From NCBI RefSeq assembly GCF_006345805.1, contig NC_043002.1, positions 5,270,001 to 5,334,000 of the forward strand: a stretch of 64,000 nucleotides of DNA, read 5' to 3'. This stretch comes from Octopus sinensis (lineage: Eukaryota). The notes below the pieces were generated by a model, which was not told the origin of the DNA, did not search any database, and was given only the letters and a program-made list of their open reading frames with translations. The position numbers and the translations under genes are program-made. Shown piece after piece: positions 1 to 64,000 of this stretch (position 1 is the first letter of the stretch; the number at the start of each line of letters is the position of its first letter).

Positions 1-227
1 TATATACATACAACTAAAAAAAGTGAAAGGTAAAATATCTCAGGGACGCGATATGCAGGTTAAATACTGTGGAGCCAGTCTCACGCATGAAATTTAGGGA
101 GGTGGAAAACTTTAATGAACAAAAATTATCCATGGTAGTTGTAGAGAAACCATCTCTCTTTTTCCCACTTGCCCTTTCATTAACCTACCCTTCTCTCTCT
201 CTCGCTCTCTCTCTCTCCCCACACACA

Positions 228-785
228 CAGGTGCAGGTACTGTGATGTAAGAAGATTGCTTTCCACTCATATAGTTCTGAGTTCAGTTACACTGCATGGC
301 ACCTTTGGCGAGGGTTTTCTGCTATAGCTTCGGGCCGATTAAATCCTTGTGAGTGGATTTGGAAGACAGAAATTGAAAGAAGCCTATTGTATATAAATGT
401 ATAGTTGTGTATGTTTTTGTCCCCTCCACCGCTTGACAACCAGCGTTGGTGTGTTTACGTCCCTGAAAGTTAGCGGTTCGGCAAAAGAGACTGATAGAAT
501 AAGTACTAGGCTTTTAGAAAAAAATTAATCCTGGGTCCATTTCTTCGACTAAAAACCCTTGATTTGGCAGAGTTTCTATAGCTGGATGCCCTACCTAACA
601 CCAACCAATCCGAGAGTGTAGTGGGTGCTTTTTACATGCCACCGGCACGGGGCCAGTCAGGCGGTAAAGGCAACGACCTTGCTCGAATCTTTTTACACAT
701 GCCACCAGCACAGGTGCCAGTAAGATGCCCCAGCATGGTCACTGTTATATAACTGAAACAAGCAAAAAAGTGAAAGATAAAAGAA
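228..785 (+). mobile_element. OR1-like tRNA-derived SINE, diverged, interrupted by an RTE-type 3'UTR fragment (~562-720)
   Basis: Matches the window's OR1-like copies (ttgtgagtggatttgg..acggaaactgaaagaagcc; gcggttcggcaaaagagac; cccagcatgg..actgaaacaag). The insert carries gctggatgccctacctaacaccaacc, a motif I recognise from RTE-type tails. Confidence 0.7.
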
Positions 786-795
786 AGATATATAA

Positions 796-1147
796 GCACG
801 GGCGTGGCTGTGTGGTAGGAGGCTTCCAGGTTTAGCTCCACTCCGTGGCACCTTGGGCAAGTGTCTTCTGCTCTAGCCTCGGGCCGACCAAATCCTTGTG
901 AGTGGATTTGATAGACAGAAACTGAAAGAAGCCTGTCGTGTGTTACATATGTATATATTTGCGTGTATGTCCCGCCACCGATCTTGGTTTGTTTACATCC
1001 CCGTAACTTATCAGTTCGACAAAAGAGGCCGATAGGATGAGTACCAGAGTTACAAAGAATAAGTCCCGGTGTCGATTTCTTCGACCAAAAGGCGGTGCTC
1101 CGGCATGGCCACAGTCAAAATGGCTGAAGCAAGTAAAAGAATAAAAG
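796..1147 (+). mobile_element. OR1-like SINE
   Basis: Head gtggctgtgtggta, body ccttgggcaagtgtcttct..ccttgtgagtggattt, tail ggcggtgctccggcatggccacagtc..ctgaagcaagtaaaaga. Confidence 0.85.
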
Positions 1148-1462
1148 AATATATCCTGAGAAAATATAAAAGTACTAAGTATATACCTACTTGGTACCTC
1201 AAGTACCTCAGTATATACTTAGTACATACTTATTTAGTACCTCCAGTACCTCAGTACTATCCTCCATTTTCTCACTGTCTTACCTTTTCCGCCATTATCC
1301 TCTTCACCAAACCGCACCTTCTCTCTTTTTCTCTTCTTCCTGTATCGTTATCTGATTCACCTGTTTTTTATTTCCTTCTCCAATACTATTAATAATAATA
1401 TTCACCTTCTCATGTTTTCATAATTTCTTCCGTTCTGTTTACCCCTTCCCCCCACACGCAAC

Positions 1463-1666
1463 CACGGACGAATATACACATACATACATACATACATACA
1501 TACATACATACATACATACATACATACATACATACATGCATACATACGTATGTATGTACGTGCATAGATACACACAATCATATATATATAGTATATATAT
1601 ATACACATATATATACATATGTACATATATTTATATACATATTCGTATATGCATACAATCTTATGC

Positions 1667-1730
<64 letters not shown>

Positions 1731-1790
1731 ATGTATATATATATATATGTACTCACACGCACACACACATATTTATATATACATATATAC
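1463..1790. repeat. Compound microsatellite (TACA)n/(TA)n/(TG)n
   Basis: Directly visible. Confidence 0.95.
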
Positions 1791-1867
1791 CATCTTCTAC
1801 TATTTCAACCACACCCTAATTCTCTTCTCTTCCAGTAAAGACGACCAACCCCTTACACAAACATTCG

Positions 1868-2103
1868 CCACCACCACGACTACGACCACGACCACGACGA
1901 CGACCACGACCACGACCACGACGACGACGACCACCACCACCACCATTACTGTTACACAAATTAGTAACACCAGCAACGCGTTTACCAGAGCTATAACACT
2001 ATCTTTATCTATGATGCCACCGACGCTCTTCCCACTACAGATGAACATCATCACAAGTACCACCACCAGTAGCACCACCACCACCACCGCCACCACCACC
2101 ACT
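1868..2103. repeat. (ACC/ACG)n trinucleotide repeats
   Basis: Directly visible; source of the poly-Thr and poly-Val ORFs. Confidence 0.9.
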
Positions 2104-3229
2104 CTCTCCGATACAGTTGTTGCTCATTTTCCATCAGCCCTATAGTAAAAATGGTGTTTCTGTTATTGTTGCTGTCCAGCTCCTGATCACTTCTGATGAC
2201 CAATCCCATAATCAAAGAAGTTCCACTCACGACCATCTCGTCTTTATTTCAACATTGTGTATTAAGATCAGCATCATACTAATGTATTTCTTCATCTATT
2301 TTTTTCAAAGATTGCAAGTGTGTGCTTTGAGGTACTTCTGGCTGCTATTTCTAGTAGATCGAGTGACACTTAGAGACCCATTTTGTTGACGTGTGGTGTG
2401 GCTTGTGGTGAACATATAGGTTAAGGTACCGGAAGTATTGGTAGTTGTTTAGTGGTGGAGATGGTGAGTGAACAGGACTAGTCTGCGGAAGGCCATAGTT
2501 TTGCTGTTTTGATCCAGGCCAACTCTGATATTCTGATTAAGATATTCCTGCCTTGACCATCACTTTAGAGGTTCCTCTGAGTACATTATTTAATGTTTCA
2601 TGCCTTTATTGAAGACAGCAGAGGGCGATTCAAGGGATATTAGGTTGCTGTTTATAACAGGTTATACCTCCATGCAGGGTTTCCTACGTTGGCTGCCGAA
2701 TAATGTTGTTGATTTTTGCTGCTGACTATGCTGTTGCAATTAGCACCATGATCTACAATCACAGCGAAATATAAATCCATCCTCTAGAGAAACTCTAATT
2801 AAATACTGGTTATGTGTTTAAGACGTTTACTTCTCATATGGCGGTGTCTTCTGCCATAACCTTGGATTGACCCAAATCTTGTGAGCGAAACTGTATGGAA
2901 TCGCGTAGAGTGGACGATCTGTTCTTGGATGGTACATTTAATCCGTCATCCAGTTTTAACATAAGCACTTGATCCTTAGTTGTTTTAATAATCCCCACCC
3001 TAAGTTGCAAGCTTGCAGGTTAAATCGGATAAATCTGAAAGAATGTAACTCAGGTAATGAACAAGGATTGTAGAGAGAGTCTATATAACTGTATAACTTC
3101 GTTTCCTCAACAGAGGCTTCCGTTAACTTGGAAAACGTCTTCACACCTTGACGATGTATACCCTTATTATTTCTCTCTCAGGGTTAATTCCACTGTGGAC
3201 TACCGCAGTGAACTTACCTTCTCGACGTA

Positions 3230-3658
3230 ATCAGGCAGGAAGTTGGCTCAAAAAGCAAAAAGCAAGGCCATGTAGTGGGACATGGAGTTATGTACAGGGT
3301 GGTGTTCATGTAAAGAGTTCAGGCCACTTGTGATCAAGGAAGACTTTGAACCGACCGGTCGTCGGCATCTTCACTATCTCGTCCGGCAGCTTATTCCACG
3401 GATCCGCAACCCAGACGGAGAAAGCCCCTCTCCTTCGATTGAGATGAAATCGTCGCAGATAAAGCTTTTCAGAGTGACCCCGCAGCCTACGCTCTGGAGC
3501 AGGAGTGAAGAACAGCTCTTTCGAGAGGTTACACTTTCCGCTTATGATGTTGTGAGCAAGAATGAGATCACCACGGCGTCGTCGTTTTTCTAGAGAATAA
3601 AGGTCGAGCGTCTTCAGCCTTTCTTCATAAGACAAATGCTTGAGACCAAGAACCATGC
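3230..3658 (-). mobile_element. CR1-type LINE, 5'-truncated ORF2 C-terminus plus 3'UTR
   Basis: ORF 3306..3656: LKHLSYEERLKTLDLYSLEKRRRRGDLI...FSVWVADPWNKLP, the typical CR1 ORF2 end. Confidence 0.88.
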
Positions 3659-5472
3659 GGGAAGAAGAGGAGGGAAGTATTGTTTTAATGTTTTATCCAT
3701 TTCGTATTATTCCTCGCCGTTGTGTAATCCCAACCATCGTATCTTTCAGAAGTTGCTGAGAAAAGCGAGTCACACAACTTCTGGTTCAAGACAAAAGATG
3801 AATGAACTATGTAACACAGTGGGGAGCTTCTGTTCATTTAATATAATCAAACATTGTTAAAGCTCTTTAACTGAGAGTCACAGCATCTGATTTTGCGCTG
3901 TTGTGAAGGAGTTTTGTTGCTTACATTATTAGATGCCACGTGTCACTGTAAAAACGACCAAAATGTCTATGGAAGTTACTTTACGGCATGAGCACTTCCA
4001 CCACATGATTGCTTAAAGAAAGTATCTTTGAAACTATGGTACATAGTGTTCAGGCTGAGGACCGCACTGCGCACACAAGCGTGCAATGGTATCTGGGTAT
4101 ATTCAATATACCCTCTTCATTGTGAATTTTTCTACTTTTTATACCGGTTGATATTATTCTGACCCAACAAGTTATTATCAAAAGCGTTCCTGCTGTGGCC
4201 ATCCATACTGTGAAAGATATCCATAAGTGCATTATCTAACGCATTCTTCCCTTTTTAAGTTGTTAGGATGTTATTTGAGACAGATCTGGTGCTACTCCTG
4301 GCAGGTAGATAAACTTTGTAAAAGTACCCCTCCCCTCATGTGTTTCGGGGTATAACTGTAGATTCTGTCCATGAAGGGAGGAACAGTCAGAACATGATAA
4401 TTATTACTCTGCATTTATTGCTATGTGTGTGTGACCTAGTAGTGCCAAAATTAAGTGACCTCATTAAGGCAGTTGTTGTTTTGATGCGAATATGGTCTTT
4501 CTGATAGTCTGGATTAGAAAGCCAAATATTGTTCTTCCGAAGGTGTTGCAAATATGTCTGGGTGTTTGAAGTGATTAAACATACAGTAGCAGGGACTGAG
4601 CTTGGAGATTATTCTTTGCATGCCCAGATGAGCTTTCATTTTGGCTATTTTTATTTGTCTGTATTGTGTAGAACCTGTGGTAATGAGAATTGCACTGGTC
4701 TGTATTTTTTCTAGTCTATTGTGCAGAGAAATGTGGGTTCCTGACAAGGCTGGTGCTATTCATTATAGATTTAATATGTAGACTGGACACCAATCATATG
4801 AGTGCTTTAAGTGTATTTGTGTGTATGTTTTATGTATTTTGTGAATGTTGAATTGTAATTTTCAGTAATTATGTCTTGTGTGTGGTCGTTTGTTAATTTG
4901 ATAAGAAGGGGAGGTCAGATTTGGAAGGTACGTCTTTCGGCCTATTTGTTTGAAGTTTAAGTCTCTAGGCGGTTCATGTCGAATTATAGTAAGAACGTAA
5001 GAGGAATTAACTGTGGTGCCATCTATGTACGATTTTGCGCGTATGTGTTTTAGAGAAGAGAGGAAGCCATTTGAGATATAGGTTAAAAAGCGAGAACAGA
5101 TAATTGTCGCACACAATCAGCAAATTGCAGATTTTAGATATCTTATTATTGAGTATTACATTCGCTTGACGACCTGAAAGATCGTTCTTTAGGCAGTGTG
5201 TTGTTTTTAAGAGCTAGTTTTGCATTTTTATTGCAAATGGATAGATAGTAATGAATGGTTTCAAATGCTTTGCTAATGTCATTTGGTTGTCAGAATGATA
5301 AGTGCAGAACTTTTTGAAGTGTTAAAGACCTCATCTATTATTTATCTTTTATCTTTTATCTTCTACTTGTTTCAGTCATTTGACTACAGTCTTGCTGAGG
5401 CAAGCAAATTCACGGGTAAAATATGTATTTAAAAAATCAATAAATAAATAAATTCATGGATAGATGTTGTTT

Positions 5473-6152
5473 TCACAGCGATAATGCTCTTTTCAGTACA
5501 TGAACCGGTCCAGTTAACACGATTTGTTGCACTTCCTGTAGGAATGGTAAGCCTGGTATCATTTTCAAATAGGTTTCAGCACCTTTTTTTTTTATCATTC
5601 CTAGAGATCCTACAATCACTGGTACTGTAGTCGCCTTGAGATGCCACATTTTTTTCAATTTCTATTAGCAGGTCTTTATATTTACTAATCTTGTCAAATT
5701 CTTTTGCCGCTATATTGTGATCGCAAGGGATACTCATGTCAATTAATAAACACATCTTTTTTGTCTGATGTTTTATGATATATCCGGTTTATTAGCTTTT
5801 ATAGTTTTGTCGGTCTGCACAGGGAAGTCCCATAGAATCGACACATTTTCTCCCTCAGTCACAGCTTCAGGATGATGTTTATACCATTTGTCAGCGGTTT
5901 TGATTCTATAATGCCGACATATTGTCCAATGTAAATACTGGCCGACTCTGTCATGTCTTGCTTTATATTCTGCAGGTGCTAAGACTCTACATCCTGAGAT
6001 TAGGTGGTCTATTGTTTCAATCTCATCGTTACAGAATCGGCATTTTGGGTCAGCTCCATTGTTTATCACATTGGCTTGGTAGTTCAGGGTTAATAAGCAT
6101 TGGTCTTGAGAAGCTAATATGAAACCTTCACTCTCCGCTTTTAGCCCTGAGC
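5473..6152 (-). mobile_element. R4/Dong-clade non-LTR retrotransposon fragment (CCHC knuckle and restriction-like endonuclease)
   Basis: GLKAESEGFILASQDQ...KCRFC..ETIDHLISGC...RHDRVGQYLHW...ILWDFPVQTDKTIKANKPDI, then KMWHLKATTVPVIVGSLG; frameshifted; abuts (TAA)n. Confidence 0.9.

Positions 6153-6781
<629 letters not shown>

Positions 6782-6855
<74 letters not shown>
6782..6855. repeat. (ATT)n array
   Basis: Directly visible. Confidence 0.97.
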
Positions 6856-6857
<2 letters not shown>

Positions 6858-7222
6858 TATGTTTGACTTTTGCTTTATATTTGTACAAGTTGGCTCCAAG
6901 TCTCACCCAGAGACCTCAAGAGACAACAGGTTGGAAGTTCATGTTGTTGTTATGCCTAGTGTGCCATATATTTGGGTTCTTTTTGGTGTTGTACTAGTGA
7001 ATGTCTAAAAAAAAAAACCGAAAATTATGTTTGTTTTAAAACTTGAGATTACATAGAAAGTATTTTGCGTAGGATATGGGCAGTTCCCATGAGCACTATC
7101 TTTTGAATTTCTGCCATTTTGGGGTTTCCTGGTATCTGAGTTAGGTAGCAATCAGCCCCTTTTGCTATCATTCCCAGGGCACCTATGACAATAGGTATTG
7201 TTTTAGTCTTCAGCTTCCACAT
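6856..7222 (-). mobile_element. R4/Dong-clade 3' end with 3'UTR and (TAA)n tail
   Basis: MWKLKTKTIPIVIGALGMI...EIQKIVLMGTAHILRKILSM*, then UTR running into a TAA array; TAA array also on the 5' side. Confidence 0.85.
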
Positions 7223-7602
7223 TATTATTGTTATTATTATTATTATTATTATTATATCGATGTAAAAACCCATTCAACCATGACCACTCATGTCGCTTTG
7301 CATATCCCGTACAACGAATGTCCAATCAATGTAACCTTTTCGTCTTTCCTAAGAAGATAGGACGTAAATTTGAGGAAGAGTTGGTTGCCATCTCCAGCAG
7401 ATCAGGTGATCGAGAAAAGGTGCCTTCGTTGATTCATTTCGAAAAGTCTTCCAGCCATGCAGCAACAGTAGCAGCAGCAGCAGTGGCAGCAGTAGTAGCA
7501 GCAGCAGCAGTAGCAGTAGTAGCAGCAGTGGTAGTTAGTGTCATCCAGCACGGGTAAGCTCTGATTCTGCATATTAAGATCAAAGGTATTTTAGCCATAG
7601 AC

Positions 7603-7830
7603 GGCGAGCTGGCAGAAACGTTAGCACGCCGGGCAAAATACATAGCCGTATTTCGTCTGCCGTTACGTTCTGAGTTCAAATTCCGCCGAGGTCGACTTTG
7701 CCTTTCATCCTTTCGGGGTCGATTAAATAAGTACCAGTTACTCACTGGGGTCGATGTAATCGACTTAATCCGTTTGTCTGCCCTTGTTTGCCCTCGCTGT
7801 GTTTAGTCCCTTGTGGGTAGTAAAGAAATA
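7603..7830 (+). mobile_element. OR2-like CORE-SINE
   Basis: ggcgagctggcagaaacgttagc head; CORE-like gccgaggtcgactttgcctttcatcctttcggggtcga; tail gtgggtagtaaagaaata. Confidence 0.9.
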
Positions 7831-8385
7831 GATATTTTAGCCCTAGCCATCCCGCCTTCTATGTTTTGGATTACATGATTCAATGTGTTCTTTTAAAAAT
7901 AGTATGGTGTATAACTGGGGATGATATTGATATTATTTCTAGCAGAGGCTGCTACAATGGCAAGATTAAGAAAGGCACCGAAAGATACATGCAAATACTC
8001 ATGTAACGGTGCAAACCGTTCTCCTACTTTAAAATAAAAATGTCGAATTTACGATTTACCATTTAGAATACGTATTTTAATTATGGAGCCACAAATAAAC
8101 ACATACGCACACACAAACAAGCACATACATGGCGTGTCTAATCTATGTATGCAAAAAAAGAAAGAAGAAGACTATCGGGCACATACGTGTATAAACAGAC
8201 TCAAGTCTCCGGACAATGAAGCAGTAATGATAGTTTAGGCGGATAAAATTACTAGTCTAACACACGATATGAATAGATTGTGAAGAATATCAGACTAATT
8301 TACAGAGTTGCTTTCTACATATATCTTCCTTTCTTTCTGGGTTTCTTTCCTTTTTTCCTCCTTCCTTATTTTTCTCTCCCACTAT

Positions 8386-8420
8386 ATTATGTATGTATGT
8401 ATGTATGTATGTATGTATGA

Positions 8421-8482
<62 letters not shown>

Positions 8483-8503
8483 TATATATATGTATGTATA
8501 TAC

Positions 8504-8535
<32 letters not shown>

Positions 8536-8565
8536 TTTTATATATATTTGTATTTATGTATAGAT

Positions 8566-8625
<60 letters not shown>

Positions 8626-8640
8626 ATCTATGTACAGATA
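8386..8640. repeat. (TATG)n/(TA)n microsatellite
   Basis: Directly visible. Confidence 0.95.
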
Positions 8641-9110
8641 CAAATATGTACACTTAAACATACACACGCTCGTATTTACATACACATGCGCGTAAGTACT
8701 TAGATACTTACATTCGTGCATTCATAAGTCTAGGATTGATTTCTTTTCTTGGCAATCTTATCGATATTGTCTAGCTTTCGGGATGTGTATCCATGCATAA
8801 CCAACTTTTGGGATACTAAACTAGATACTTGAAGAAATCTGCAACGTGAACATCAAGACAAGAAGGATGCTAGCCACCACTGCTGACTTCCTCATTAGCA
8901 ATCACTCTAACAGGACTTATGTTAAATGAAGGAATGGAGACAGAAGTATATAGTTAGTCCGAACGGATTTTGAGTGCTGCATCGTATCACTCCGACAGTA
9001 CCCACTGAACAGTAAAAAGTGATACGAATACTTCATGTCTATACACAACAGTGAAAGAAACAGCATCATAAGATTAAATGAAGAACTGAATAAATACTCT
9101 GAGTATATAC

Positions 9111-9283
9111 TACTCATAGGCGCAGGAGTGGCTATGTGGTAAGTAGCTTGCTAACCAACCACATGGTACCGGGTTCAGTCCCACTGCGTGGCATCTTGGG
9201 CAAGTGTCTTCTGCTATAGCCCCGGGCCGACCAATGCCTTGTGAGTGGATTTGGTAGACGGAAACTGAAAGAAGCCTGTCGTA

Positions 9284-9326
<43 letters not shown>

Positions 9327-9574
9327 ATATATATATATATATTATATATATATATATAAGTGTGTGTGTATGTGTTTGTGTGTCTATGTTTGTCCCCCTA
9401 GCATTGCTTGACAACCGATGCTGGTGTGTTTACGTCAAAAAAGAGACCGATAGAATAAGTACTGGGCTTACAAAGAATAAGTCCCGGGGTCGATTTGCTC
9501 AACTAAAGGCGGTGCTCCAGCATGGCGGCAGTCAAATGACTGAAACAAGTAAAAGAGTAAAAGGGTAAAAGAGT
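9111..9574 (+). mobile_element. OR1-like SINE, full length, with internal (TA)n
   Basis: tactcataggcgcaggagtggctatgtgg head to (gagtaaaa)n tail; flanked by a 61-bp direct duplication. Confidence 0.92.
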
Positions 9575-10033
9575 AACAGTGACAGAAACAGCATCAAAAG
9601 ATTAAATGAAGAACTGAATAAATACTCTGAGTATACAACCGTTCCATATGAACCAATCGTAGCTGGACTGTTTTACATAAACTAGGACTTCGGGAAGAAA
9701 TACCAGTCATACCAGAAGACAGTTGCGCATGGGTACATTGAAGGGACTTCTTGGATGTATGATAGACATATCACATCTCACCAGGAAAGCTACGCTTCGC
9801 TATACAGGAAGAGGAGACACGTAATGAATACTTGGTCAGTAAGGGAGATAAGTATACCACTAAGCTTCCACGATGTCATAGAAAATGTTGATTGTGTTGT
9901 AAACAGTATGGGGGATATCAACCACATCATCAGCAACTGTCCAAACATGTCTGCATTGAAACATGGCATTGTTGCTAAAACCATTTACCATGCTATACGC
10001 AAGAAGTATTGTCCCGATGGTTATAGCAGAAGC

Positions 10034-10468
10034 TATTAAGGCGGCGAACTGGCAGAAACGTTAGCACGCCGGGCGAAATGCGTAGCCGTATTTCGTCTGC
10101 TGTTACGTTCTGGGTTCAAATTCCACCGAGGTCGACTTTGCTATTCATCCTTTCGGGGTCGATTAAAGAAGTACTAGTTACGCACTGGGGTCGATGTAAT
10201 TGACTTAATCCGTTTGTCTGTCCTTGTTTGTCCTCTCTGTGTTTAGCCCCTTGTGGGTAGTAAAGAAATAGGTATTTCGTCTGCCGCTACGTTCTGAGTT
10301 CAAATTCTGCCGAGGTCGACTTTGCCTTTCATCCTTTCGGGGTCGATAAATTAAGTACCAGTTATGCACTGGGGTCGATGTAATCGACTTAATCCGTTTG
10401 TCTGCCGTTGTTTGTCTGTCGTTGTTTGTCCTCTCTGTGTTTAGCCCCTTGTGGGTAGTAAAGAAATA
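10034..10468 (+). mobile_element. Dimeric OR2-like CORE-SINE
   Basis: Full unit plus head-truncated unit; 15-bp TSD ggttatagcagaagc at 10019-10033 and 10469-10483. Confidence 0.9.
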
Positions 10469-10937
10469 GGTTATAGCAGAAGCACACCAAGACCAGAATG
10501 TATTAAAAATCAAGTATACTGATGGAACATTCCAATGAAGACAGTAACCTTGTACTAACTCAGTAAGTCCAATATTGTTCCATGAGATGGGGAACAAAAG
10601 TCACGCACTATTATGTAGCTTAGCAAATGGGAATGTCTCGTCTAAAATTGGGGATAAGAAGAATCTTTATGAACTAATAGTAAAACTTACAGGCTATTGT
10701 TATTCATTTGTAATTGTTATCATAGGTGCATCAAGCCACGTAACTACAGGCTTGCATAAAAGCCTAGAAGTGTTAGTGATCTCCAAGAAAGAGCAAAACG
10801 AAATTATTTACATCTTCCAAATACAAACAGTAATACAGTGAAAAATTCGTAAAATCTTTCAGGGAATCTCCGATTGAGTATCCTTCAATGAAAGTAAGGA
10901 AATAATCGCATGTGCTTATGGCATCAGCCTTATGACA

Positions 10938-11370
10938 TCAGACTCGCTACCGAATTCAGATTGGTGAATGCAATCGTCTTCCCAATAGCAACATATGGAT
11001 GCGAGACCTGGACACTAAAGAAAGCTGACCAGAAGAGAATTAATGCATTCGAGCTTTGGTGTTGGAGAAAACTTTTAAGGATTCCATGGACAGCGAGGCT
11101 CACCAATGGAGAAGTTCTTAACCAGATCAAGCCGAAACTGTCGCTAGAAGCTAGGATCACCAAGTATAGATTGACATATTTTGGTCATATTATGCGGAGA
11201 AAATCCCTGGAGAAGGACATCATGCTCGGAATGGTCAGTGGCAAGAGAGGAAGAGGCAGATCAAGAACCCGCTGGCTTGACACCATCAAGAATGACACGG
11301 GAATGGCCATAGCCAATCTGAAAGAAGCGACCCAGAATAGAACTGACTGGAGGACACTGATCCATCGAGG
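10938..11370 (+). mobile_element. RTE-clade (BovB-like) LINE, RT C-terminal fragment
   Basis: LVNAIVFPIATYGCETWTLKKADQKRINAFELWCWRKLLRIPWTAR..N..VL...YFGHIMRR..LEKDIMLG...GKRGRGR.RTRWLD. Confidence 0.92.
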
Positions 11371-11496
11371 ACACTGATCCAACACTGGTTGTCAAGCGGT
11401 GGTGGGAAACAAACACAGACACAAAGACACATACATATAATACACACACATACACACACACACACGCACACGCACTCATACGTACACACACACACA

Positions 11497-11919
11497 ATTG
11501 AAGAAATTGGAGTCACGAAGAAGTACGTTTGGACATTTCTTCATTATTTACTACAATTGTTTCGACACAAAGTAGTTCTCCAAGAATACAGGTATTTGAT
11601 TATGCAACTGTTTGTTTGCATAATGAGATCTAGTTGTGTTTCCTCCTCGCGGCACGCACCATGTGCATCCAAGCAGCTAATAAATTCAAACCTTGACAAA
11701 CAGAGAAGATGGCCTCATATTCGAAGATTTTAAACTAAGGGAGACAATACTCGTATATATCGCCTGAGGAAACACAACTAGATCTCATTACGCAAACAAA
11801 AAGTTGCATAATCAAATACCTGTATTCTTGGAGAACTACGTTGTGCCGAAACAATTGTAGCGAATAATAAACAAAAGTCCAACCTTACTCCCTCTTCTTG
11901 ACTCCAATTTCTTCAGTTT
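11497..11919. mobile_element. Older fold-back, probably a PLE terminus (~150-bp diverged inverted arms, ~120-bp spacer)
   Basis: Arms ~11497-11644 and ~11765-11919 are reverse complements; each carries a degenerate HHR-like gaaacaattgta. Confidence 0.65.
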
Positions 11920-12053
11920 TATATTCACACACGACGAATGCCTAAATTTAAACTTGGAAGTATATAATAATACTACCTAAAGTACTGGGTAATTCGAAAG
12001 GTGGACGAGCTTTACACTGTACCCTACAACATTTCTAACGGAATATAACATAA

Positions 12054-12092
<39 letters not shown>

Positions 12093-12095
<3 letters not shown>

Positions 12096-12415
12096 CGAAA
12101 AGAGTGAAAAACTACAGAAGGCTTGTGTTATAAGATTAAAGAATGTATTTAAGTCGTTATGTTAGAAAAATTTTATAAAATTTTGTGTATAGTAACATAG
12201 TTTTGGGAGAAATAACCGGTTACGTATATACTTTTCAAATTTACCGGTTATTTCTCCTAAAACTGTTACTATACACAAAATTTTATGACATTTTTCTAAC
12301 ATAACGACTTAAATACATTCTTTAACCTTACAACACAAGCCTTCTGTAGTTTTTTCACTCTTTTCTATTTTATATACATCCAACCACGTGCTTTCACACA
12401 CCAACTTTCTCACCT
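12093..12415. mobile_element. Fold-back element (~115-bp inverted arms, ~22-nt loop) between (TA)n arrays
   Basis: aaaagagtgaaaaactacagaaggcttgtg...aataaccggt versus accggttatt...cacaagccttctgtagttttttcactctttt; right end ctttctcacctata(TA)n. Confidence 0.85.
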
Positions 12416-12426
12416 ATATATATATA

Positions 12427-12491
<65 letters not shown>

Positions 12492-12777
12492 TAACAATAT
12501 AGGGTGAAATTAATTAATTTGGAATAATTATTAATTACACCAAGTAGATTCGGCATGTAAAAGCCTCATTCGAGGAAAATTTAAGTAATACTAAGCAATT
12601 AAGGGTTTAGCAACGAATTGCCTCACCACACACCGAATTTAGAAATAGCAGTCAATGAGTTATAGCTATTCTTTCTACTAAAAGGGAGATCTCAGTAAAA
12701 ACACAGCACTTGAAAGGCAAACACAGACAGGTAAGAGAGAATGAAATGACGGCAATCTATCATACAATTTTAAGTCA

Positions 12778-12868
12778 CCTACGGACGTACGTTTCGAAAT
12801 TAAGTTTTAGGAAAGCATAAGAATTAGATAATTATATCTTACCCAACTTCTTTTCTCATCAGCGTAGG
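12778..12868 (-). ncRNA. Type I hammerhead ribozyme, canonical core
   Basis: Reverse complement of 13247-13337: cctacg CUGAUGA G..C GAAA CGUACG UC cgtagg. Confidence 0.85.
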
Positions 12869-13246
12869 ACACTACAATTATGAATAATTGTATATTAAAT
12901 TTCGAGATACTAGACGGCATCATCTCAACTCAGTATCAGAGCGAGCTAAAGCCGTTACCAGTACCACCAAATTCAAAGTGTGAATGAAAGTTTGTGTCAC
13001 CAGCCCCTTCCCACCCGCGTGTAGCCAAGACAAGATGCTGTGGTCATTTACTGGGATGAAATATGGTTATCAGTAACAATATAGGGTGAAATTAATTAAT
13101 TTGGAATAATTATTAATTACACCAAGTAGATTTCGGCATGTAAAAGCCTCATTCGAGGAAAATTTAAGTAATACTAAGCAATTAAGGGTTTAGCAACGAA
13201 TTAAGTTTTAGGAAATTTAATATACAATTATTCATAATTGTAGTGT

Positions 13247-13337
13247 CCTACGCTGATGAGAAAAGAAGTTGGGTAAGATATAATTATCTAATTCTTATGC
13301 TTTCCTAAAACTTAATTTCGAAACGTACGTCCGTAGG
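13247..13337 (+). ncRNA. Type I hammerhead ribozyme, canonical core
   Basis: Stem I cctacg (13247-52)/cgtagg (13332-37); CTGATGA 13253-59; ~60-nt domain II closed by G13260-C13319; GAAA 13320-23; palindromic stem III; GUC 13329-31. Confidence 0.87.
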
Positions 13338-13829
13338 TGACTTAAAATTGTATGATAGATTGCCGTCATTTCATTCTCTCTTACCTGTCTGTGTTTGCCT
13401 TTCAAGTGCTGTGTTTTTACTGAGATCTCCCTTTTAGTAGAAAGAATAGCTATAACTCATTGACTGCTATTTCTAAATTCGGTGTGTGGTGAGGCAATTC
13501 GTTGCTAAACCCTTAATTGCTTAGTATTACTTAAATTTTCCTCGAATGAGGCTTTTACATGCCGAAATCTACTTGGTGTAATTAATAATTATTCCAAATT
13601 AATTAATTTCACCCTATACTGTTACTGATAACCATATTTCATCCCAGTAAATGACCACAGCATCTTGTCTTGGCTACACGCGGGTGGGAAGGGGCTGGTG
13701 ACACAAACTTTCATTCACACTTTGAATTTGGTGGTACTGGTAACGGCTTTAGCTCGCTCTGATACTGAGTTGAGATGATGCCTTCTAGTATCTCGAAATT
13801 TAATATACAATTATTCATAATTGTAGTGT

Positions 13830-13920
13830 CCTACGCTGATGAGAAAAGAAGTTGGGTAAGATATAATTATCTAATTCTTATGCTTTCCTAAAACTTAATT
13901 TCGAAACGTACGGCCGTAGG
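13830..13920 (+). ncRNA. Type I hammerhead ribozyme copy, cleavage triplet mutated GUC to GGC (predicted inactive)
   Basis: Matches 13247-13337 except gaaacgtacggccgtagg (G at 13913). Confidence 0.8.
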
Positions 13921-14111
13921 TGACTTAAAATTGTATGATAGATTGCCGTCATTTCATTCTCTCTTACCTGTCTGTGTTTGCCTTTCAAGTGCTGTGTTTT
14001 TACTGAGATCTCCCTTTTAGTAGAAAGAATAGCTATAACTCTTTGACTGCTATTTCTAAATTCGGTGTGTGGTGAGGCAATTCGTTGCTAAACCCTTAAT
14101 TGCTTTGTACT

Positions 14112-14174
<63 letters not shown>

Positions 14175-14344
14175 AATGGAGAAATTGTACAAAATGTATA
14201 AATGGATGACTGAGTAAAGTACCGGCACACTATCGATTACCTGTTAACCGTAGATTTACTGCAAGAACTTCGTACCGGCGGTTGGGGCAACAGTATTAAT
14301 AAACTAGGAGTTGGAATGTGTAAAAGACTTTATTGGGTACAACA

Positions 14345-14490
14345 CATTTCAATGTTCCGTCTACCGAATCCACTCAAAAGGCTTTGGTTGGCCTAAGACT
14401 ATAGTAGAAGTCACTTTCCCAAGCTGCCACGCAGAGAGACTGGACCCCCTAATCATGTGGTTGGCAAGCTAGCTTCTTACCACACAGCCA
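14345..14490 (-). mobile_element. OR1-like SINE 5' part
   Basis: ccgaatccactcaaaaggctttggt..ccaagctgccacgcag..cttaccacacagccac. Confidence 0.8.
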
Positions 14491-15062
14491 CTCATACATT
14501 TGTTATTACTTCGCTATCCGTATTTCTCCTTAGATTTTTATTCTTACTCCTTTCGCCGTTAAACTTGCATTGATTTCTACTTCATATATATATTGTTGAC
14601 AGAATCATTTTCAGTCAGAGTCGAACGGTTTATGTTGCTCAAGAAAGCGTAGTTGTTTTTCATAACAGATTCTTTACGCTTTAACGAGGATCTCTTGATT
14701 CAAGCTTTCCTATTTATTATATCATATTTCTATAGTATTTGTCTCCTCCTTTTTCGGTCATTAATGATGTTTTCAGTTTGCTGGATGTTTTCGTTCAGCA
14801 CAAAATCGAATTACTAATGACAATTTTAAGTTGATAAATAAAGATCAAACAAATATTACAGTGGTGTTTGTAAATAAAATTTCTTCTTTTCTCATAAGTA
14901 CAATTCCGTTCTTTATTTTCCATTTTGTATTTTAACTATTTTTGTACCTAAAACGAGTTACATTTCCGTAAACTCAACGTAAGATCTATAAAAATCGTAT
15001 CTAAGGTAATAATTGTGAAATAATTTAAGTTAAAAAAATTAAAATTATTATTATGCATTGTT

Positions 15063-15250
15063 TAGAAGGCGGTGAACAGGCAGAATCGTTAGCACACATG
15101 TCAAAATGCTTAGTTCTGAGTTCAAATTCCGCCGAGTTCAACTTTGCCATTCATCCTTTCGGGATCTATGAAATAAGTACCACTTACGCACTTGGGTCGA
15201 TGTAATCGACTTGCCCCTCTCGCCCCAAAATATTAGGCGTTGTGCTTATT
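15063..15250 (+). mobile_element. Diverged CORE-SINE
   Basis: ggcggtgaacaggcagaatcgttagc..gttcaaattccgccgagttcaactttgcc..gggtcgatgtaatcgac. Confidence 0.8.
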
Positions 15251-15632
15251 GTAGAAATGATTATTATGCCTTCTTTATGGTTCTGATATACACAACATTG
15301 TAACACATAATTTTTTAACTAGTCCTTGGTCTCAAACAGAAAAATCCAGAAATTCGAGTCCTCTCTATTTCCATTTACCAGATAACCGGCCTAATAACTG
15401 TTGCAAGCGGTAAATGCTTTTAACAACGACAAAAACCAACAACTTCAACAACGATCAGCAGCAGCAACTTCAGGTTCATGCATTCTTAAAGTAGTGTGGT
15501 GGTTCAAGTGGGAAATCTTTAATTTCCTTTGTACTCAAAGTTTACTATGTATGTAATACATATAAGGACTATAGATCAAATTTTCTTTGTTTATGTCTGT
15601 TTGTTCTGCCTGCCTGCCCCCTCTATCCCCCC

Positions 15633-15680
<48 letters not shown>

Positions 15681-16559
15681 ACACAAACACACAATATATA
15701 TTCACACAACCATATATATACATATATTGGTATATATGCATCTTCATAAGTGTTTATATATATACATATACTCATATACATACATTTACATATGTATTAT
15801 ACATATATACATGTGTGTGTGTGTATGTGTGGGGGGTATAGCTAAGTAAGTAGGTATGCATGTGTGTATATGAATATTTTGTAAAAAAGACAACACAGAG
15901 GGTAAAGTTTAACAAATACTGTATTAATTTAGCACTTAAAAAGAAGGAAAAGAACTATGACGTTTCGGATGTTAGTCGTTCATCAGAAGAACGAGAAAGA
16001 GGAAAAGTCAGCAAGTGAAAAAAGAAAAGGCGATAGGTTAAGAGCTGAGTGGGAATGCATTTCTATGAGAGTTAAGAGGAGAGGAGGGAGTGAATGGGAA
16101 ATGTATAAGTACAAGTATATGAGTGTATCCGTTTTTAGATATGGACAGGATAAGAGTGTTTTGTGTTGTTTTGGGGGTGTATTTTTGTATTATGTGGAAG
16201 TGTGCAAGTTCATAACTATAGTAGCGTAAGGCATATGTGTGTATGTGTGCGTCCATTTAGTTTGAGAAGGGCGTGGATGTGAGAACGTGAGAGTCGGTGC
16301 GAATGTCAGATAAAGAGAAGACACTTGAAACGTGGAGGGTGTAATAGAAGTGTCTGCAGGCGTATGGCTGTGACACGCAGATATATGGAAAGAAAGAAGG
16401 TACAAAAGAAGTGAAAGTGTGAGAAAAGGGGCAGATTCAGAGAGAAAAGTCAAGGAAAAAGTAGATGAAAATTCATTACAATGCAAGACTCTAGTAAAGA
16501 GGGAAAGAACGAGCGAGCGAGCGAACGAGAGAGAGAGAGAGAGAGAATAAGAGAGAGAT

Positions 16560-17050
16560 AATTAAAAGTTCTGTGAAAGAGAAAACATTATTTAAATATT
16601 GCATAACACCGGTGAAATATCCGAAGAGTTTTGGAAGTCCAGGAACTGGTAAAAGAAATTTAATCCGATGAGACACAAGGAAAGGCAAGAGGAATGTCAC
16701 AGAAGTGTGTTCACGTGACAGAGTGAGAAGTGTTTTTCATGGAAGAAAGAATAAAGAAGAAATGAAGAAAATTTTTTAAAATATGTAAATGGTTGAACGT
16801 CCGGAGAATTCAAAAATGGAGATGTAGTAATAAATTCCAGAGATGAGAACCGCGTAAAATGCATGGTGCAGAAGGGTTAGGCAGAACTGTACGATGTACA
16901 GGAAAATCGAAGAGGAAGGAAAAAGAGATCTCTTTTGACAGATGTGGAGAATAAAAGACGGTAAAAAGTAGAAGAATGTTTAAGCGCGTGCGCGAGCATA
17001 TTAGCAAGCTGAAGAGTCGGCGGCGGAGAAGGTGTGAAACAGCTGTCAAG
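16560..17050 (-). mobile_element. Possible highly decayed jockey/I-group LINE 3' region
   Basis: Weak protein resemblance only (RRLFSLL...FY...; SHLWNLL). Confidence 0.25.
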
Positions 17051-17585
17051 CAAAGAGAGTGTGGCGGAGGGAGAAGGAATGTGTATGAGTGACTGAGAAT
17101 ATGTATGTATGTATGCGAGTATTTATATGCGTATGGGTGTATGGAGAAAAAAGAGAACGTGTGAGTGTGCCAGTGTATGTGTGTATGGAGAATGGTTGAT
17201 GTGTGTGTGTGCCAGAGACGAGATGGTGAATGGCGATATCAATGCAATCTCAGATATCAACAGACGAAATCATACCAACACAATTCGGTTAAATATTCAA
17301 TCCCAGTATAACTGTGCCAATCTTAGCTTATATCCATTCAATAGCAATATCTCGATAAAGAGCTGATATATTGTACAATAGTTAAACTAAAAAGGACTGT
17401 GAAAGCATTTATTTGGGTTTAACAATATTTACATTTAAGAGTAAGCAAACACAGCTCAATGTATTTTGGTAGTGGTGGTCGTGGTGGTGGATATTTAGAA
17501 ACCTGAAGTTCTATCTTTCTATCACAATATGTCTAGAAAATGAAAAACAAAGGTATACGCTAAACTATATCCTTGTATTTTAAAT

Positions 17586-18340
17586 AAGGTGGCGAGCTGG
17601 CAGACACGTTAGCACACCGGGCGAAACACTTAGCGGTATTTCGTCTGCCGTTACGTTCTGGGTTCAAATTCCGCCGAGGTCGACTTTGCCTTTCATCCTT
17701 TCTGGGTCGATAAATTAAGTACTAGTAACGCACTGGGGTCGATGTAATCGACTTAATCCGTTTGTCTGTCCTTGTTTGTCCCCTCTGTGTTTAGCCCCTT
17801 GTGGGTAGTAAAAAATAAATAAAAATATACCCTTGTATTTTAAATAAGGTGGCGAGCTGGCAGAAACGTTAGCACACCGGGCGAAACACTTAGCGGTATT
17901 TCGTCTGCCGTTACGTTCTGGGTTCAAATTCCGCCGAGGTCGACTTTGCCTTTCATCCTTTCTGGGTCGATAAATTAAGTACTAGTAACGCACTGGGGTC
18001 GATGTAATCGACTTAATCCGTTTGTCTGTCCTTGTTTGTCCCCTCTGTGTTTAGCCCCTTGTGGGTAGTAAAAAATAAAAAAAAATATACCCTTGTATTT
18101 TAAATAAGGCGGCGAGCTGGCAGAAACGTTAGCACGCCGGGCGAAATGCTTAACAGTATTTCGACTGCTGTTACGTTCTGAATTCAAATTCCGCCGAGGT
18201 CGACTTTGCCTTTCATCCTATCGGGGTCGATAAATTAAGTACCAGTAACGCACTGGGGTCGATGTAATCGACTTAATCCCTTTGTCTGTCCTTGTTTGTC
18301 CCCTTGGTGTTTAACCCATTGTGGGTAGTAAAGAAATAGA
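17586..18340 (+). mobile_element. Three tandem OR2-like CORE-SINEs separated by repeats of the target sequence
   Basis: ~260-bp units; tatccttgtattttaaat (or a 1-nt variant) before, between and after them. Confidence 0.92.
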
Positions 18341-18719
18341 TATCCTTGTATTTTAAATCACGTAGCAGGTACATTTCAGAAATTTTGTCCATCTAGTTTA
18401 TTAAATCCAAAAACTAAATTCGTCTCGAAATGTCATCAAAAGGAATATCAGTCATGGTATCATATTTTATCGAGGAGTTTATTTTTTGTTCTTTTATTTC
18501 TTTCAGTCAGTTTACTCTCTTTTTTTACTTGTTTCAGTCATGTGACTGTGGCCATACTGGAGCAGCGTCTTTAGTCGAGCAAATCGACCCTAAGGCTTAT
18601 TCTTTGTAAGCCTAGTACTTATTCTATCGGTCACTTTTGCCGAACCGGTAAGTTACGGGGACGTAAACACACCAGCATCAGTTGTCAAGCGATGTTGGGG
18701 GGACAAACACACACACACA

Positions 18720-18784
<65 letters not shown>

Positions 18785-18817
18785 AAGGGTGGAAAGGAAC
18801 ACACGAGTTGATATATA

Positions 18818-19146
18818 TGAAAAAACAAGTCAAAAATAGAAAATGCTAAGATAATTTTATAGTGAATCTTTCAGTACCGGTTTCGGTCATTTTGAGACCT
18901 TTTCAACTGTAACGATTAAATAATTAAATTTAGAAAAATTAGAAGAAAAGGAAAAGATTTTTAAAAGAATATTTCTGTAGTAGTGTTCAGATATAAGTAG
19001 CATTCTGCCTTTCTCTGACTCCCTTGTTTGCACTTGTGTGTTCGAGGTCGTTTTGAGGTCAAAACGACCTCGAACACACAAGTGCAGGTACTGAAAGATT
19101 CACTATAAAATTATCTTAGCATTTTCTATTTTTGACTTGTTTTTTC

Positions 19147-19147
<1 letters not shown>
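18818..19147. mobile_element. HHR-bearing fold-back element (61-bp inverted arms; internal 28-bp hairpin at 19029-19086)
   Basis: Arms 18818-18878 and 19087-19147 are reverse complements; (TA)n on both sides. Confidence 0.85.
18868..18912 (-). ncRNA. Minimal type I hammerhead with U3-A8 compensatory core
   Basis: Minus strand: ttacag UUGAAAA GGUC ucaaaau GACC GAAA CCGG UA cugaaa. Confidence 0.7.
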
Positions 19148-19178
<31 letters not shown>

Positions 19179-19826
19179 TATATATACATATATATACGAC
19201 AGGGACTGAACCCGGAACTATGTGGTTCGTAAGCAAGCTACTTACCACACAGCCATAGTTTAGTATACATTTTCAATATATATTGTTTTAAGTTGATTTA
19301 CTTTGAAATTCTTCGAAAATGCTTGAAAGTTCTTTGAAGAACCTTGAACACTTTGAATATTCAGAATTCTCCTTCCTAACACGTAATTTTGTTCCAAATA
19401 CTGTCTGTAAGGTAAACATTGTCAAAGGAATTTACTTTGCAAATTGTAGACCTGTTGGTTAACTGGAATCTTCTTTTCTGAGAATTAGTAAAAGAACTTG
19501 AAACTGCTTATTGTTCATTGATTTTTGGATATTATATAAGTAATAATGAGCTCTTTCCTCCGTACTTGTAATGTTTATATATTTCTGAATCTCCTTTATC
19601 TTCCTGCTTTTTTTTTTATCTCTTTTTGCTCGTTTGTTTTATTTTTCCCTTTATCACATCGTTTTTGCGTGTTTTCCCTTCTTTTCCATATTTGTTTATA
19701 AACATGATTGCACTTCGTTCCTTTATTTCGCTGCAGCTGAACTCTTCTACATATTCGCTTACTTCCTCTTTCCCTCACTTCATCTATTGTTATCTAATTC
19801 TACTTTTAGTATTTGTTTATTATATA

Positions 19827-20223
19827 CTAGCAGTATCGCCCGGCGTTGCTCGGGTTTGTAAGGGAAATAACTATATAAGCATTTTTAGAGATGTAAAGTA
19901 TAATAGCCATCTCAATATGGCTAACCACAAAGGGGGGGGGGGTACTGTAGCTTTTTACGTTCTGAGATTTAATAATAAATTTTTAGAGAGTTACTTCCCT
20001 TATATATGTCAAAAATGCATTAAAAATGGGAAAAATTGATGGTAAATTTTTTTTTAAATCGTAGACTCATCGTAGACGCGCGCTAATACCCAGAAGAGCT
20101 CGATATGAATCACGACTATAAGATACCTGGTTTTGGTTAAACTGCACTGCAAAATGTGGGAGTAGTTAGGAATCTAAATCGTAGGAGACAGACAGCACAC
20201 AACCTCTCTTTTATATATAAAGA
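19827..20223 (-). mobile_element. Non-autonomous Helitron, family A
   Basis: Minus strand A|TC..., subterminal hairpin cccgagcaacgccggg, ...CTAG|T; near-identical to 29131-29515 and 50651-51048. Confidence 0.88.
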
Positions 20224-21025
20224 TTTTCAAATATTTTCTCCCCCTTTTCTGTTGAATATATATCTTCCATATTTGGTTGAAATCAAAACTACTGTATCTT
20301 AAATACGACTGTACATTAAAATGTTACACTTCCCGACACAAGTCGATTACACTGCAATAGACTTGTGCCTAACACTCTCTTCGTTCCATATTTTTCTTTT
20401 TCACATTCCAGGTCCCTTTTCTCTTCTTTTTCGTTTTCCTTTTGTTCTCCATTTTCTTTCCTTTATCTTTCCCCCTTTTCCATTTACCTTTTCTTTTATG
20501 CCTTTTTATTTTACTTCTTTACATCTTTACATCTTTCTCTCTCTCTCTCTCTGTCGCTTTGTTCTACAGATTTTCCCTTCCATCGCTCAATTTAAGAGAA
20601 AATTTGATTTTTCAGATTTAAAATCATAAATTTTTAGTATTTATGAGCTTGCCCTACATATGCTGTGCACGTTGTAATATAATTTTGAGTTTGGGCAAAA
20701 ATAAACATGCAAAACACAGAAAAGCAACGGTGTGACATTTCAGTTACAGTTATCGTTATTAGCTCTACGTTGTGTATTGAGTACACTGTCCTCGCGTTTG
20801 TGTGTGTGTGTGTGGTGTGTGTGCTCCAGCATGGTTGCAGTCTAATTAATGAAACAAGTGAAAGAATAAAAGAATATATATACGTATAGACTAGAGGGAG
20901 AAAAAGAGAGACAGACAGAAAGAAAGAAAGAAAGAAAGAGAGAAAGAAAGAAAGAGAGGGAGAGAGGCATCCTCACAGAGTTTGATATACATATATCTAT
21001 GTGTTTGCATATACGAGTGTTTAAG

Positions 21026-21366
21026 CTGCAGTTGGTGTTGTTCAACTGTGGGTCAATCCTGATCGAACATACAATGAAATGCTTTCCAACCGAGACCTAC
21101 CCTTCTTTTTATGACTATCTAAAACTACAATGTCGAAGAGGCTATTCCCTCTTTTTAAAGATGTTAGAATGTGATTTCATGATAATTTGGTCGATATTTT
21201 TGTAGCTGTCGTAACCATATAGAAAAAAAAACCCTTGTTGGCCTGTGTATGAAGTAGTCAAAAGACGAAGGGAAGCACGTATGGCCTTTGCAGGTTTTCT
21301 ATGACTGGTGAGGTCGTAACGGTAGATGTTAGCCTTGAAATACTGCATAAAAAAAGAACAAAAGGC
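21026..21366. repeat. Unclassified ~340-bp dispersed duplication, copy 1
   Basis: Near-identical to 25344-25687, same orientation. Confidence 0.9.
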
Positions 21367-23439
21367 AGAAATGTGTGACTGGGAAAATACGGGAAACAGG
21401 TATGTAAGCCGCAAGTGCGATGGCCAAAGGAGAGATAACTGCATTAGTTGGTCTTAGACAAAAGGGAGCGTCAGTTTGCTATTTCGAAGAAGCAATAGAA
21501 AGGACAAGCAGAAGTAGTTCGTCTGTGATCCAGTTGTTACTTAAAGATCCTTTGTCAATCAACCAAAATAATCATATCTAAATGTCATAAGGTTGCAAAC
21601 TGGAAATGTTGTTAGAAGGCCGGATTGATTGCCTTGAAACTGCGTTCTAAGTTAAAACCCTTAATTTACGGGATTAGTAGTTCAATGACCAGTCCAGTAC
21701 TTGGGGTAGACACTTCTTCCTCTATTTTCTCTCTTTCTTTGAGAATTTTTACTTGTGACTCAACAATGGTTGGAGTACACTGCAATCACATTAAGCAAAC
21801 ATGCAAACTCTATGTAAGATGAAACGACATAAAAGCTAGGAAAGAGGTTTAGGGTTTCTCAACGCATGAATATGTCGTCGTAGAAATTTTGTGTTTTTGA
21901 TGTGTGTAAAAGGAAACTCATCTGCCATGTCCTCAACTGAGCTGGTTTCCAAAGACTCTCTTAATGAATGCAATGTATGTTTGGTCTCGCTTGACAAACG
22001 AAAGCTGATACCAAGTAGTTAGGCGATCAATATGTAGAGAGAAGAGTATGGAAGGTGTAAAGGCTGGAAAAAAATAATAAAGGCAGGAAGGTAACAGAAT
22101 GCTTTTGATTAAGACTAATTTGAAGATGAACAACAATAATGGCTTCTGCTTTAGGAGCTAAGCCAACAATTATGTTAAACAACAATAATAACATCATCAC
22201 CATCACATTAAACAACAATTAGAAGCTTCATACATCTACGAACATTAGCTTCACCCTAGCAACACGAACATCATAAAACATCTCTACCATAACAACCAGT
22301 GCCATTACGACCACCAGCAGCAGCAGCAGCACCACCACCACCACCACCACCACCACCACCAACCACCACCACCACCACCGCCGCCGCCGTTGCCACCACG
22401 ATCTAATTATGGGAATTCTATGTGGTTTCTCAACGTGCAAAAAATGATAGCCTACTCTCCCTCAAATCATACCCGACAGTCTTATCACAGGACTCATTGA
22501 ATAATGTGGCCCTAGATTCTTAAGGAAAAAGGCGGGATAATCACGGTTAGAATACCTTTGGTTATAGATGTGCTCGATCAGGGCTAACCTGGGGTCAAAC
22601 AACAAGCAGTTACTGACGGACCCTCTAAGTGGGCGTTCGACCTGACAGAAATAGTCAAATCCTTTGAAATTACCGTCTTCAAAAAAGTAACGACATTAGA
22701 TATTGTTGTCTAAAATATTAGTTGTTGTGGTGATGATGATGATGATGATGATGATGATGACGATGGCGGTGGCGGTGCAGTAGTGATGGTCATGGTGTTG
22801 ATTGTGGTATTGGTTATGGTGATGATAATGATGATGATGATGATGATGATGATGAAGATGATGATGGTATTCTAGTGGTGGCTATGATAGTAGTGGTCGT
22901 CATATAGATGTATCTGTTTTGTGGCTGGTTGGCCACTTGTCAGCAGGCAGGTTCCAATAACTTTTCTGTCCCTTTTTTTTTTGTCCAGTGTGGTGGTGAT
23001 CCCGATAGGGAGATGGTGATAGACGTCTCAATATGGATGACTGTATTGATAATATACACAGAGGCCTGGTCTTATAAAGCAGACAGTCTTATCATCAAAG
23101 ACATTCCAGCCGTGATCATGCCTTCTCTTTTCAGACAAATATGAAGAGCTATACGTCTCAATGTGTCGTTCCCCCCCACACTTTTTTTTAGATGAGTGAG
23201 TGTTGTTTGCTGGAGATTTAACTGCTATAGCTAACAGATTGAGCGAGCACATAGAATCTCTTTCGTTTGCATTGGTGGTGTTTGTTGTTTTTGTGGTGGG
23301 GGATGGGTGTGTGTGTGAGGAAAGTAGTGGTGGTTACAGCGTTAGTAGCGTTAATAGCGATAGTAGTGGTTCTGCTAATCGAGTTGGTGGTCAACAGTGG
23401 TGATGCTGTTGATGGTTGCTGTTGAGCGAACGGTCTTCG

Positions 23440-23791
23440 TCCCAGAGCTCGCAAGATGGGAGAAGTCCGAAACGTGGTCCTTTGCTATTCGTAAGACCCG
23501 CAGAAGAGAAAGCAGGTCAACCCCCGACACCGAGAGCATCGACGGATGGATGAATGCGCATCCAGGCTCAGCGGTTGCGTAGGAAGTCGGGGACGAGAAA
23601 CAGGAAGAAAGAGTGAGAGAAAGTTGGAGCGAAAGAGTACAACAGGGGTCGCCACCACCCCCTGCCGGAGCCTCGTGAAGCTTTAGATGCTTTCGCTCAA
23701 TAAACACACACAACGCCCGGTCTGGGAATCGAAATCGCGATTCTCCGACCGCGAGTCCTCTGTCCTAACCACTGGACCACTGCGCCTCCAC
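23440..23791 (-). mobile_element. tRNA-derived SINE (gtggaggcgcagtggtcc head) with a distinct 3' body
   Basis: A/B-box-like head; first ~190 nt homologous to the SINE at 33945-34289. Confidence 0.75.
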
Positions 23792-24029
23792 TTGCAGCTG
23801 CTGTTGTTATTGTTGCTATCACTGTTATTTAGCCGCAGGTCAACCATACGATGGAGCAAAGCTTTGATTTAAGGCGCACTCGAAGGAGAAGAGAAAAGAA
23901 AAGAAAAAAGATCTAAGAAGAGTAGGGAGGTAGAAAACTGCATATTTTCCCTCATCAGCAGCAGAAGTCACTGAAGCATAAATGGAATAACTTGAGTAAT
24001 TTTAAATCACGAAACCATAATTGTTTCTA

Positions 24030-24720
24030 ATTTATGCACAAGGCCTGTATTTTGAGGGTAGTTAGTTGGTATCATGGGTAGTTTATTTTATTGAGCCCAG
24101 AACGATAAAAGGTAAAGTTGATCAAAATAGAGTTTAATCATTGTGACCAGAAGAAAGAGTGCAAGACGCTCTAACTCAGACATGGCCAGAAACTTTGATG
24201 CCGAGGGAACAGTCAAATCTGTCAACTCCATTACTCACTGGTGCCATATTTTATCGGTCCTTGGAAGGATGAAAAGCAAAGTTGACCCCAGCAGCATTTG
24301 AATTCAGAACGTGTTGAGCTGGAACAAATATAATTTCTAGCATATAGGGGAGGGGTTAGTCAACCTCCTTCTTGATACTTTATTTTATTTGAATTCAGAA
24401 TGAAGCTATTCGTGGGTGGGATTGAATTCAGAACGTAAAGAGCAAGATTAAGTACTGCAAGACCTTTTGTTTGACGATTTTCTAATGATTTTATCACCCT
24501 ACAAAACCTTTTCTGATATAGACACAGGACCAGAAATTCGAGATGGTTGGTAGTTGATACCATTGGCTCAAGGTTTTGACTAGTATTTTATTGTTATCGG
24601 TCTTGGAAGGACGGAAAGCAAAGTTGACCTCTGCAGCATTTGAACTTCAAGGGTAGAGAGCCAAAGTTAAAACGATTATGCCAATATGACGAACTGGCAG
24701 AACCGTTAGAGCTTCGCAGT
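24030..24720 (-). mobile_element. Several old CORE-SINE fragments
   Basis: Repeated ttttatcggtccttggaaggatgaaaagcaaagttgacc..gcatttgaattcagaacg. Confidence 0.65.
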
Positions 24721-24769
24721 ATTCATACATGTTTGCTGGACATTTTTGTAGAGAAATGTAGAAGAGTCC

Positions 24770-24950
24770 AGTTTGCTGGACATTGTTGTAGAGCTGAAAA
24801 CTAGGTAATTTCTACTCTTCTCCTCTGGAAGCCATCTGCTCGCGATACCATAGGGCGTACACTCTCCTACCCTGATGTAATCTCCAGCAACAGGACCTCC
24901 GTAATGCTATGATGGACCGTGAGGTCTGGCGTAACATAGTAAATTCCATG
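24770..24950 (+). mobile_element. RTE-type LINE 3' coding remnant
   Basis: FAGHCCRAEN*VISTLLLWKP..GRTLSYPDVIS / QQQDLRNAMMDREVWRNIVNS across frameshifts. Confidence 0.65.
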
Positions 24951-25343
24951 CACCGTATTTGGACCAGGATTCCGGTTTGTGACTACTTTCATTTTTCTCT
25001 CGTAGGTCCTGTAATGGGTAATGATCACTGCCATCCTTCCTGACTAAAAGATAAAAGAAATTTATCATCCTTGAAATAATAAGATAATTGTAATAATAAT
25101 TTAATCTACTTAGACTATAATTTCTGAAAATTGTGCTGTAGAATGTAAACAACGTAAAAGTTTGTTATTCTCTTCACACGCAGAAAAGAAAATATTATCC
25201 TGACTTGCTTCATGGCTGGTTGACCCCTTGCCGATTTATAGTTCTGCCCTCGAAGGGAACTTATAACAATCTCTATTCAAATCAAGCCCAAATTAAAGCT
25301 TAGCTGAGATGGATAGACTAGTTTGCATAACATCGGTGACCGA

Positions 25344-25687
25344 CTGCAGTTGGTGTTGTTCAACTGTGGGTCAATCCTGATCGAACATACAATGAAATGC
25401 TTTCCAACCGAGACCTACCCTTCTTTTTATGACTATCTAAAACTACAATGTCGAAGATGCTATTCCCTCTTTTTAAAGATGTTAGAATGTGATTTGAGGA
25501 TAATTTGGTCGATATTTTTGTGTAGCTGTCGTAACCATATAGAAAAAAACCCCTTGTTGGCCTGTGTATGAAGTAGTCAAAAGACGAAGGGAAGCACGTA
25601 TGGCCTTTGCAGGTTTTCTATGACTGGTGAGGCCGTAACGGTAGATGTTAGCCTTTAAATACTGTAGAAAAAAAAAGAACAAAAGGC
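25344..25687. repeat. Unclassified ~340-bp dispersed duplication, copy 2
   Basis: Near-identical to 21026-21366. Confidence 0.9.
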
Positions 25688-26811
25688 TCTCCACTTCCTC
25701 AACAGGACTGGCCTGAGCCTACGAGAAGCAGTACTGCCTCATTGCCGAATGGAGACTGGCGAATGGTGGGAAAAGAAAGAGAGGATAAAATGAGAGAGGC
25801 TGGAAGACTCTCATGGAGTGTCTGAACTTTGCGGACATGTAAACTAATAAATTTGAAGAAATAACCGTTACTAACGCTTAAGAGATAATTTTAGTCGTCG
25901 AGCCATCGCTGATTTCGTTCGTTATGGTAGTAATAGCAGTAGTAGCAGTAGTAGCAGTAGTAGTAGCAGCGGCAACATAGCAGCTGTTACTGTAAACCAA
26001 ACAAAATGATTGATTTGTGGCATAGATTTACTCACGCATCGTTGACTGTCTTAGACAATATCATTACTGCAACAACAACAACAAAATAACAGCAACAACA
26101 ACAGCAAATTGTTTTCTTTTTCTGAATGACTCTAAATTGGAAAATGAAGGAGCTTATATGTGGCTGCTTGTCTCACTAGAAGCAGCAGCTAGATCTCCCT
26201 CTCTTAAATTGTATAGGAAATTGTATAATTTAGTCCTAGATAAACATTAAAGACATGATGGCTACGGTTGGAAAGCCTTTAATTATAGGTTTGTTTGATC
26301 AACTAATAGGTATATTATCACTAACCCCCACCACAAACACCCGCTTTCACAGAGGTACCCACGTTACTGTTAACAATTCCACAGCAGCAACGAACGAGGA
26401 AACCTGGAAGAGTTTCAGGGGTCTCTCGACTTACCAGAAATAGCTGTAAAGCTATATCCTTAAAAGACACATTTTACCTTCTCTTCTCCTCATTTGAACT
26501 CAGATAGCAGGGACAACTACTGTAAAATATTCTATCCGAATCTCTAACGATTCTGTCTATTTGTGTGAACGATCACAGACATGATCAAATCATTGAAGCG
26601 ATGAGCTTTCAGTTCTTTTTTTTTTTTCAGTCTTAGTGTACCGAGGACTACATTATCCAGTGTGTCACAGGTGTCTATCACCCCTTTTCTTTTTCAGAAA
26701 TGGTCAACGGCACAGCAATGGGCTAACAACCTCAGCTCACAGAATGTGCATGGAGTATAGTACCATTGTTGAACAACAGCACCAATAGTATGATATTAGT
26801 CCTATGCTTAT

Positions 26812-27154
26812 GAAGGCGTATGGCTCAGTGCTTAAGACAATGAGGAAGTGAGTTCGATTTCCAGATCGGGCTCTGTGTTGTGTTCTTGAGCAAGACACTT
26901 TCTTTCACGTTGCTCTAGTTCGCTCAGCTGTAGGAATGAGTTTTGAGGTCACGGGTGCCAAACTGTATCGGCCCCTTTGCGTTTCTCTCCTAGATAACAT
27001 CGGTGGCGTGGAGAGGGGATGCAGGTATGAATGGACAGCTGCTGGTCTTCCATAAACAATCTTGCCTGGACTTGTGGCTCGGAGGGTACCTTTCTAGGTA
27101 CAAACCCACAATCATTCATGACCGAACTGGGTCTTTACGCTTTACCCTTTACCC
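26812..27154 (+). mobile_element. tRNA-derived SINE, probably Nin/Deu-domain type, with 16-bp TSD
   Basis: TSD ttagtcctatgcttat at 26796-26811 and 27155-27170; homologous to 59805-60137; (ttaccct)n tail. Domain name is from recall. Confidence 0.8.
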
Positions 27155-27334
27155 TTAGTCCTATGCTTATAGAATATACAGGCGCTATAGTCGAATGCAT
27201 TCGGTCATTGGTATGCTCGATTAAGGGTGAGCTGGAGATGAACAATTACAACATTAGCACTATCAATAATAATAATGATGATGATGATGATGATGATGAT
27301 AATAATAATAATGATGATGATGACGATGATAATA

Positions 27335-28710
27335 GTTGTAGGGGCATAGAATTGCCAAAGGGAGAAAGAATAGAAAACCCGGATGATGATGGGTTTAGTA
27401 CCTCGGGATCCTAGAGCTAGACAATATCTTGCACAAAGAAATGAAAAACAAGGTCATCACTGTATATTTCAAACGCCTCAAACTTCTCTTGAAATCGAAA
27501 CTCAACACAAGGAACCTTGAGACTGCCATCAACATATGGGCTGTTGCTGTAGTCCGCTAAAATGCACCCATCCTGACATGGACATAAGCAGAGATTAACC
27601 AACTCGATCGTACTATCTGAAAGACAGTGACAATGCATGGTGCTCATCACCCCAAGTTGAACGTACACAGACTCTACACAAAGAGGTGTAAAGGTGGAGG
27701 AAGGTTGATTAGCGTATGGGAGTTCATCAACAGTGTAAGAAGAAAAATGGCAGAATATTTGGTAAACAGCGAGCAAGACCTGCTACAGTATGCTACTAAT
27801 GCAGAAGGATTTACCAAAAATGGACTTGAGAGCGGTCATGAATTCTGATCAAGAACAGCCAATGAGAGAGAAGACACCCGACTCCGCATGGAATTACATG
27901 GTCAGTTCCACCGTGAATCTAGCAACTTAAAAGACCAGGAAGCATCACAAGGTGACTCAACAAGGATCAGGCATTGAATACCAACTCAATGAGAAGAGTT
28001 TTGTACCACACAAGTGCAACGAACCTCTGCAGAATGTGTGGGTAGAGGGTCGAAAGTGTGACTCACATTGTTAGTGCTTGTGAAAGTCATACGCGGAAAG
28101 ATTACAAGCGCAGACATGACATTGTAGACCAAAACCTTCACCGGCTACTATACCCGAAGTATGAATAGGAGGTAACGGTCGCATGGTACTAAAGTTCAAC
28201 GAGCAATGTAATGGACGAAAAGAAAACGGCAAAAGTCTTCTGAGACTTTGACTTCCAGACAGACAAGGTATTAGAGCACCGAAAGCTGCTGGATGTAGTA
28301 ACCTCTAGGAGTGACAAACAAGGGTGCCTAATAATCGACGTGGCAGAGTCAGATAAACATATTATCATGAAAGAAAGAAAAAAGATTGATAAATATGGAG
28401 ACTTGAGAATCGAGATCGCCAAGATGTGGCAGCTAGAAGAGCCAAACATGAAGGTTGTCCCTATTGTCATCGGAGATTTGGGTTCAATACCGCTTGAAGG
28501 AATAAATGGAAACTTTAGAAATACCCTACAATCTAGGTGTATTGAAAAAATCAGCATTACTTGGAACTGCACGCATATTGCGTAAGCTACTGTCTGTCTG
28601 AGATTCTTGTTGTGACTTGACAGACAGGACAAACTCTTGGTAGACACAATATCTTCATTCTACAACTTCAATCGACAAAATCACGATAGTGGATACTGAG
28701 CGACGTCTTA
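27335..28710 (+). mobile_element. R4/Dong-clade LINE, 5'-truncated and decayed, with 3'UTR
   Basis: ELPKGERIENPDDDG..LELDNILHKEMK..; MTMHGAHHPKLNVHRLYTKR.KGG; LWDFDFQTD.VLEHR..; KYGDLRIEIAKMWQL..VVPIVIGDLG; (AAT/GAT)n on both sides. Confidence 0.88.
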
Positions 28711-28846
28711 AATAATAATAATGATGATGATGATGATGATGATAACGATGGCCTCTTTCGTCGAAGACAACGCATGTATGTATGTATGTATGTATGTATG
28801 TATGTGTATATATATATATGTATATATATATATCTGTATGTATATG

Positions 28847-28877
<31 letters not shown>

Positions 28878-29076
28878 GCACATACACATATACATATACA
28901 TATATATACATATATATATATATGCACATACACATATACATATACATATATAGTGTTCATTCCCTCGTTTTCAGCCCGTATCTATGTGATAAATAAGGTA
29001 GTTTTAGAGCCATTTGGCATCTTCTTCTAGCATGTGGCATTACTCAGTCGTTGCTCGTATTTATGAAATGAAATAC

Positions 29077-29130
<54 letters not shown>

Positions 29131-29131
<1 letters not shown>

Positions 29132-29515
29132 CTTTATATGTAAAACTGAAGTTGTGTGATGTCTGTCTCCTACGATTTAGATTCCTAACTACTCCCACAT
29201 TTTGCTGTGCCGTTTAACCAAAACCGGGTATCTTATAGTCGTGATTCATATACCCTTCTGGGTATTAGCGCGCGTCTACGATGAGTCTACGATTTAAAAA
29301 AAAATTTACCATCATTTTTTCCATTTTAATGCATTTTTTCGCTATTATATAAGGGAAGTAACTCTCTAAAAATGTCTACGATGAGTCAACGATTTAAAAA
29401 AAAATTTACCATCATTTTTTCCCATTTTTTTGCTATTTTTTGGCTATAACTCTCTAAAAATGCTTATATAGTTATTTCCTTTACAAACCCGAGCAACGCC
29501 AGGCGATACTGCTAG
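29131..29515 (+). mobile_element. Non-autonomous Helitron, family A
   Basis: A|TCTTTATATG...cccgagcaacgccagg..CTAG|T. Confidence 0.88.
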
Positions 29516-30376
29516 TATACATATATAACAGTTAACGAAATAGCGTAACAGTCAATGTTTGCTTAGAAACCCATGTAAATCCATGTTTATTCAACTTTCA
29601 GTCAGGTATCAAACATGGTTTGCTCTCCGAACTTAGTTTTGGTATTACATACATTTGAACCGATTCCTGAGTGTGTATTCAAGATCAGAATAAAACTGGC
29701 GATTCAGTTGCAAAATTATTTTTGTTACTGCGTCATAAATTACATAAACTGAAGATCATATAATTTTTTTATGTAATAGTTAAAACATTTTGTAAGCGAA
29801 TACTCAATTATTGTACACATACAGACATAGACACAGACACACACAGACATAAATGCAGACACAACAAACACGCGCGGACACACACACGTACACACACACA
29901 TACACACACACACATACACACAGAGAGATATTAATGGAATATAAAATTCGGTGAATCACCGAGCAACACTTTACCACAAACTCACGCTATTAATTACAGC
30001 AACAGGAGACACATTATCATTATCAACAAACTTGATTACTTTTTCAGGCTGTTTTCCAGACATTGTTTTCGAGACACTGTCCACAGGAACAGTGACACCT
30101 AGCGGCAACATACATTCAAGACAGGTCAAAAATAATTAAAATCATTAATTTGTCTAACAATGAATTAACAACACAAGTTAGTATACTCTCTAAAGGACTC
30201 AAATTTACACCAAGTCCTCAACGACGCAACTATAACGAAATGTGAGACGTTTCTGAATTCTTTAGAAGATGGAAATTCACCGAAGAATTGAACGACAACA
30301 ACTACGAGGACGATTCGATAGTAAGAAACAACAACGACTACAATCCACCAAGAGATAAAAACAAAACCCATGATAA

Positions 30377-32531
30377 CACTACGTAACAATTTTCAAAAAA
30401 AAATTTTATTGTTTATCAATCCACTTTTTCTGCTGATTCCAAAAATGAAATAATTTTTTTGCGTATCATCAACAGTTAAAAAAATATGTCGACTTTCAAT
30501 GTTATTATATATTCGGTAGTTTTATAATGTTCCGCTACTAAATGTATGTTTAATTTTCTTTTTCAGACCAATTACAAAGTTGTGCTCCTTTCAGGATCGC
30601 TACTAGAGTATGTAAAAATTATCCAGATACATTTTGCTATGTGTGTGGTTATTATTGGAAAAAAAAAGCAGGTATTACATAAGATCGTGAAAGGTGCCAA
30701 ATTGTGGATAGCGTACAGACTCTATTTCAGAATGCCCATGGGAGACCAGGACAAACTATGGGCTCCACATGTGATATGTGGAAGCTGTCGATCTGCTCTA
30801 GGAGGATGGTTAAGAGGTACAGGAAGGTCAATGTCTTTTGCCATTCCAAGGGTATGGAGAGAGCCAAAGAACAATCACGATGACTGTTACTTTTGTATGA
30901 TCGATGTGACAAAGTACAGAAAAGTGAAAGGAAGACAAGCTCTTCAGTATCCAGACATACCATCATCTAGAGCACCTGTCCCACATGATGACAGTTTACG
31001 AGTACCACTACCACCAGAAAATATTTCATCTGAAGAGTCAACAAGTAGCAGAAGCCAAGAAATGGAGGAAGCTTTCGTACCAAGAACGACTTCGGAGCCT
31101 CACTTTCCAAATCAGAGTGAGCTAGATGATTTAATCAGGGATCTGGGTCTTACTAAGTCAGGGGATGAACTTCTTTCATCAAGGTTGAAGGAAGGGAATC
31201 TACTGGGGAAGACTGCAAGACATCTGTGTACCGCAAACGCCATGAATAATTTGAAATTTACTATGAAAATATTAATGATCTGTGTTATTGTAAAGATGTG
31301 ATTTGTTTGTTTACTGCTATTGGACTCAAGCATGATTCTGCAGAATGGCAACTGTTCATAGATAGTTCAACACGAAGTCTCAAAGCAATGTTGCTCCACA
31401 ATGGAAATAGATATCCTTCTTTGCATCTTGCACACTCCATACAGAAGAAGGAAAATTACGATAATGTCAAAGAACTTCTCGACAAAATAAATTACGCTGA
31501 GTTTATGTGTTTATGTGTGGTGATTTCAAAATGCTTGCCTTCTTGCTTGGCTTGCAATGGGGATACACAAAGTATTCATGTTTCCTTTGCTTATGGGACA
31601 GCAGAGCTGATGATGATCATTACAAGAGAGTACATTGGCCCCCAGGAGTGGAACTGCACCCAGGAATGTTAAATGTTCTCAGATTCCAACAAAATCATCT
31701 TATTACCCCCACTTCATATCAAACTCGGATTGGTAAAACAGTTTGTGAAGGCCTTAGAGTTTAGAGGAGAATCTTTTCATGAAACTTGTCTTATGTTTCC
31801 AAAGCTATCTGAAGCTAAGATCAAGGGTGGCATATTTGTTGGGTCCCAAGTAAATGCAATGTTAAAGTCGAAGAAACTGGAAAGAGCGATGACAAAAGTT
31901 GAAAAAGGAGCTTGGTATGCATTTCGTGGATTCCTAGGAAATCACAAGGATCCTAGTTACAAACAGCTGGTAGCAAAGCTTATAGAAAACGTCAAGAAAA
32001 TGGGTTGTCGTATGCCCTTAAAGGTTCATTTTTTTGCACTCTCACCTATATTTTCCCCGAAAACTTGGATGATGTCAGTGAGGAGCATGGTGAGCTATTT
32101 CATCAGGACATCGCAACTATGGAAAGAAGATACCAAGGACGATGGGATACTGCTATGATGGGAGATTATATATGGTCTCTAGTCAAAAGAGATGAAGGTA
32201 TACACTCCAGAAAATCTCGATCATCAAAGCAGTTCTCATCTTAAGAAAAGAGTTATCAAGGCATTTACAGTGCAGAGTTTTATTGTTTCTTTTTGTTCTA
32301 TATATGAAAAAGTACTATATGTTGTGTATTTATCCTTACAATACTAGAATAGATTGAACCAACAAAGTGCTGTAGGGAAAAGTTACAAATATAACGAGCA
32401 AATATGAAATTAGGAATAAATAAATAACTATCGATGTTACGTCAAACGAATGTGATTTTTGAATTTAGTGGCAAAAGATGCATATCTGAACATTATAAAA
32501 TACAAATAAACAAAACATGTATTACATTGTG
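30377..32531 (+). mobile_element. Chapaev3-type DNA transposon (Transib/RAG1-related DDE), complete ends, frameshifted transposase
   Basis: Ends cactacgtaa.../...ttacattgtg (8/10 inverted match); TAA duplication at 30374-76 and 32532-34; WAPHVICGSC, EPKNNHDDCYFC, LFIDSS, CGDFK, YSCFLCLWDSR, PPLHIKLG, SEEHGE.FHQD. Confidence 0.85.
30546..32244 (+). pseudogene. Chapaev3 transposase pseudogene
   Basis: Split over five overlapping ORFs (30546..31301, 31298..31672, 31507..31764, 31673..32158, 32005..32244). Confidence 0.85.
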
Positions 32532-33944
32532 TAATTTATGTGAATATATTTTGAATTATTCATATCAACACACGCACATAAAGACAAAGCAAACTTCAGG
32601 AAGAGTGAATGGGACGATCTAAGTTTAAAGATGATAAAAAATAATAATTAAACAGGCCAATAAAGGAAACAAAATATTATGAAAATCTTGTGTTATCCAT
32701 ATTAGCAGATAATGCATTCTATGAAAAAGCCCAAAACTAGGCAACAAAAATAATGAGAAACCTTAGAATATTAATGAACTAATATTAAAAACGACTCACC
32801 AACAAGGAACACGACTACATTACCAAATTCGGTAACCAAAAGTTCACAAACAAGCCACCGCCATACACATCAATGTTCCTCCACCAAATTTTCAGAATTT
32901 AAAACCAAAAATATCCGGTCCTACATGTGAAACCCATCGCCAAAGCAATGTTGTTTTAGATATCTTGCTTAAACCATTTCTCAAGCACTTCAGAAGCTTC
33001 ATAAGACATGACTTAGATATACTCAGTCACCTATTGAAAATAGTCAAACGGAAAAAACTGAGAATATCTTTCGATGTAGTGAATTTCTATTCAACCAATC
33101 CTCACAACTTAGGAATTCAAGCCATTAAATTCTGGCTGGATAATTATACAAGAAAAATATTCATAACATACAAGAAAAATGGAAAAGTTCCCTCGACGGT
33201 TGTTTCATTCTCTGGAATGAAAAAAAACAGAGAAACTAAAAGAATTTGAAACACTGCACAATGGAGTTAATGAAAATATTCATTTTCCAATGGAATATAG
33301 CCATAAACAACTCCCATTTTTAGACACTCTCTTAAAAAAAAGTCAACAGACAAATAAAGACAGACACTTACTATAAGCCTATGGACTCCAAACAATATCT
33401 TCCATTCAGTTCATGCTGTGCAAGACACCAAAATGATGTCCCTTATTACCTAGCCAAAAGGATTTGTACAATAGTACCGGATACAAACACCCATAAGACC
33501 TTTGGCAGAAATTATCCGCTATCATTAATCGATAATTAAACGAGCCTAAAAATTCAGTATCCAGGAACTCAGACAAACAAAACAAAGAAATAAATCTACC
33601 ACACATCTCCACTCTCAACTTCCAAAACAATGAAACCTACAACATCGCATCACATAATATTCCATCACTGAAAAAGGACCACGGGTTGAACCAAATCCTG
33701 CAAACACATACTATTATAAAGAGCAAAAGAAGAAAAACGCTCTAAGTCAACGCATAATCCTGCATAGATCGCAAATTAAAGAACGGGAATACAAACAAAT
33801 AGGACTCGGTGAACATAGAGACACATGTGCAGATGAAAAGCAACAAAACTTTACGATTTTCCGTCTCTATAAATTTGCTGATGATACGACGCAACGCCGT
33901 TGTGTCAACAAAGAAATATCCTTCATAACAAAATACCAACTACA

Positions 33945-34289
33945 CCTAAATCTCTGTGGCAGAGGAACGGGAGCTATCAACGTTATGTTTGTTCTTTCTC
34001 GAGCCATGCCTGGCTCATAAGGGCCGGTTTTCCGGTTTCCTTGGCATATAGGTTCCCCACCTGGACGGGACACCGGTCCGTCACAAGTGAGCTGCAAGAG
34101 GCAGGAAGAAAGAGTGCGGGAAAGTTGTGGCGAAAGAGTCAGCAGAAGTTTCGCCATTACCTTCTGCCGGAGCCGCGTGGAGCTTAGATGTTTCGCTCAT
34201 AAACACACACATCGCCCGGTCTGAGATTCGAACTCGCGATCCCTCGACCGCGAGTCCGCTGCCCTGACCACAAGGTCATGTGCCTCCAC
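33945..34289 (-). mobile_element. tRNA-derived SINE with a Meta-like central domain
   Basis: gtggaggcacatgaccttgtgg head; gacggaccggtgtcccgtccaggtggggaac..gaaaccgg. Confidence 0.78.
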
Positions 34290-34294
34290 TAAAA

Positions 34295-34546
34295 TAAATG
34301 CGCCCTTTTAAAGCCTAGCCAGGCTCATGTGCCCGGTTTCCCGGTTTCAATGGCGTATGTGTTCCCCAGCTGGACGGGATGCCAGTCCATCGCAGCGTTA
34401 CTTATTTTTGCCAGCTGAGTGAACTGGAGCAACGTAAAATGAAGTGTTTTGCTCAAGAACACAACGCGTCTCCCGGTCCAGGAATCGAAACCACAATCTT
34501 ACGATCATGATGTTGACACCCTAACCACTAAGCCACGCGCCTCCAC
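34295..34546 (-). mobile_element. tRNA-derived SINE with a Meta-like central domain
   Basis: gtggaggcgcgtggcttagtggttaggg head; gcgatggactggcatcccgtccagctgggg..gaaaccggg. Confidence 0.8.
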
Positions 34547-34854
34547 TGCGAGTTATCAACCATCATCAACAATACTGCAACTGGGCTATCACGATGACTG
34601 CTAGGTTATAGATTGACAGCTGCTATAAACCAATACTGTTACTACTAGTTAGATGGAAGACTGCTATAAGCTATTGGGAACAATAGTTACCTCTACTTCT
34701 CTTCCTCCTCCAACCACCAACAATCTTGTGGTAGCAACATTAGCTAGCAACATTGAGAAGGAAACGAAATACAGAGAAAACGTGTGAACTTCAAGAACCG
34801 ATATTGTGAAAGTTTACTTTAATTTACTTTGAAAGTTTACTTTAATTTACTTTG

Positions 34855-34897
34855 TAGCATGAAGAGGTTGTATTAAAGCGACCGAAACCGGTAGCTA
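34855..34897 (+). ncRNA. Minimal type I hammerhead-like motif (C3 to A variant)
   Basis: tagc AUGAAGA GGUUG uauuaaag CGACC GAAA CCGG UA gcua. Confidence 0.62.
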
Positions 34898-35029
34898 TTT
34901 TGTTAATATTGTACATATTGTCTTTAAGGTTTCCATGATAAAGATCACTAAGCATTTTTCTTTTTACTTTTTCAATACGTGTGTATGGAAAGGGGTGAAT
35001 GTACGGGGACGTAGGCATATGTAGATATA

Positions 35030-35251
35030 TATACTCTTTACTCTTTTTTACTCTTTTTGACTGCAGCCATGCTGGAGCACCGCCTTTAATCGAGCAGCTC
35101 GACCCCGGGACTTATTCTTTGTAAGCCCAGTACTCATTCTATCGGTCTCTTTTTTGGCCGAACCGCTAAGTGACGGGGACATAAACACACCACCATCGGT
35201 TGTCAAGCAATGCTAGGGGGACAAACACAGACACACAAACACACACACACC

Positions 35252-35285
<34 letters not shown>

Positions 35286-35447
35286 CGACATGCTTCTTTC
35301 AGTTTTCGTCTACCAAATCCACTCACAAGGCTTTGGTCGGCCCGAGGCTATAGTAGAAGATACTTTCCCAAGCTGCCACGCAGTGGGACTGAACCCGGAA
35401 CCATGTGGTTGGTTAGCAAGCTACTTACCACACAGCCACTCCTGCGC
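35030..35447 (-). mobile_element. OR1-like SINE, full length
   Basis: Both halves present around the internal (CA)/(TA) repeat. Confidence 0.92.
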
Positions 35448-35772
35448 CTATGTGTGTGTATGTCTTTGTATTTATATATGCGTATGTCTTTGTATTTACA
35501 CACATATACACACGCATGCACACACGCATTCACACACATTCAATTCCTAACTATTACAAATAAATCGCAACAGAAAACCCTATCAACTGATTAATTGGTT
35601 GTTTAGTTATAAGTTGTTGACATATGTTTTATATCGTGTTGGGATGGACGTTGTATTAGAAGGAGTGATGGACAGACACATTTCAGTTTAGAGTTTGTTC
35701 ACTTTAAATTACAAATAAGTACCAAGCGCTCATAAAGTGAAATAAGAAACAAAACGGATCAACATCCAGAAC

Positions 35773-35832
<60 letters not shown>

Positions 35833-35840
<8 letters not shown>

Positions 35841-36028
35841 GAATTTACGATAAAAAACAAAAGACGAAGACAGTTGGTGTACAAAACAAACAGATGTATT
35901 AGTACAACGCCCAGGAATAGAAAATGTCTTTTACTTTTCGAGCCTACGCTCTTCTACAGAAAGGAACACAGAAAAAACAAGGGGAGAAACAAGGGGAGGA
36001 AAAAATGTGTGTAGTGGCTAACGATCTA
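35833..36028 (-). mobile_element. ~195-bp HHR-like mini-element, copy 1
   Basis: Same ends as 37112-37300 and 43658-43855; HHR-like motif at 35928-35963; (TA)n flanks. Confidence 0.82.
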
Positions 36029-36945
36029 TCATATATATATATATATATAATCTTTGCAATACAAAAACTCCACTACCAAAGACATAAACAATTACAAAAG
36101 AAATAACAAATGCATTGTGAACACCAAAGACACAAATAACTTCCTAAATTCACATGAAGACAGTAAATGTCAAGGAAGATACAAAGTGACATTAATAAAA
36201 TCTGTAGAGACGTTCCTTCACAATCGAGATTCTACTCAGTGAAATCCACTGAACAGAACAAAACTTAATTAACGAGTATTTTAACAAAATGATAAACCAA
36301 ACCGTAGAACAATGAAAGAAATACGGTAATTACATCAGTCAGCGAGTATTTTAACAAACTGATAAGCCAGGCCAAGGAACAATGCAGTCAGAAATTCGAC
36401 GCGATAATTACATCAGACAAAACACCTATTAAAACTACAGTAGCTGCACATAAAGTGTAGAGTAAGAATCAAATGTACGCCAACAATAGAGCAGATTAAC
36501 CCATTATAAACGCCTCATAAAACAGAAAACAAGATGCATTAAGCCATATCAAAAACTAACACGATATATTAGAAAAACAAATTAAAATTTATCTTATCAA
36601 TTACAGACCACATGCAAGTAAACCCAGAAATAAGCTACTAGTGATTAGTGTGGTTTATTAATTCGATTACGAATGTGAAAGTTGTAAACAAAGTAATTTC
36701 GTCTATTATATTGACGATAAAGTGCAATACTCTCCCGCTAGCTGACCGTGAATTTATTTACAACCAGGAGCAATTGCAATAAACGGCGCTCACAAGAAAG
36801 CAAAACTAGATAAGGAAATAACAGTGGCCAACACATTTGTATATTTGTACACTGCCGAATTCTCCACAAAAAATAGACGATTAATTATGGATGCAATACT
36901 TATAATAATAGCTCATTGTATTTTTAATTGTTAACGTGTACGTGC

Positions 36946-36952
36946 ATGTATG

Positions 36953-36986
<34 letters not shown>

Positions 36987-37048
36987 TGTATGTATGTATG
37001 TATGTATGTATGTATGTATTATGCATGTATGTATGTATGCATGCATCA

Positions 37049-37111
<63 letters not shown>
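36946..37111. repeat. (TATG)n/(ATCT)n microsatellites
   Basis: Directly visible. Confidence 0.95.
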
Positions 37112-37114
<3 letters not shown>

Positions 37115-37300
37115 AGGGAGAATTCACACAAAAAAAAACAAAAGTCGAAGACATGTGGTGTAAACAACAAACAAATGTATTAGTTTAACGTTCGGGAAGT
37201 GAAAAAGTCTTTAACATTTCGAGTCTATGCTCTTCCACAGAAAGGGACGCAGAAAGAAACAAGGAGAGAAAATAAAGAATGTGTAGTGGCTAGCGATCTA
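37112..37300 (-). mobile_element. ~195-bp HHR-like mini-element, copy 2 (more diverged)
   Basis: tatagggagaatt...gtgtagtggctagcgatcta; motif at 37209-37244. Confidence 0.8.
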
Positions 37301-37319
37301 TATGATGTACTTTTCTCCG

Positions 37320-37351
<32 letters not shown>

Positions 37352-37977
37352 ATCAAAATAAGCAACAGGTATATCCGAGGTAGAGTGGTACAATTGTTTC
37401 ATGCTACTTCATTTTATTAAAACCTGTAAGTATTACATCAGTTTTAAAATGTCGAGTAATTTTCAGCCACTTATAGAATTTTCCAAGCAAACGGACAATG
37501 CACATTCTTATCTCTGTTTCGTTTGCCAACATTATAAAGAGGGTAGATATACAGACAGAGAGGCTGATTTCATTCTTAAGAACATGATAGTAGTAAATTT
37601 ACTCTCTGACTGTAGAATTTTTCCTTTTGTTATTTAGATCTGTCAGTGGGGAGGGGGGTTTTATTTTTGGTTGGATGGAGACAAAGAATTTTTCTATTTA
37701 TAGATATAGGAAGGGGTAGAACAAATGTCAAACCATAAACCTATTCCCATTCTGAGGAACCCAGCCCAGATACATTTGAATGCACTATAGCAAAAAGCTA
37801 GTATGTTGAAGTTAGAGGGGTAGGAGAACATAGATTACTAGTGCTCTAGAGGTTTTAATGTCCCTTACCATTTGACATTCAGATTCTATATTAAGAAATT
37901 AAGTAAATATCCTTTAGACAATTTTCTAAATGATTTCAATAAACATTAGTATCTTATATAGGGATAAAAAATATAGA

Positions 37978-38467
37978 AATTATTTCATATTTATATGAAT
38001 ATATATCCATTTCCATTAATATATAATCATAATTAGCTAGTAAGTGGTGATTATTTTAATGAGTTGAATTAAAAGAAAATGTTAGACATAATATTTACTA
38101 ACCGTGGAAAAAACATTATTAATTTAGTACATATATCAGGAGTCAATAAGATATATTAAAAAGTAATTGAAGGGAGGTAATCAAGATGAACCAAGTAATT
38201 TCTCTAGATATATAGAATTATTTGCGATTATTTCATATTTATATATCCCCATTTCCATTAATATAGAATCATGATTAGCTAGTAAATGGTGATTTGTTTT
38301 ATTAATGAGTCGAATTTAAAGAATATGTTAGACATAATATTTACTAACTGTGGAGAAAAAGCTTTATCAATTAAGTAAATATATCAGGAGTCAGTAAGAT
38401 ATATTAAAAAGTAATGGAAGGGAGGTAATCAAGATGAACCAAGTAATTTCCCTAGATATATAGAATT
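37978..38467. repeat. Old tandem duplication, ~245-bp unit x2
   Basis: ttatttcatatttata...ggaggtaatcaagatgaaccaagtaattt.ctagatatatagaatt occurs twice; arms visibly diverged. Confidence 0.85.
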
Positions 38468-38754
38468 TTTTCTTTCCAATATAGGAGAGTATAAAAAAAA
38501 AAAGAAAAAATATTCTAATTTCATATATTCAGATTTATATATATAATGAAATTTCTTAGTAATCTATGCAGGTTGAATAAAAGTTAGTATGGTATATTAA
38601 TTTTTATTTGGTTATAAGATATTAGGATTTGAAAATTTAGGAATGGTCAGAAAGTTATTATTTAAAATACTTAAACGTACGGGTAGCACAATGTATACAA
38701 GATACTCCCAGTTCAGAACGGATATTCAATAAATTTGTATTATTCCTATACCCT

Positions 38755-38954
38755 TTTACTCTTTTACTCTTTTACTTGTTTCAGTCATTTGACTGCGGCC
38801 ATGCTGGAGCACCGCCTTTAATCGAGCAACTCGACCCCGGGACTTATTCTTTTGTAAGCCCAGTACTTATTCTATCGGTCTCTTTTGCCGAACCGCTAGG
38901 TAACGGGGACATAAACACACCAGCATCGGTTGTCAAGCAATGCTAGGGGGACAA

Positions 38955-38991
<37 letters not shown>

Positions 38992-39160
38992 CATATATAC
39001 GACGGGTTTCTTTCAGTTTCCATCTACCAAATCCACTCACAAGGCTTTGGTCAGCCCGAGGCTATAGTAGAAGGCACTTGCACAAGGTGCCACGCAGTGG
39101 GACTGAACCCGGAACCATGTGGTTGGTAAACAAGCTACTTACCACACAGCTACTCCTGCA
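38755..39160 (-). mobile_element. OR1-like SINE, full length
   Basis: Matches the family along its length. Confidence 0.92.
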
Positions 39161-39457
39161 CCAATGTTTTAAAATTTCATATGTCTCCGTAGAACAAAGT
39201 TCACATCCATCTCTACTATTTTTATAAGGCTGTGCCTTTCTTATTATATACGATTTTAGGTTAAATTCGATATTTCTTTTCTTTCAGTTCCCAAATTTTA
39301 CTCTCTGTCGTGAGTTAGGAATGTAATTTTGGGTCTGTGTTTATATATGATGAGAACACCCTGAAACCGGAATCCACGAGGGGGATAAAATAATCAAAAC
39401 ACACACACACATACACACACACACACACACACGCACGCACACACACACACGCACGCA

Positions 39458-39505
<48 letters not shown>

Positions 39506-39709
39506 CATTCTCTATAGTTATATTATTTTCTTCAGCTGAACCTTTTACTCCCAAAATATGTTTCAGGTCTCCTGTAAAATTCTGTTTCCATAGTTATGGT
39601 ATGTACATATAATATAATATAATATAATGTCATATATAAGTATAATGTATGTATACATGCATGTATATGTGTGTCATCGCAATCCAACAGACACCAACCA
39701 TCACATACC

Positions 39710-39930
39710 TATTTCTTGACTACCCACAAGGGGCTAAACACAGAGAGGATAAACAAGGACAGACAAACAGATTAAGTCGATTATATCGACCCTAGTGTGT
39801 AACTGGTATTTATTTAATCGACCCCGAAAGGATGAAAGGCAAAGTCGACCTCGGCGAAATTTGAACTCAGAACGTAACGGCAGACGAAATACTGCTGAGC
39901 ATTTCGCCCGGCGTGCTAACGATTCTGCCT
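39710..39930 (-). mobile_element. OR2-like CORE-SINE
   Basis: tactacccacaaggggctaaacac...ttcgcccggcgtgctaacg. Confidence 0.88.
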
Positions 39931-40008
39931 TCCAACCATCACGTACCACTATCTTACACCAGCCATCATGAAGCAACCATCACAGTACACCACATACAAA
40001 CGATACAA

Positions 40009-40400
40009 TCTATATATATATAAAGCTGAAGTTGTCTGTGAGTGGCAGGTTTGGTAGCCTTCAACTAACACTGTCTCCTCCGAGACCCTGCGACGCAAGT
40101 TGACCAATATTGAGAATTTCATAGAGGAAGGCTTGCTCTTCCTTCTGCAGAAGATAAAATTCAAATCGGACCATGTTAACACCAAAAATTATTTACATAA
40201 AAAAAGTGCTTTTTCTCTATAAAAATCCGTATATTTTACGATTTTTTAACTGCTGTATCGTCATTTTTCGGTGTATTTCAATCAGAAAAATGTTCACTTA
40301 AAGAGAATAACAAGCTAAATAATGCAAAAGTTTTACTTTTCAAAAATTCCAATTCTAAAGGGTCGAAACAAACCCGAGCAACGCCGGGCGATACTGCTAG
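40009..40400 (+). mobile_element. Non-autonomous Helitron, family B
   Basis: A|TCTATATATATAAAG...acaaacccgagcaacgccgggcgatactgCTAG|T; 3' ~33 nt shared with family A, different interior. Confidence 0.85.
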
Positions 40401-41069
40401 TACACTATAAGAACAAACCATCATACAGAAACTATCAGACACCAACCATCACTCACCAATCACCACTCAGAAGCCATTTGCTTTAATACTAATGGTCTTG
40501 ACCAATTTTGAAAATTCCATATAGAGAAATGCTGCAAGGTAAAAGATTCTGCAAGATTCCGAATTGCAGACGTAACCCAATTAGAGACCAAACTATGCAA
40601 TGGCTTCTTATAACGAAGCAGTTTGCTCGAGAATGCTGACGAGCCAATATTTTCTTATTCATTCGGTTATTTGATTAATCAATCTGCTTCTATTTCGCAC
40701 GTTTGTCGATGTGCAATTAAGATGATTGTTTAGCAACTAAGTGATTTCGGGTTCAATCCCGCTACGCAGTACCTTAGGTAAGTGCAGTCTACTATAGCTT
40801 TCGATCAGCCAAAATCTATCTGATGAAATTTGTAAAAAATAGAAATTTTATAGAAGAACGTTGAGTTACCGTTTTGTTTGTTATCGACTGATTTATGATA
40901 TCAGAATAAGTGTATAAAGGATTTATTATTCAAGAAGATTTTTATTTATTTATTTAAGATGATTTTAAAATAAATATCTACATATTAGAATAAAAAGTCC
41001 GGTAGAATTGTATGTAGGTACTGGGCCTATAAGAGAAGCTGGGGGTGTTACGATTGGCCAATATGACTG

Positions 41070-41305
41070 GCAGCGAGCTGGCAGAAACGTTAGCACGCTG
41101 GGCGAAATGCATAGCCGTATTTCGTCTGCCGTTACGTTCTGAGTTCAAATTCCGCCGAGGTCGACTTTGCCTTTCATCCTTTCGAGGTCGATAAATTAAG
41201 TACCAGTTACACACTGGGGTCGATGTAATCGACTTAATCCGTTTATCTGGCCTTGTTTGTCCTCTCTGTATTTAGCTCCTTGTGGGTAGTAAAGAAATAG
41301 GTATT
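41070..41305 (+). mobile_element. OR2-like CORE-SINE
   Basis: Full head, CORE and tail. Confidence 0.9.
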
Positions 41306-41558
41306 AGTGTGTTAGTAGGTAGGAAGCCGTTTTATATGATCACTGATTATATCAATAAATTGTTATTGTTATCGTGATTAATGAAATATGAATTTTTTTA
41401 TTGAAAGTGAATTAAAAGTTATTCACTTATTAGAATCACTTATTAGAATCAAAGTTTCCAACATTTTTATATCTTCTGCTTCATGTCATCACCCAGATAT
41501 TGCTATGGGAAAAAGTTTTGTCCCCAAGTAATTAAAAACGTGGCTTTTACTGTTTATT

Positions 41559-41605
<47 letters not shown>

Positions 41606-41949
41606 GAACCAGTCGTCACTCGCGAATGTTTATGGTTTGGAAACATGTACCATTCTTGTGTTGATTATTTTACATGTCTGTGCGTAATCGCGAGCAAACA
41701 TAGGCAAACCTCTCGATTCTCCCGCCTATTGGACCCAGCGACACATTCCGGATGTGATAAATGGAGCGAGTGAGAGCTGCACCAGTACTCGGTATTCGTT
41801 TTCAGGTGAATAAACTGGGCAACGAGAAATTAAGTACTTGCTCAAGGAGACAATGCGCCACCCGGTCCTTGAATTGAACCAACGGTATTATGATCGTGAG
41901 CCTTATATCTTAACCACTAGCGCACGTCCTAATTGTCTTTCTGTCTATC

Positions 41950-42185
<236 letters not shown>

Positions 42186-43657
42186 TAATATTTATGAGTA
42201 GTAGTAGTAATTGTATAACTTCGGAGTTTCATTGTTATTGGCTTTTTAAAAACTGTTTTGAAAAGCTACTATTGGTGAAATTTGAGGGTAAATAGTTTAC
42301 TATTGATAAATATTGTTTTAACTCTACAGTCAGTATTGAGTCCTTTATTGAGAGTATGTGCAGTGAAGCCATTCCCCAACCAGAGTAAAATATTTCTGTT
42401 TTGTTTGAGTTCAAATTTCGCTGTGGCCACTTTTATAATCAGGGTAGAAAATTAAGCAGTAGCAACGTATTAATACGAAACGCTTTCTTTTAAGTGTTTC
42501 ACTGAAAATTTTTCAAAAGAAATTGGAAATAAATATATTCGGCATCACTTCCATTCGCCCTTTTCTGGAAGTACCGATGTGTAGGGGGAAGCACTTAGAA
42601 AACAAGTTTTCATTCAAAGATCGATTCCTTTGATCCATTGATCTATTTCATCTATTTATTCGCATGTGTAATTTCCTGAAATGTGAAAAAGAATGGATTC
42701 TTTTGAAGATTATTTCCTTTGATAAACTACAAGGGGGCCTAAAATGCGAGTGCTGTACAAAAGTGGTCAGCTACCGGCTCGTTGAGTCCTTGTGTAATTT
42801 CTTTTTCTCGGTTCAGCTGTTTCACTGCTTTTAATTCCAACAAAATTCAGTAACGTGAAGAGAAACGGTCTTTGTCAGGCTGATTAGCCTTTGATATATT
42901 ATATGAAGATGGGATATTCTGTTGTCACCCAACAATCGATGCTAGATTACATGACGTTTTCATTCCAATAGTAAAGTGAATGCCAGCGTGTTTAATGTAA
43001 AATAGATATAACATCAATTTTCTGGAATCTTTAGTTTCAAAACCTCTCCAGATTGCTGATTTGTTTTCGAACAAGAGGTAGTCAACTTGGACACAACACC
43101 CTGAATTAAATACTCTAAATTTACTTCGATAATTAAACGAAATACAAGACTTGTATATTAGTATAAGTAAGTTTATTAATACTGTACTGTGCAAGGTATT
43201 AGTTTGTGCAAGATACCAGTAAACTACTTTAGCGGCCGCCGAAATTTGAAGTACCTACTCTTAAATAAATACAGAGGTTCTGGTCCATCAATGATCAGAG
43301 AATGGGATACCTGTACATTAAGAAATTTTAGTTACTTAAAGTTACATACTGAGTGCTGGGAACGGTCATTAGCATGGCTAATGAGTTTACTCCGCTTCCT
43401 CCTATCGTTGATGAATCGGTCTCTGTTTTTAGTTTACATTTGTGCTTTATCTTTCATCTTTCACTTGTTTCAATCATTAGACTGTGGTCATGGTGGGACG
43501 CCGCCTTGTAATGTTTAGTCGAACAAATCAATCTCAGGACTGATTTCTATATCTGGTACCTATTCTAGCGATCTCTTTTCATGAACAAACCATCACCGGT
43601 TGTCAAATAGTGGCCGGTGCAGAAACACAAACATAAAGACACATACACATACATATA

Positions 43658-43855
43658 TAGATCGTTAGCCACTACACACATTTTTTTCTCTCCTTGTTTC
43701 TCTCCTTGTTTTTTTTTTCTGTGTCCCTTTCTGTAGAAGAGCATAGGCTCGAAACGTAAAATACTTTTTCTATTCCTGAGCGTTATACTAATACATCTAT
43801 TTGTTTTGTGCACCACCTGTTTTCGTCTTTCGTTTTTTCATAAACTCTCCCTATA
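43658..43855 (+). mobile_element. ~195-bp HHR-like mini-element, copy 3
   Basis: tagatcgttagccactacacaca...ctctccctata(TA)n. Confidence 0.85.
43727..43762 (+). ncRNA. Minimal hammerhead-like motif (CUGUAGA+A core)
   Basis: cuuu CUGUAGA A GAGC auag GCUC GAAA CG UA aaa; ACGU palindromic stem III. Confidence 0.58.
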
Positions 43856-45009
43856 TATATATATATATATGAACCCGAAACCATGTGGCTGCAAAGCAAG
43901 TTTCTAAACCATATAACTATGCAGCAACAATATATTTATATGTGTATGTTTTTTTGTATTTTGTTTGTTAATTGCTGTGTGTGTATGTGTGCGTTTGTAT
44001 GTATCATATGTGTGTTCAGATGTGTGTATTCATGCGCTCGTATGTGTCTGTATCTATCGTTATGTATAGTTTGTTTATGCTGGTTTGAGTTATAGAGATA
44101 TTGTTTTCCCATTGTTAATGGTTCTCGCGAATATCTAACCATAATTTTCTACACTAGAATAACAACTTCGAACAACTAGCAATGGAATATCATCATGAAA
44201 CACAATAGATAAGTTAGTCTTAATTCATTTAAAGCAGTGAACATTAATAAATTAATTTGATATAACTATGTAGTAATATAAAAACAAAACAAAAATACTA
44301 TTTGTCAACGACCAATATTGTTTTAATTATTTTAAACAGCGGAGAAAACTGTAGATATATTTCGTTATTTCACTTTGGCCTCGTCAACGAAGCATAGACT
44401 TCGTGTCGAAATAATGATAGCAGAACCACTAAAACAAGTGTAAAAGTTTGTGTAGACGCTGGTGTAGGAAATAATATTATTAAGAGAATATGTTCGATAA
44501 AAGCCACCATTTTGTCCATCTATTCTAATGACATTCATCAAAGAAACCTAACTAAAAATGCTTTCAAATCTATTGTTTTAAGAGACTATTGTTCGAAATG
44601 TCTGCATCCCTGGACAGCGTAGTGATTAAGTTGGGTTATTTAAGCTAATAGACATAGATTTTTGTTGTTATTGTTGTTGAATAATGTTTAAAAAAATATT
44701 TTAACATATTTTTCGAATATCTATTGTCTTCAGTGTTATCTGTGGTGAATGACCATTTGAAGATAAAAAAATAAAATGCCAACACAAACTATGAATGAAA
44801 TTAACGATACAACTTACGTAATTAGTGGTGGCAGAATAAAACAAATCTTGCGAGATTGATGATAGAATGCAAAGTGGTGGCGCAGGTGATGCTGCTTCGA
44901 TTCAAGTTTTTAAAAGAAAAAATGTCTGAAAACATTCATCGAAAGTTATTGCCAACCGAGTGATTAGATTGCTTTTGATGTAGGCACAAAGCGAATAGTT
45001 TTGAGGTGA

Positions 45010-45425
45010 GGCAGTTAGTCGATACTACTGACCCCTAGTAATTGACTGAAACTTTATTTTATCTACCCTGAAAGGATGAAGGACAATGTTGACCTAGGAC
45101 GGATTTGAACTCGGAACGAAAAGAATCGGAAACAAATACTGCAAAGATTTCTTCCGGAGATTTAATAATTTTGTTAATCCTCCTTCTCTCTAGCTGATTG
45201 ATTGCATCTGTTTCAAATTTTGGCTCAAGACCAGCACGTTCGGGGAGAGGATAAGTCGGTTACATTAACTCCAGTGCTCAACTGGTACTTATTTTATCGA
45301 CCCCAAAAGGATGAAGGGTAAAGTCGACCTCGGCGAAATTTGAACTTAAGAACGTAAAGACGGATGAAATGCCGCTAAACATTTTGCCAGATGTGTTAAC
45401 GATTCCGCCAGATCGCCGTCTCCCG
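45010..45425 (-). mobile_element. Two CORE-SINE copies (one old, one younger)
   Basis: ccctgaaaggatgaaggacaatgttgacc; ccccaaaaggatgaagggtaaagtcgacctcggcg. Confidence 0.78.
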
Positions 45426-46622
45426 CAACTTAAAATGAGACGGGTTATCACCACTGTAACCTGTCTATGTTTCCGCATAATAGACTTCAGCACTGTGAAG
45501 TCAGCGAAGACGCCTCTTTATAATCATTTCAACTGATAGAAATAGCAACTTAATCTCCTTGAAATCACGATTTACCGCCTTAAAAAAGGAAGGAAGCACA
45601 TAGAAAGCGGTCCTGAGAACGGATGGGGCTCGGTCCGTCACTAGCAAACGAGTAGGACTTGCTAGCAGGAGATGCTATGCCTTCGTACTCGTTTTAGGTG
45701 CTTGTGTATTCACCAGCAGACATAGTTATCCTCTCGGCACCCTACAATCAAAACCTTGTTGCAGCAGACACTCAACGAGAAGGGGAAAAGGTTATATGGA
45801 CCCTAGTATTCTGGTTGTTCGACCCAGGAAGGACAAAAGGCACAAATATCGCAAAGTATTTTATTCGCTGTTCTAGCAATTTTGTCAGTTAGCAGTCTGG
45901 TGCCGGATGTACACGCCACCCGACAAAAGACGTGATGGTCATGGCTTGAACGCATGTGATCACAGATGTGTTATCTTAAGAATAGAGTTAGAGATCATCA
46001 ACAATGACAAAAACAGCAGCAGCAGTAGCAACAACAACAACAAGGGTCCGTTTACGACAACTTTAACCCTGACCAGTTGTCGATCATTTACGAAGCTCAA
46101 ATATGGCGCTCGTATAATGACACTGCCTCGCTACAACATATGGAAATACTCGAGAGAATATACGGAAGCAAGTCGTTCGACTGCTTGGTAAATACTTAGC
46201 AACAAGATATAACTCCTGGATCGCAAATGTGCTGTTTCTTCTCTCTGCATCTCCTACCTGTAAATATCCTATCACTGATGTATTTTGTGGACATTAGCTG
46301 TCCTGAAGTGACTTGTAGTTGCCGTCCTTCGTCGTTCGTTGTTGGTGTTATTAACACCAAACATGACCATCCATTATATATATATTCCAAAGGAATAATA
46401 CCATGTTGTCTTCGAAACATATGTCGAAAGTAAAAGAATTTTAATAACATTTTCCTTCAACTCGATTTATTTACTTATACCACACAAATTACTGCACATT
46501 AATCCGGAGTTTCTACCTTTGAATAGATCGCTTCATCTGTGTTACTTGCGTGAATTTTGCTACCCTGGTAACTGTTTATTGAATTTTCCATGTTAACGGT
46601 AAACAAAGGATAATCCATTCAT

Positions 46623-46676
<54 letters not shown>

Positions 46677-46750
46677 ATGTATTTGTATATATATATATAC
46701 ATATTTGTATGTATGTATATATATATATATAGACATATATATATATACAC

Positions 46751-46804
<54 letters not shown>

Positions 46805-47010
46805 AAAAGTTAATCCAAACAAGAAAACAAAAACAAAAAAACAACAACGCAAGGACGTGGAACAAATAAAGTATTATTGGACGCTCAGGAATGAAGGGAA
46901 GAAGGAGGGTTTGACGTTTCGAGCGGAGCTCTTCGTCGGAAACACAGGAGAAGGAAAGATCCCGAGAAGGGAAGACAGGGGGAAAAATCGCTAGTGATAC
47001 AGACGAGGTG
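46805..47010 (-). mobile_element. ~200-bp HHR-bearing mini-element, second family
   Basis: Adjoins (TA)n; HHR-like motif at 46909-46943; its terminus gttaatccaaacaagaaaac recurs at ~50178. Confidence 0.72.
46909..46943 (-). ncRNA. Minimal hammerhead-like motif (CCGACGA+A core)
   Basis: guuu CCGACGA A GAGC ucc GCUC GAAA CG UC aaac. Confidence 0.62.
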
Positions 47011-47048
<38 letters not shown>

Positions 47049-47104
47049 CACTCACACGCACACATGTACGCGCACACGCTTACATATATATAGACACACA
47101 TACA

Positions 47105-47290
47105 CGAGGTCTGATCGATAAGTAACGAAGCTAAAGCACGCAGAGTAAACAACGGAAGTAAGCCAGAACGTTAAAACTTAGTGCACATGCACAGCAGAGT
47201 TGAAGGTCAATCTGCGCCAAGCGGCTTCATTCTGCGTGCTTTAGCTTCGTTACTATGACAACAGTCCGGATACTTATTGATCAGACCACG
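47105..47290. mobile_element. Mariner/Tc1-derived MITE
   Basis: TIR cgaggtctgatcgataagta / tacttattgatcagaccacg, plus a second inverted block taacgaagctaaagcacgcaga / tctgcgtgctttagcttcgtta. Confidence 0.7.
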
Positions 47291-48269
47291 CATAATACTT
47301 GCAAAAACATATACGTACATACATACAAGTATGTATAATCTAATTGTGCTTGTGTATATATTTAAATGTCTGTGTATTTGTTTCTATGTATATATGTATG
47401 TACTAATATATGTGTTCGTGCTCGTACAGATATATATTCGTCCTAAAGAAACGGGGTAGTCACATCTGGAATGCGTTTGATTATAAGTCTTCCCGATCAG
47501 TGCTGTTATGATAAGGTCGTCAGAGATAACCTCTAAAAAGACGAGAGGGTCACGGTGAGAACGCTTACTTCTGGCAGGTCTATTTGATCAGAGCTTCCAA
47601 GGGGAGTGGCTTTTAACCACCATGAACAACAACATAATAATTCTTCAAGATAAGACGATATCGGTTGGAACTTAGCTCTTTCATTTTGCGTATATTAACG
47701 TAGATTTTTTTTTCTTTTTGCAGAGTTCAACACACAGAAAAGTTCTGATCTAAGATAAACCTTGGAATATTATACATAACTAATTTTCTTTTAACCTTCT
47801 CCCTCTCTCTCTCCCCACTCCTTGGAGATGTTAACGATCGGATGGAATCTCCCGATCGGACGGAATCTTCCGATCCGTCTGATAGTAGAAAGTGTAATGA
47901 AAAATCGAAAGAAATGCTTTAAGGCTAGGATATCGTATTATGTGATATAACGAGTTGAAAAAGTTCGATTAACTGAAGTTATCATTGCAATAAATCCATA
48001 AAAACTCTCTCTGGACATTTTAAGTCTAACGCTAAACCCCCCCCCCAGCTATTTGTTGGTATGTGTGTGTGCGCTCTAGTCTTCTTTTAGTAGCACCCAC
48101 TGAACTCTTTATCGTACTAACAATGAAAATTATCTATATATTTTTTTTTCTTTTTCAAAATTCTTTTGCCTTTCATCTTTCCATTTAATTTTCATCATAT
48201 ATTTTATTTGTCAAATTTCCATACATATATTTTTTACCATTTCTCTTCCTGCATGTAGATATTTATATA

Positions 48270-48444
48270 TCCGTGAACGTATGTATGTATGTACGTATGT
48301 ATGTATGTATGTATGTATGTATGTATGTATGTATGTATGTATGTATGTATGTATGTATGTATGTACTGTGTATGTATGTATGTTCTGTGTATGTATGTAC
48401 ATATCTATGTATATATGTATGTACGTACCTATATGTATTCATAA

Positions 48445-48522
<78 letters not shown>

Positions 48523-48845
48523 ATACGCACATATCTACATATCTATTTGCCTAGATGCCAATATACCGCATGTATATATCAACCTACCTACCTACCTACC
48601 TATCTATCTAACTACCTACCTACATACCTACCTACCTACCTACCTACCTACCTATCTATCTACCTACCTACCTACCTATCTATCTACCTACTTACCTACC
48701 TAACTACCTATCTATCTACCTACCTACATACATACATACATGCATACACACATACATACATGCATACATACATACACACATACATACATACATACATACA
48801 TACATACATACATACATACATACATACATACATACACACACATAC
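48270..48845. repeat. Compound (TATG)n/(TA)n/(CCTA)n/(CATA)n microsatellite
   Basis: Directly visible. Confidence 0.95.
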
Positions 48846-49497
48846 AAAATACAAAATACATAATTATATCTAGAGATCGCTAGTAATAGCAATACTCCAA
48901 ATATATAACAGACTGGAGTTGTAGTGCTCCAAATCTGCTCTTAATCTGAGGGGAAGCAATGAGAGCAATAACTAAAGGAACATTACTAAAATCCACACAG
49001 ACTTCTCTCGCACATAGCTGGTATGTAATTGTACGTTTGTTTCCGTGTATTGTGTATCGTGTGTAAATTAAGACTATTTACATACATAACAGAGGGGTTT
49101 TTTTTGGTTTTTTATCCCTTTTAACTACTAAGTATGTCAAAAGGGACAAACACCCCTCTGGTAAACATCCCTTACCTGAAGAAATGAATCCGTAAACATG
49201 ATCTTCCCGATGTCCACGGATACTACGGACTACATTGTAATCATTCCAGGATTACGGTCTATGATCTTAAGAGACACGTGATTTGTGGAAACGTGCGTAG
49301 CGATGCATTAAATATTTATGAATTCAATCCAAGGATTATTGTTATTATTACTATATTTATCCTAGATTATATCGGTACACCGCTGTGCAACAAAAAAAAA
49401 AAATACTGGTTCATCTGTCAGCATCATTAGATTGTGTCCGGATAATGGAATAGAATTTTTATTTGTATATTTAAAAACGTTTCCACTAAACAAATTT

Positions 49498-49566
<69 letters not shown>

Positions 49567-49729
49567 TGACGTATATTTGCCATTTGAATATGGCTAACCC
49601 CTAAGGGTGGATGCTACTGTAGTTTGTAGCCCCAGGAGGACACCTCCTCTAGCTGGCTATAGACACACTTTCTGTGCCCTATCAGTATTTGCAAAGGGAA
49701 GCCATCCTTCCCGTCTTCAACTTATGATA

Positions 49730-49774
49730 CACACGGACTCGAGTTTCAGGGTATTGACCCGTCATCGGCGTGTG
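49730..49774 (-). ncRNA. Type I hammerhead variant (U4C)
   Basis: cacacg CCGAUGA c GGGU caau ACCC u GAAA CUCGAG UC cgugug. Confidence 0.7.
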
Positions 49775-49904
49775 ACAATCATAGTTGTCGATGAGAAGTA
49801 GGTTCCCTTCACAAATACATATACTTTTTCCAGTGTCAATCGATACTGGAAAAAGTATATGTATTTGTGAAGGGAACCGACTTCTCATCGACAACTATGA
49901 TTGT

Positions 49905-49949
49905 CACACGCCGATGATGGGTCAAAACCCTGAAACTCGAGTCCGTGTG
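49905..49949 (+). ncRNA. Type I hammerhead variant (U4C)
   Basis: cacacg CCGAUGA u GGGU caaa ACCC u GAAA CUCGAG UC cgugug. Confidence 0.7.
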
Positions 49950-50202
49950 TATCATAAGATGAAGACGGGAAGGATGGCTTCCCTTCGCAAATACTGATAG
50001 GGCACAGAAAGTGTGTCTATAGCCAGCTGGAGGAGGTGTCCTCCTGGGGCTACAAACTACAGTAGCATCCATCCTTAGGGGTTAGCCATATTCAAATGGC
50101 AAATATACGTCACGATGTGTTGCTGCTACTGTTTATAACTCGCTCTGAGATTTATCATTATATATATATATACATATAGTTAATCCAAACAAGAAAACAC
50201 AG

Positions 50203-50263
<61 letters not shown>

Positions 50264-50279
50264 TATATATATATGTGTA

Positions 50280-50329
<50 letters not shown>

Positions 50330-50608
50330 ATATATATATATGCAATTATTATTAGTTGTTATGTAAGTAATAATGACCTATGTATAGCATAATAATTGCA
50401 ATTAAAAGTGAGATTTTACATTTTATATTTTTCGCATTACCGCCTTTTGAAGAGATATGAGTCATGTGGAATTACGGTAACAGGTAATTCGGAGTATCGG
50501 CAGAGTATAATTTATCATAATTACTGTTATATTGTACACACTAACATATATGTACATACATACAGGCAGGCATACATACATACATACATACATACATACA
50601 TACATACA

Positions 50609-50644
<36 letters not shown>

Positions 50645-50650
50645 TACATA

Positions 50651-51048
50651 TCTTTATATATAAAAGTGAGGTTGTGTGCTGTCTGTCTCCTACGATTTAG
50701 ATTCCAAACTACTCCCACATTTTGCGGTGCAGTTTAACCAAAACCGGGTATCTTATAGTCGTGATTCATATCGAGCCCTTCTGGGTATTAGCGCGCGTTT
50801 ACGATGAGTCTACGATTTAAAAAAAATTTACCATCAATTTTTCCCGTTTTTAATGCATTTTTGGCATATATAAGGGAAGTAACTCTCTAAAAATTTATTA
50901 TTAAATCTCAGAACGTAAAAAGCTACAGAACCCACCCCCTTTTTTTGTAATTAGCCATATTGAGATGGCTATTATACTTTACATCTCTAAAAATGCTTAT
51001 ATAGTTATTTCCCTTACAAACCCGAGCAACGCCGGGCGATACTGCTAG
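50651..51048 (+). mobile_element. Non-autonomous Helitron, family A
   Basis: A|TCTTTATATAT...cccgagcaacgccggg..CTAG|T. Confidence 0.9.
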
Positions 51049-52324
51049 TATATATATATATATATATAATATATATGTATGCATGTATGTATGTATATTA
51101 TGTGTACGTATATACATATACTCACACACACATACATACACATAGGTCACACACATGCATACACACACTACATACAAACGTATATACATGCTCACTCACA
51201 CACATATAAACATGTTAATGTGCAACTGAAAATAAATAAAAAAATATCTATTTGGCATCTTCTCTCGCTAATTTTTACATAACATTTTGTAAACTGTTCT
51301 TCAGTGGAAATACCAGCCTCCTGCGTTTCTTGATAGCTATCCCATAATACATAAACCGTATGTCAGATACTTTATATTGCTTTTGTTTCGGATTTCATAA
51401 AGAAGAAAAGACGTTCTCTCTGTTCTTCAATTACCATATATGTGTGTGTGTGTGTTTTTGTGTGTTACTGTGTGTACATATATGTGTATGTATATATGGT
51501 AAAAAAGATAGAAGCGTTGAGGTATGTTGTATACCAGCCTTGAACTATTTTCCCTCAACAGCAGGATTTAAACTTCGTTGCTACACTAGGTCACGCTGAA
51601 CACATTACTTAAACAGACATACTTATTTCAGAGATTTAGTTTGCATCCGTTAGTTTGATGAGAAAAGTACGGTTTAAATGGTGTTTTTGAATAATTTATA
51701 TTCTAGATAATTCATACAACATTAACGTACATTAACTTCGAGATTTTCCTATCGCTACTTCAGTAAGTACTGCGAAATCTATACGTCGCTGATAAAATCA
51801 TATAAGACCGAAATATGCCAAGAGTGTTCTCCCATCCTTGGCGAATTAATTAAAATGATATTTGTCACTGATTGATATTGATACTACTTATCGTATAATT
51901 ATTTCTAGTTGGAGTGGTTGTATACTGTCAACTTAACGTGACAGTCCTGTAAGGGAATTACCACACCGCTGTTTAGCCCTAGGAAGCATCGACGCTTCCT
52001 GTCGGCCTTGACACATTTCCTGTGTCCTTATATATTTACGAAGGGGAGACAAACACCCCCAACAGCTAGGCCTGCATCTAGAGACTTGCATGTTTCTGGG
52101 TCTTGCCCATCATCAGTCTAGAGTAGCATTTCTAATTGCCCCTGCATTGAATATGCTAATTCTAACATAACTATTGTTAGCATTAGAATTATTTGCTTTA
52201 TGAATAATATCTAAAACCAGTTCTTGAACACAGCAGACTTCATGGAGCAACAGAAGCTACAATATTGGCTTCACGGGCGCCGGTTACATTGCTAGACACA
52301 TTTAAAGGGAACAACTACAATATC

Positions 52325-52740
52325 TATTTCTTTACTACCCACAAGGGGCTAAACACAGAGAGGACAAACAAGGACAGACAAACGGATTAAGTCGATTACA
52401 TCGACCCCAGTGCGTAAATTGGTACTTAGTTTATCGACCCCGAAAGGATGAAAGGCAAAGTCGACCTCGGCGGAATTTGAACTCAGAACGTAACGGCTGA
52501 CGAAATACCTATTTCTTTACTACCCACAAGGGGCTAAACACAGAGGGGACAAACAAAGACAGACAAACGGATTAAGTCGATTACATCGACCCCAGTGCGT
52601 AACTGGTACTTATTTAATCGACCCCGAAAGGATGAAAGGCAAAGTCGACCTCGGCGTCATTTGAACTCAGAACGTAACGACAGACGAAATACAGCTAAGC
52701 ATTTCGCCCGGCGTGCTAACGTTTCTGCCAGCTCGCCGCC
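52325..52740 (-). mobile_element. Dimeric OR2-like CORE-SINE
   Basis: Same internal junction as 10034-10468; TSD ctacaata(t/c)ctat at 52315-27 and 52740-52. Confidence 0.88.
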
Positions 52741-52909
52741 TACAATACCTATAACCACACATGCGCACACACACACATTATATATGTATCTGTGTCTGTC
52801 CTATATGTACGTTTTTTAGTATTTAATGTATTTTGTTAACAGTAAGATTTTATATATATCTTTCTTTTTCTCGTCCTCATATCCTTTTCCAACATTCCAA
52901 CTTCCACTG

Positions 52910-52955
<46 letters not shown>

Positions 52956-53142
52956 GCTATCACTTCTACTTGTAGACTTTCTCCCTTCCATCCATGTTCT
53001 CTCTGCCGCTCTCTCTCTCTCTCCTTCTCCCTCATCCTCCTTCCCCTCTATCTACTGCCCACACGTGACCAGTGACTAATTTTTCCATCTCTCTGCCTTT
53101 CGCCACCAGAGGCTTAGCTTGCCGGTCAATATCTATCTCCTC

Positions 53143-53580
53143 TTAAGGTGGCGAGCTGGCAGAATCGTTATCGCGCCGGACGAAATGCTTAGCTGTATTT
53201 CGTCTGCTGTTACGTTCTGAGTTCAAATTCCGCCGAGGTCAACTTTGCCTTTCATCCTTTCGGGGTCGATAAATTAAGTACCAGTTGCGCAATGGGGTCG
53301 ATGTAATCGACTTAATCCGTTTGTCTGTCCTTGTTTGTCTCCTCTATGTTTAGCCCCTTCTGGGCAATAAAGAAATAAAAAATAAGAAACGTTAGCACAC
53401 CGGGCGAAATGCTTAGCAGTATTTCATCTTTATGTTCTGAGTCCAAATTCCGCCGAGGTCGACTTTACTTTTCATCCTTTCGGGGTCGATAAATTAAGTA
53501 CCAGATGCGTACTGGGGTCGATCTAATCGAATGGCCCCTTCCCCAAAAATTTCGGGCCTTTTACCTAGATTTGAAAAGAA
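53143..53580 (+). mobile_element. Two adjacent CORE-SINEs with different tails
   Basis: Full copy ~53143-53380, then a head-truncated variant ~53385-53580. Confidence 0.85.
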
Positions 53581-53759
53581 TATCTATCTCTTCTCTTGCT
53601 ATTTCTCTTTCTATATCCATTCAGGATTTCTTGCAGTCGTTACCCATTATTCTCGTCTGTTTGGCCGAAAGACCGTATTTATTCCGTCTTCCTCAATCAT
53701 TTGAATTACATTTTTTTAAACTTTCATACGTCCACTCTGTATCGTTTTGTTTGTTCGAG

Positions 53760-53945
53760 CCCTAATTCTCCGCAAATCTCACGGATTCTCTTGTATGCAT
53801 CAGCAGCGAGGTTTCTGGGTTCCAAGGAGTTCCATGTCTTTCAATATTAGGTCTCCCTTACCCAAGTGATCCATATGGGACTCATCCAAATCCAGCTTTC
53901 GTCTCAGTGGCCACAAACCTTCGGTCTTCTTTTTTAATCCAGCTT
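53760..53945. repeat. Unclassified dispersed repeat, diverged copy at ~58945-59100
   Basis: ctcacggattctcttgtatg..cccaagtgatccatatgggac..ccaaatccagctttc..ccagcttcag present at both loci; possibly LINE-derived. Confidence 0.65.
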
Positions 53946-54162
53946 CAGCCGATTTGCGAAGTTTTCAGGATTATCATTAAAGGCATGAAACTGTGTATTA
54001 ACATATCGATTGATAACTAAAGAAGAATTCTTCTTCATTTATCAATCGATATGTTAATAGAGTCCTTCCGTGACTGTCATACGGATAAGATTTTTAGTAT
54101 TTAATGCAATTTTCATTTATTGAGTAACTGAACGCCACGCATCCCGACTTTTGTTAACTACA

Positions 54163-54199
<37 letters not shown>

Positions 54200-54389
54200 A
54201 TATGTATATATATATATGTATATGTATGTGTATATCTATGTATTTATATATATATGTGTGTGTGTGTGTGTATAAGTATATAATTATCAACACGTAATTA
54301 CAATTAAGGGCGCTGGAGGGACAACGTCAACACGCTAGAAGTAAATGTCAGCTGTCTACGAACCACTCTAAATTTGTTCTCCTTTTCTT

Positions 54390-54573
54390 ACCACTCAGCC
54401 ACACCTGCACCTGGCTGAGTGGTAAGAAATTGCTTCTCAGTTACATGGTTCTGGGTTTAGTTCCACCACGTGGCAACTTTAGCAAGTATCTTCTACTATA
54501 GCCTTGGGTCAACCAAAGACTTGTGAGTGGATTAGGTAGACGGAAACTGAAAGAAGCTCGTCGTTTATACACA

Positions 54574-54624
<51 letters not shown>

Positions 54625-55128
54625 ATATATATATATATATATATATATAAATATGTCTCTCACATTACCGACTCCTTTACCTACACTTCCAGTAACGTAA
54701 TTTACTGCATCTTCTACTCTTTCTGCTCTTCCCTGTAAATTGGTCAAACGGGACGCCGCTTAGCTGACGGTTCGCGGAGCACCTCCGAGACATCTGACTC
54801 GGCAACGACACCCGGTCTCGCGTCATTTCCGCTCTACCGATCATTCACCACATCTGTCTGTGTTCGAATTGTCTTTGCACAGGGGTCATCCTGTCTCCCT
54901 CTTTCGCCGTGAACATGAATTAATTTTCTCTCTTCGCTCCTTTGCACCACATGGGCTCAATTCCCTTCCTCTCTTCATCTGACACCTACTTCCTTTCTTC
55001 ATTTGACATCTACTTCCTCTCTTCACTCCTACCATCTCCTCTTTTTCTTATTGCCCCGTATATATGTATTTATATGTGTGTGTGTATGTGTGCGTGTGCA
55101 TGTGTGTTTGTGTATGTATGCATATAAT

Positions 55129-55176
<48 letters not shown>

Positions 55177-55657
55177 AATATGTCTCTCACATTACCGACT
55201 CCTTTACCTACACTTCCAGTAACGTAATTTACTGCATCTTCTACTCTTTCTGCTCTTCCCTGTAAATTGGTCAAACGGGACGCCGCTTAGCTGACCGGTT
55301 CGCGGAGCACCTCCGAGACATCTGACTCGGCAACGACACCCGGTCTCGCGTCATTTCCGCTCTACCGATCATTCACCACATCTGTCTGTGTTCGAATTGT
55401 CTTTGCACAGGGGTCATCCTGTCTCCCTCTTTCGCCGTGAACATGAATTAATTTTCTCTCTTCGCTCCTTTGCACCACATGGGCTCAATTCCCTTCCTCT
55501 CTTCATCTGACACCTACTTCCTTTCTTCATTTGACATCTACTTCCTCTCTTCACTCCTACCATCTCCTCTTTTTCTTATTGCCCCGTATATATGTATTTA
55601 TATGTGTGTGTGTATGTGTGCGTGTGCATGTGTGTTTGTGTATGTATGCATATATAT

Positions 55658-55715
<58 letters not shown>

Positions 55716-56100
55716 ATATATATATATATATATGTACATATAAACATATGCATATATGTATATAAGACATATATACATATAAACATATGCATATATGTAT
55801 GTAAGACATATATACATATATATGTATATATATATATATACATATACACACATATGTGTGTGTCTTTATGTCTGTGTATTTATTTGTCCCTCTCCCTACC
55901 AACTGCCAACAGGTGCTGGTATATTTACGTCTCCGTAACCTAGCGGTTCGGCAAAATAGACTGGCAGAATAAGTACCAGGCCTAAGGGAAAAAATAGGTA
56001 CTGGGCTCGATACATTCGACCAAAAATTGTTCAAGACGGTGCCCCAGCATGACCGCAGTTTAATGACTGAAACAAGTTAAGGATAAAAGAAAAAGATACA
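54390..56100 (+). mobile_element. OR1-like SINE split by a PLE insertion in its internal microsatellite
   Basis: Head ~54390-54560 (ggctgagtggtaagaaattgc..agacggaaactgaaagaagc); tail ~55860-56100 (gcggttcggcaaaa..cccagcatgaccgcag..actgaaac). Confidence 0.8.
54655..55588 (+). mobile_element. Penelope-like (Neptune-type) GIY-YIG endonuclease 3' fragment, tandemly duplicated (527-bp period)
   Basis: HITDSFTYTSSNVIYCIFYSFCSSL*IGQTGRRLADRFAEHLRDI (frame continuous in copy 2)...[10 protein letters not shown]; copies start at 54655 and 55182. Confidence 0.85.
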
Positions 56101-57602
56101 GAAACGTAGCAAAGCTGACTGCATACGCCTGACGATAGATTTTCAGTAAATTCGTTAGTAACTCAGTTCCCGGACAAGCATAGACTAAGATTTAGTATTT
56201 GATATCTGGATTGCTGCCAGACGCTCCAATTCCTTCATAAGTAAAATTATGCAGCAGGTGGATCACAAAACTTTATTTTCTATCATTTTATAGAGTATTA
56301 GTGATCTAGAATATGATACGAGACATATGTGTTGTAGACGTCGACGGAAGTATTTTAAGGAGTCTCTTCTGGAGGGCTCTCAGGTCAGAGACTAAGGCAA
56401 ACGAATTCTTAACTTTCAATATTCGTTGGTAGAGTAAAGGTCGAACCGCTGTTATCCGATACAACTTTCAATTGTGTTCAACGGCTTTCTTCGCGCCACT
56501 TTCATTTGGCAACGTAAGGCAACTGGAAAAGGTGTTAGCTTTAGGAATCAAGGTTATTCGGGATATTCGATGTTTCCTGGCCAAGCAAAGAATATATTTC
56601 TCCTTTAGAACTTACACACGAACGAACATACATGCACGAGGGCGCGCAGATGCCTGTGTGCGTGTGTGAGTATGTTGATGTGTGTGTATTGATGTGTATG
56701 TGTTAATGTGTTGATGTGTGCGTTGACGTGTTGATGTGTGTGTATTGATGTGTTGATGCGTGTATGTGTGTTTGTCGATGTGTGTGTATACTGTATGTGT
56801 ATGTATCTCTTTTGCCAGTTTATGTCGGCAAAAACAAAACAAAGCAAAACAGAACAAAACAAAAAATTTCCTTAGAAAAAAAGCGGTGATTTTCAAACGA
56901 AGCCCTTTGACATCGATTTACAGATCGTCTCTTATCTCTGCCGTTTTATAAAACGGAGAACCAGCGACGACCGGTCCGTCGGAAAGCTGTAGCTAACGAT
57001 GCTTACTCTTCACAAACTCCATCAGAAAATACATAAATAAATGACTAAGCAAAGTAAGTGCGGCAATAAAGTAATTAAACAATAAGCTAATGTTAGCTGC
57101 AGGCTATATATACTGTGGAAAAACCAAGGAACAATAGACTCCTTTTCCGGTTATCCAGCTATTATAATGAGAGTGCTGATTCACAGACATGACAGGGTTA
57201 CCTAACGTTCCCCGGGCAAAATGCCGACACGTTCATAGTAAAACAGAAAATGGCTATTATTATAAACTCACTAATTTCAGAAGGTGTTATTGTTATAACT
57301 GACCTTAATGTTGTTGCTGTTGATATTGATTTTAGGGGTCATCCGTTATCCTATAAACATATGATGAAATACATTCCAGCCATGGCCATCACGTTATATT
57401 TTATTTAGTTTATTTATTATTATTATTATCTTTTTTTTTTCTTCTTTCAAATTTGCTTCCATTTCTTGCCGAGTGTCTTCCCGACTCCTAGGGCAAAGAA
57501 ACTCATAGTATACATTGGTAGGCCATTAAACTAAACTCACTAGTTCGTTCATTTTCTTTCTTTTTTTTAAGTTAAATTAAAATACATGGGTAGTAATAGT
57601 TC

Positions 57603-57838
57603 TCACATCGACAATGTTCTTCTCAATACGTGTGATGTACCAGTTGAGACAATCTTTTGCACTTCTTGCAGGGATGGTAAGCCAGGGATCATTCTCATAT
57701 AATTTTCGGTTCCCTTCTTGATCATTCCTAGTGCTCCTACGGTCACTGGTATTGTAACCGCCTTGAGATGCCACATTTTCTCAATTTCAATGAGCAGGTC
57801 TTTATATTTTCTTAGCTTGTCAAACTCTTTCGCCGAGA
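57603..57838 (-). mobile_element. R4/Dong-clade 3' coding fragment
   Basis: KEFDKLRKYKDLLIEIEKMWHLKAVTIPVTVGALGMIKKG...STGTSHVLRRTLSM*; abuts (TAA)n. Confidence 0.88.
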
Positions 57839-57898
<60 letters not shown>

Positions 57899-57901
57899 CA
57901 T

Positions 57902-58403
57902 TGAGTGAGAGAGCAGTGCATGCCATCAAAGTGACACTGGGGTAAAATATACGAAGCCCAATATACCCATCATGACTACCCGTCTGATAAGGGTAGACCA
58001 GGCACATGCATCACAGCCATATGTGCGCGATATGGTGATCTTATGTCATGATAAACAGCGCATGACCAGTTAGAATTTTCTTCTCGTCGAGTAGCCTATC
58101 CCACTCAAAAGGTCCCTGGATAAGGATTGTTTAAGGATGTTGAACGAACCACCCGTCTTTCCTAAGGTGAATTATCCAAACCTCTAAGAATCCCTCTCAA
58201 CACACGGCTATGGTGCTCCCCCACTACTTCTGCTCGTGATCAGAGATGCACATATTGTCAGCCACTAAGGGAAATGGTCAACTGATTAAGGTCAAACAAA
58301 TGACAATCAAATCTGTGGTATTGAGCAGAATATTTGCTGTAGCCCATCTTTTATACCAAGACAAAACAATGTACATGATAACACTTCCAATCAGTTAAGA
58401 CAT
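57902..58403 (-). mobile_element. ~500-bp TAA-embedded retroposon, copy 2
   Basis: Homologous to 6301-6781, with ~35 nt extra at the 5' end; (ATT)n on both sides. Confidence 0.75.
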
Positions 58404-58405
58404 GA

Positions 58406-58476
<71 letters not shown>

Positions 58477-58489
58477 TTACGTGGCTAGG

Positions 58490-58860
58490 CAGGGCGGTTA
58501 AAGCGCCAGACAATATAAAATGCCAAGCGGTATTTGTTCCTACTCTTTACACTCTAAGTTCAAATACCAACGATGTCATCTTTGCCTTTCATCCTTTCTA
58601 GATCGATAAAACTTAAGTATAAGAGTCGTAATATGAGGTACATTTAAGGTAGCCAGCTGGCAAATTCATTGCTGCGCCGGACAAAATGCGGCATTTTTTC
58701 CGACTTTACGTTCTGAGTTCAAATGTCACCGGGGTCAACTTTGCTTTTAATCCCCGAGGGCAATAAAATAAGTACCACTTGAACACTGGGGTCGGTGTAA
58801 TCGACTTAACCCCTCCCCTAAAATTGCTGGCCTTGAGCCAAAATTTGAAACCATTATGAG
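58490..58860 (+). mobile_element. Two diverged CORE-SINE copies
   Basis: ctttgcctttcatcctttc..; gttcaaatgtcaccggggtcaactttgc..ggggtcggtgtaatcgac. Confidence 0.72.
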
Positions 58861-59804
58861 AGAAATTTGGTTACAATATCTAGCAAGTCGGTGAACTGAA
58901 CTACGCAGAGGGATCCTTGTTATCATGATGCCTAGTTCCAATATACATCTCACGGATTCTCTTGTATGTACCAGCAGCGATATTTCTGGGGTTCGAAGGA
59001 GTTCTACGTTCCCAAGTGATCCATATGGGACCGATCCAAATCCAGCTTTCCTCTCAGTGGTCACAAATCTCCGGTCTTCTCTTTTAACCCAGCTTCAGTT
59101 ATGGAATTTACGGTCCTCCTCTTTGCTGCACCACTAAGTCTAACCCCAACCAAAGCTTTGCAGACTGAACGCTCAGCAAACCCTTACTTGGGCTGCCTTG
59201 CAACATCGACATCAAATTTCTGTACGTGTGCAGAAATGATATTCCATCACCTGTCCACTATTTTTATCCCTTGTCCAGATTCTCTATCATCTGTCCAGAT
59301 TCTGTGTCACTTGTCCATACAAATGGCTATCCATCTTTAAGGTTCCGTGGCACTTTGATGAAAAAATATAAAAATGAAAAAGCATTGATGCAACGTATTT
59401 CGAATGGTTCGTTCAAAAGAAAACTGTTTTCAAATGAAAAATGTAGAAAATAATATTTATTAAAAAAACACAAGAAAAAAAAAACTATTGATTATCTTCT
59501 TTTGTTAATCAGATATTCGTACAATGAATTATGAAAAATATTTTTTTTTTCAAAACGCGCTTAAGTATAATACTGGTTTATCCGAAGATGAAATATATCT
59601 TTGAGAACCGAGGGGTATTATGATTACGCTTTGTGGCTCAACGTGAAAAAAAAAGACACTGATCCAGACTGTCACAGAGAGAGGGGGAGAGGGAGAGAGG
59701 AAGAGAGAGAGGGAGGGAGAGAGAGACAGAAAAAGAAAGTGCTATACATACGCATACACACACAGATACGTAAATATATAATGCATATGTATGTGTATAT
59801 ATAA

Positions 59805-60137
59805 AGGGTAAAGACCCCCTTCGGTCATGAATGACCATGGGATTGCACCTAGAAAGTTACCCTCCTAGACACAAATCCGGGCAAGGTTGTTTATGGAAGA
59901 CCAGCAGTCGCCCATGCATACCAGCCTCCCCTCTCCACGCCACCAGTGTTATCGAAGGGAAAGACAAAGGTCGATACAGCTTGGAACCAGTGACGTCGCA
60001 ACTCATTTCTACAGCTGAGTGAACTGGAGCAATGTGAAATAAAGTGCCTTGCTCAAGAACACAACACCCAGCCCGGTCCGGGATTCGAGCTCACAACCTC
60101 ACAATCGTAAGCTCGACGCTCTAACCACTGAGCCATG
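59805..60137 (-). mobile_element. tRNA-derived SINE (Nin/Deu-type), homologous to 26812-27154
   Basis: gcatggctcagtggttagagcg head; gtggcgtggagaggggaggctggtatgcatgggcgactgctggtcttccataaacaaccttgccc. Confidence 0.82.
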
Positions 60138-60167
60138 CGATATATATATATATGTATGTATGTATGA

Positions 60168-60224
<57 letters not shown>

Positions 60225-60314
60225 TATACACATATATATATATTTACACACACACGCACACGTATATATATACATACATACATATATGTATATATATACA
60301 CACACATATATGTG

Positions 60315-60345
<31 letters not shown>

Positions 60346-60779
60346 ACGTGAGATCAAGCCAATCTGATATCATAATCAAAGGCAAAGTGAAAGAGAGTAA
60401 ACGCGTGCACTTTGTCAGACGACGACAACAACAACAACAACAAGGTAAACCTGCCTAAGTTTACCTTGTTGTTGTTGTTGCCCAAGTGTGTTGGGACCCA
60501 TTAATATTCCTATAATGCATTGAATAGAATTGTAATCGGAGACAAGTAGACACGACCGTGCTAATAATAAAAAGAAAAAAAGGAAACTACATGAAATAAA
60601 AAAAATGAAAAAATAAAAGACAGCGACAAAGTAACTCCAGATGACGATGTCGCATCTCGGTAAATTGTAAATTGGTTGTAACCCAGCTTCTCACAAAACG
60701 CACGCAGGAACCAATGTTTTTTCATGTCTAAGATGTACCTGGTTGGAAAAGGTACAAAAACCACAGCAAAATCATGGTG

Positions 60780-60840
60780 ATTATGATGATGATGATCGAG
60801 ATGATGGTGATGATGATGATGATGATGGTGATGGTGATGG

Positions 60841-60895
<55 letters not shown>

Positions 60896-61075
60896 ATGAT
60901 GATGATGATGATGATGTTGATGATGATGATGATTTCAATGGTGGTGGTTATGGTATTGACGAAAGCAACGGACAACGATGACTACAATGACGTCTGTCGA
61001 TGATAATGACGCTGACGTCGACTACAACGATGACGACGACGACGATGATGGTGATGATGGTGATGATGATGGTGA
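60780..61075. repeat. (GAT/GAC/GGT)n trinucleotide arrays
   Basis: Directly visible. Confidence 0.95.
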
Positions 61076-61173
61076 TCAAGCGACAGGTGATAACGAAGGT
61101 GAAGATTACGATTGAGCTGTCGTAGTCGTTGAATACGTTAATGGTGATGGTGATAATGATGTATATTAGTAAT

Positions 61174-61248
<75 letters not shown>

Positions 61249-61427
61249 GAACTTATCAGATATATGCTTGAAACCCATCCGAAAAAGGAGAAAAAAAACT
61301 AAAAGAAAAAAAACTGAAAGCAAATTACTTTTATTAAAATTGTCACTTCAATATGGTAAATATTTCTTACCATTTCTATAGATTATCATACTTGTTAATT
61401 ACAAGTATAATTATCTTGCCTTCGATC

Positions 61428-61524
61428 TAGAAGAAGAAGAAGAAGAAGAAGAAGAAGAAGAAGAAGAAGAAGAAGAAGAAGAAGAAGAAGAAGAAGAAGA
61501 AGAAGAAGAAGAAGAAGAAGAAGA
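61428..61524. repeat. (GAA)n array
   Basis: Directly visible. Confidence 0.97.
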
Positions 61525-61631
61525 TAAACAAGATAAACATGTTCATTCTATTTGAGAAGGTAATTGCTGAATTAGGTAGTAGAAAGATAGACATACAGAG
61601 TTTCTTGGCTGGGAAAAGTGCGGCATGTATT

Positions 61632-61664
<33 letters not shown>

Positions 61665-61920
61665 TGTGTGTGTGTGTGTGTGTGTGTGTACTGAGAGAAA
61701 TACGTAGAAGGGGGAGAGAAATAAGATTAGCTGCACTGAATAGCATACACATAAACACGCACGTGTGTGTATAATATATATATATTACACACACACACAC
61801 ACACACCACACACACACACATATATTATATATATAATATATATATTATATATATATAAATATATATATTATATGTATATAATATATATATATATATTATA
61901 TATATATTATATATATATAA

Positions 61921-61952
<32 letters not shown>

Positions 61953-62009
61953 CGTATGTAAGTATATATATATATATATATATGTGTGTATGTAAGTATA
62001 TATATATAT

Positions 62010-64000
62010 GATTGATTGATTGATTGATTGATTGATTCTAGTTTCAGCTTATGAGCTGTGGCCATGCTGGGGCACCGCCATTTGGTGTTGCTACTTGGTT
62101 TCACTTCATGGGGGCTTTCTAGCAACTACTATTTGGTGCATGAGAGAGTTCGATGCAGCTGCCCTCATCTGCCCCTCCTGCCGTGAAGTTGGTTCATCTG
62201 GGACACCTGACAGGAAGAGATCCAGCTTCATTTTAAAGACATCTGTATCCACCCCATGCAGGTCTCTCAGGTTCTTCGGGAGGATATTGAAGAGCTGTGG
62301 GCCTCGGAAGCCCAGGCTATCACAGAATCTTGTCCTACATCTTGATGGCAGGTTTGGAGTCCTAGGCACCACGCAGTGGCGCCTAATTCTGGCATTTGCG
62401 TAACTCTCGATGCCAAAGTTTAGGACACTTCCCTCCAGGATCTTCCAGATGTATATTATGGCATATCTTTCCCGCCTACGCTCCAGGGAATATAATTTTA
62501 ATCTCTTGAGTCTTTCCCAGTAGCTTATATTCTGCATAGAGGCTATCTTCTTCGTGTAGCTTCGTTGGATCGCCTCAAGTTCTGTGATCAACTTGACACT
62601 GGATGGTGACCATAGCTGAGAGCAATAGTCAAAGTGGCTTAGGACAAGTGTCTTCCAGAGGACCATCATGGTTTCTTGTTCTCTTGTTCTAAAGGTTCTA
62701 AGAATCCATCCAGCCACCGTCTACATTTCATTGTCAGTTTAGCAACATGTACATGAAAGGTCGCGTTATCACTCATGTGAATACCCAGGTCACGCACTGA
62801 TTGTGCCTCTGGGATTGCAATCCCTCCGGGTCCAGTGTATTCATTGGGTATTGCATTCAGTTTTGCATGCTGATAGTATAAAGCTTGAAACTTTCCAGCA
62901 TTGAACTGCATGCTATTCTTTTCAGCCCACTTGTATATTTCGTCCAGCTCACATTGCAGGTGTTTAGTGTCCTCAGGGTTCTGTATTGCCTGTGAAACTT
63001 TTGTATCATCTGCATAACTTGTGATCGTGGCTCTCTGCGTGGCTGAGGGCATGTCTGAGAGGGCCATTATGAACAGTAGTGGTCCCAGAACAGTGCCCTG
63101 CGGAACACCGCTCACTATTTGTGTGTTAATGGAAGTGGCCCCATTGGCTACTACCACCTGACTTCTATCCTTCAGAAAGTCATGAAGCCATTCTCCCAGT
63201 TTTCCAACTATGTTGAGATCACGCAGTTTGTGACATATCATTCCATGATCGACTTTATCAAAGGCCTTTGCAAAGTCGAGATATATCACTTCCACATTTG
63301 AGTGGTTGAGCAGCCGTTTCAGCACCCAGTCATAGTGTTGTAGGAGCTGAGTTAAACAGCTTCTCCCTGGTCGGAAACCATGTTGGGTGTCGGGAAGCAA
63401 GTCATTCTCTTCAAGGAAGGTGATCAGCTTCCTTCTGACTATTCGTTCCATGACCTTGCTGATGTGTGAGGTCAGAGATAGGTCTATAGTTCTTGGCTTC
63501 CGCTCTGCTACCTCCTTTATGAATGGGGCATATTTTACCTTCCTTCAGTTTTCCTGGAAGTTTGCCAGCTGCAAGGAAGCTCTGAAAGAGGAACTGCAGT
63601 GGTCTTGCTAGGACTCTCTTACATGCTTTTAGGAGGATTGCCGGGAATCCATCGGGGCCAGTAGCTGAGTCTGTTTTCATTTCATCTATAGCCTTGGTTA
63701 CATCGTCTTCCTTTATATCGATGTAATCTATCGTCGCCGCCTCTGATTTTATATCGGCAGTGGTAAAAAAGTCAGTTGGATTGGTGATTTGGAGATGCCC
63801 AAGGGGTGGAGTGAAAACACTCTTGAATTGCTCATTCAGTATTTTCGAGGAGTGGCCCTATTCTACAGTTCACTGTAGCTGTTTCTTTGGCATACCTGTA
63901 GAAAGCTCTGGGGTTAGATTTTATGTTTTCTATAGCCCAGGCTTCTTTGTCTGCTCTTTCTTTTTCATGGGAGAGTTGCAGACATTTTTCGATTTCCAAC
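62010..64000 (-). mobile_element. CR1-type LINE, ORF2 (RT) region with frameshifts, 3'UTR and (TCAA)n tail; continues beyond the window
   Basis: ATGPDG..LLK..NYRPIS; QHGFRPGRSCLTQLL; YLDFAKAFDKVDH; SGVPQGTVLGPLLF; YADDTK; YCSQLWSP; YWERLKRLKLYSLERRRERY. Confidence 0.93.

What the first reader, a model, noticed from the sequence alone, without database searches (positions are those of the whole stretch)
12490..14107. Retrozyme-like element: ~583-nt unit repeated head-to-tail with one hammerhead per unit
Seen: the right arm has HHR cores 583 nt apart (13253, 13836). The left arm, on the opposite strand, has ~1.2 units with ~130 nt of terminal redundancy. The two arms start and end at different points of the unit, so they are circular permutations, and there is no ORF. 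Established: non-LTR retrozymes are tandem type I HHR repeats that self-cleave into monomers, circularise, and are thought to use PLE machinery. Inference: an octopus retrozyme family producing a ~583-nt linear or circular RNA, copied by rolling-circle reverse transcription. Caveat: the second right-arm HHR is mutated (GGC), so this locus may not release a monomer itself.
Basis: partly seen in the sequence, partly recalled or inferred. Interest (0 to 1): 0.85.

Follow-up and report, generated by a model that had tools for sequence, protein, structure and literature searches.

The report
Hammerhead-ribozyme retroelement inserted head-to-head
A 583-base non-coding repeat carrying a self-cleaving hammerhead ribozyme motif sits in a TA microsatellite as two partial tandem arrays facing away from each other, which is the expected footprint of a known class of parasitic retroelement (animal retrozymes, copied by Penelope-like element enzymes), so it is a clear new example of that class and not a new kind of thing.

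Summary
A 583-nt unit occupies 12486-14112. There are 1.54 units on the + strand (13212-14112) and 1.23 units on the - strand (12486-13202). The arms are about 99% identical, circularly permuted and joined head-to-head, with no ORF longer than 53 codons. Each full unit carries a type I hammerhead motif with every core position in place. The right-arm outer copy has U16.1->G.

My descriptor expects 0.005 such motifs per random 64 kb. Rfam Hammerhead_1 aligns end to end but scores only 23.6 bits (gathering score 34), because helix II holds 56 extra nucleotides.

- The element lies inside a (TA)n tract.
- The two 3' ends face outward.
- The centre is joined through 4-nt microhomologies and a 13-nt templated filler.

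Together with the partial tandems, this is the published insertion signature of Penelope-like elements, whose enzyme cuts and extends both DNA strands in vitro. The best reading is a dead-end copy of a non-autonomous, PLE-mobilised retrozyme made from a circular or multimeric RNA.

Other copies, RNA expression and self-cleavage could not be tested. No searchable collection holds a cephalopod genome. Verdict: a new member of a known kind, of moderate interest.

The parts
12415..12489 (.). Left flanking (TA)n microsatellite. This is the target tract, and the left arm's 3' end abuts it.
   Evidence: TRF period 2, 39 copies; sequence
12486..12903 (-). Left arm, outer partial unit (unit positions 1-419 read on the - strand). 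Its 3' end, at unit position ~416-419, meets (TA)n.
   Evidence: blastn 99.3% over 419 nt; alignment blocks and differences
12904..13202 (-). Left arm, inner partial unit (unit positions 285-583 on the - strand). Its 5' end is at the centre of the locus.
   Evidence: blastn 99.3% over 299 nt
12778..12868 (-). Hammerhead motif of the left arm, with the core intact. C3 is 12862, G12 is 12795 and C17 is 12784, so predicted cleavage is 12784^12783.
   Evidence: Descriptor hit; RF00163 23.6 bits, E=5.7e-4, model 1-45
13199..13215 (+). Centre joint. A 17-nt segment, AATTAAGTTTTAGGAAA, is a copy of unit positions 90-106 in antisense orientation. It overlaps the left arm by AATT and the right arm by GAAA, which leaves 9 nt of true filler at 13203-13211.
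   Evidence: blastn 17/17 match of unit 90-106 to 13215-13199; sequence
13212..13794 (+). Right arm, complete unit (the reference unit, 583 nt, 36% GC).
   Evidence: Direct repeat spacing 583
13247..13337 (+). Hammerhead motif of the inner right-arm unit, intact.
- Helix I: CCUACG (13247-52) pairs with CGUAGG (13332-37).
- Core: CUGAUGA at 13253-59 and GAAA at 13320-23.
- Helix II: a G10.1...C11.1 pair closes a 60-nt helix II.
- Helix III: AC/GU plus a GUAC loop, which together form the ACGUACGU palindrome.
- Cleavage: C17 is 13331, so cleavage is 13331^13332.
13332..13914 (+). Predicted 583-nt monomer RNA, from one cleavage site to the next. As a circle it folds to -153 kcal/mol and is 62% paired.
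   Evidence: Circular MFE z=-6.1 for the + strand and -1.5 for the - strand; pair statistics
13795..14112 (+). Right arm, outer partial unit (unit positions 1-318). Its 3' end, at unit position ~315-318, meets (TA)n.
   Evidence: blastn 98.7% over 318 nt
13830..13920 (+). Hammerhead motif of the outer right-arm unit. It carries U16.1->G (T->G at 13913), which breaks the A15.1-U16.1 pair, so it is predicted inactive.
   Evidence: Difference list; it fails the descriptor
14111..14175 (.). Right flanking (TA)n microsatellite.
   Evidence: TRF period 2, 33 copies

Best explanation
This is one insertion event of a non-coding, 583-nt, hammerhead-bearing retroelement of the animal non-LTR retrozyme type. 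Such elements are non-autonomous derivatives of Penelope-like elements (PLEs).

**Proposed sequence of events**
1. A source array elsewhere in the genome is transcribed. (Inferred.)
2. The type I hammerheads probably pair two by two through the ACGUACGU palindrome of helix III and cut after GUC to release 583-nt monomers. A tRNA ligase can then circularise them. (Inferred from what is established for mussel, coral and axolotl retrozymes.)
3. A PLE reverse transcriptase/GIY-YIG endonuclease supplied in trans breaks a (TA)n tract. It uses the 3'-OH on both DNA strands as primers and starts copying at internal, AU-rich sites of the RNA (unit position ~316 on one side, ~417 on the other). It runs round a circular RNA, or along a multimeric one, for 1.5 and 1.2 unit lengths. 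(The arm lengths, the permutation and the outward 3' ends are shown by the sequence. The identity of the enzyme is inferred.)
4. The two cDNAs meet head-to-head and are joined by a template switch at AATT, 13 further nucleotides copied from unit positions 102-90, and annealing at GAAA. (Shown as sequence. The order of steps is inferred.)
5. Since insertion the locus has picked up about 0.5% differences. One of them is U16.1->G in the outer right-arm hammerhead. The locus can therefore be cut at most once per strand, cannot release a monomer, and is a dead-end daughter copy.
For: **Anatomy**
- Period 583, arms of 1.54 and 1.23 units on opposite strands, different permutation points, about 99% identity.
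- Both outer ends abut (TA)n.
- The centre joint has 4-nt microhomologies and a filler templated from unit positions 90-106.

**Ribozyme**
- All core positions are present, with a 6-bp helix I followed by an internal loop, a G10.1-C11.1 pair, and a 2-bp helix III capped by a palindromic tetraloop.
- This is the canonical metazoan build described in PMC4209133 and PMC7229834.
- The descriptor expects 0.005 hits per 64 kb by chance.
- RF00163 aligns end to end.

**RNA-level selection**
- The circular + strand has z=-6.1 and the - strand z=-1.5. 23 of the 181 pairs are G-U.

**No coding capacity**
- No ORF, and no protein homologue in any of the six frames.

**Literature**
- PLE insertions are partial tandems with an adjacent inverted 5'-truncated copy, and they have a (TA)n or AT-rich target bias (PMC8557442).
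- A purified PLE protein cleaves and extends both top and bottom strands, prefers AT-rich DNA, initiates internally on the RNA, and does not need HHR cleavage (PMC11167929).
- Retrozyme consensus lengths run from 51 to 972 bp, and retrozymes are related to PLE pLTRs (bioRxiv 10.64898/2026.07.22.740005).
- Potentially active Penelope families are annotated in Octopus vulgaris (PMC13282606).

**Same window**
- Two more palindromic insertions lie in (TA)n, each with a one-sided 35-44 nt extension like the PLE 'tail'. One of them carries an HHR-like motif in each arm.
Against: - Only one locus is available. No other copy was found in the window or in any searchable collection, though none of those collections holds cephalopod genomes. 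'Family' and 'free tandem units' are therefore untested.
- The hammerhead is below Rfam's gathering score (23.6 against 34).
- Its helix II is a 60-nt imperfect, AU-rich hairpin (z -1.35), not the usual 4-8 bp.
- The HHR-compatible fold (-17.2 kcal/mol) is less stable than the MFE fold of the same stretch (-20.8).
- Activity is unknown.
- No PLE RT or GIY-YIG ORF is in the window.
- With near-identical copies, no covariation test is possible.
- A circular template and an uncleaved multimeric template cannot be told apart.
- 617 nt of the left arm mirror the right arm from unit position 285 outward, so a strand-switch or fold-back origin of the left arm is not fully excluded.
Confidence: 0.75

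Rival explanations
1. The locus is a heavily 5'-truncated insertion of an autonomous PLE. On this reading the 583-nt unit is simply that element's pseudo-LTR and not an independent non-coding element.
For: HHRs sit in PLE pLTRs, and PLE insertions are commonly 5'-truncated, tandem and inverted (PMC4209133, PMC8557442). No second locus could be examined, so independent existence is unproven.
Against: In a partial tandem of an autonomous PLE, the repeat period equals the whole element (3-4 kb). Here two hammerheads are exactly 583 nt apart with no coding sequence between them, and the - strand arm also wraps round the same 583-nt period. The template itself therefore had a 583-nt period. No frame of the unit has any protein homologue.
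Confidence: 0.1
2. The structure arose at the DNA level. A tandem satellite next to a fragile, cruciform-prone (TA)n tract was duplicated and inverted by fold-back replication or break repair. Alternatively, a single cDNA folded back on itself. In either case there was no second priming event.
For: (TA)n tracts are palindromic. 617 nt of the left arm (unit 285-583 plus 1-318) are the mirror of right-arm positions 13496-14112 (inverted repeat I1). Two perfect palindromes in (TA)n elsewhere in the window show that symmetric fold-back-like products do form here.
Against: The left arm runs 101 nt further (unit positions 319-419) than the right arm before meeting (TA)n. It carries none of the right outer copy's three variants (positions 119, 248, 312). 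A fold-back copy of the present right arm therefore does not reproduce it without an extra deletion. The centre is not a symmetric hairpin but an offset joint with a templated filler.
Confidence: 0.08
3. The unit is a cDNA copy of an exogenous viroid-like or satellite-like circular RNA with a hammerhead. A host retroelement RT captured it once, and it is not a resident genomic retroelement family.
For: It has a single locus and no other copy in the window. The + strand is compact and highly paired, with a ribozyme in one polarity. The arms exceed unit length, as expected for a circular template.
Against: The hammerhead is the canonical metazoan genomic type I, with a helix III palindrome like those of Schistosoma and newt elements (Rfam alignment). 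The GC content (36%) matches the window (37%). No match was found in viral, metagenomic or prokaryotic collections. The known class of genomic retrozymes explains all the features.
Confidence: 0.04
4. The inverted arrangement is an assembly artefact. On this reading, tandem repeat reads were mis-joined in opposite orientation between two TA microsatellites.
For: PLE-type tandem and inverted structures and microsatellites are known to trouble assemblies (PMC8557442).
Against: The centre joint is a specific sequence with microhomologies and a templated filler. The arms carry arm-specific variants: position 408 in both left copies, and positions 119, 248 and 312 in the right outer copy. That is not what a collapsed or chimeric join of identical reads gives.
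Confidence: 0.03

Closest known systems
Metazoan non-LTR retrozymes (Cervera & de la Pena 2020, PMC7229834; Li et al. 2026 preprint)
   Same: Both have a head-to-tail repeat with one type I hammerhead per unit, no ORF and low GC. The HHR has a 6-bp helix I and a 2-bp helix III with a palindromic tetraloop. The + strand RNA is highly self-paired. The unit length lies inside the reported 51-972 bp range.
   Different: Only 1.5 and 1.2 units are present here, against the dimers to 300-mers described. The arms are inverted head-to-head. Helix II carries about 44-56 extra nucleotides. Expression, circles and copy number are untested here. No cephalopod retrozyme turned up in the searchable literature.
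Penelope-like elements (Penelope/Poseidon, Neptune, Naiad; PMC8557442, PMC11167929)
   Same: The insertion architecture matches: a partial tandem plus an adjacent inverted 5'-truncated copy, an AT-rich or (TA)n target, 3' ends at two different internal template positions, and a hammerhead in the repeated part.
   Different: There is no RT/GIY-YIG ORF, the period is 583 nt and not 3-4 kb, and the offset between the two 3' ends is 101 nt and not the usual 30-40 nt 'tail'.
Hammerhead-bearing satellites and SINE-like repeats (newt satellite 2, Schistosoma Sm-alpha, cave-cricket pDo500)
   Same: All carry a canonical type I HHR whose weak helix III is a palindrome that can pair between two copies (ACGCGCGU in the Rfam consensus, ACGUACGU here). 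All occur as tandem genomic repeats.
   Different: Those units are about 330-500 nt with a 4-bp helix II, and they form long arrays. This one has a long helix II and is a short composite insertion.
L1 twin priming (inversions made by priming on both target strands)
   Same: Both involve two cDNAs primed from the two strands of one target break, joined head-to-head through microhomology.
   Different: This is a resemblance of mechanism only. L1 uses poly(A) and T-rich priming on a linear mRNA and gives arms shorter than one unit. Here both arms exceed one template length, and the likely enzyme is a PLE RT.
Plant LTR retrozymes (PMC4918200)
   Same: Both are non-autonomous, ORF-less elements with hammerheads, and the plant elements form 600-1000 nt circular RNAs.
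   Different: Plant elements have type III HHRs inside true LTRs, a PBS, a PPT and 4-bp TSDs, and they depend on Ty3/gypsy machinery. None of these features is present here.

Membership tests
Hammerhead ribozyme, type I (Rfam RF00163) | Conserved core: C3 U4 G5 A6 N7 G8 A9, G12 A13 A14, an A15.1-U16.1 pair and a non-G at position 17 | tested here: met
   CUGAUGA, GAAA and GUC^C are all present in the copies at 13247-13337(+) and 12778-12868(-). The copy at 13830-13920 fails this test (U16.1->G).
Hammerhead ribozyme, type I (Rfam RF00163) | Three helices with helix I open, and helix II closed by a G10.1-C11.1 pair | tested here: met
   Helix I has 6 bp, then a 2x2 internal loop and 3 more bp. 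G10.1-C11.1 is present. Helix III is 2 bp plus a GUAC loop. Helix II is 60 nt, which is atypical.
Hammerhead ribozyme, type I (Rfam RF00163) | Covariance-model score at or above Rfam's gathering threshold (34 bits) | tested here: not met
   The score is 23.6 bits, E=5.7e-4, in 121-nt searches with the full model 1-45 aligned. The loss comes from a 56-nt insert where the model expects about 10 nt. There was no hit in the whole-window or 2-kb searches.
Hammerhead ribozyme, type I (Rfam RF00163) | Site-specific self-cleavage | not testable with these tools
   This needs in vitro transcription of monomeric and dimeric constructs.
Metazoan non-LTR retrozyme | Head-to-tail repeat units, each with one type I HHR | tested here: met
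   The period is 583, and the HHR cores at 13253 and 13836 are 583 nt apart. However, there are only 1.54 and 1.23 units.
Metazoan non-LTR retrozyme | Non-coding, low GC (<45-50%), no LTR, PBS or PPT | tested here: met
   GC is 36%. No ORF. No protein homologue in any frame.
Metazoan non-LTR retrozyme | Multiple copies dispersed in the genome | not testable with these tools
   There is no other copy in the 64-kb window. No cephalopod genome is searchable by DNA. Protein-route and pattern scans found nothing.
Metazoan non-LTR retrozyme | Expressed as monomeric linear and circular RNA | not testable with these tools
   Only indirect evidence is available: strand-specific excess of predicted structure (z -6.1 against -1.5).
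Penelope-like element (autonomous) | A single ORF with a telomerase-like RT and a GIY-YIG endonuclease | tested here: not met
   There is no ORF in the element. The only RT hits in the window are RVT_1 fragments whose nearest named relatives are annotated jockey-like, and there is no GIY-YIG hit.
Penelope-like element (insertion signature, applies to elements mobilised in trans) | A partial tandem plus an adjacent inverted 5'-truncated copy, with an AT-rich or microsatellite target | tested here: met
   The arms are head-to-head with their 3' ends outward, abutting (TA)n on both sides. The criteria come from PMC8557442 and PMC11167929.
Plant LTR retrozyme | Type III HHRs in direct LTRs, a PBS, a PPT and a 4-bp TSD | tested here: not met
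   The HHR is type I (helix I open). There are no LTRs, and a TSD cannot be read inside (TA)n.

The most novel reading that the evidence does not exclude
On this reading, the locus is a direct genomic record that a PLE-type enzyme primed on both strands of one break and copied a covalently closed 583-nt hammerhead RNA circle by rolling-circle reverse transcription from two internal start sites.

The circle would come from an active, so far undescribed cephalopod retrozyme family. Its ribozyme would tolerate, or make use of, a ~50-nt extension of loop 2. The same both-strand reaction on non-coding RNAs would then be what peppers octopod (TA)n microsatellites with palindromic insertions, as seen three times in this window.
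Probability: 0.3. Interest if true: 0.6.

Novelty: new member of a known kind. Interest (0 to 1): 0.4.

Why it matters
Animal retrozymes and their dependence on Penelope-like elements are already described. The link, however, rests mostly on co-occurrence and on sequence relatedness to PLE terminal repeats.

This locus adds structural evidence of a different kind:
- A non-coding hammerhead repeat is inserted with the full PLE signature: both strands primed, a (TA)n target, and internal start sites.
- Both arms are longer than one unit. That requires a circular or multimeric template.

If the family proves abundant and expressed in octopods, it would:
- extend hammerhead circular RNAs to cephalopods;
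- supply a natural HHR with a very long helix II for testing;
- give a concrete substrate for reconstituting PLE-mediated copying of circular RNA.

If it proves to be a lone, dead copy, it is an ordinary repeat annotation.

Tried and rejected
**Rfam**
- The search at gathering threshold on the whole window gave nothing, and so did E<=10 on 2 kb. The hammerhead only appears when 121 nt are searched.
- The HHR-like motifs at 49.9 kb and 52.1 kb never match Rfam.

**Searching for other copies**
- blastn of the unit against the window gave only the locus itself.
- A 733-residue concatenation of all stop-free six-frame segments of the unit, run against 5.8 billion predicted proteins, gave no hit at E<=1e-3. 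It therefore gave no handle for the look-up of encoding contigs.
- Exact-pattern scans of JGI metagenomes (two patterns), IMG/VR and the prokaryote genome collection all returned 0 hits.
- A 21-kb piece of the Argonauta hians genome and a 2-kb ENA contig, reached through a LINE RT homologue, held no HHR and no similarity.
- An exact look-up of the window's RT ORF found nothing on record.

**Readings considered and rejected**
- Chance motif: rejected on the descriptor statistics.
- Plant-type LTR retrozyme: rejected because the HHR type is wrong and there are no LTRs.
- Simple snap-back palindrome for this element: rejected because the arms are offset, the left arm runs 101 nt further, and the variants are arm-specific.
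- A coding remnant of a PLE inside the unit: rejected because no frame has a homologue.

**Not attempted**
- Covariation analysis, because all copies are about 99% identical.
Full report
**1. What is in the sequence**

I took 13212-13794 as the reference unit (583 nt, 36% GC; the window is 37%). The locus then reads as follows:
- (TA)n at 12415-12489.
- A left arm on the - strand, made of unit 1-419 (12903->12486) preceded by unit 285-583 (13202->12904).
- A short joint at the centre.
- A right arm on the + strand, made of unit 1-583 (13212-13794) followed by unit 1-318 (13795-14112).
- (TA)n at 14111-14175.

The arms are 1.23 and 1.54 units long. They are circularly permuted relative to each other. 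The left arm repeats 135 nt (unit 285-419). Both 5' ends point to the centre and both 3' ends point outward into the TA tracts.

The copies differ at very few positions:
- Unit positions 119, 248 and 312 differ in the outer right copy.
- Position 408 differs in both left copies.
- Position 572 differs in the left arm.
- One 1-nt deletion lies at position 354 in the outer left copy.

The element contains no ORF of 40 codons with a start codon. A tandem unit has no stop-free stretch above 53 codons.

**2. The ribozyme motif**

The stretch 13247-13337 reads: CCUACG, CUGAUGA, G...(60-nt helix II)...C, GAAA, C-GUAC-G, UC^, CGUAGG.

- Every invariant core position is present, including the G10.1-C11.1 pair.
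- Helix I has 6 bp followed by an internal loop.
- Helix III has 2 bp capped by a tetraloop. Together with its stem the tetraloop forms the 8-nt palindrome ACGUACGU.
- This is the canonical metazoan type I build: helix I of 6 bp, and a helix III of 1-2 bp with a small palindromic loop that lets two copies pair into an active dimer (PMC4209133; PMC7229834).
- The palindrome self-duplex is predicted at -11.2 kcal/mol.
- An identical intact copy lies on the - strand at 12778-12868.
- The third copy (13830-13920) has T->G at 13913. This is U16.1, so the A15.1-U16.1 pair is lost.

Chance is not an issue. A strict descriptor gives 0.005 hits per random 64-kb sequence.

There are two real reservations:
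- Rfam reports nothing at its gathering threshold, nor at E<=10 over 2 kb. Only 121-nt searches return RF00163, aligned over the whole model at 23.6 bits against a threshold of 34, because 56 nt sit where the model expects about 10.
- Helix II is a long, imperfect, AU-rich hairpin of unremarkable stability (-8.7 kcal/mol, z -1.35). The HHR-compatible fold (-17.2) is less stable than the unconstrained fold (-20.8).

Its first 4 bp (GAAA/UUUC) followed by an internal loop could still present a loop-2-like surface, but activity is unknown.

**3. Evidence that the unit is an RNA-level entity**

Folded as a circle, the + strand monomer (13332-13914) reaches -153 kcal/mol against -118 +/- 5.7 for dinucleotide shuffles (z -6.1). 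The - strand reaches z -1.5. In the + strand fold 62% of the bases are paired, and 23 of the 181 pairs are G-U. That accounts for the strand asymmetry and points to selection on the hammerhead-sense RNA.

Both arms run through the cleavage site, three times in all, with exact 583-nt periodicity. The template was therefore either a ligated circle or an uncleaved multimer. The two leave the same footprint and cannot be told apart from this locus.

**4. Architecture and mechanism**

I think it is the most informative feature.

Published PLE insertions have these properties:
- They are partial tandems, often with an inverted 5'-truncated copy at the 5' end.
- They often carry a one-sided 30-40 bp 'tail'.
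- They show a bias for microsatellites, (TA)n in particular (PMC8557442).

A purified PLE protein behaves as follows (PMC11167929):
- It starts reverse transcription at internal sites of the RNA that are not homologous to the target.
- It does not need hammerhead cleavage.

The present locus matches point by point:
- The target is a (TA)n tract.
- Both 3'-OH ends were used. The + strand primer ends at about 12485 and the - strand primer at about 14113.
- Copying started at two different internal sites of the unit (~316 and ~417). Both sites lie in predicted single-stranded, AU-rich stretches.
- The arms are head-to-head.

The centre, 13199-13215, is AATTAAGTTTTAGGAAA. This is a perfect antisense copy of unit positions 90-106. 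It shares AATT with the end of the left arm (unit 285-288) and GAAA with the start of the right arm (unit 1-4).

The simplest reading has three steps:
- The left-arm cDNA switched template at AATT.
- It copied 13 more nucleotides.
- It then annealed through GAAA to the 3' end of the right-arm cDNA, after which each strand was filled in on the other.

This resembles L1 twin priming in logic, though not in enzyme or template.

I considered a single cDNA that folded back on itself, because 617 nt of the left arm mirror 13496-14112. Two facts argue against it without an extra deletion:
- The left arm runs 101 nt further into the unit before reaching (TA)n.
- It lacks all three variants of the outer right copy.

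I keep this as a minor rival.

**5. State of this copy**

The left arm has one hammerhead. The right arm has one intact and one disabled hammerhead. Neither strand can release a monomer, so this is a daughter insertion and not a source.

The copies differ by roughly 0.5%. Using the octopus calibration quoted in PMC13282606 (JC 0.09 for about 25 My), that would be on the order of a million years. This is a rough inference and assumes an Octopus-like substitution rate.

**6. Host and helper**

A LINE RT fragment in the window (RVT_1) has its best named relatives in Octopus (XP_014783059.1, 68%) and Argonauta hians (58%). An octopod origin is therefore plausible, though not proven to species.

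No GIY-YIG or PLE-type ORF is present in the window. Octopus vulgaris is reported to carry about 30 potentially active Penelope families, and octopus Naiads are recorded in PMC8557442. I found no paper describing hammerheads or retrozymes in cephalopods.

**7. What could not be done**

It could not be run, because no searchable DNA collection contains cephalopod genomes.
- The window holds no other copy.
- A six-frame 'polyprotein' query against the protein collection found nothing.
- Pattern scans of metagenomes, viral contigs and prokaryote genomes found nothing.
- A 21-kb Argonauta sample held nothing related.

One argument against the 'pLTR of an autonomous PLE' rival does come from this locus. 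A partial tandem of an autonomous element has the period of the whole element. Here the period is 583 nt on both strands.

**8. Comparison and verdict**

The element works like, and on every testable criterion fits, the metazoan non-LTR retrozymes. It is inserted with the signature of PLE machinery. It is not an autonomous PLE, because it has no ORF, and it is not a plant LTR retrozyme, because the HHR type is wrong and there are no LTRs.

It differs from described retrozymes in three ways:
- its long helix II;
- its composite inverted form;
- its host clade.

Unit lengths of 51-972 bp are already reported, so its size is not unusual.

I rate it a new member of a known kind, interest 0.4. It is a clean, instructive locus whose class and proposed mechanism are already in the literature. 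Its value lies in architectural evidence tying a non-coding hammerhead repeat to both-strand PLE-type priming on a template longer than one unit.

Noticed in passing
window 49563-50158 (arms 49563-49837 and 49842-50116; one-sided extension ~50115-50158), flanked by (TA)n 49502-49562 and TA-rich/(TA)n from ~50160 and 50218: This is a near-perfect palindrome: 275-nt arms, 97% complementary, with a 4-nt spacer. It lies in a TA microsatellite and has a 44-nt extension on one side only.

Each arm carries, on its outward-reading strand, a compact hammerhead-like motif: CACACG-CCGAUGA-UGGGUCAAAACCCU-GAAA-CUCGAG-UC^CGUGUG. It has an ACUCGAGU palindromic helix III, but C replaces U4 and there is no G10.1-C11.1 pair. 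Only my relaxed descriptor finds it (background 0.32 per window), and Rfam does not.

Its head-to-head, (TA)n and 'tail' layout is the same as the PLE insertion signature.
   Followed up: partly
window ~52075-52135, - strand (C3 at 52116, C17 at 52083): A third hammerhead-like motif occurs here as a single copy: UCUAGA-CUGAUGA-UGGGCAAGACCCA-GAAA-CAUGCAAG-UC^UCUAGA.

It passes the strict descriptor (0.005 expected per window) but has U10.1-A11.1, and Rfam gives no match even in an 81-nt search.

About 30-75 nt downstream of the cleavage site it shows weak similarity (77% over 43 nt) to the same relative position in the 49.9-kb palindrome. The two may be distant relatives.
   Followed up: partly
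window 12083-12414 (arms ~12083-12220 and 12243-12379; extension 12380-12414), between (TA)n 12056-12091 and 12415-12489: Immediately upstream of the finding, in the same TA tract, lies another palindromic insertion. Its arms are about 137 nt and 93% complementary, and it has a one-sided 35-nt extension. It has no hammerhead core.

It is either a MITE-like foldback with a TA target, or a short 5'-truncated head-to-head PLE-type insertion with a 'tail'. This was not resolved.
   Followed up: partly
window 52319-52700, 53146-53530 and 10088-10471: SINE-like repeats of ~184-198 nt occur here as short tandems and in inverted pairs. Examples are 52319-52417/52504-52602 at 97%, and inverted arms 52510-52741/53146-53377 at 91%. 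A related copy lies at 10088-10471.
   Followed up: no
window 54640-55595: An exact tandem duplication of a ~528-nt segment (54640-55067 repeated at 55167-55595, 100% identical) sits between microsatellites.
   Followed up: no
window 62106-63451 (-), 10910-11377 (+), 5773-6270 (-), 3306-3656 (-): These are fragments of non-LTR (LINE-type) retrotransposon ORFs. They include an RVT_1 domain (1.1e-24) and a weak zf-RVT hit. The closest named relatives of the RT are annotated as jockey-like RT from Octopus (68%) and a hypothetical protein from Argonauta hians (58%).
   Followed up: partly
window 30546-32158 (+): Three consecutive ORFs (251, 124 and 161 aa) look like one frameshifted gene. It has a cysteine-rich N-terminal region and no Pfam match. 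It is possibly a decayed transposase-like or domesticated gene.
   Followed up: no
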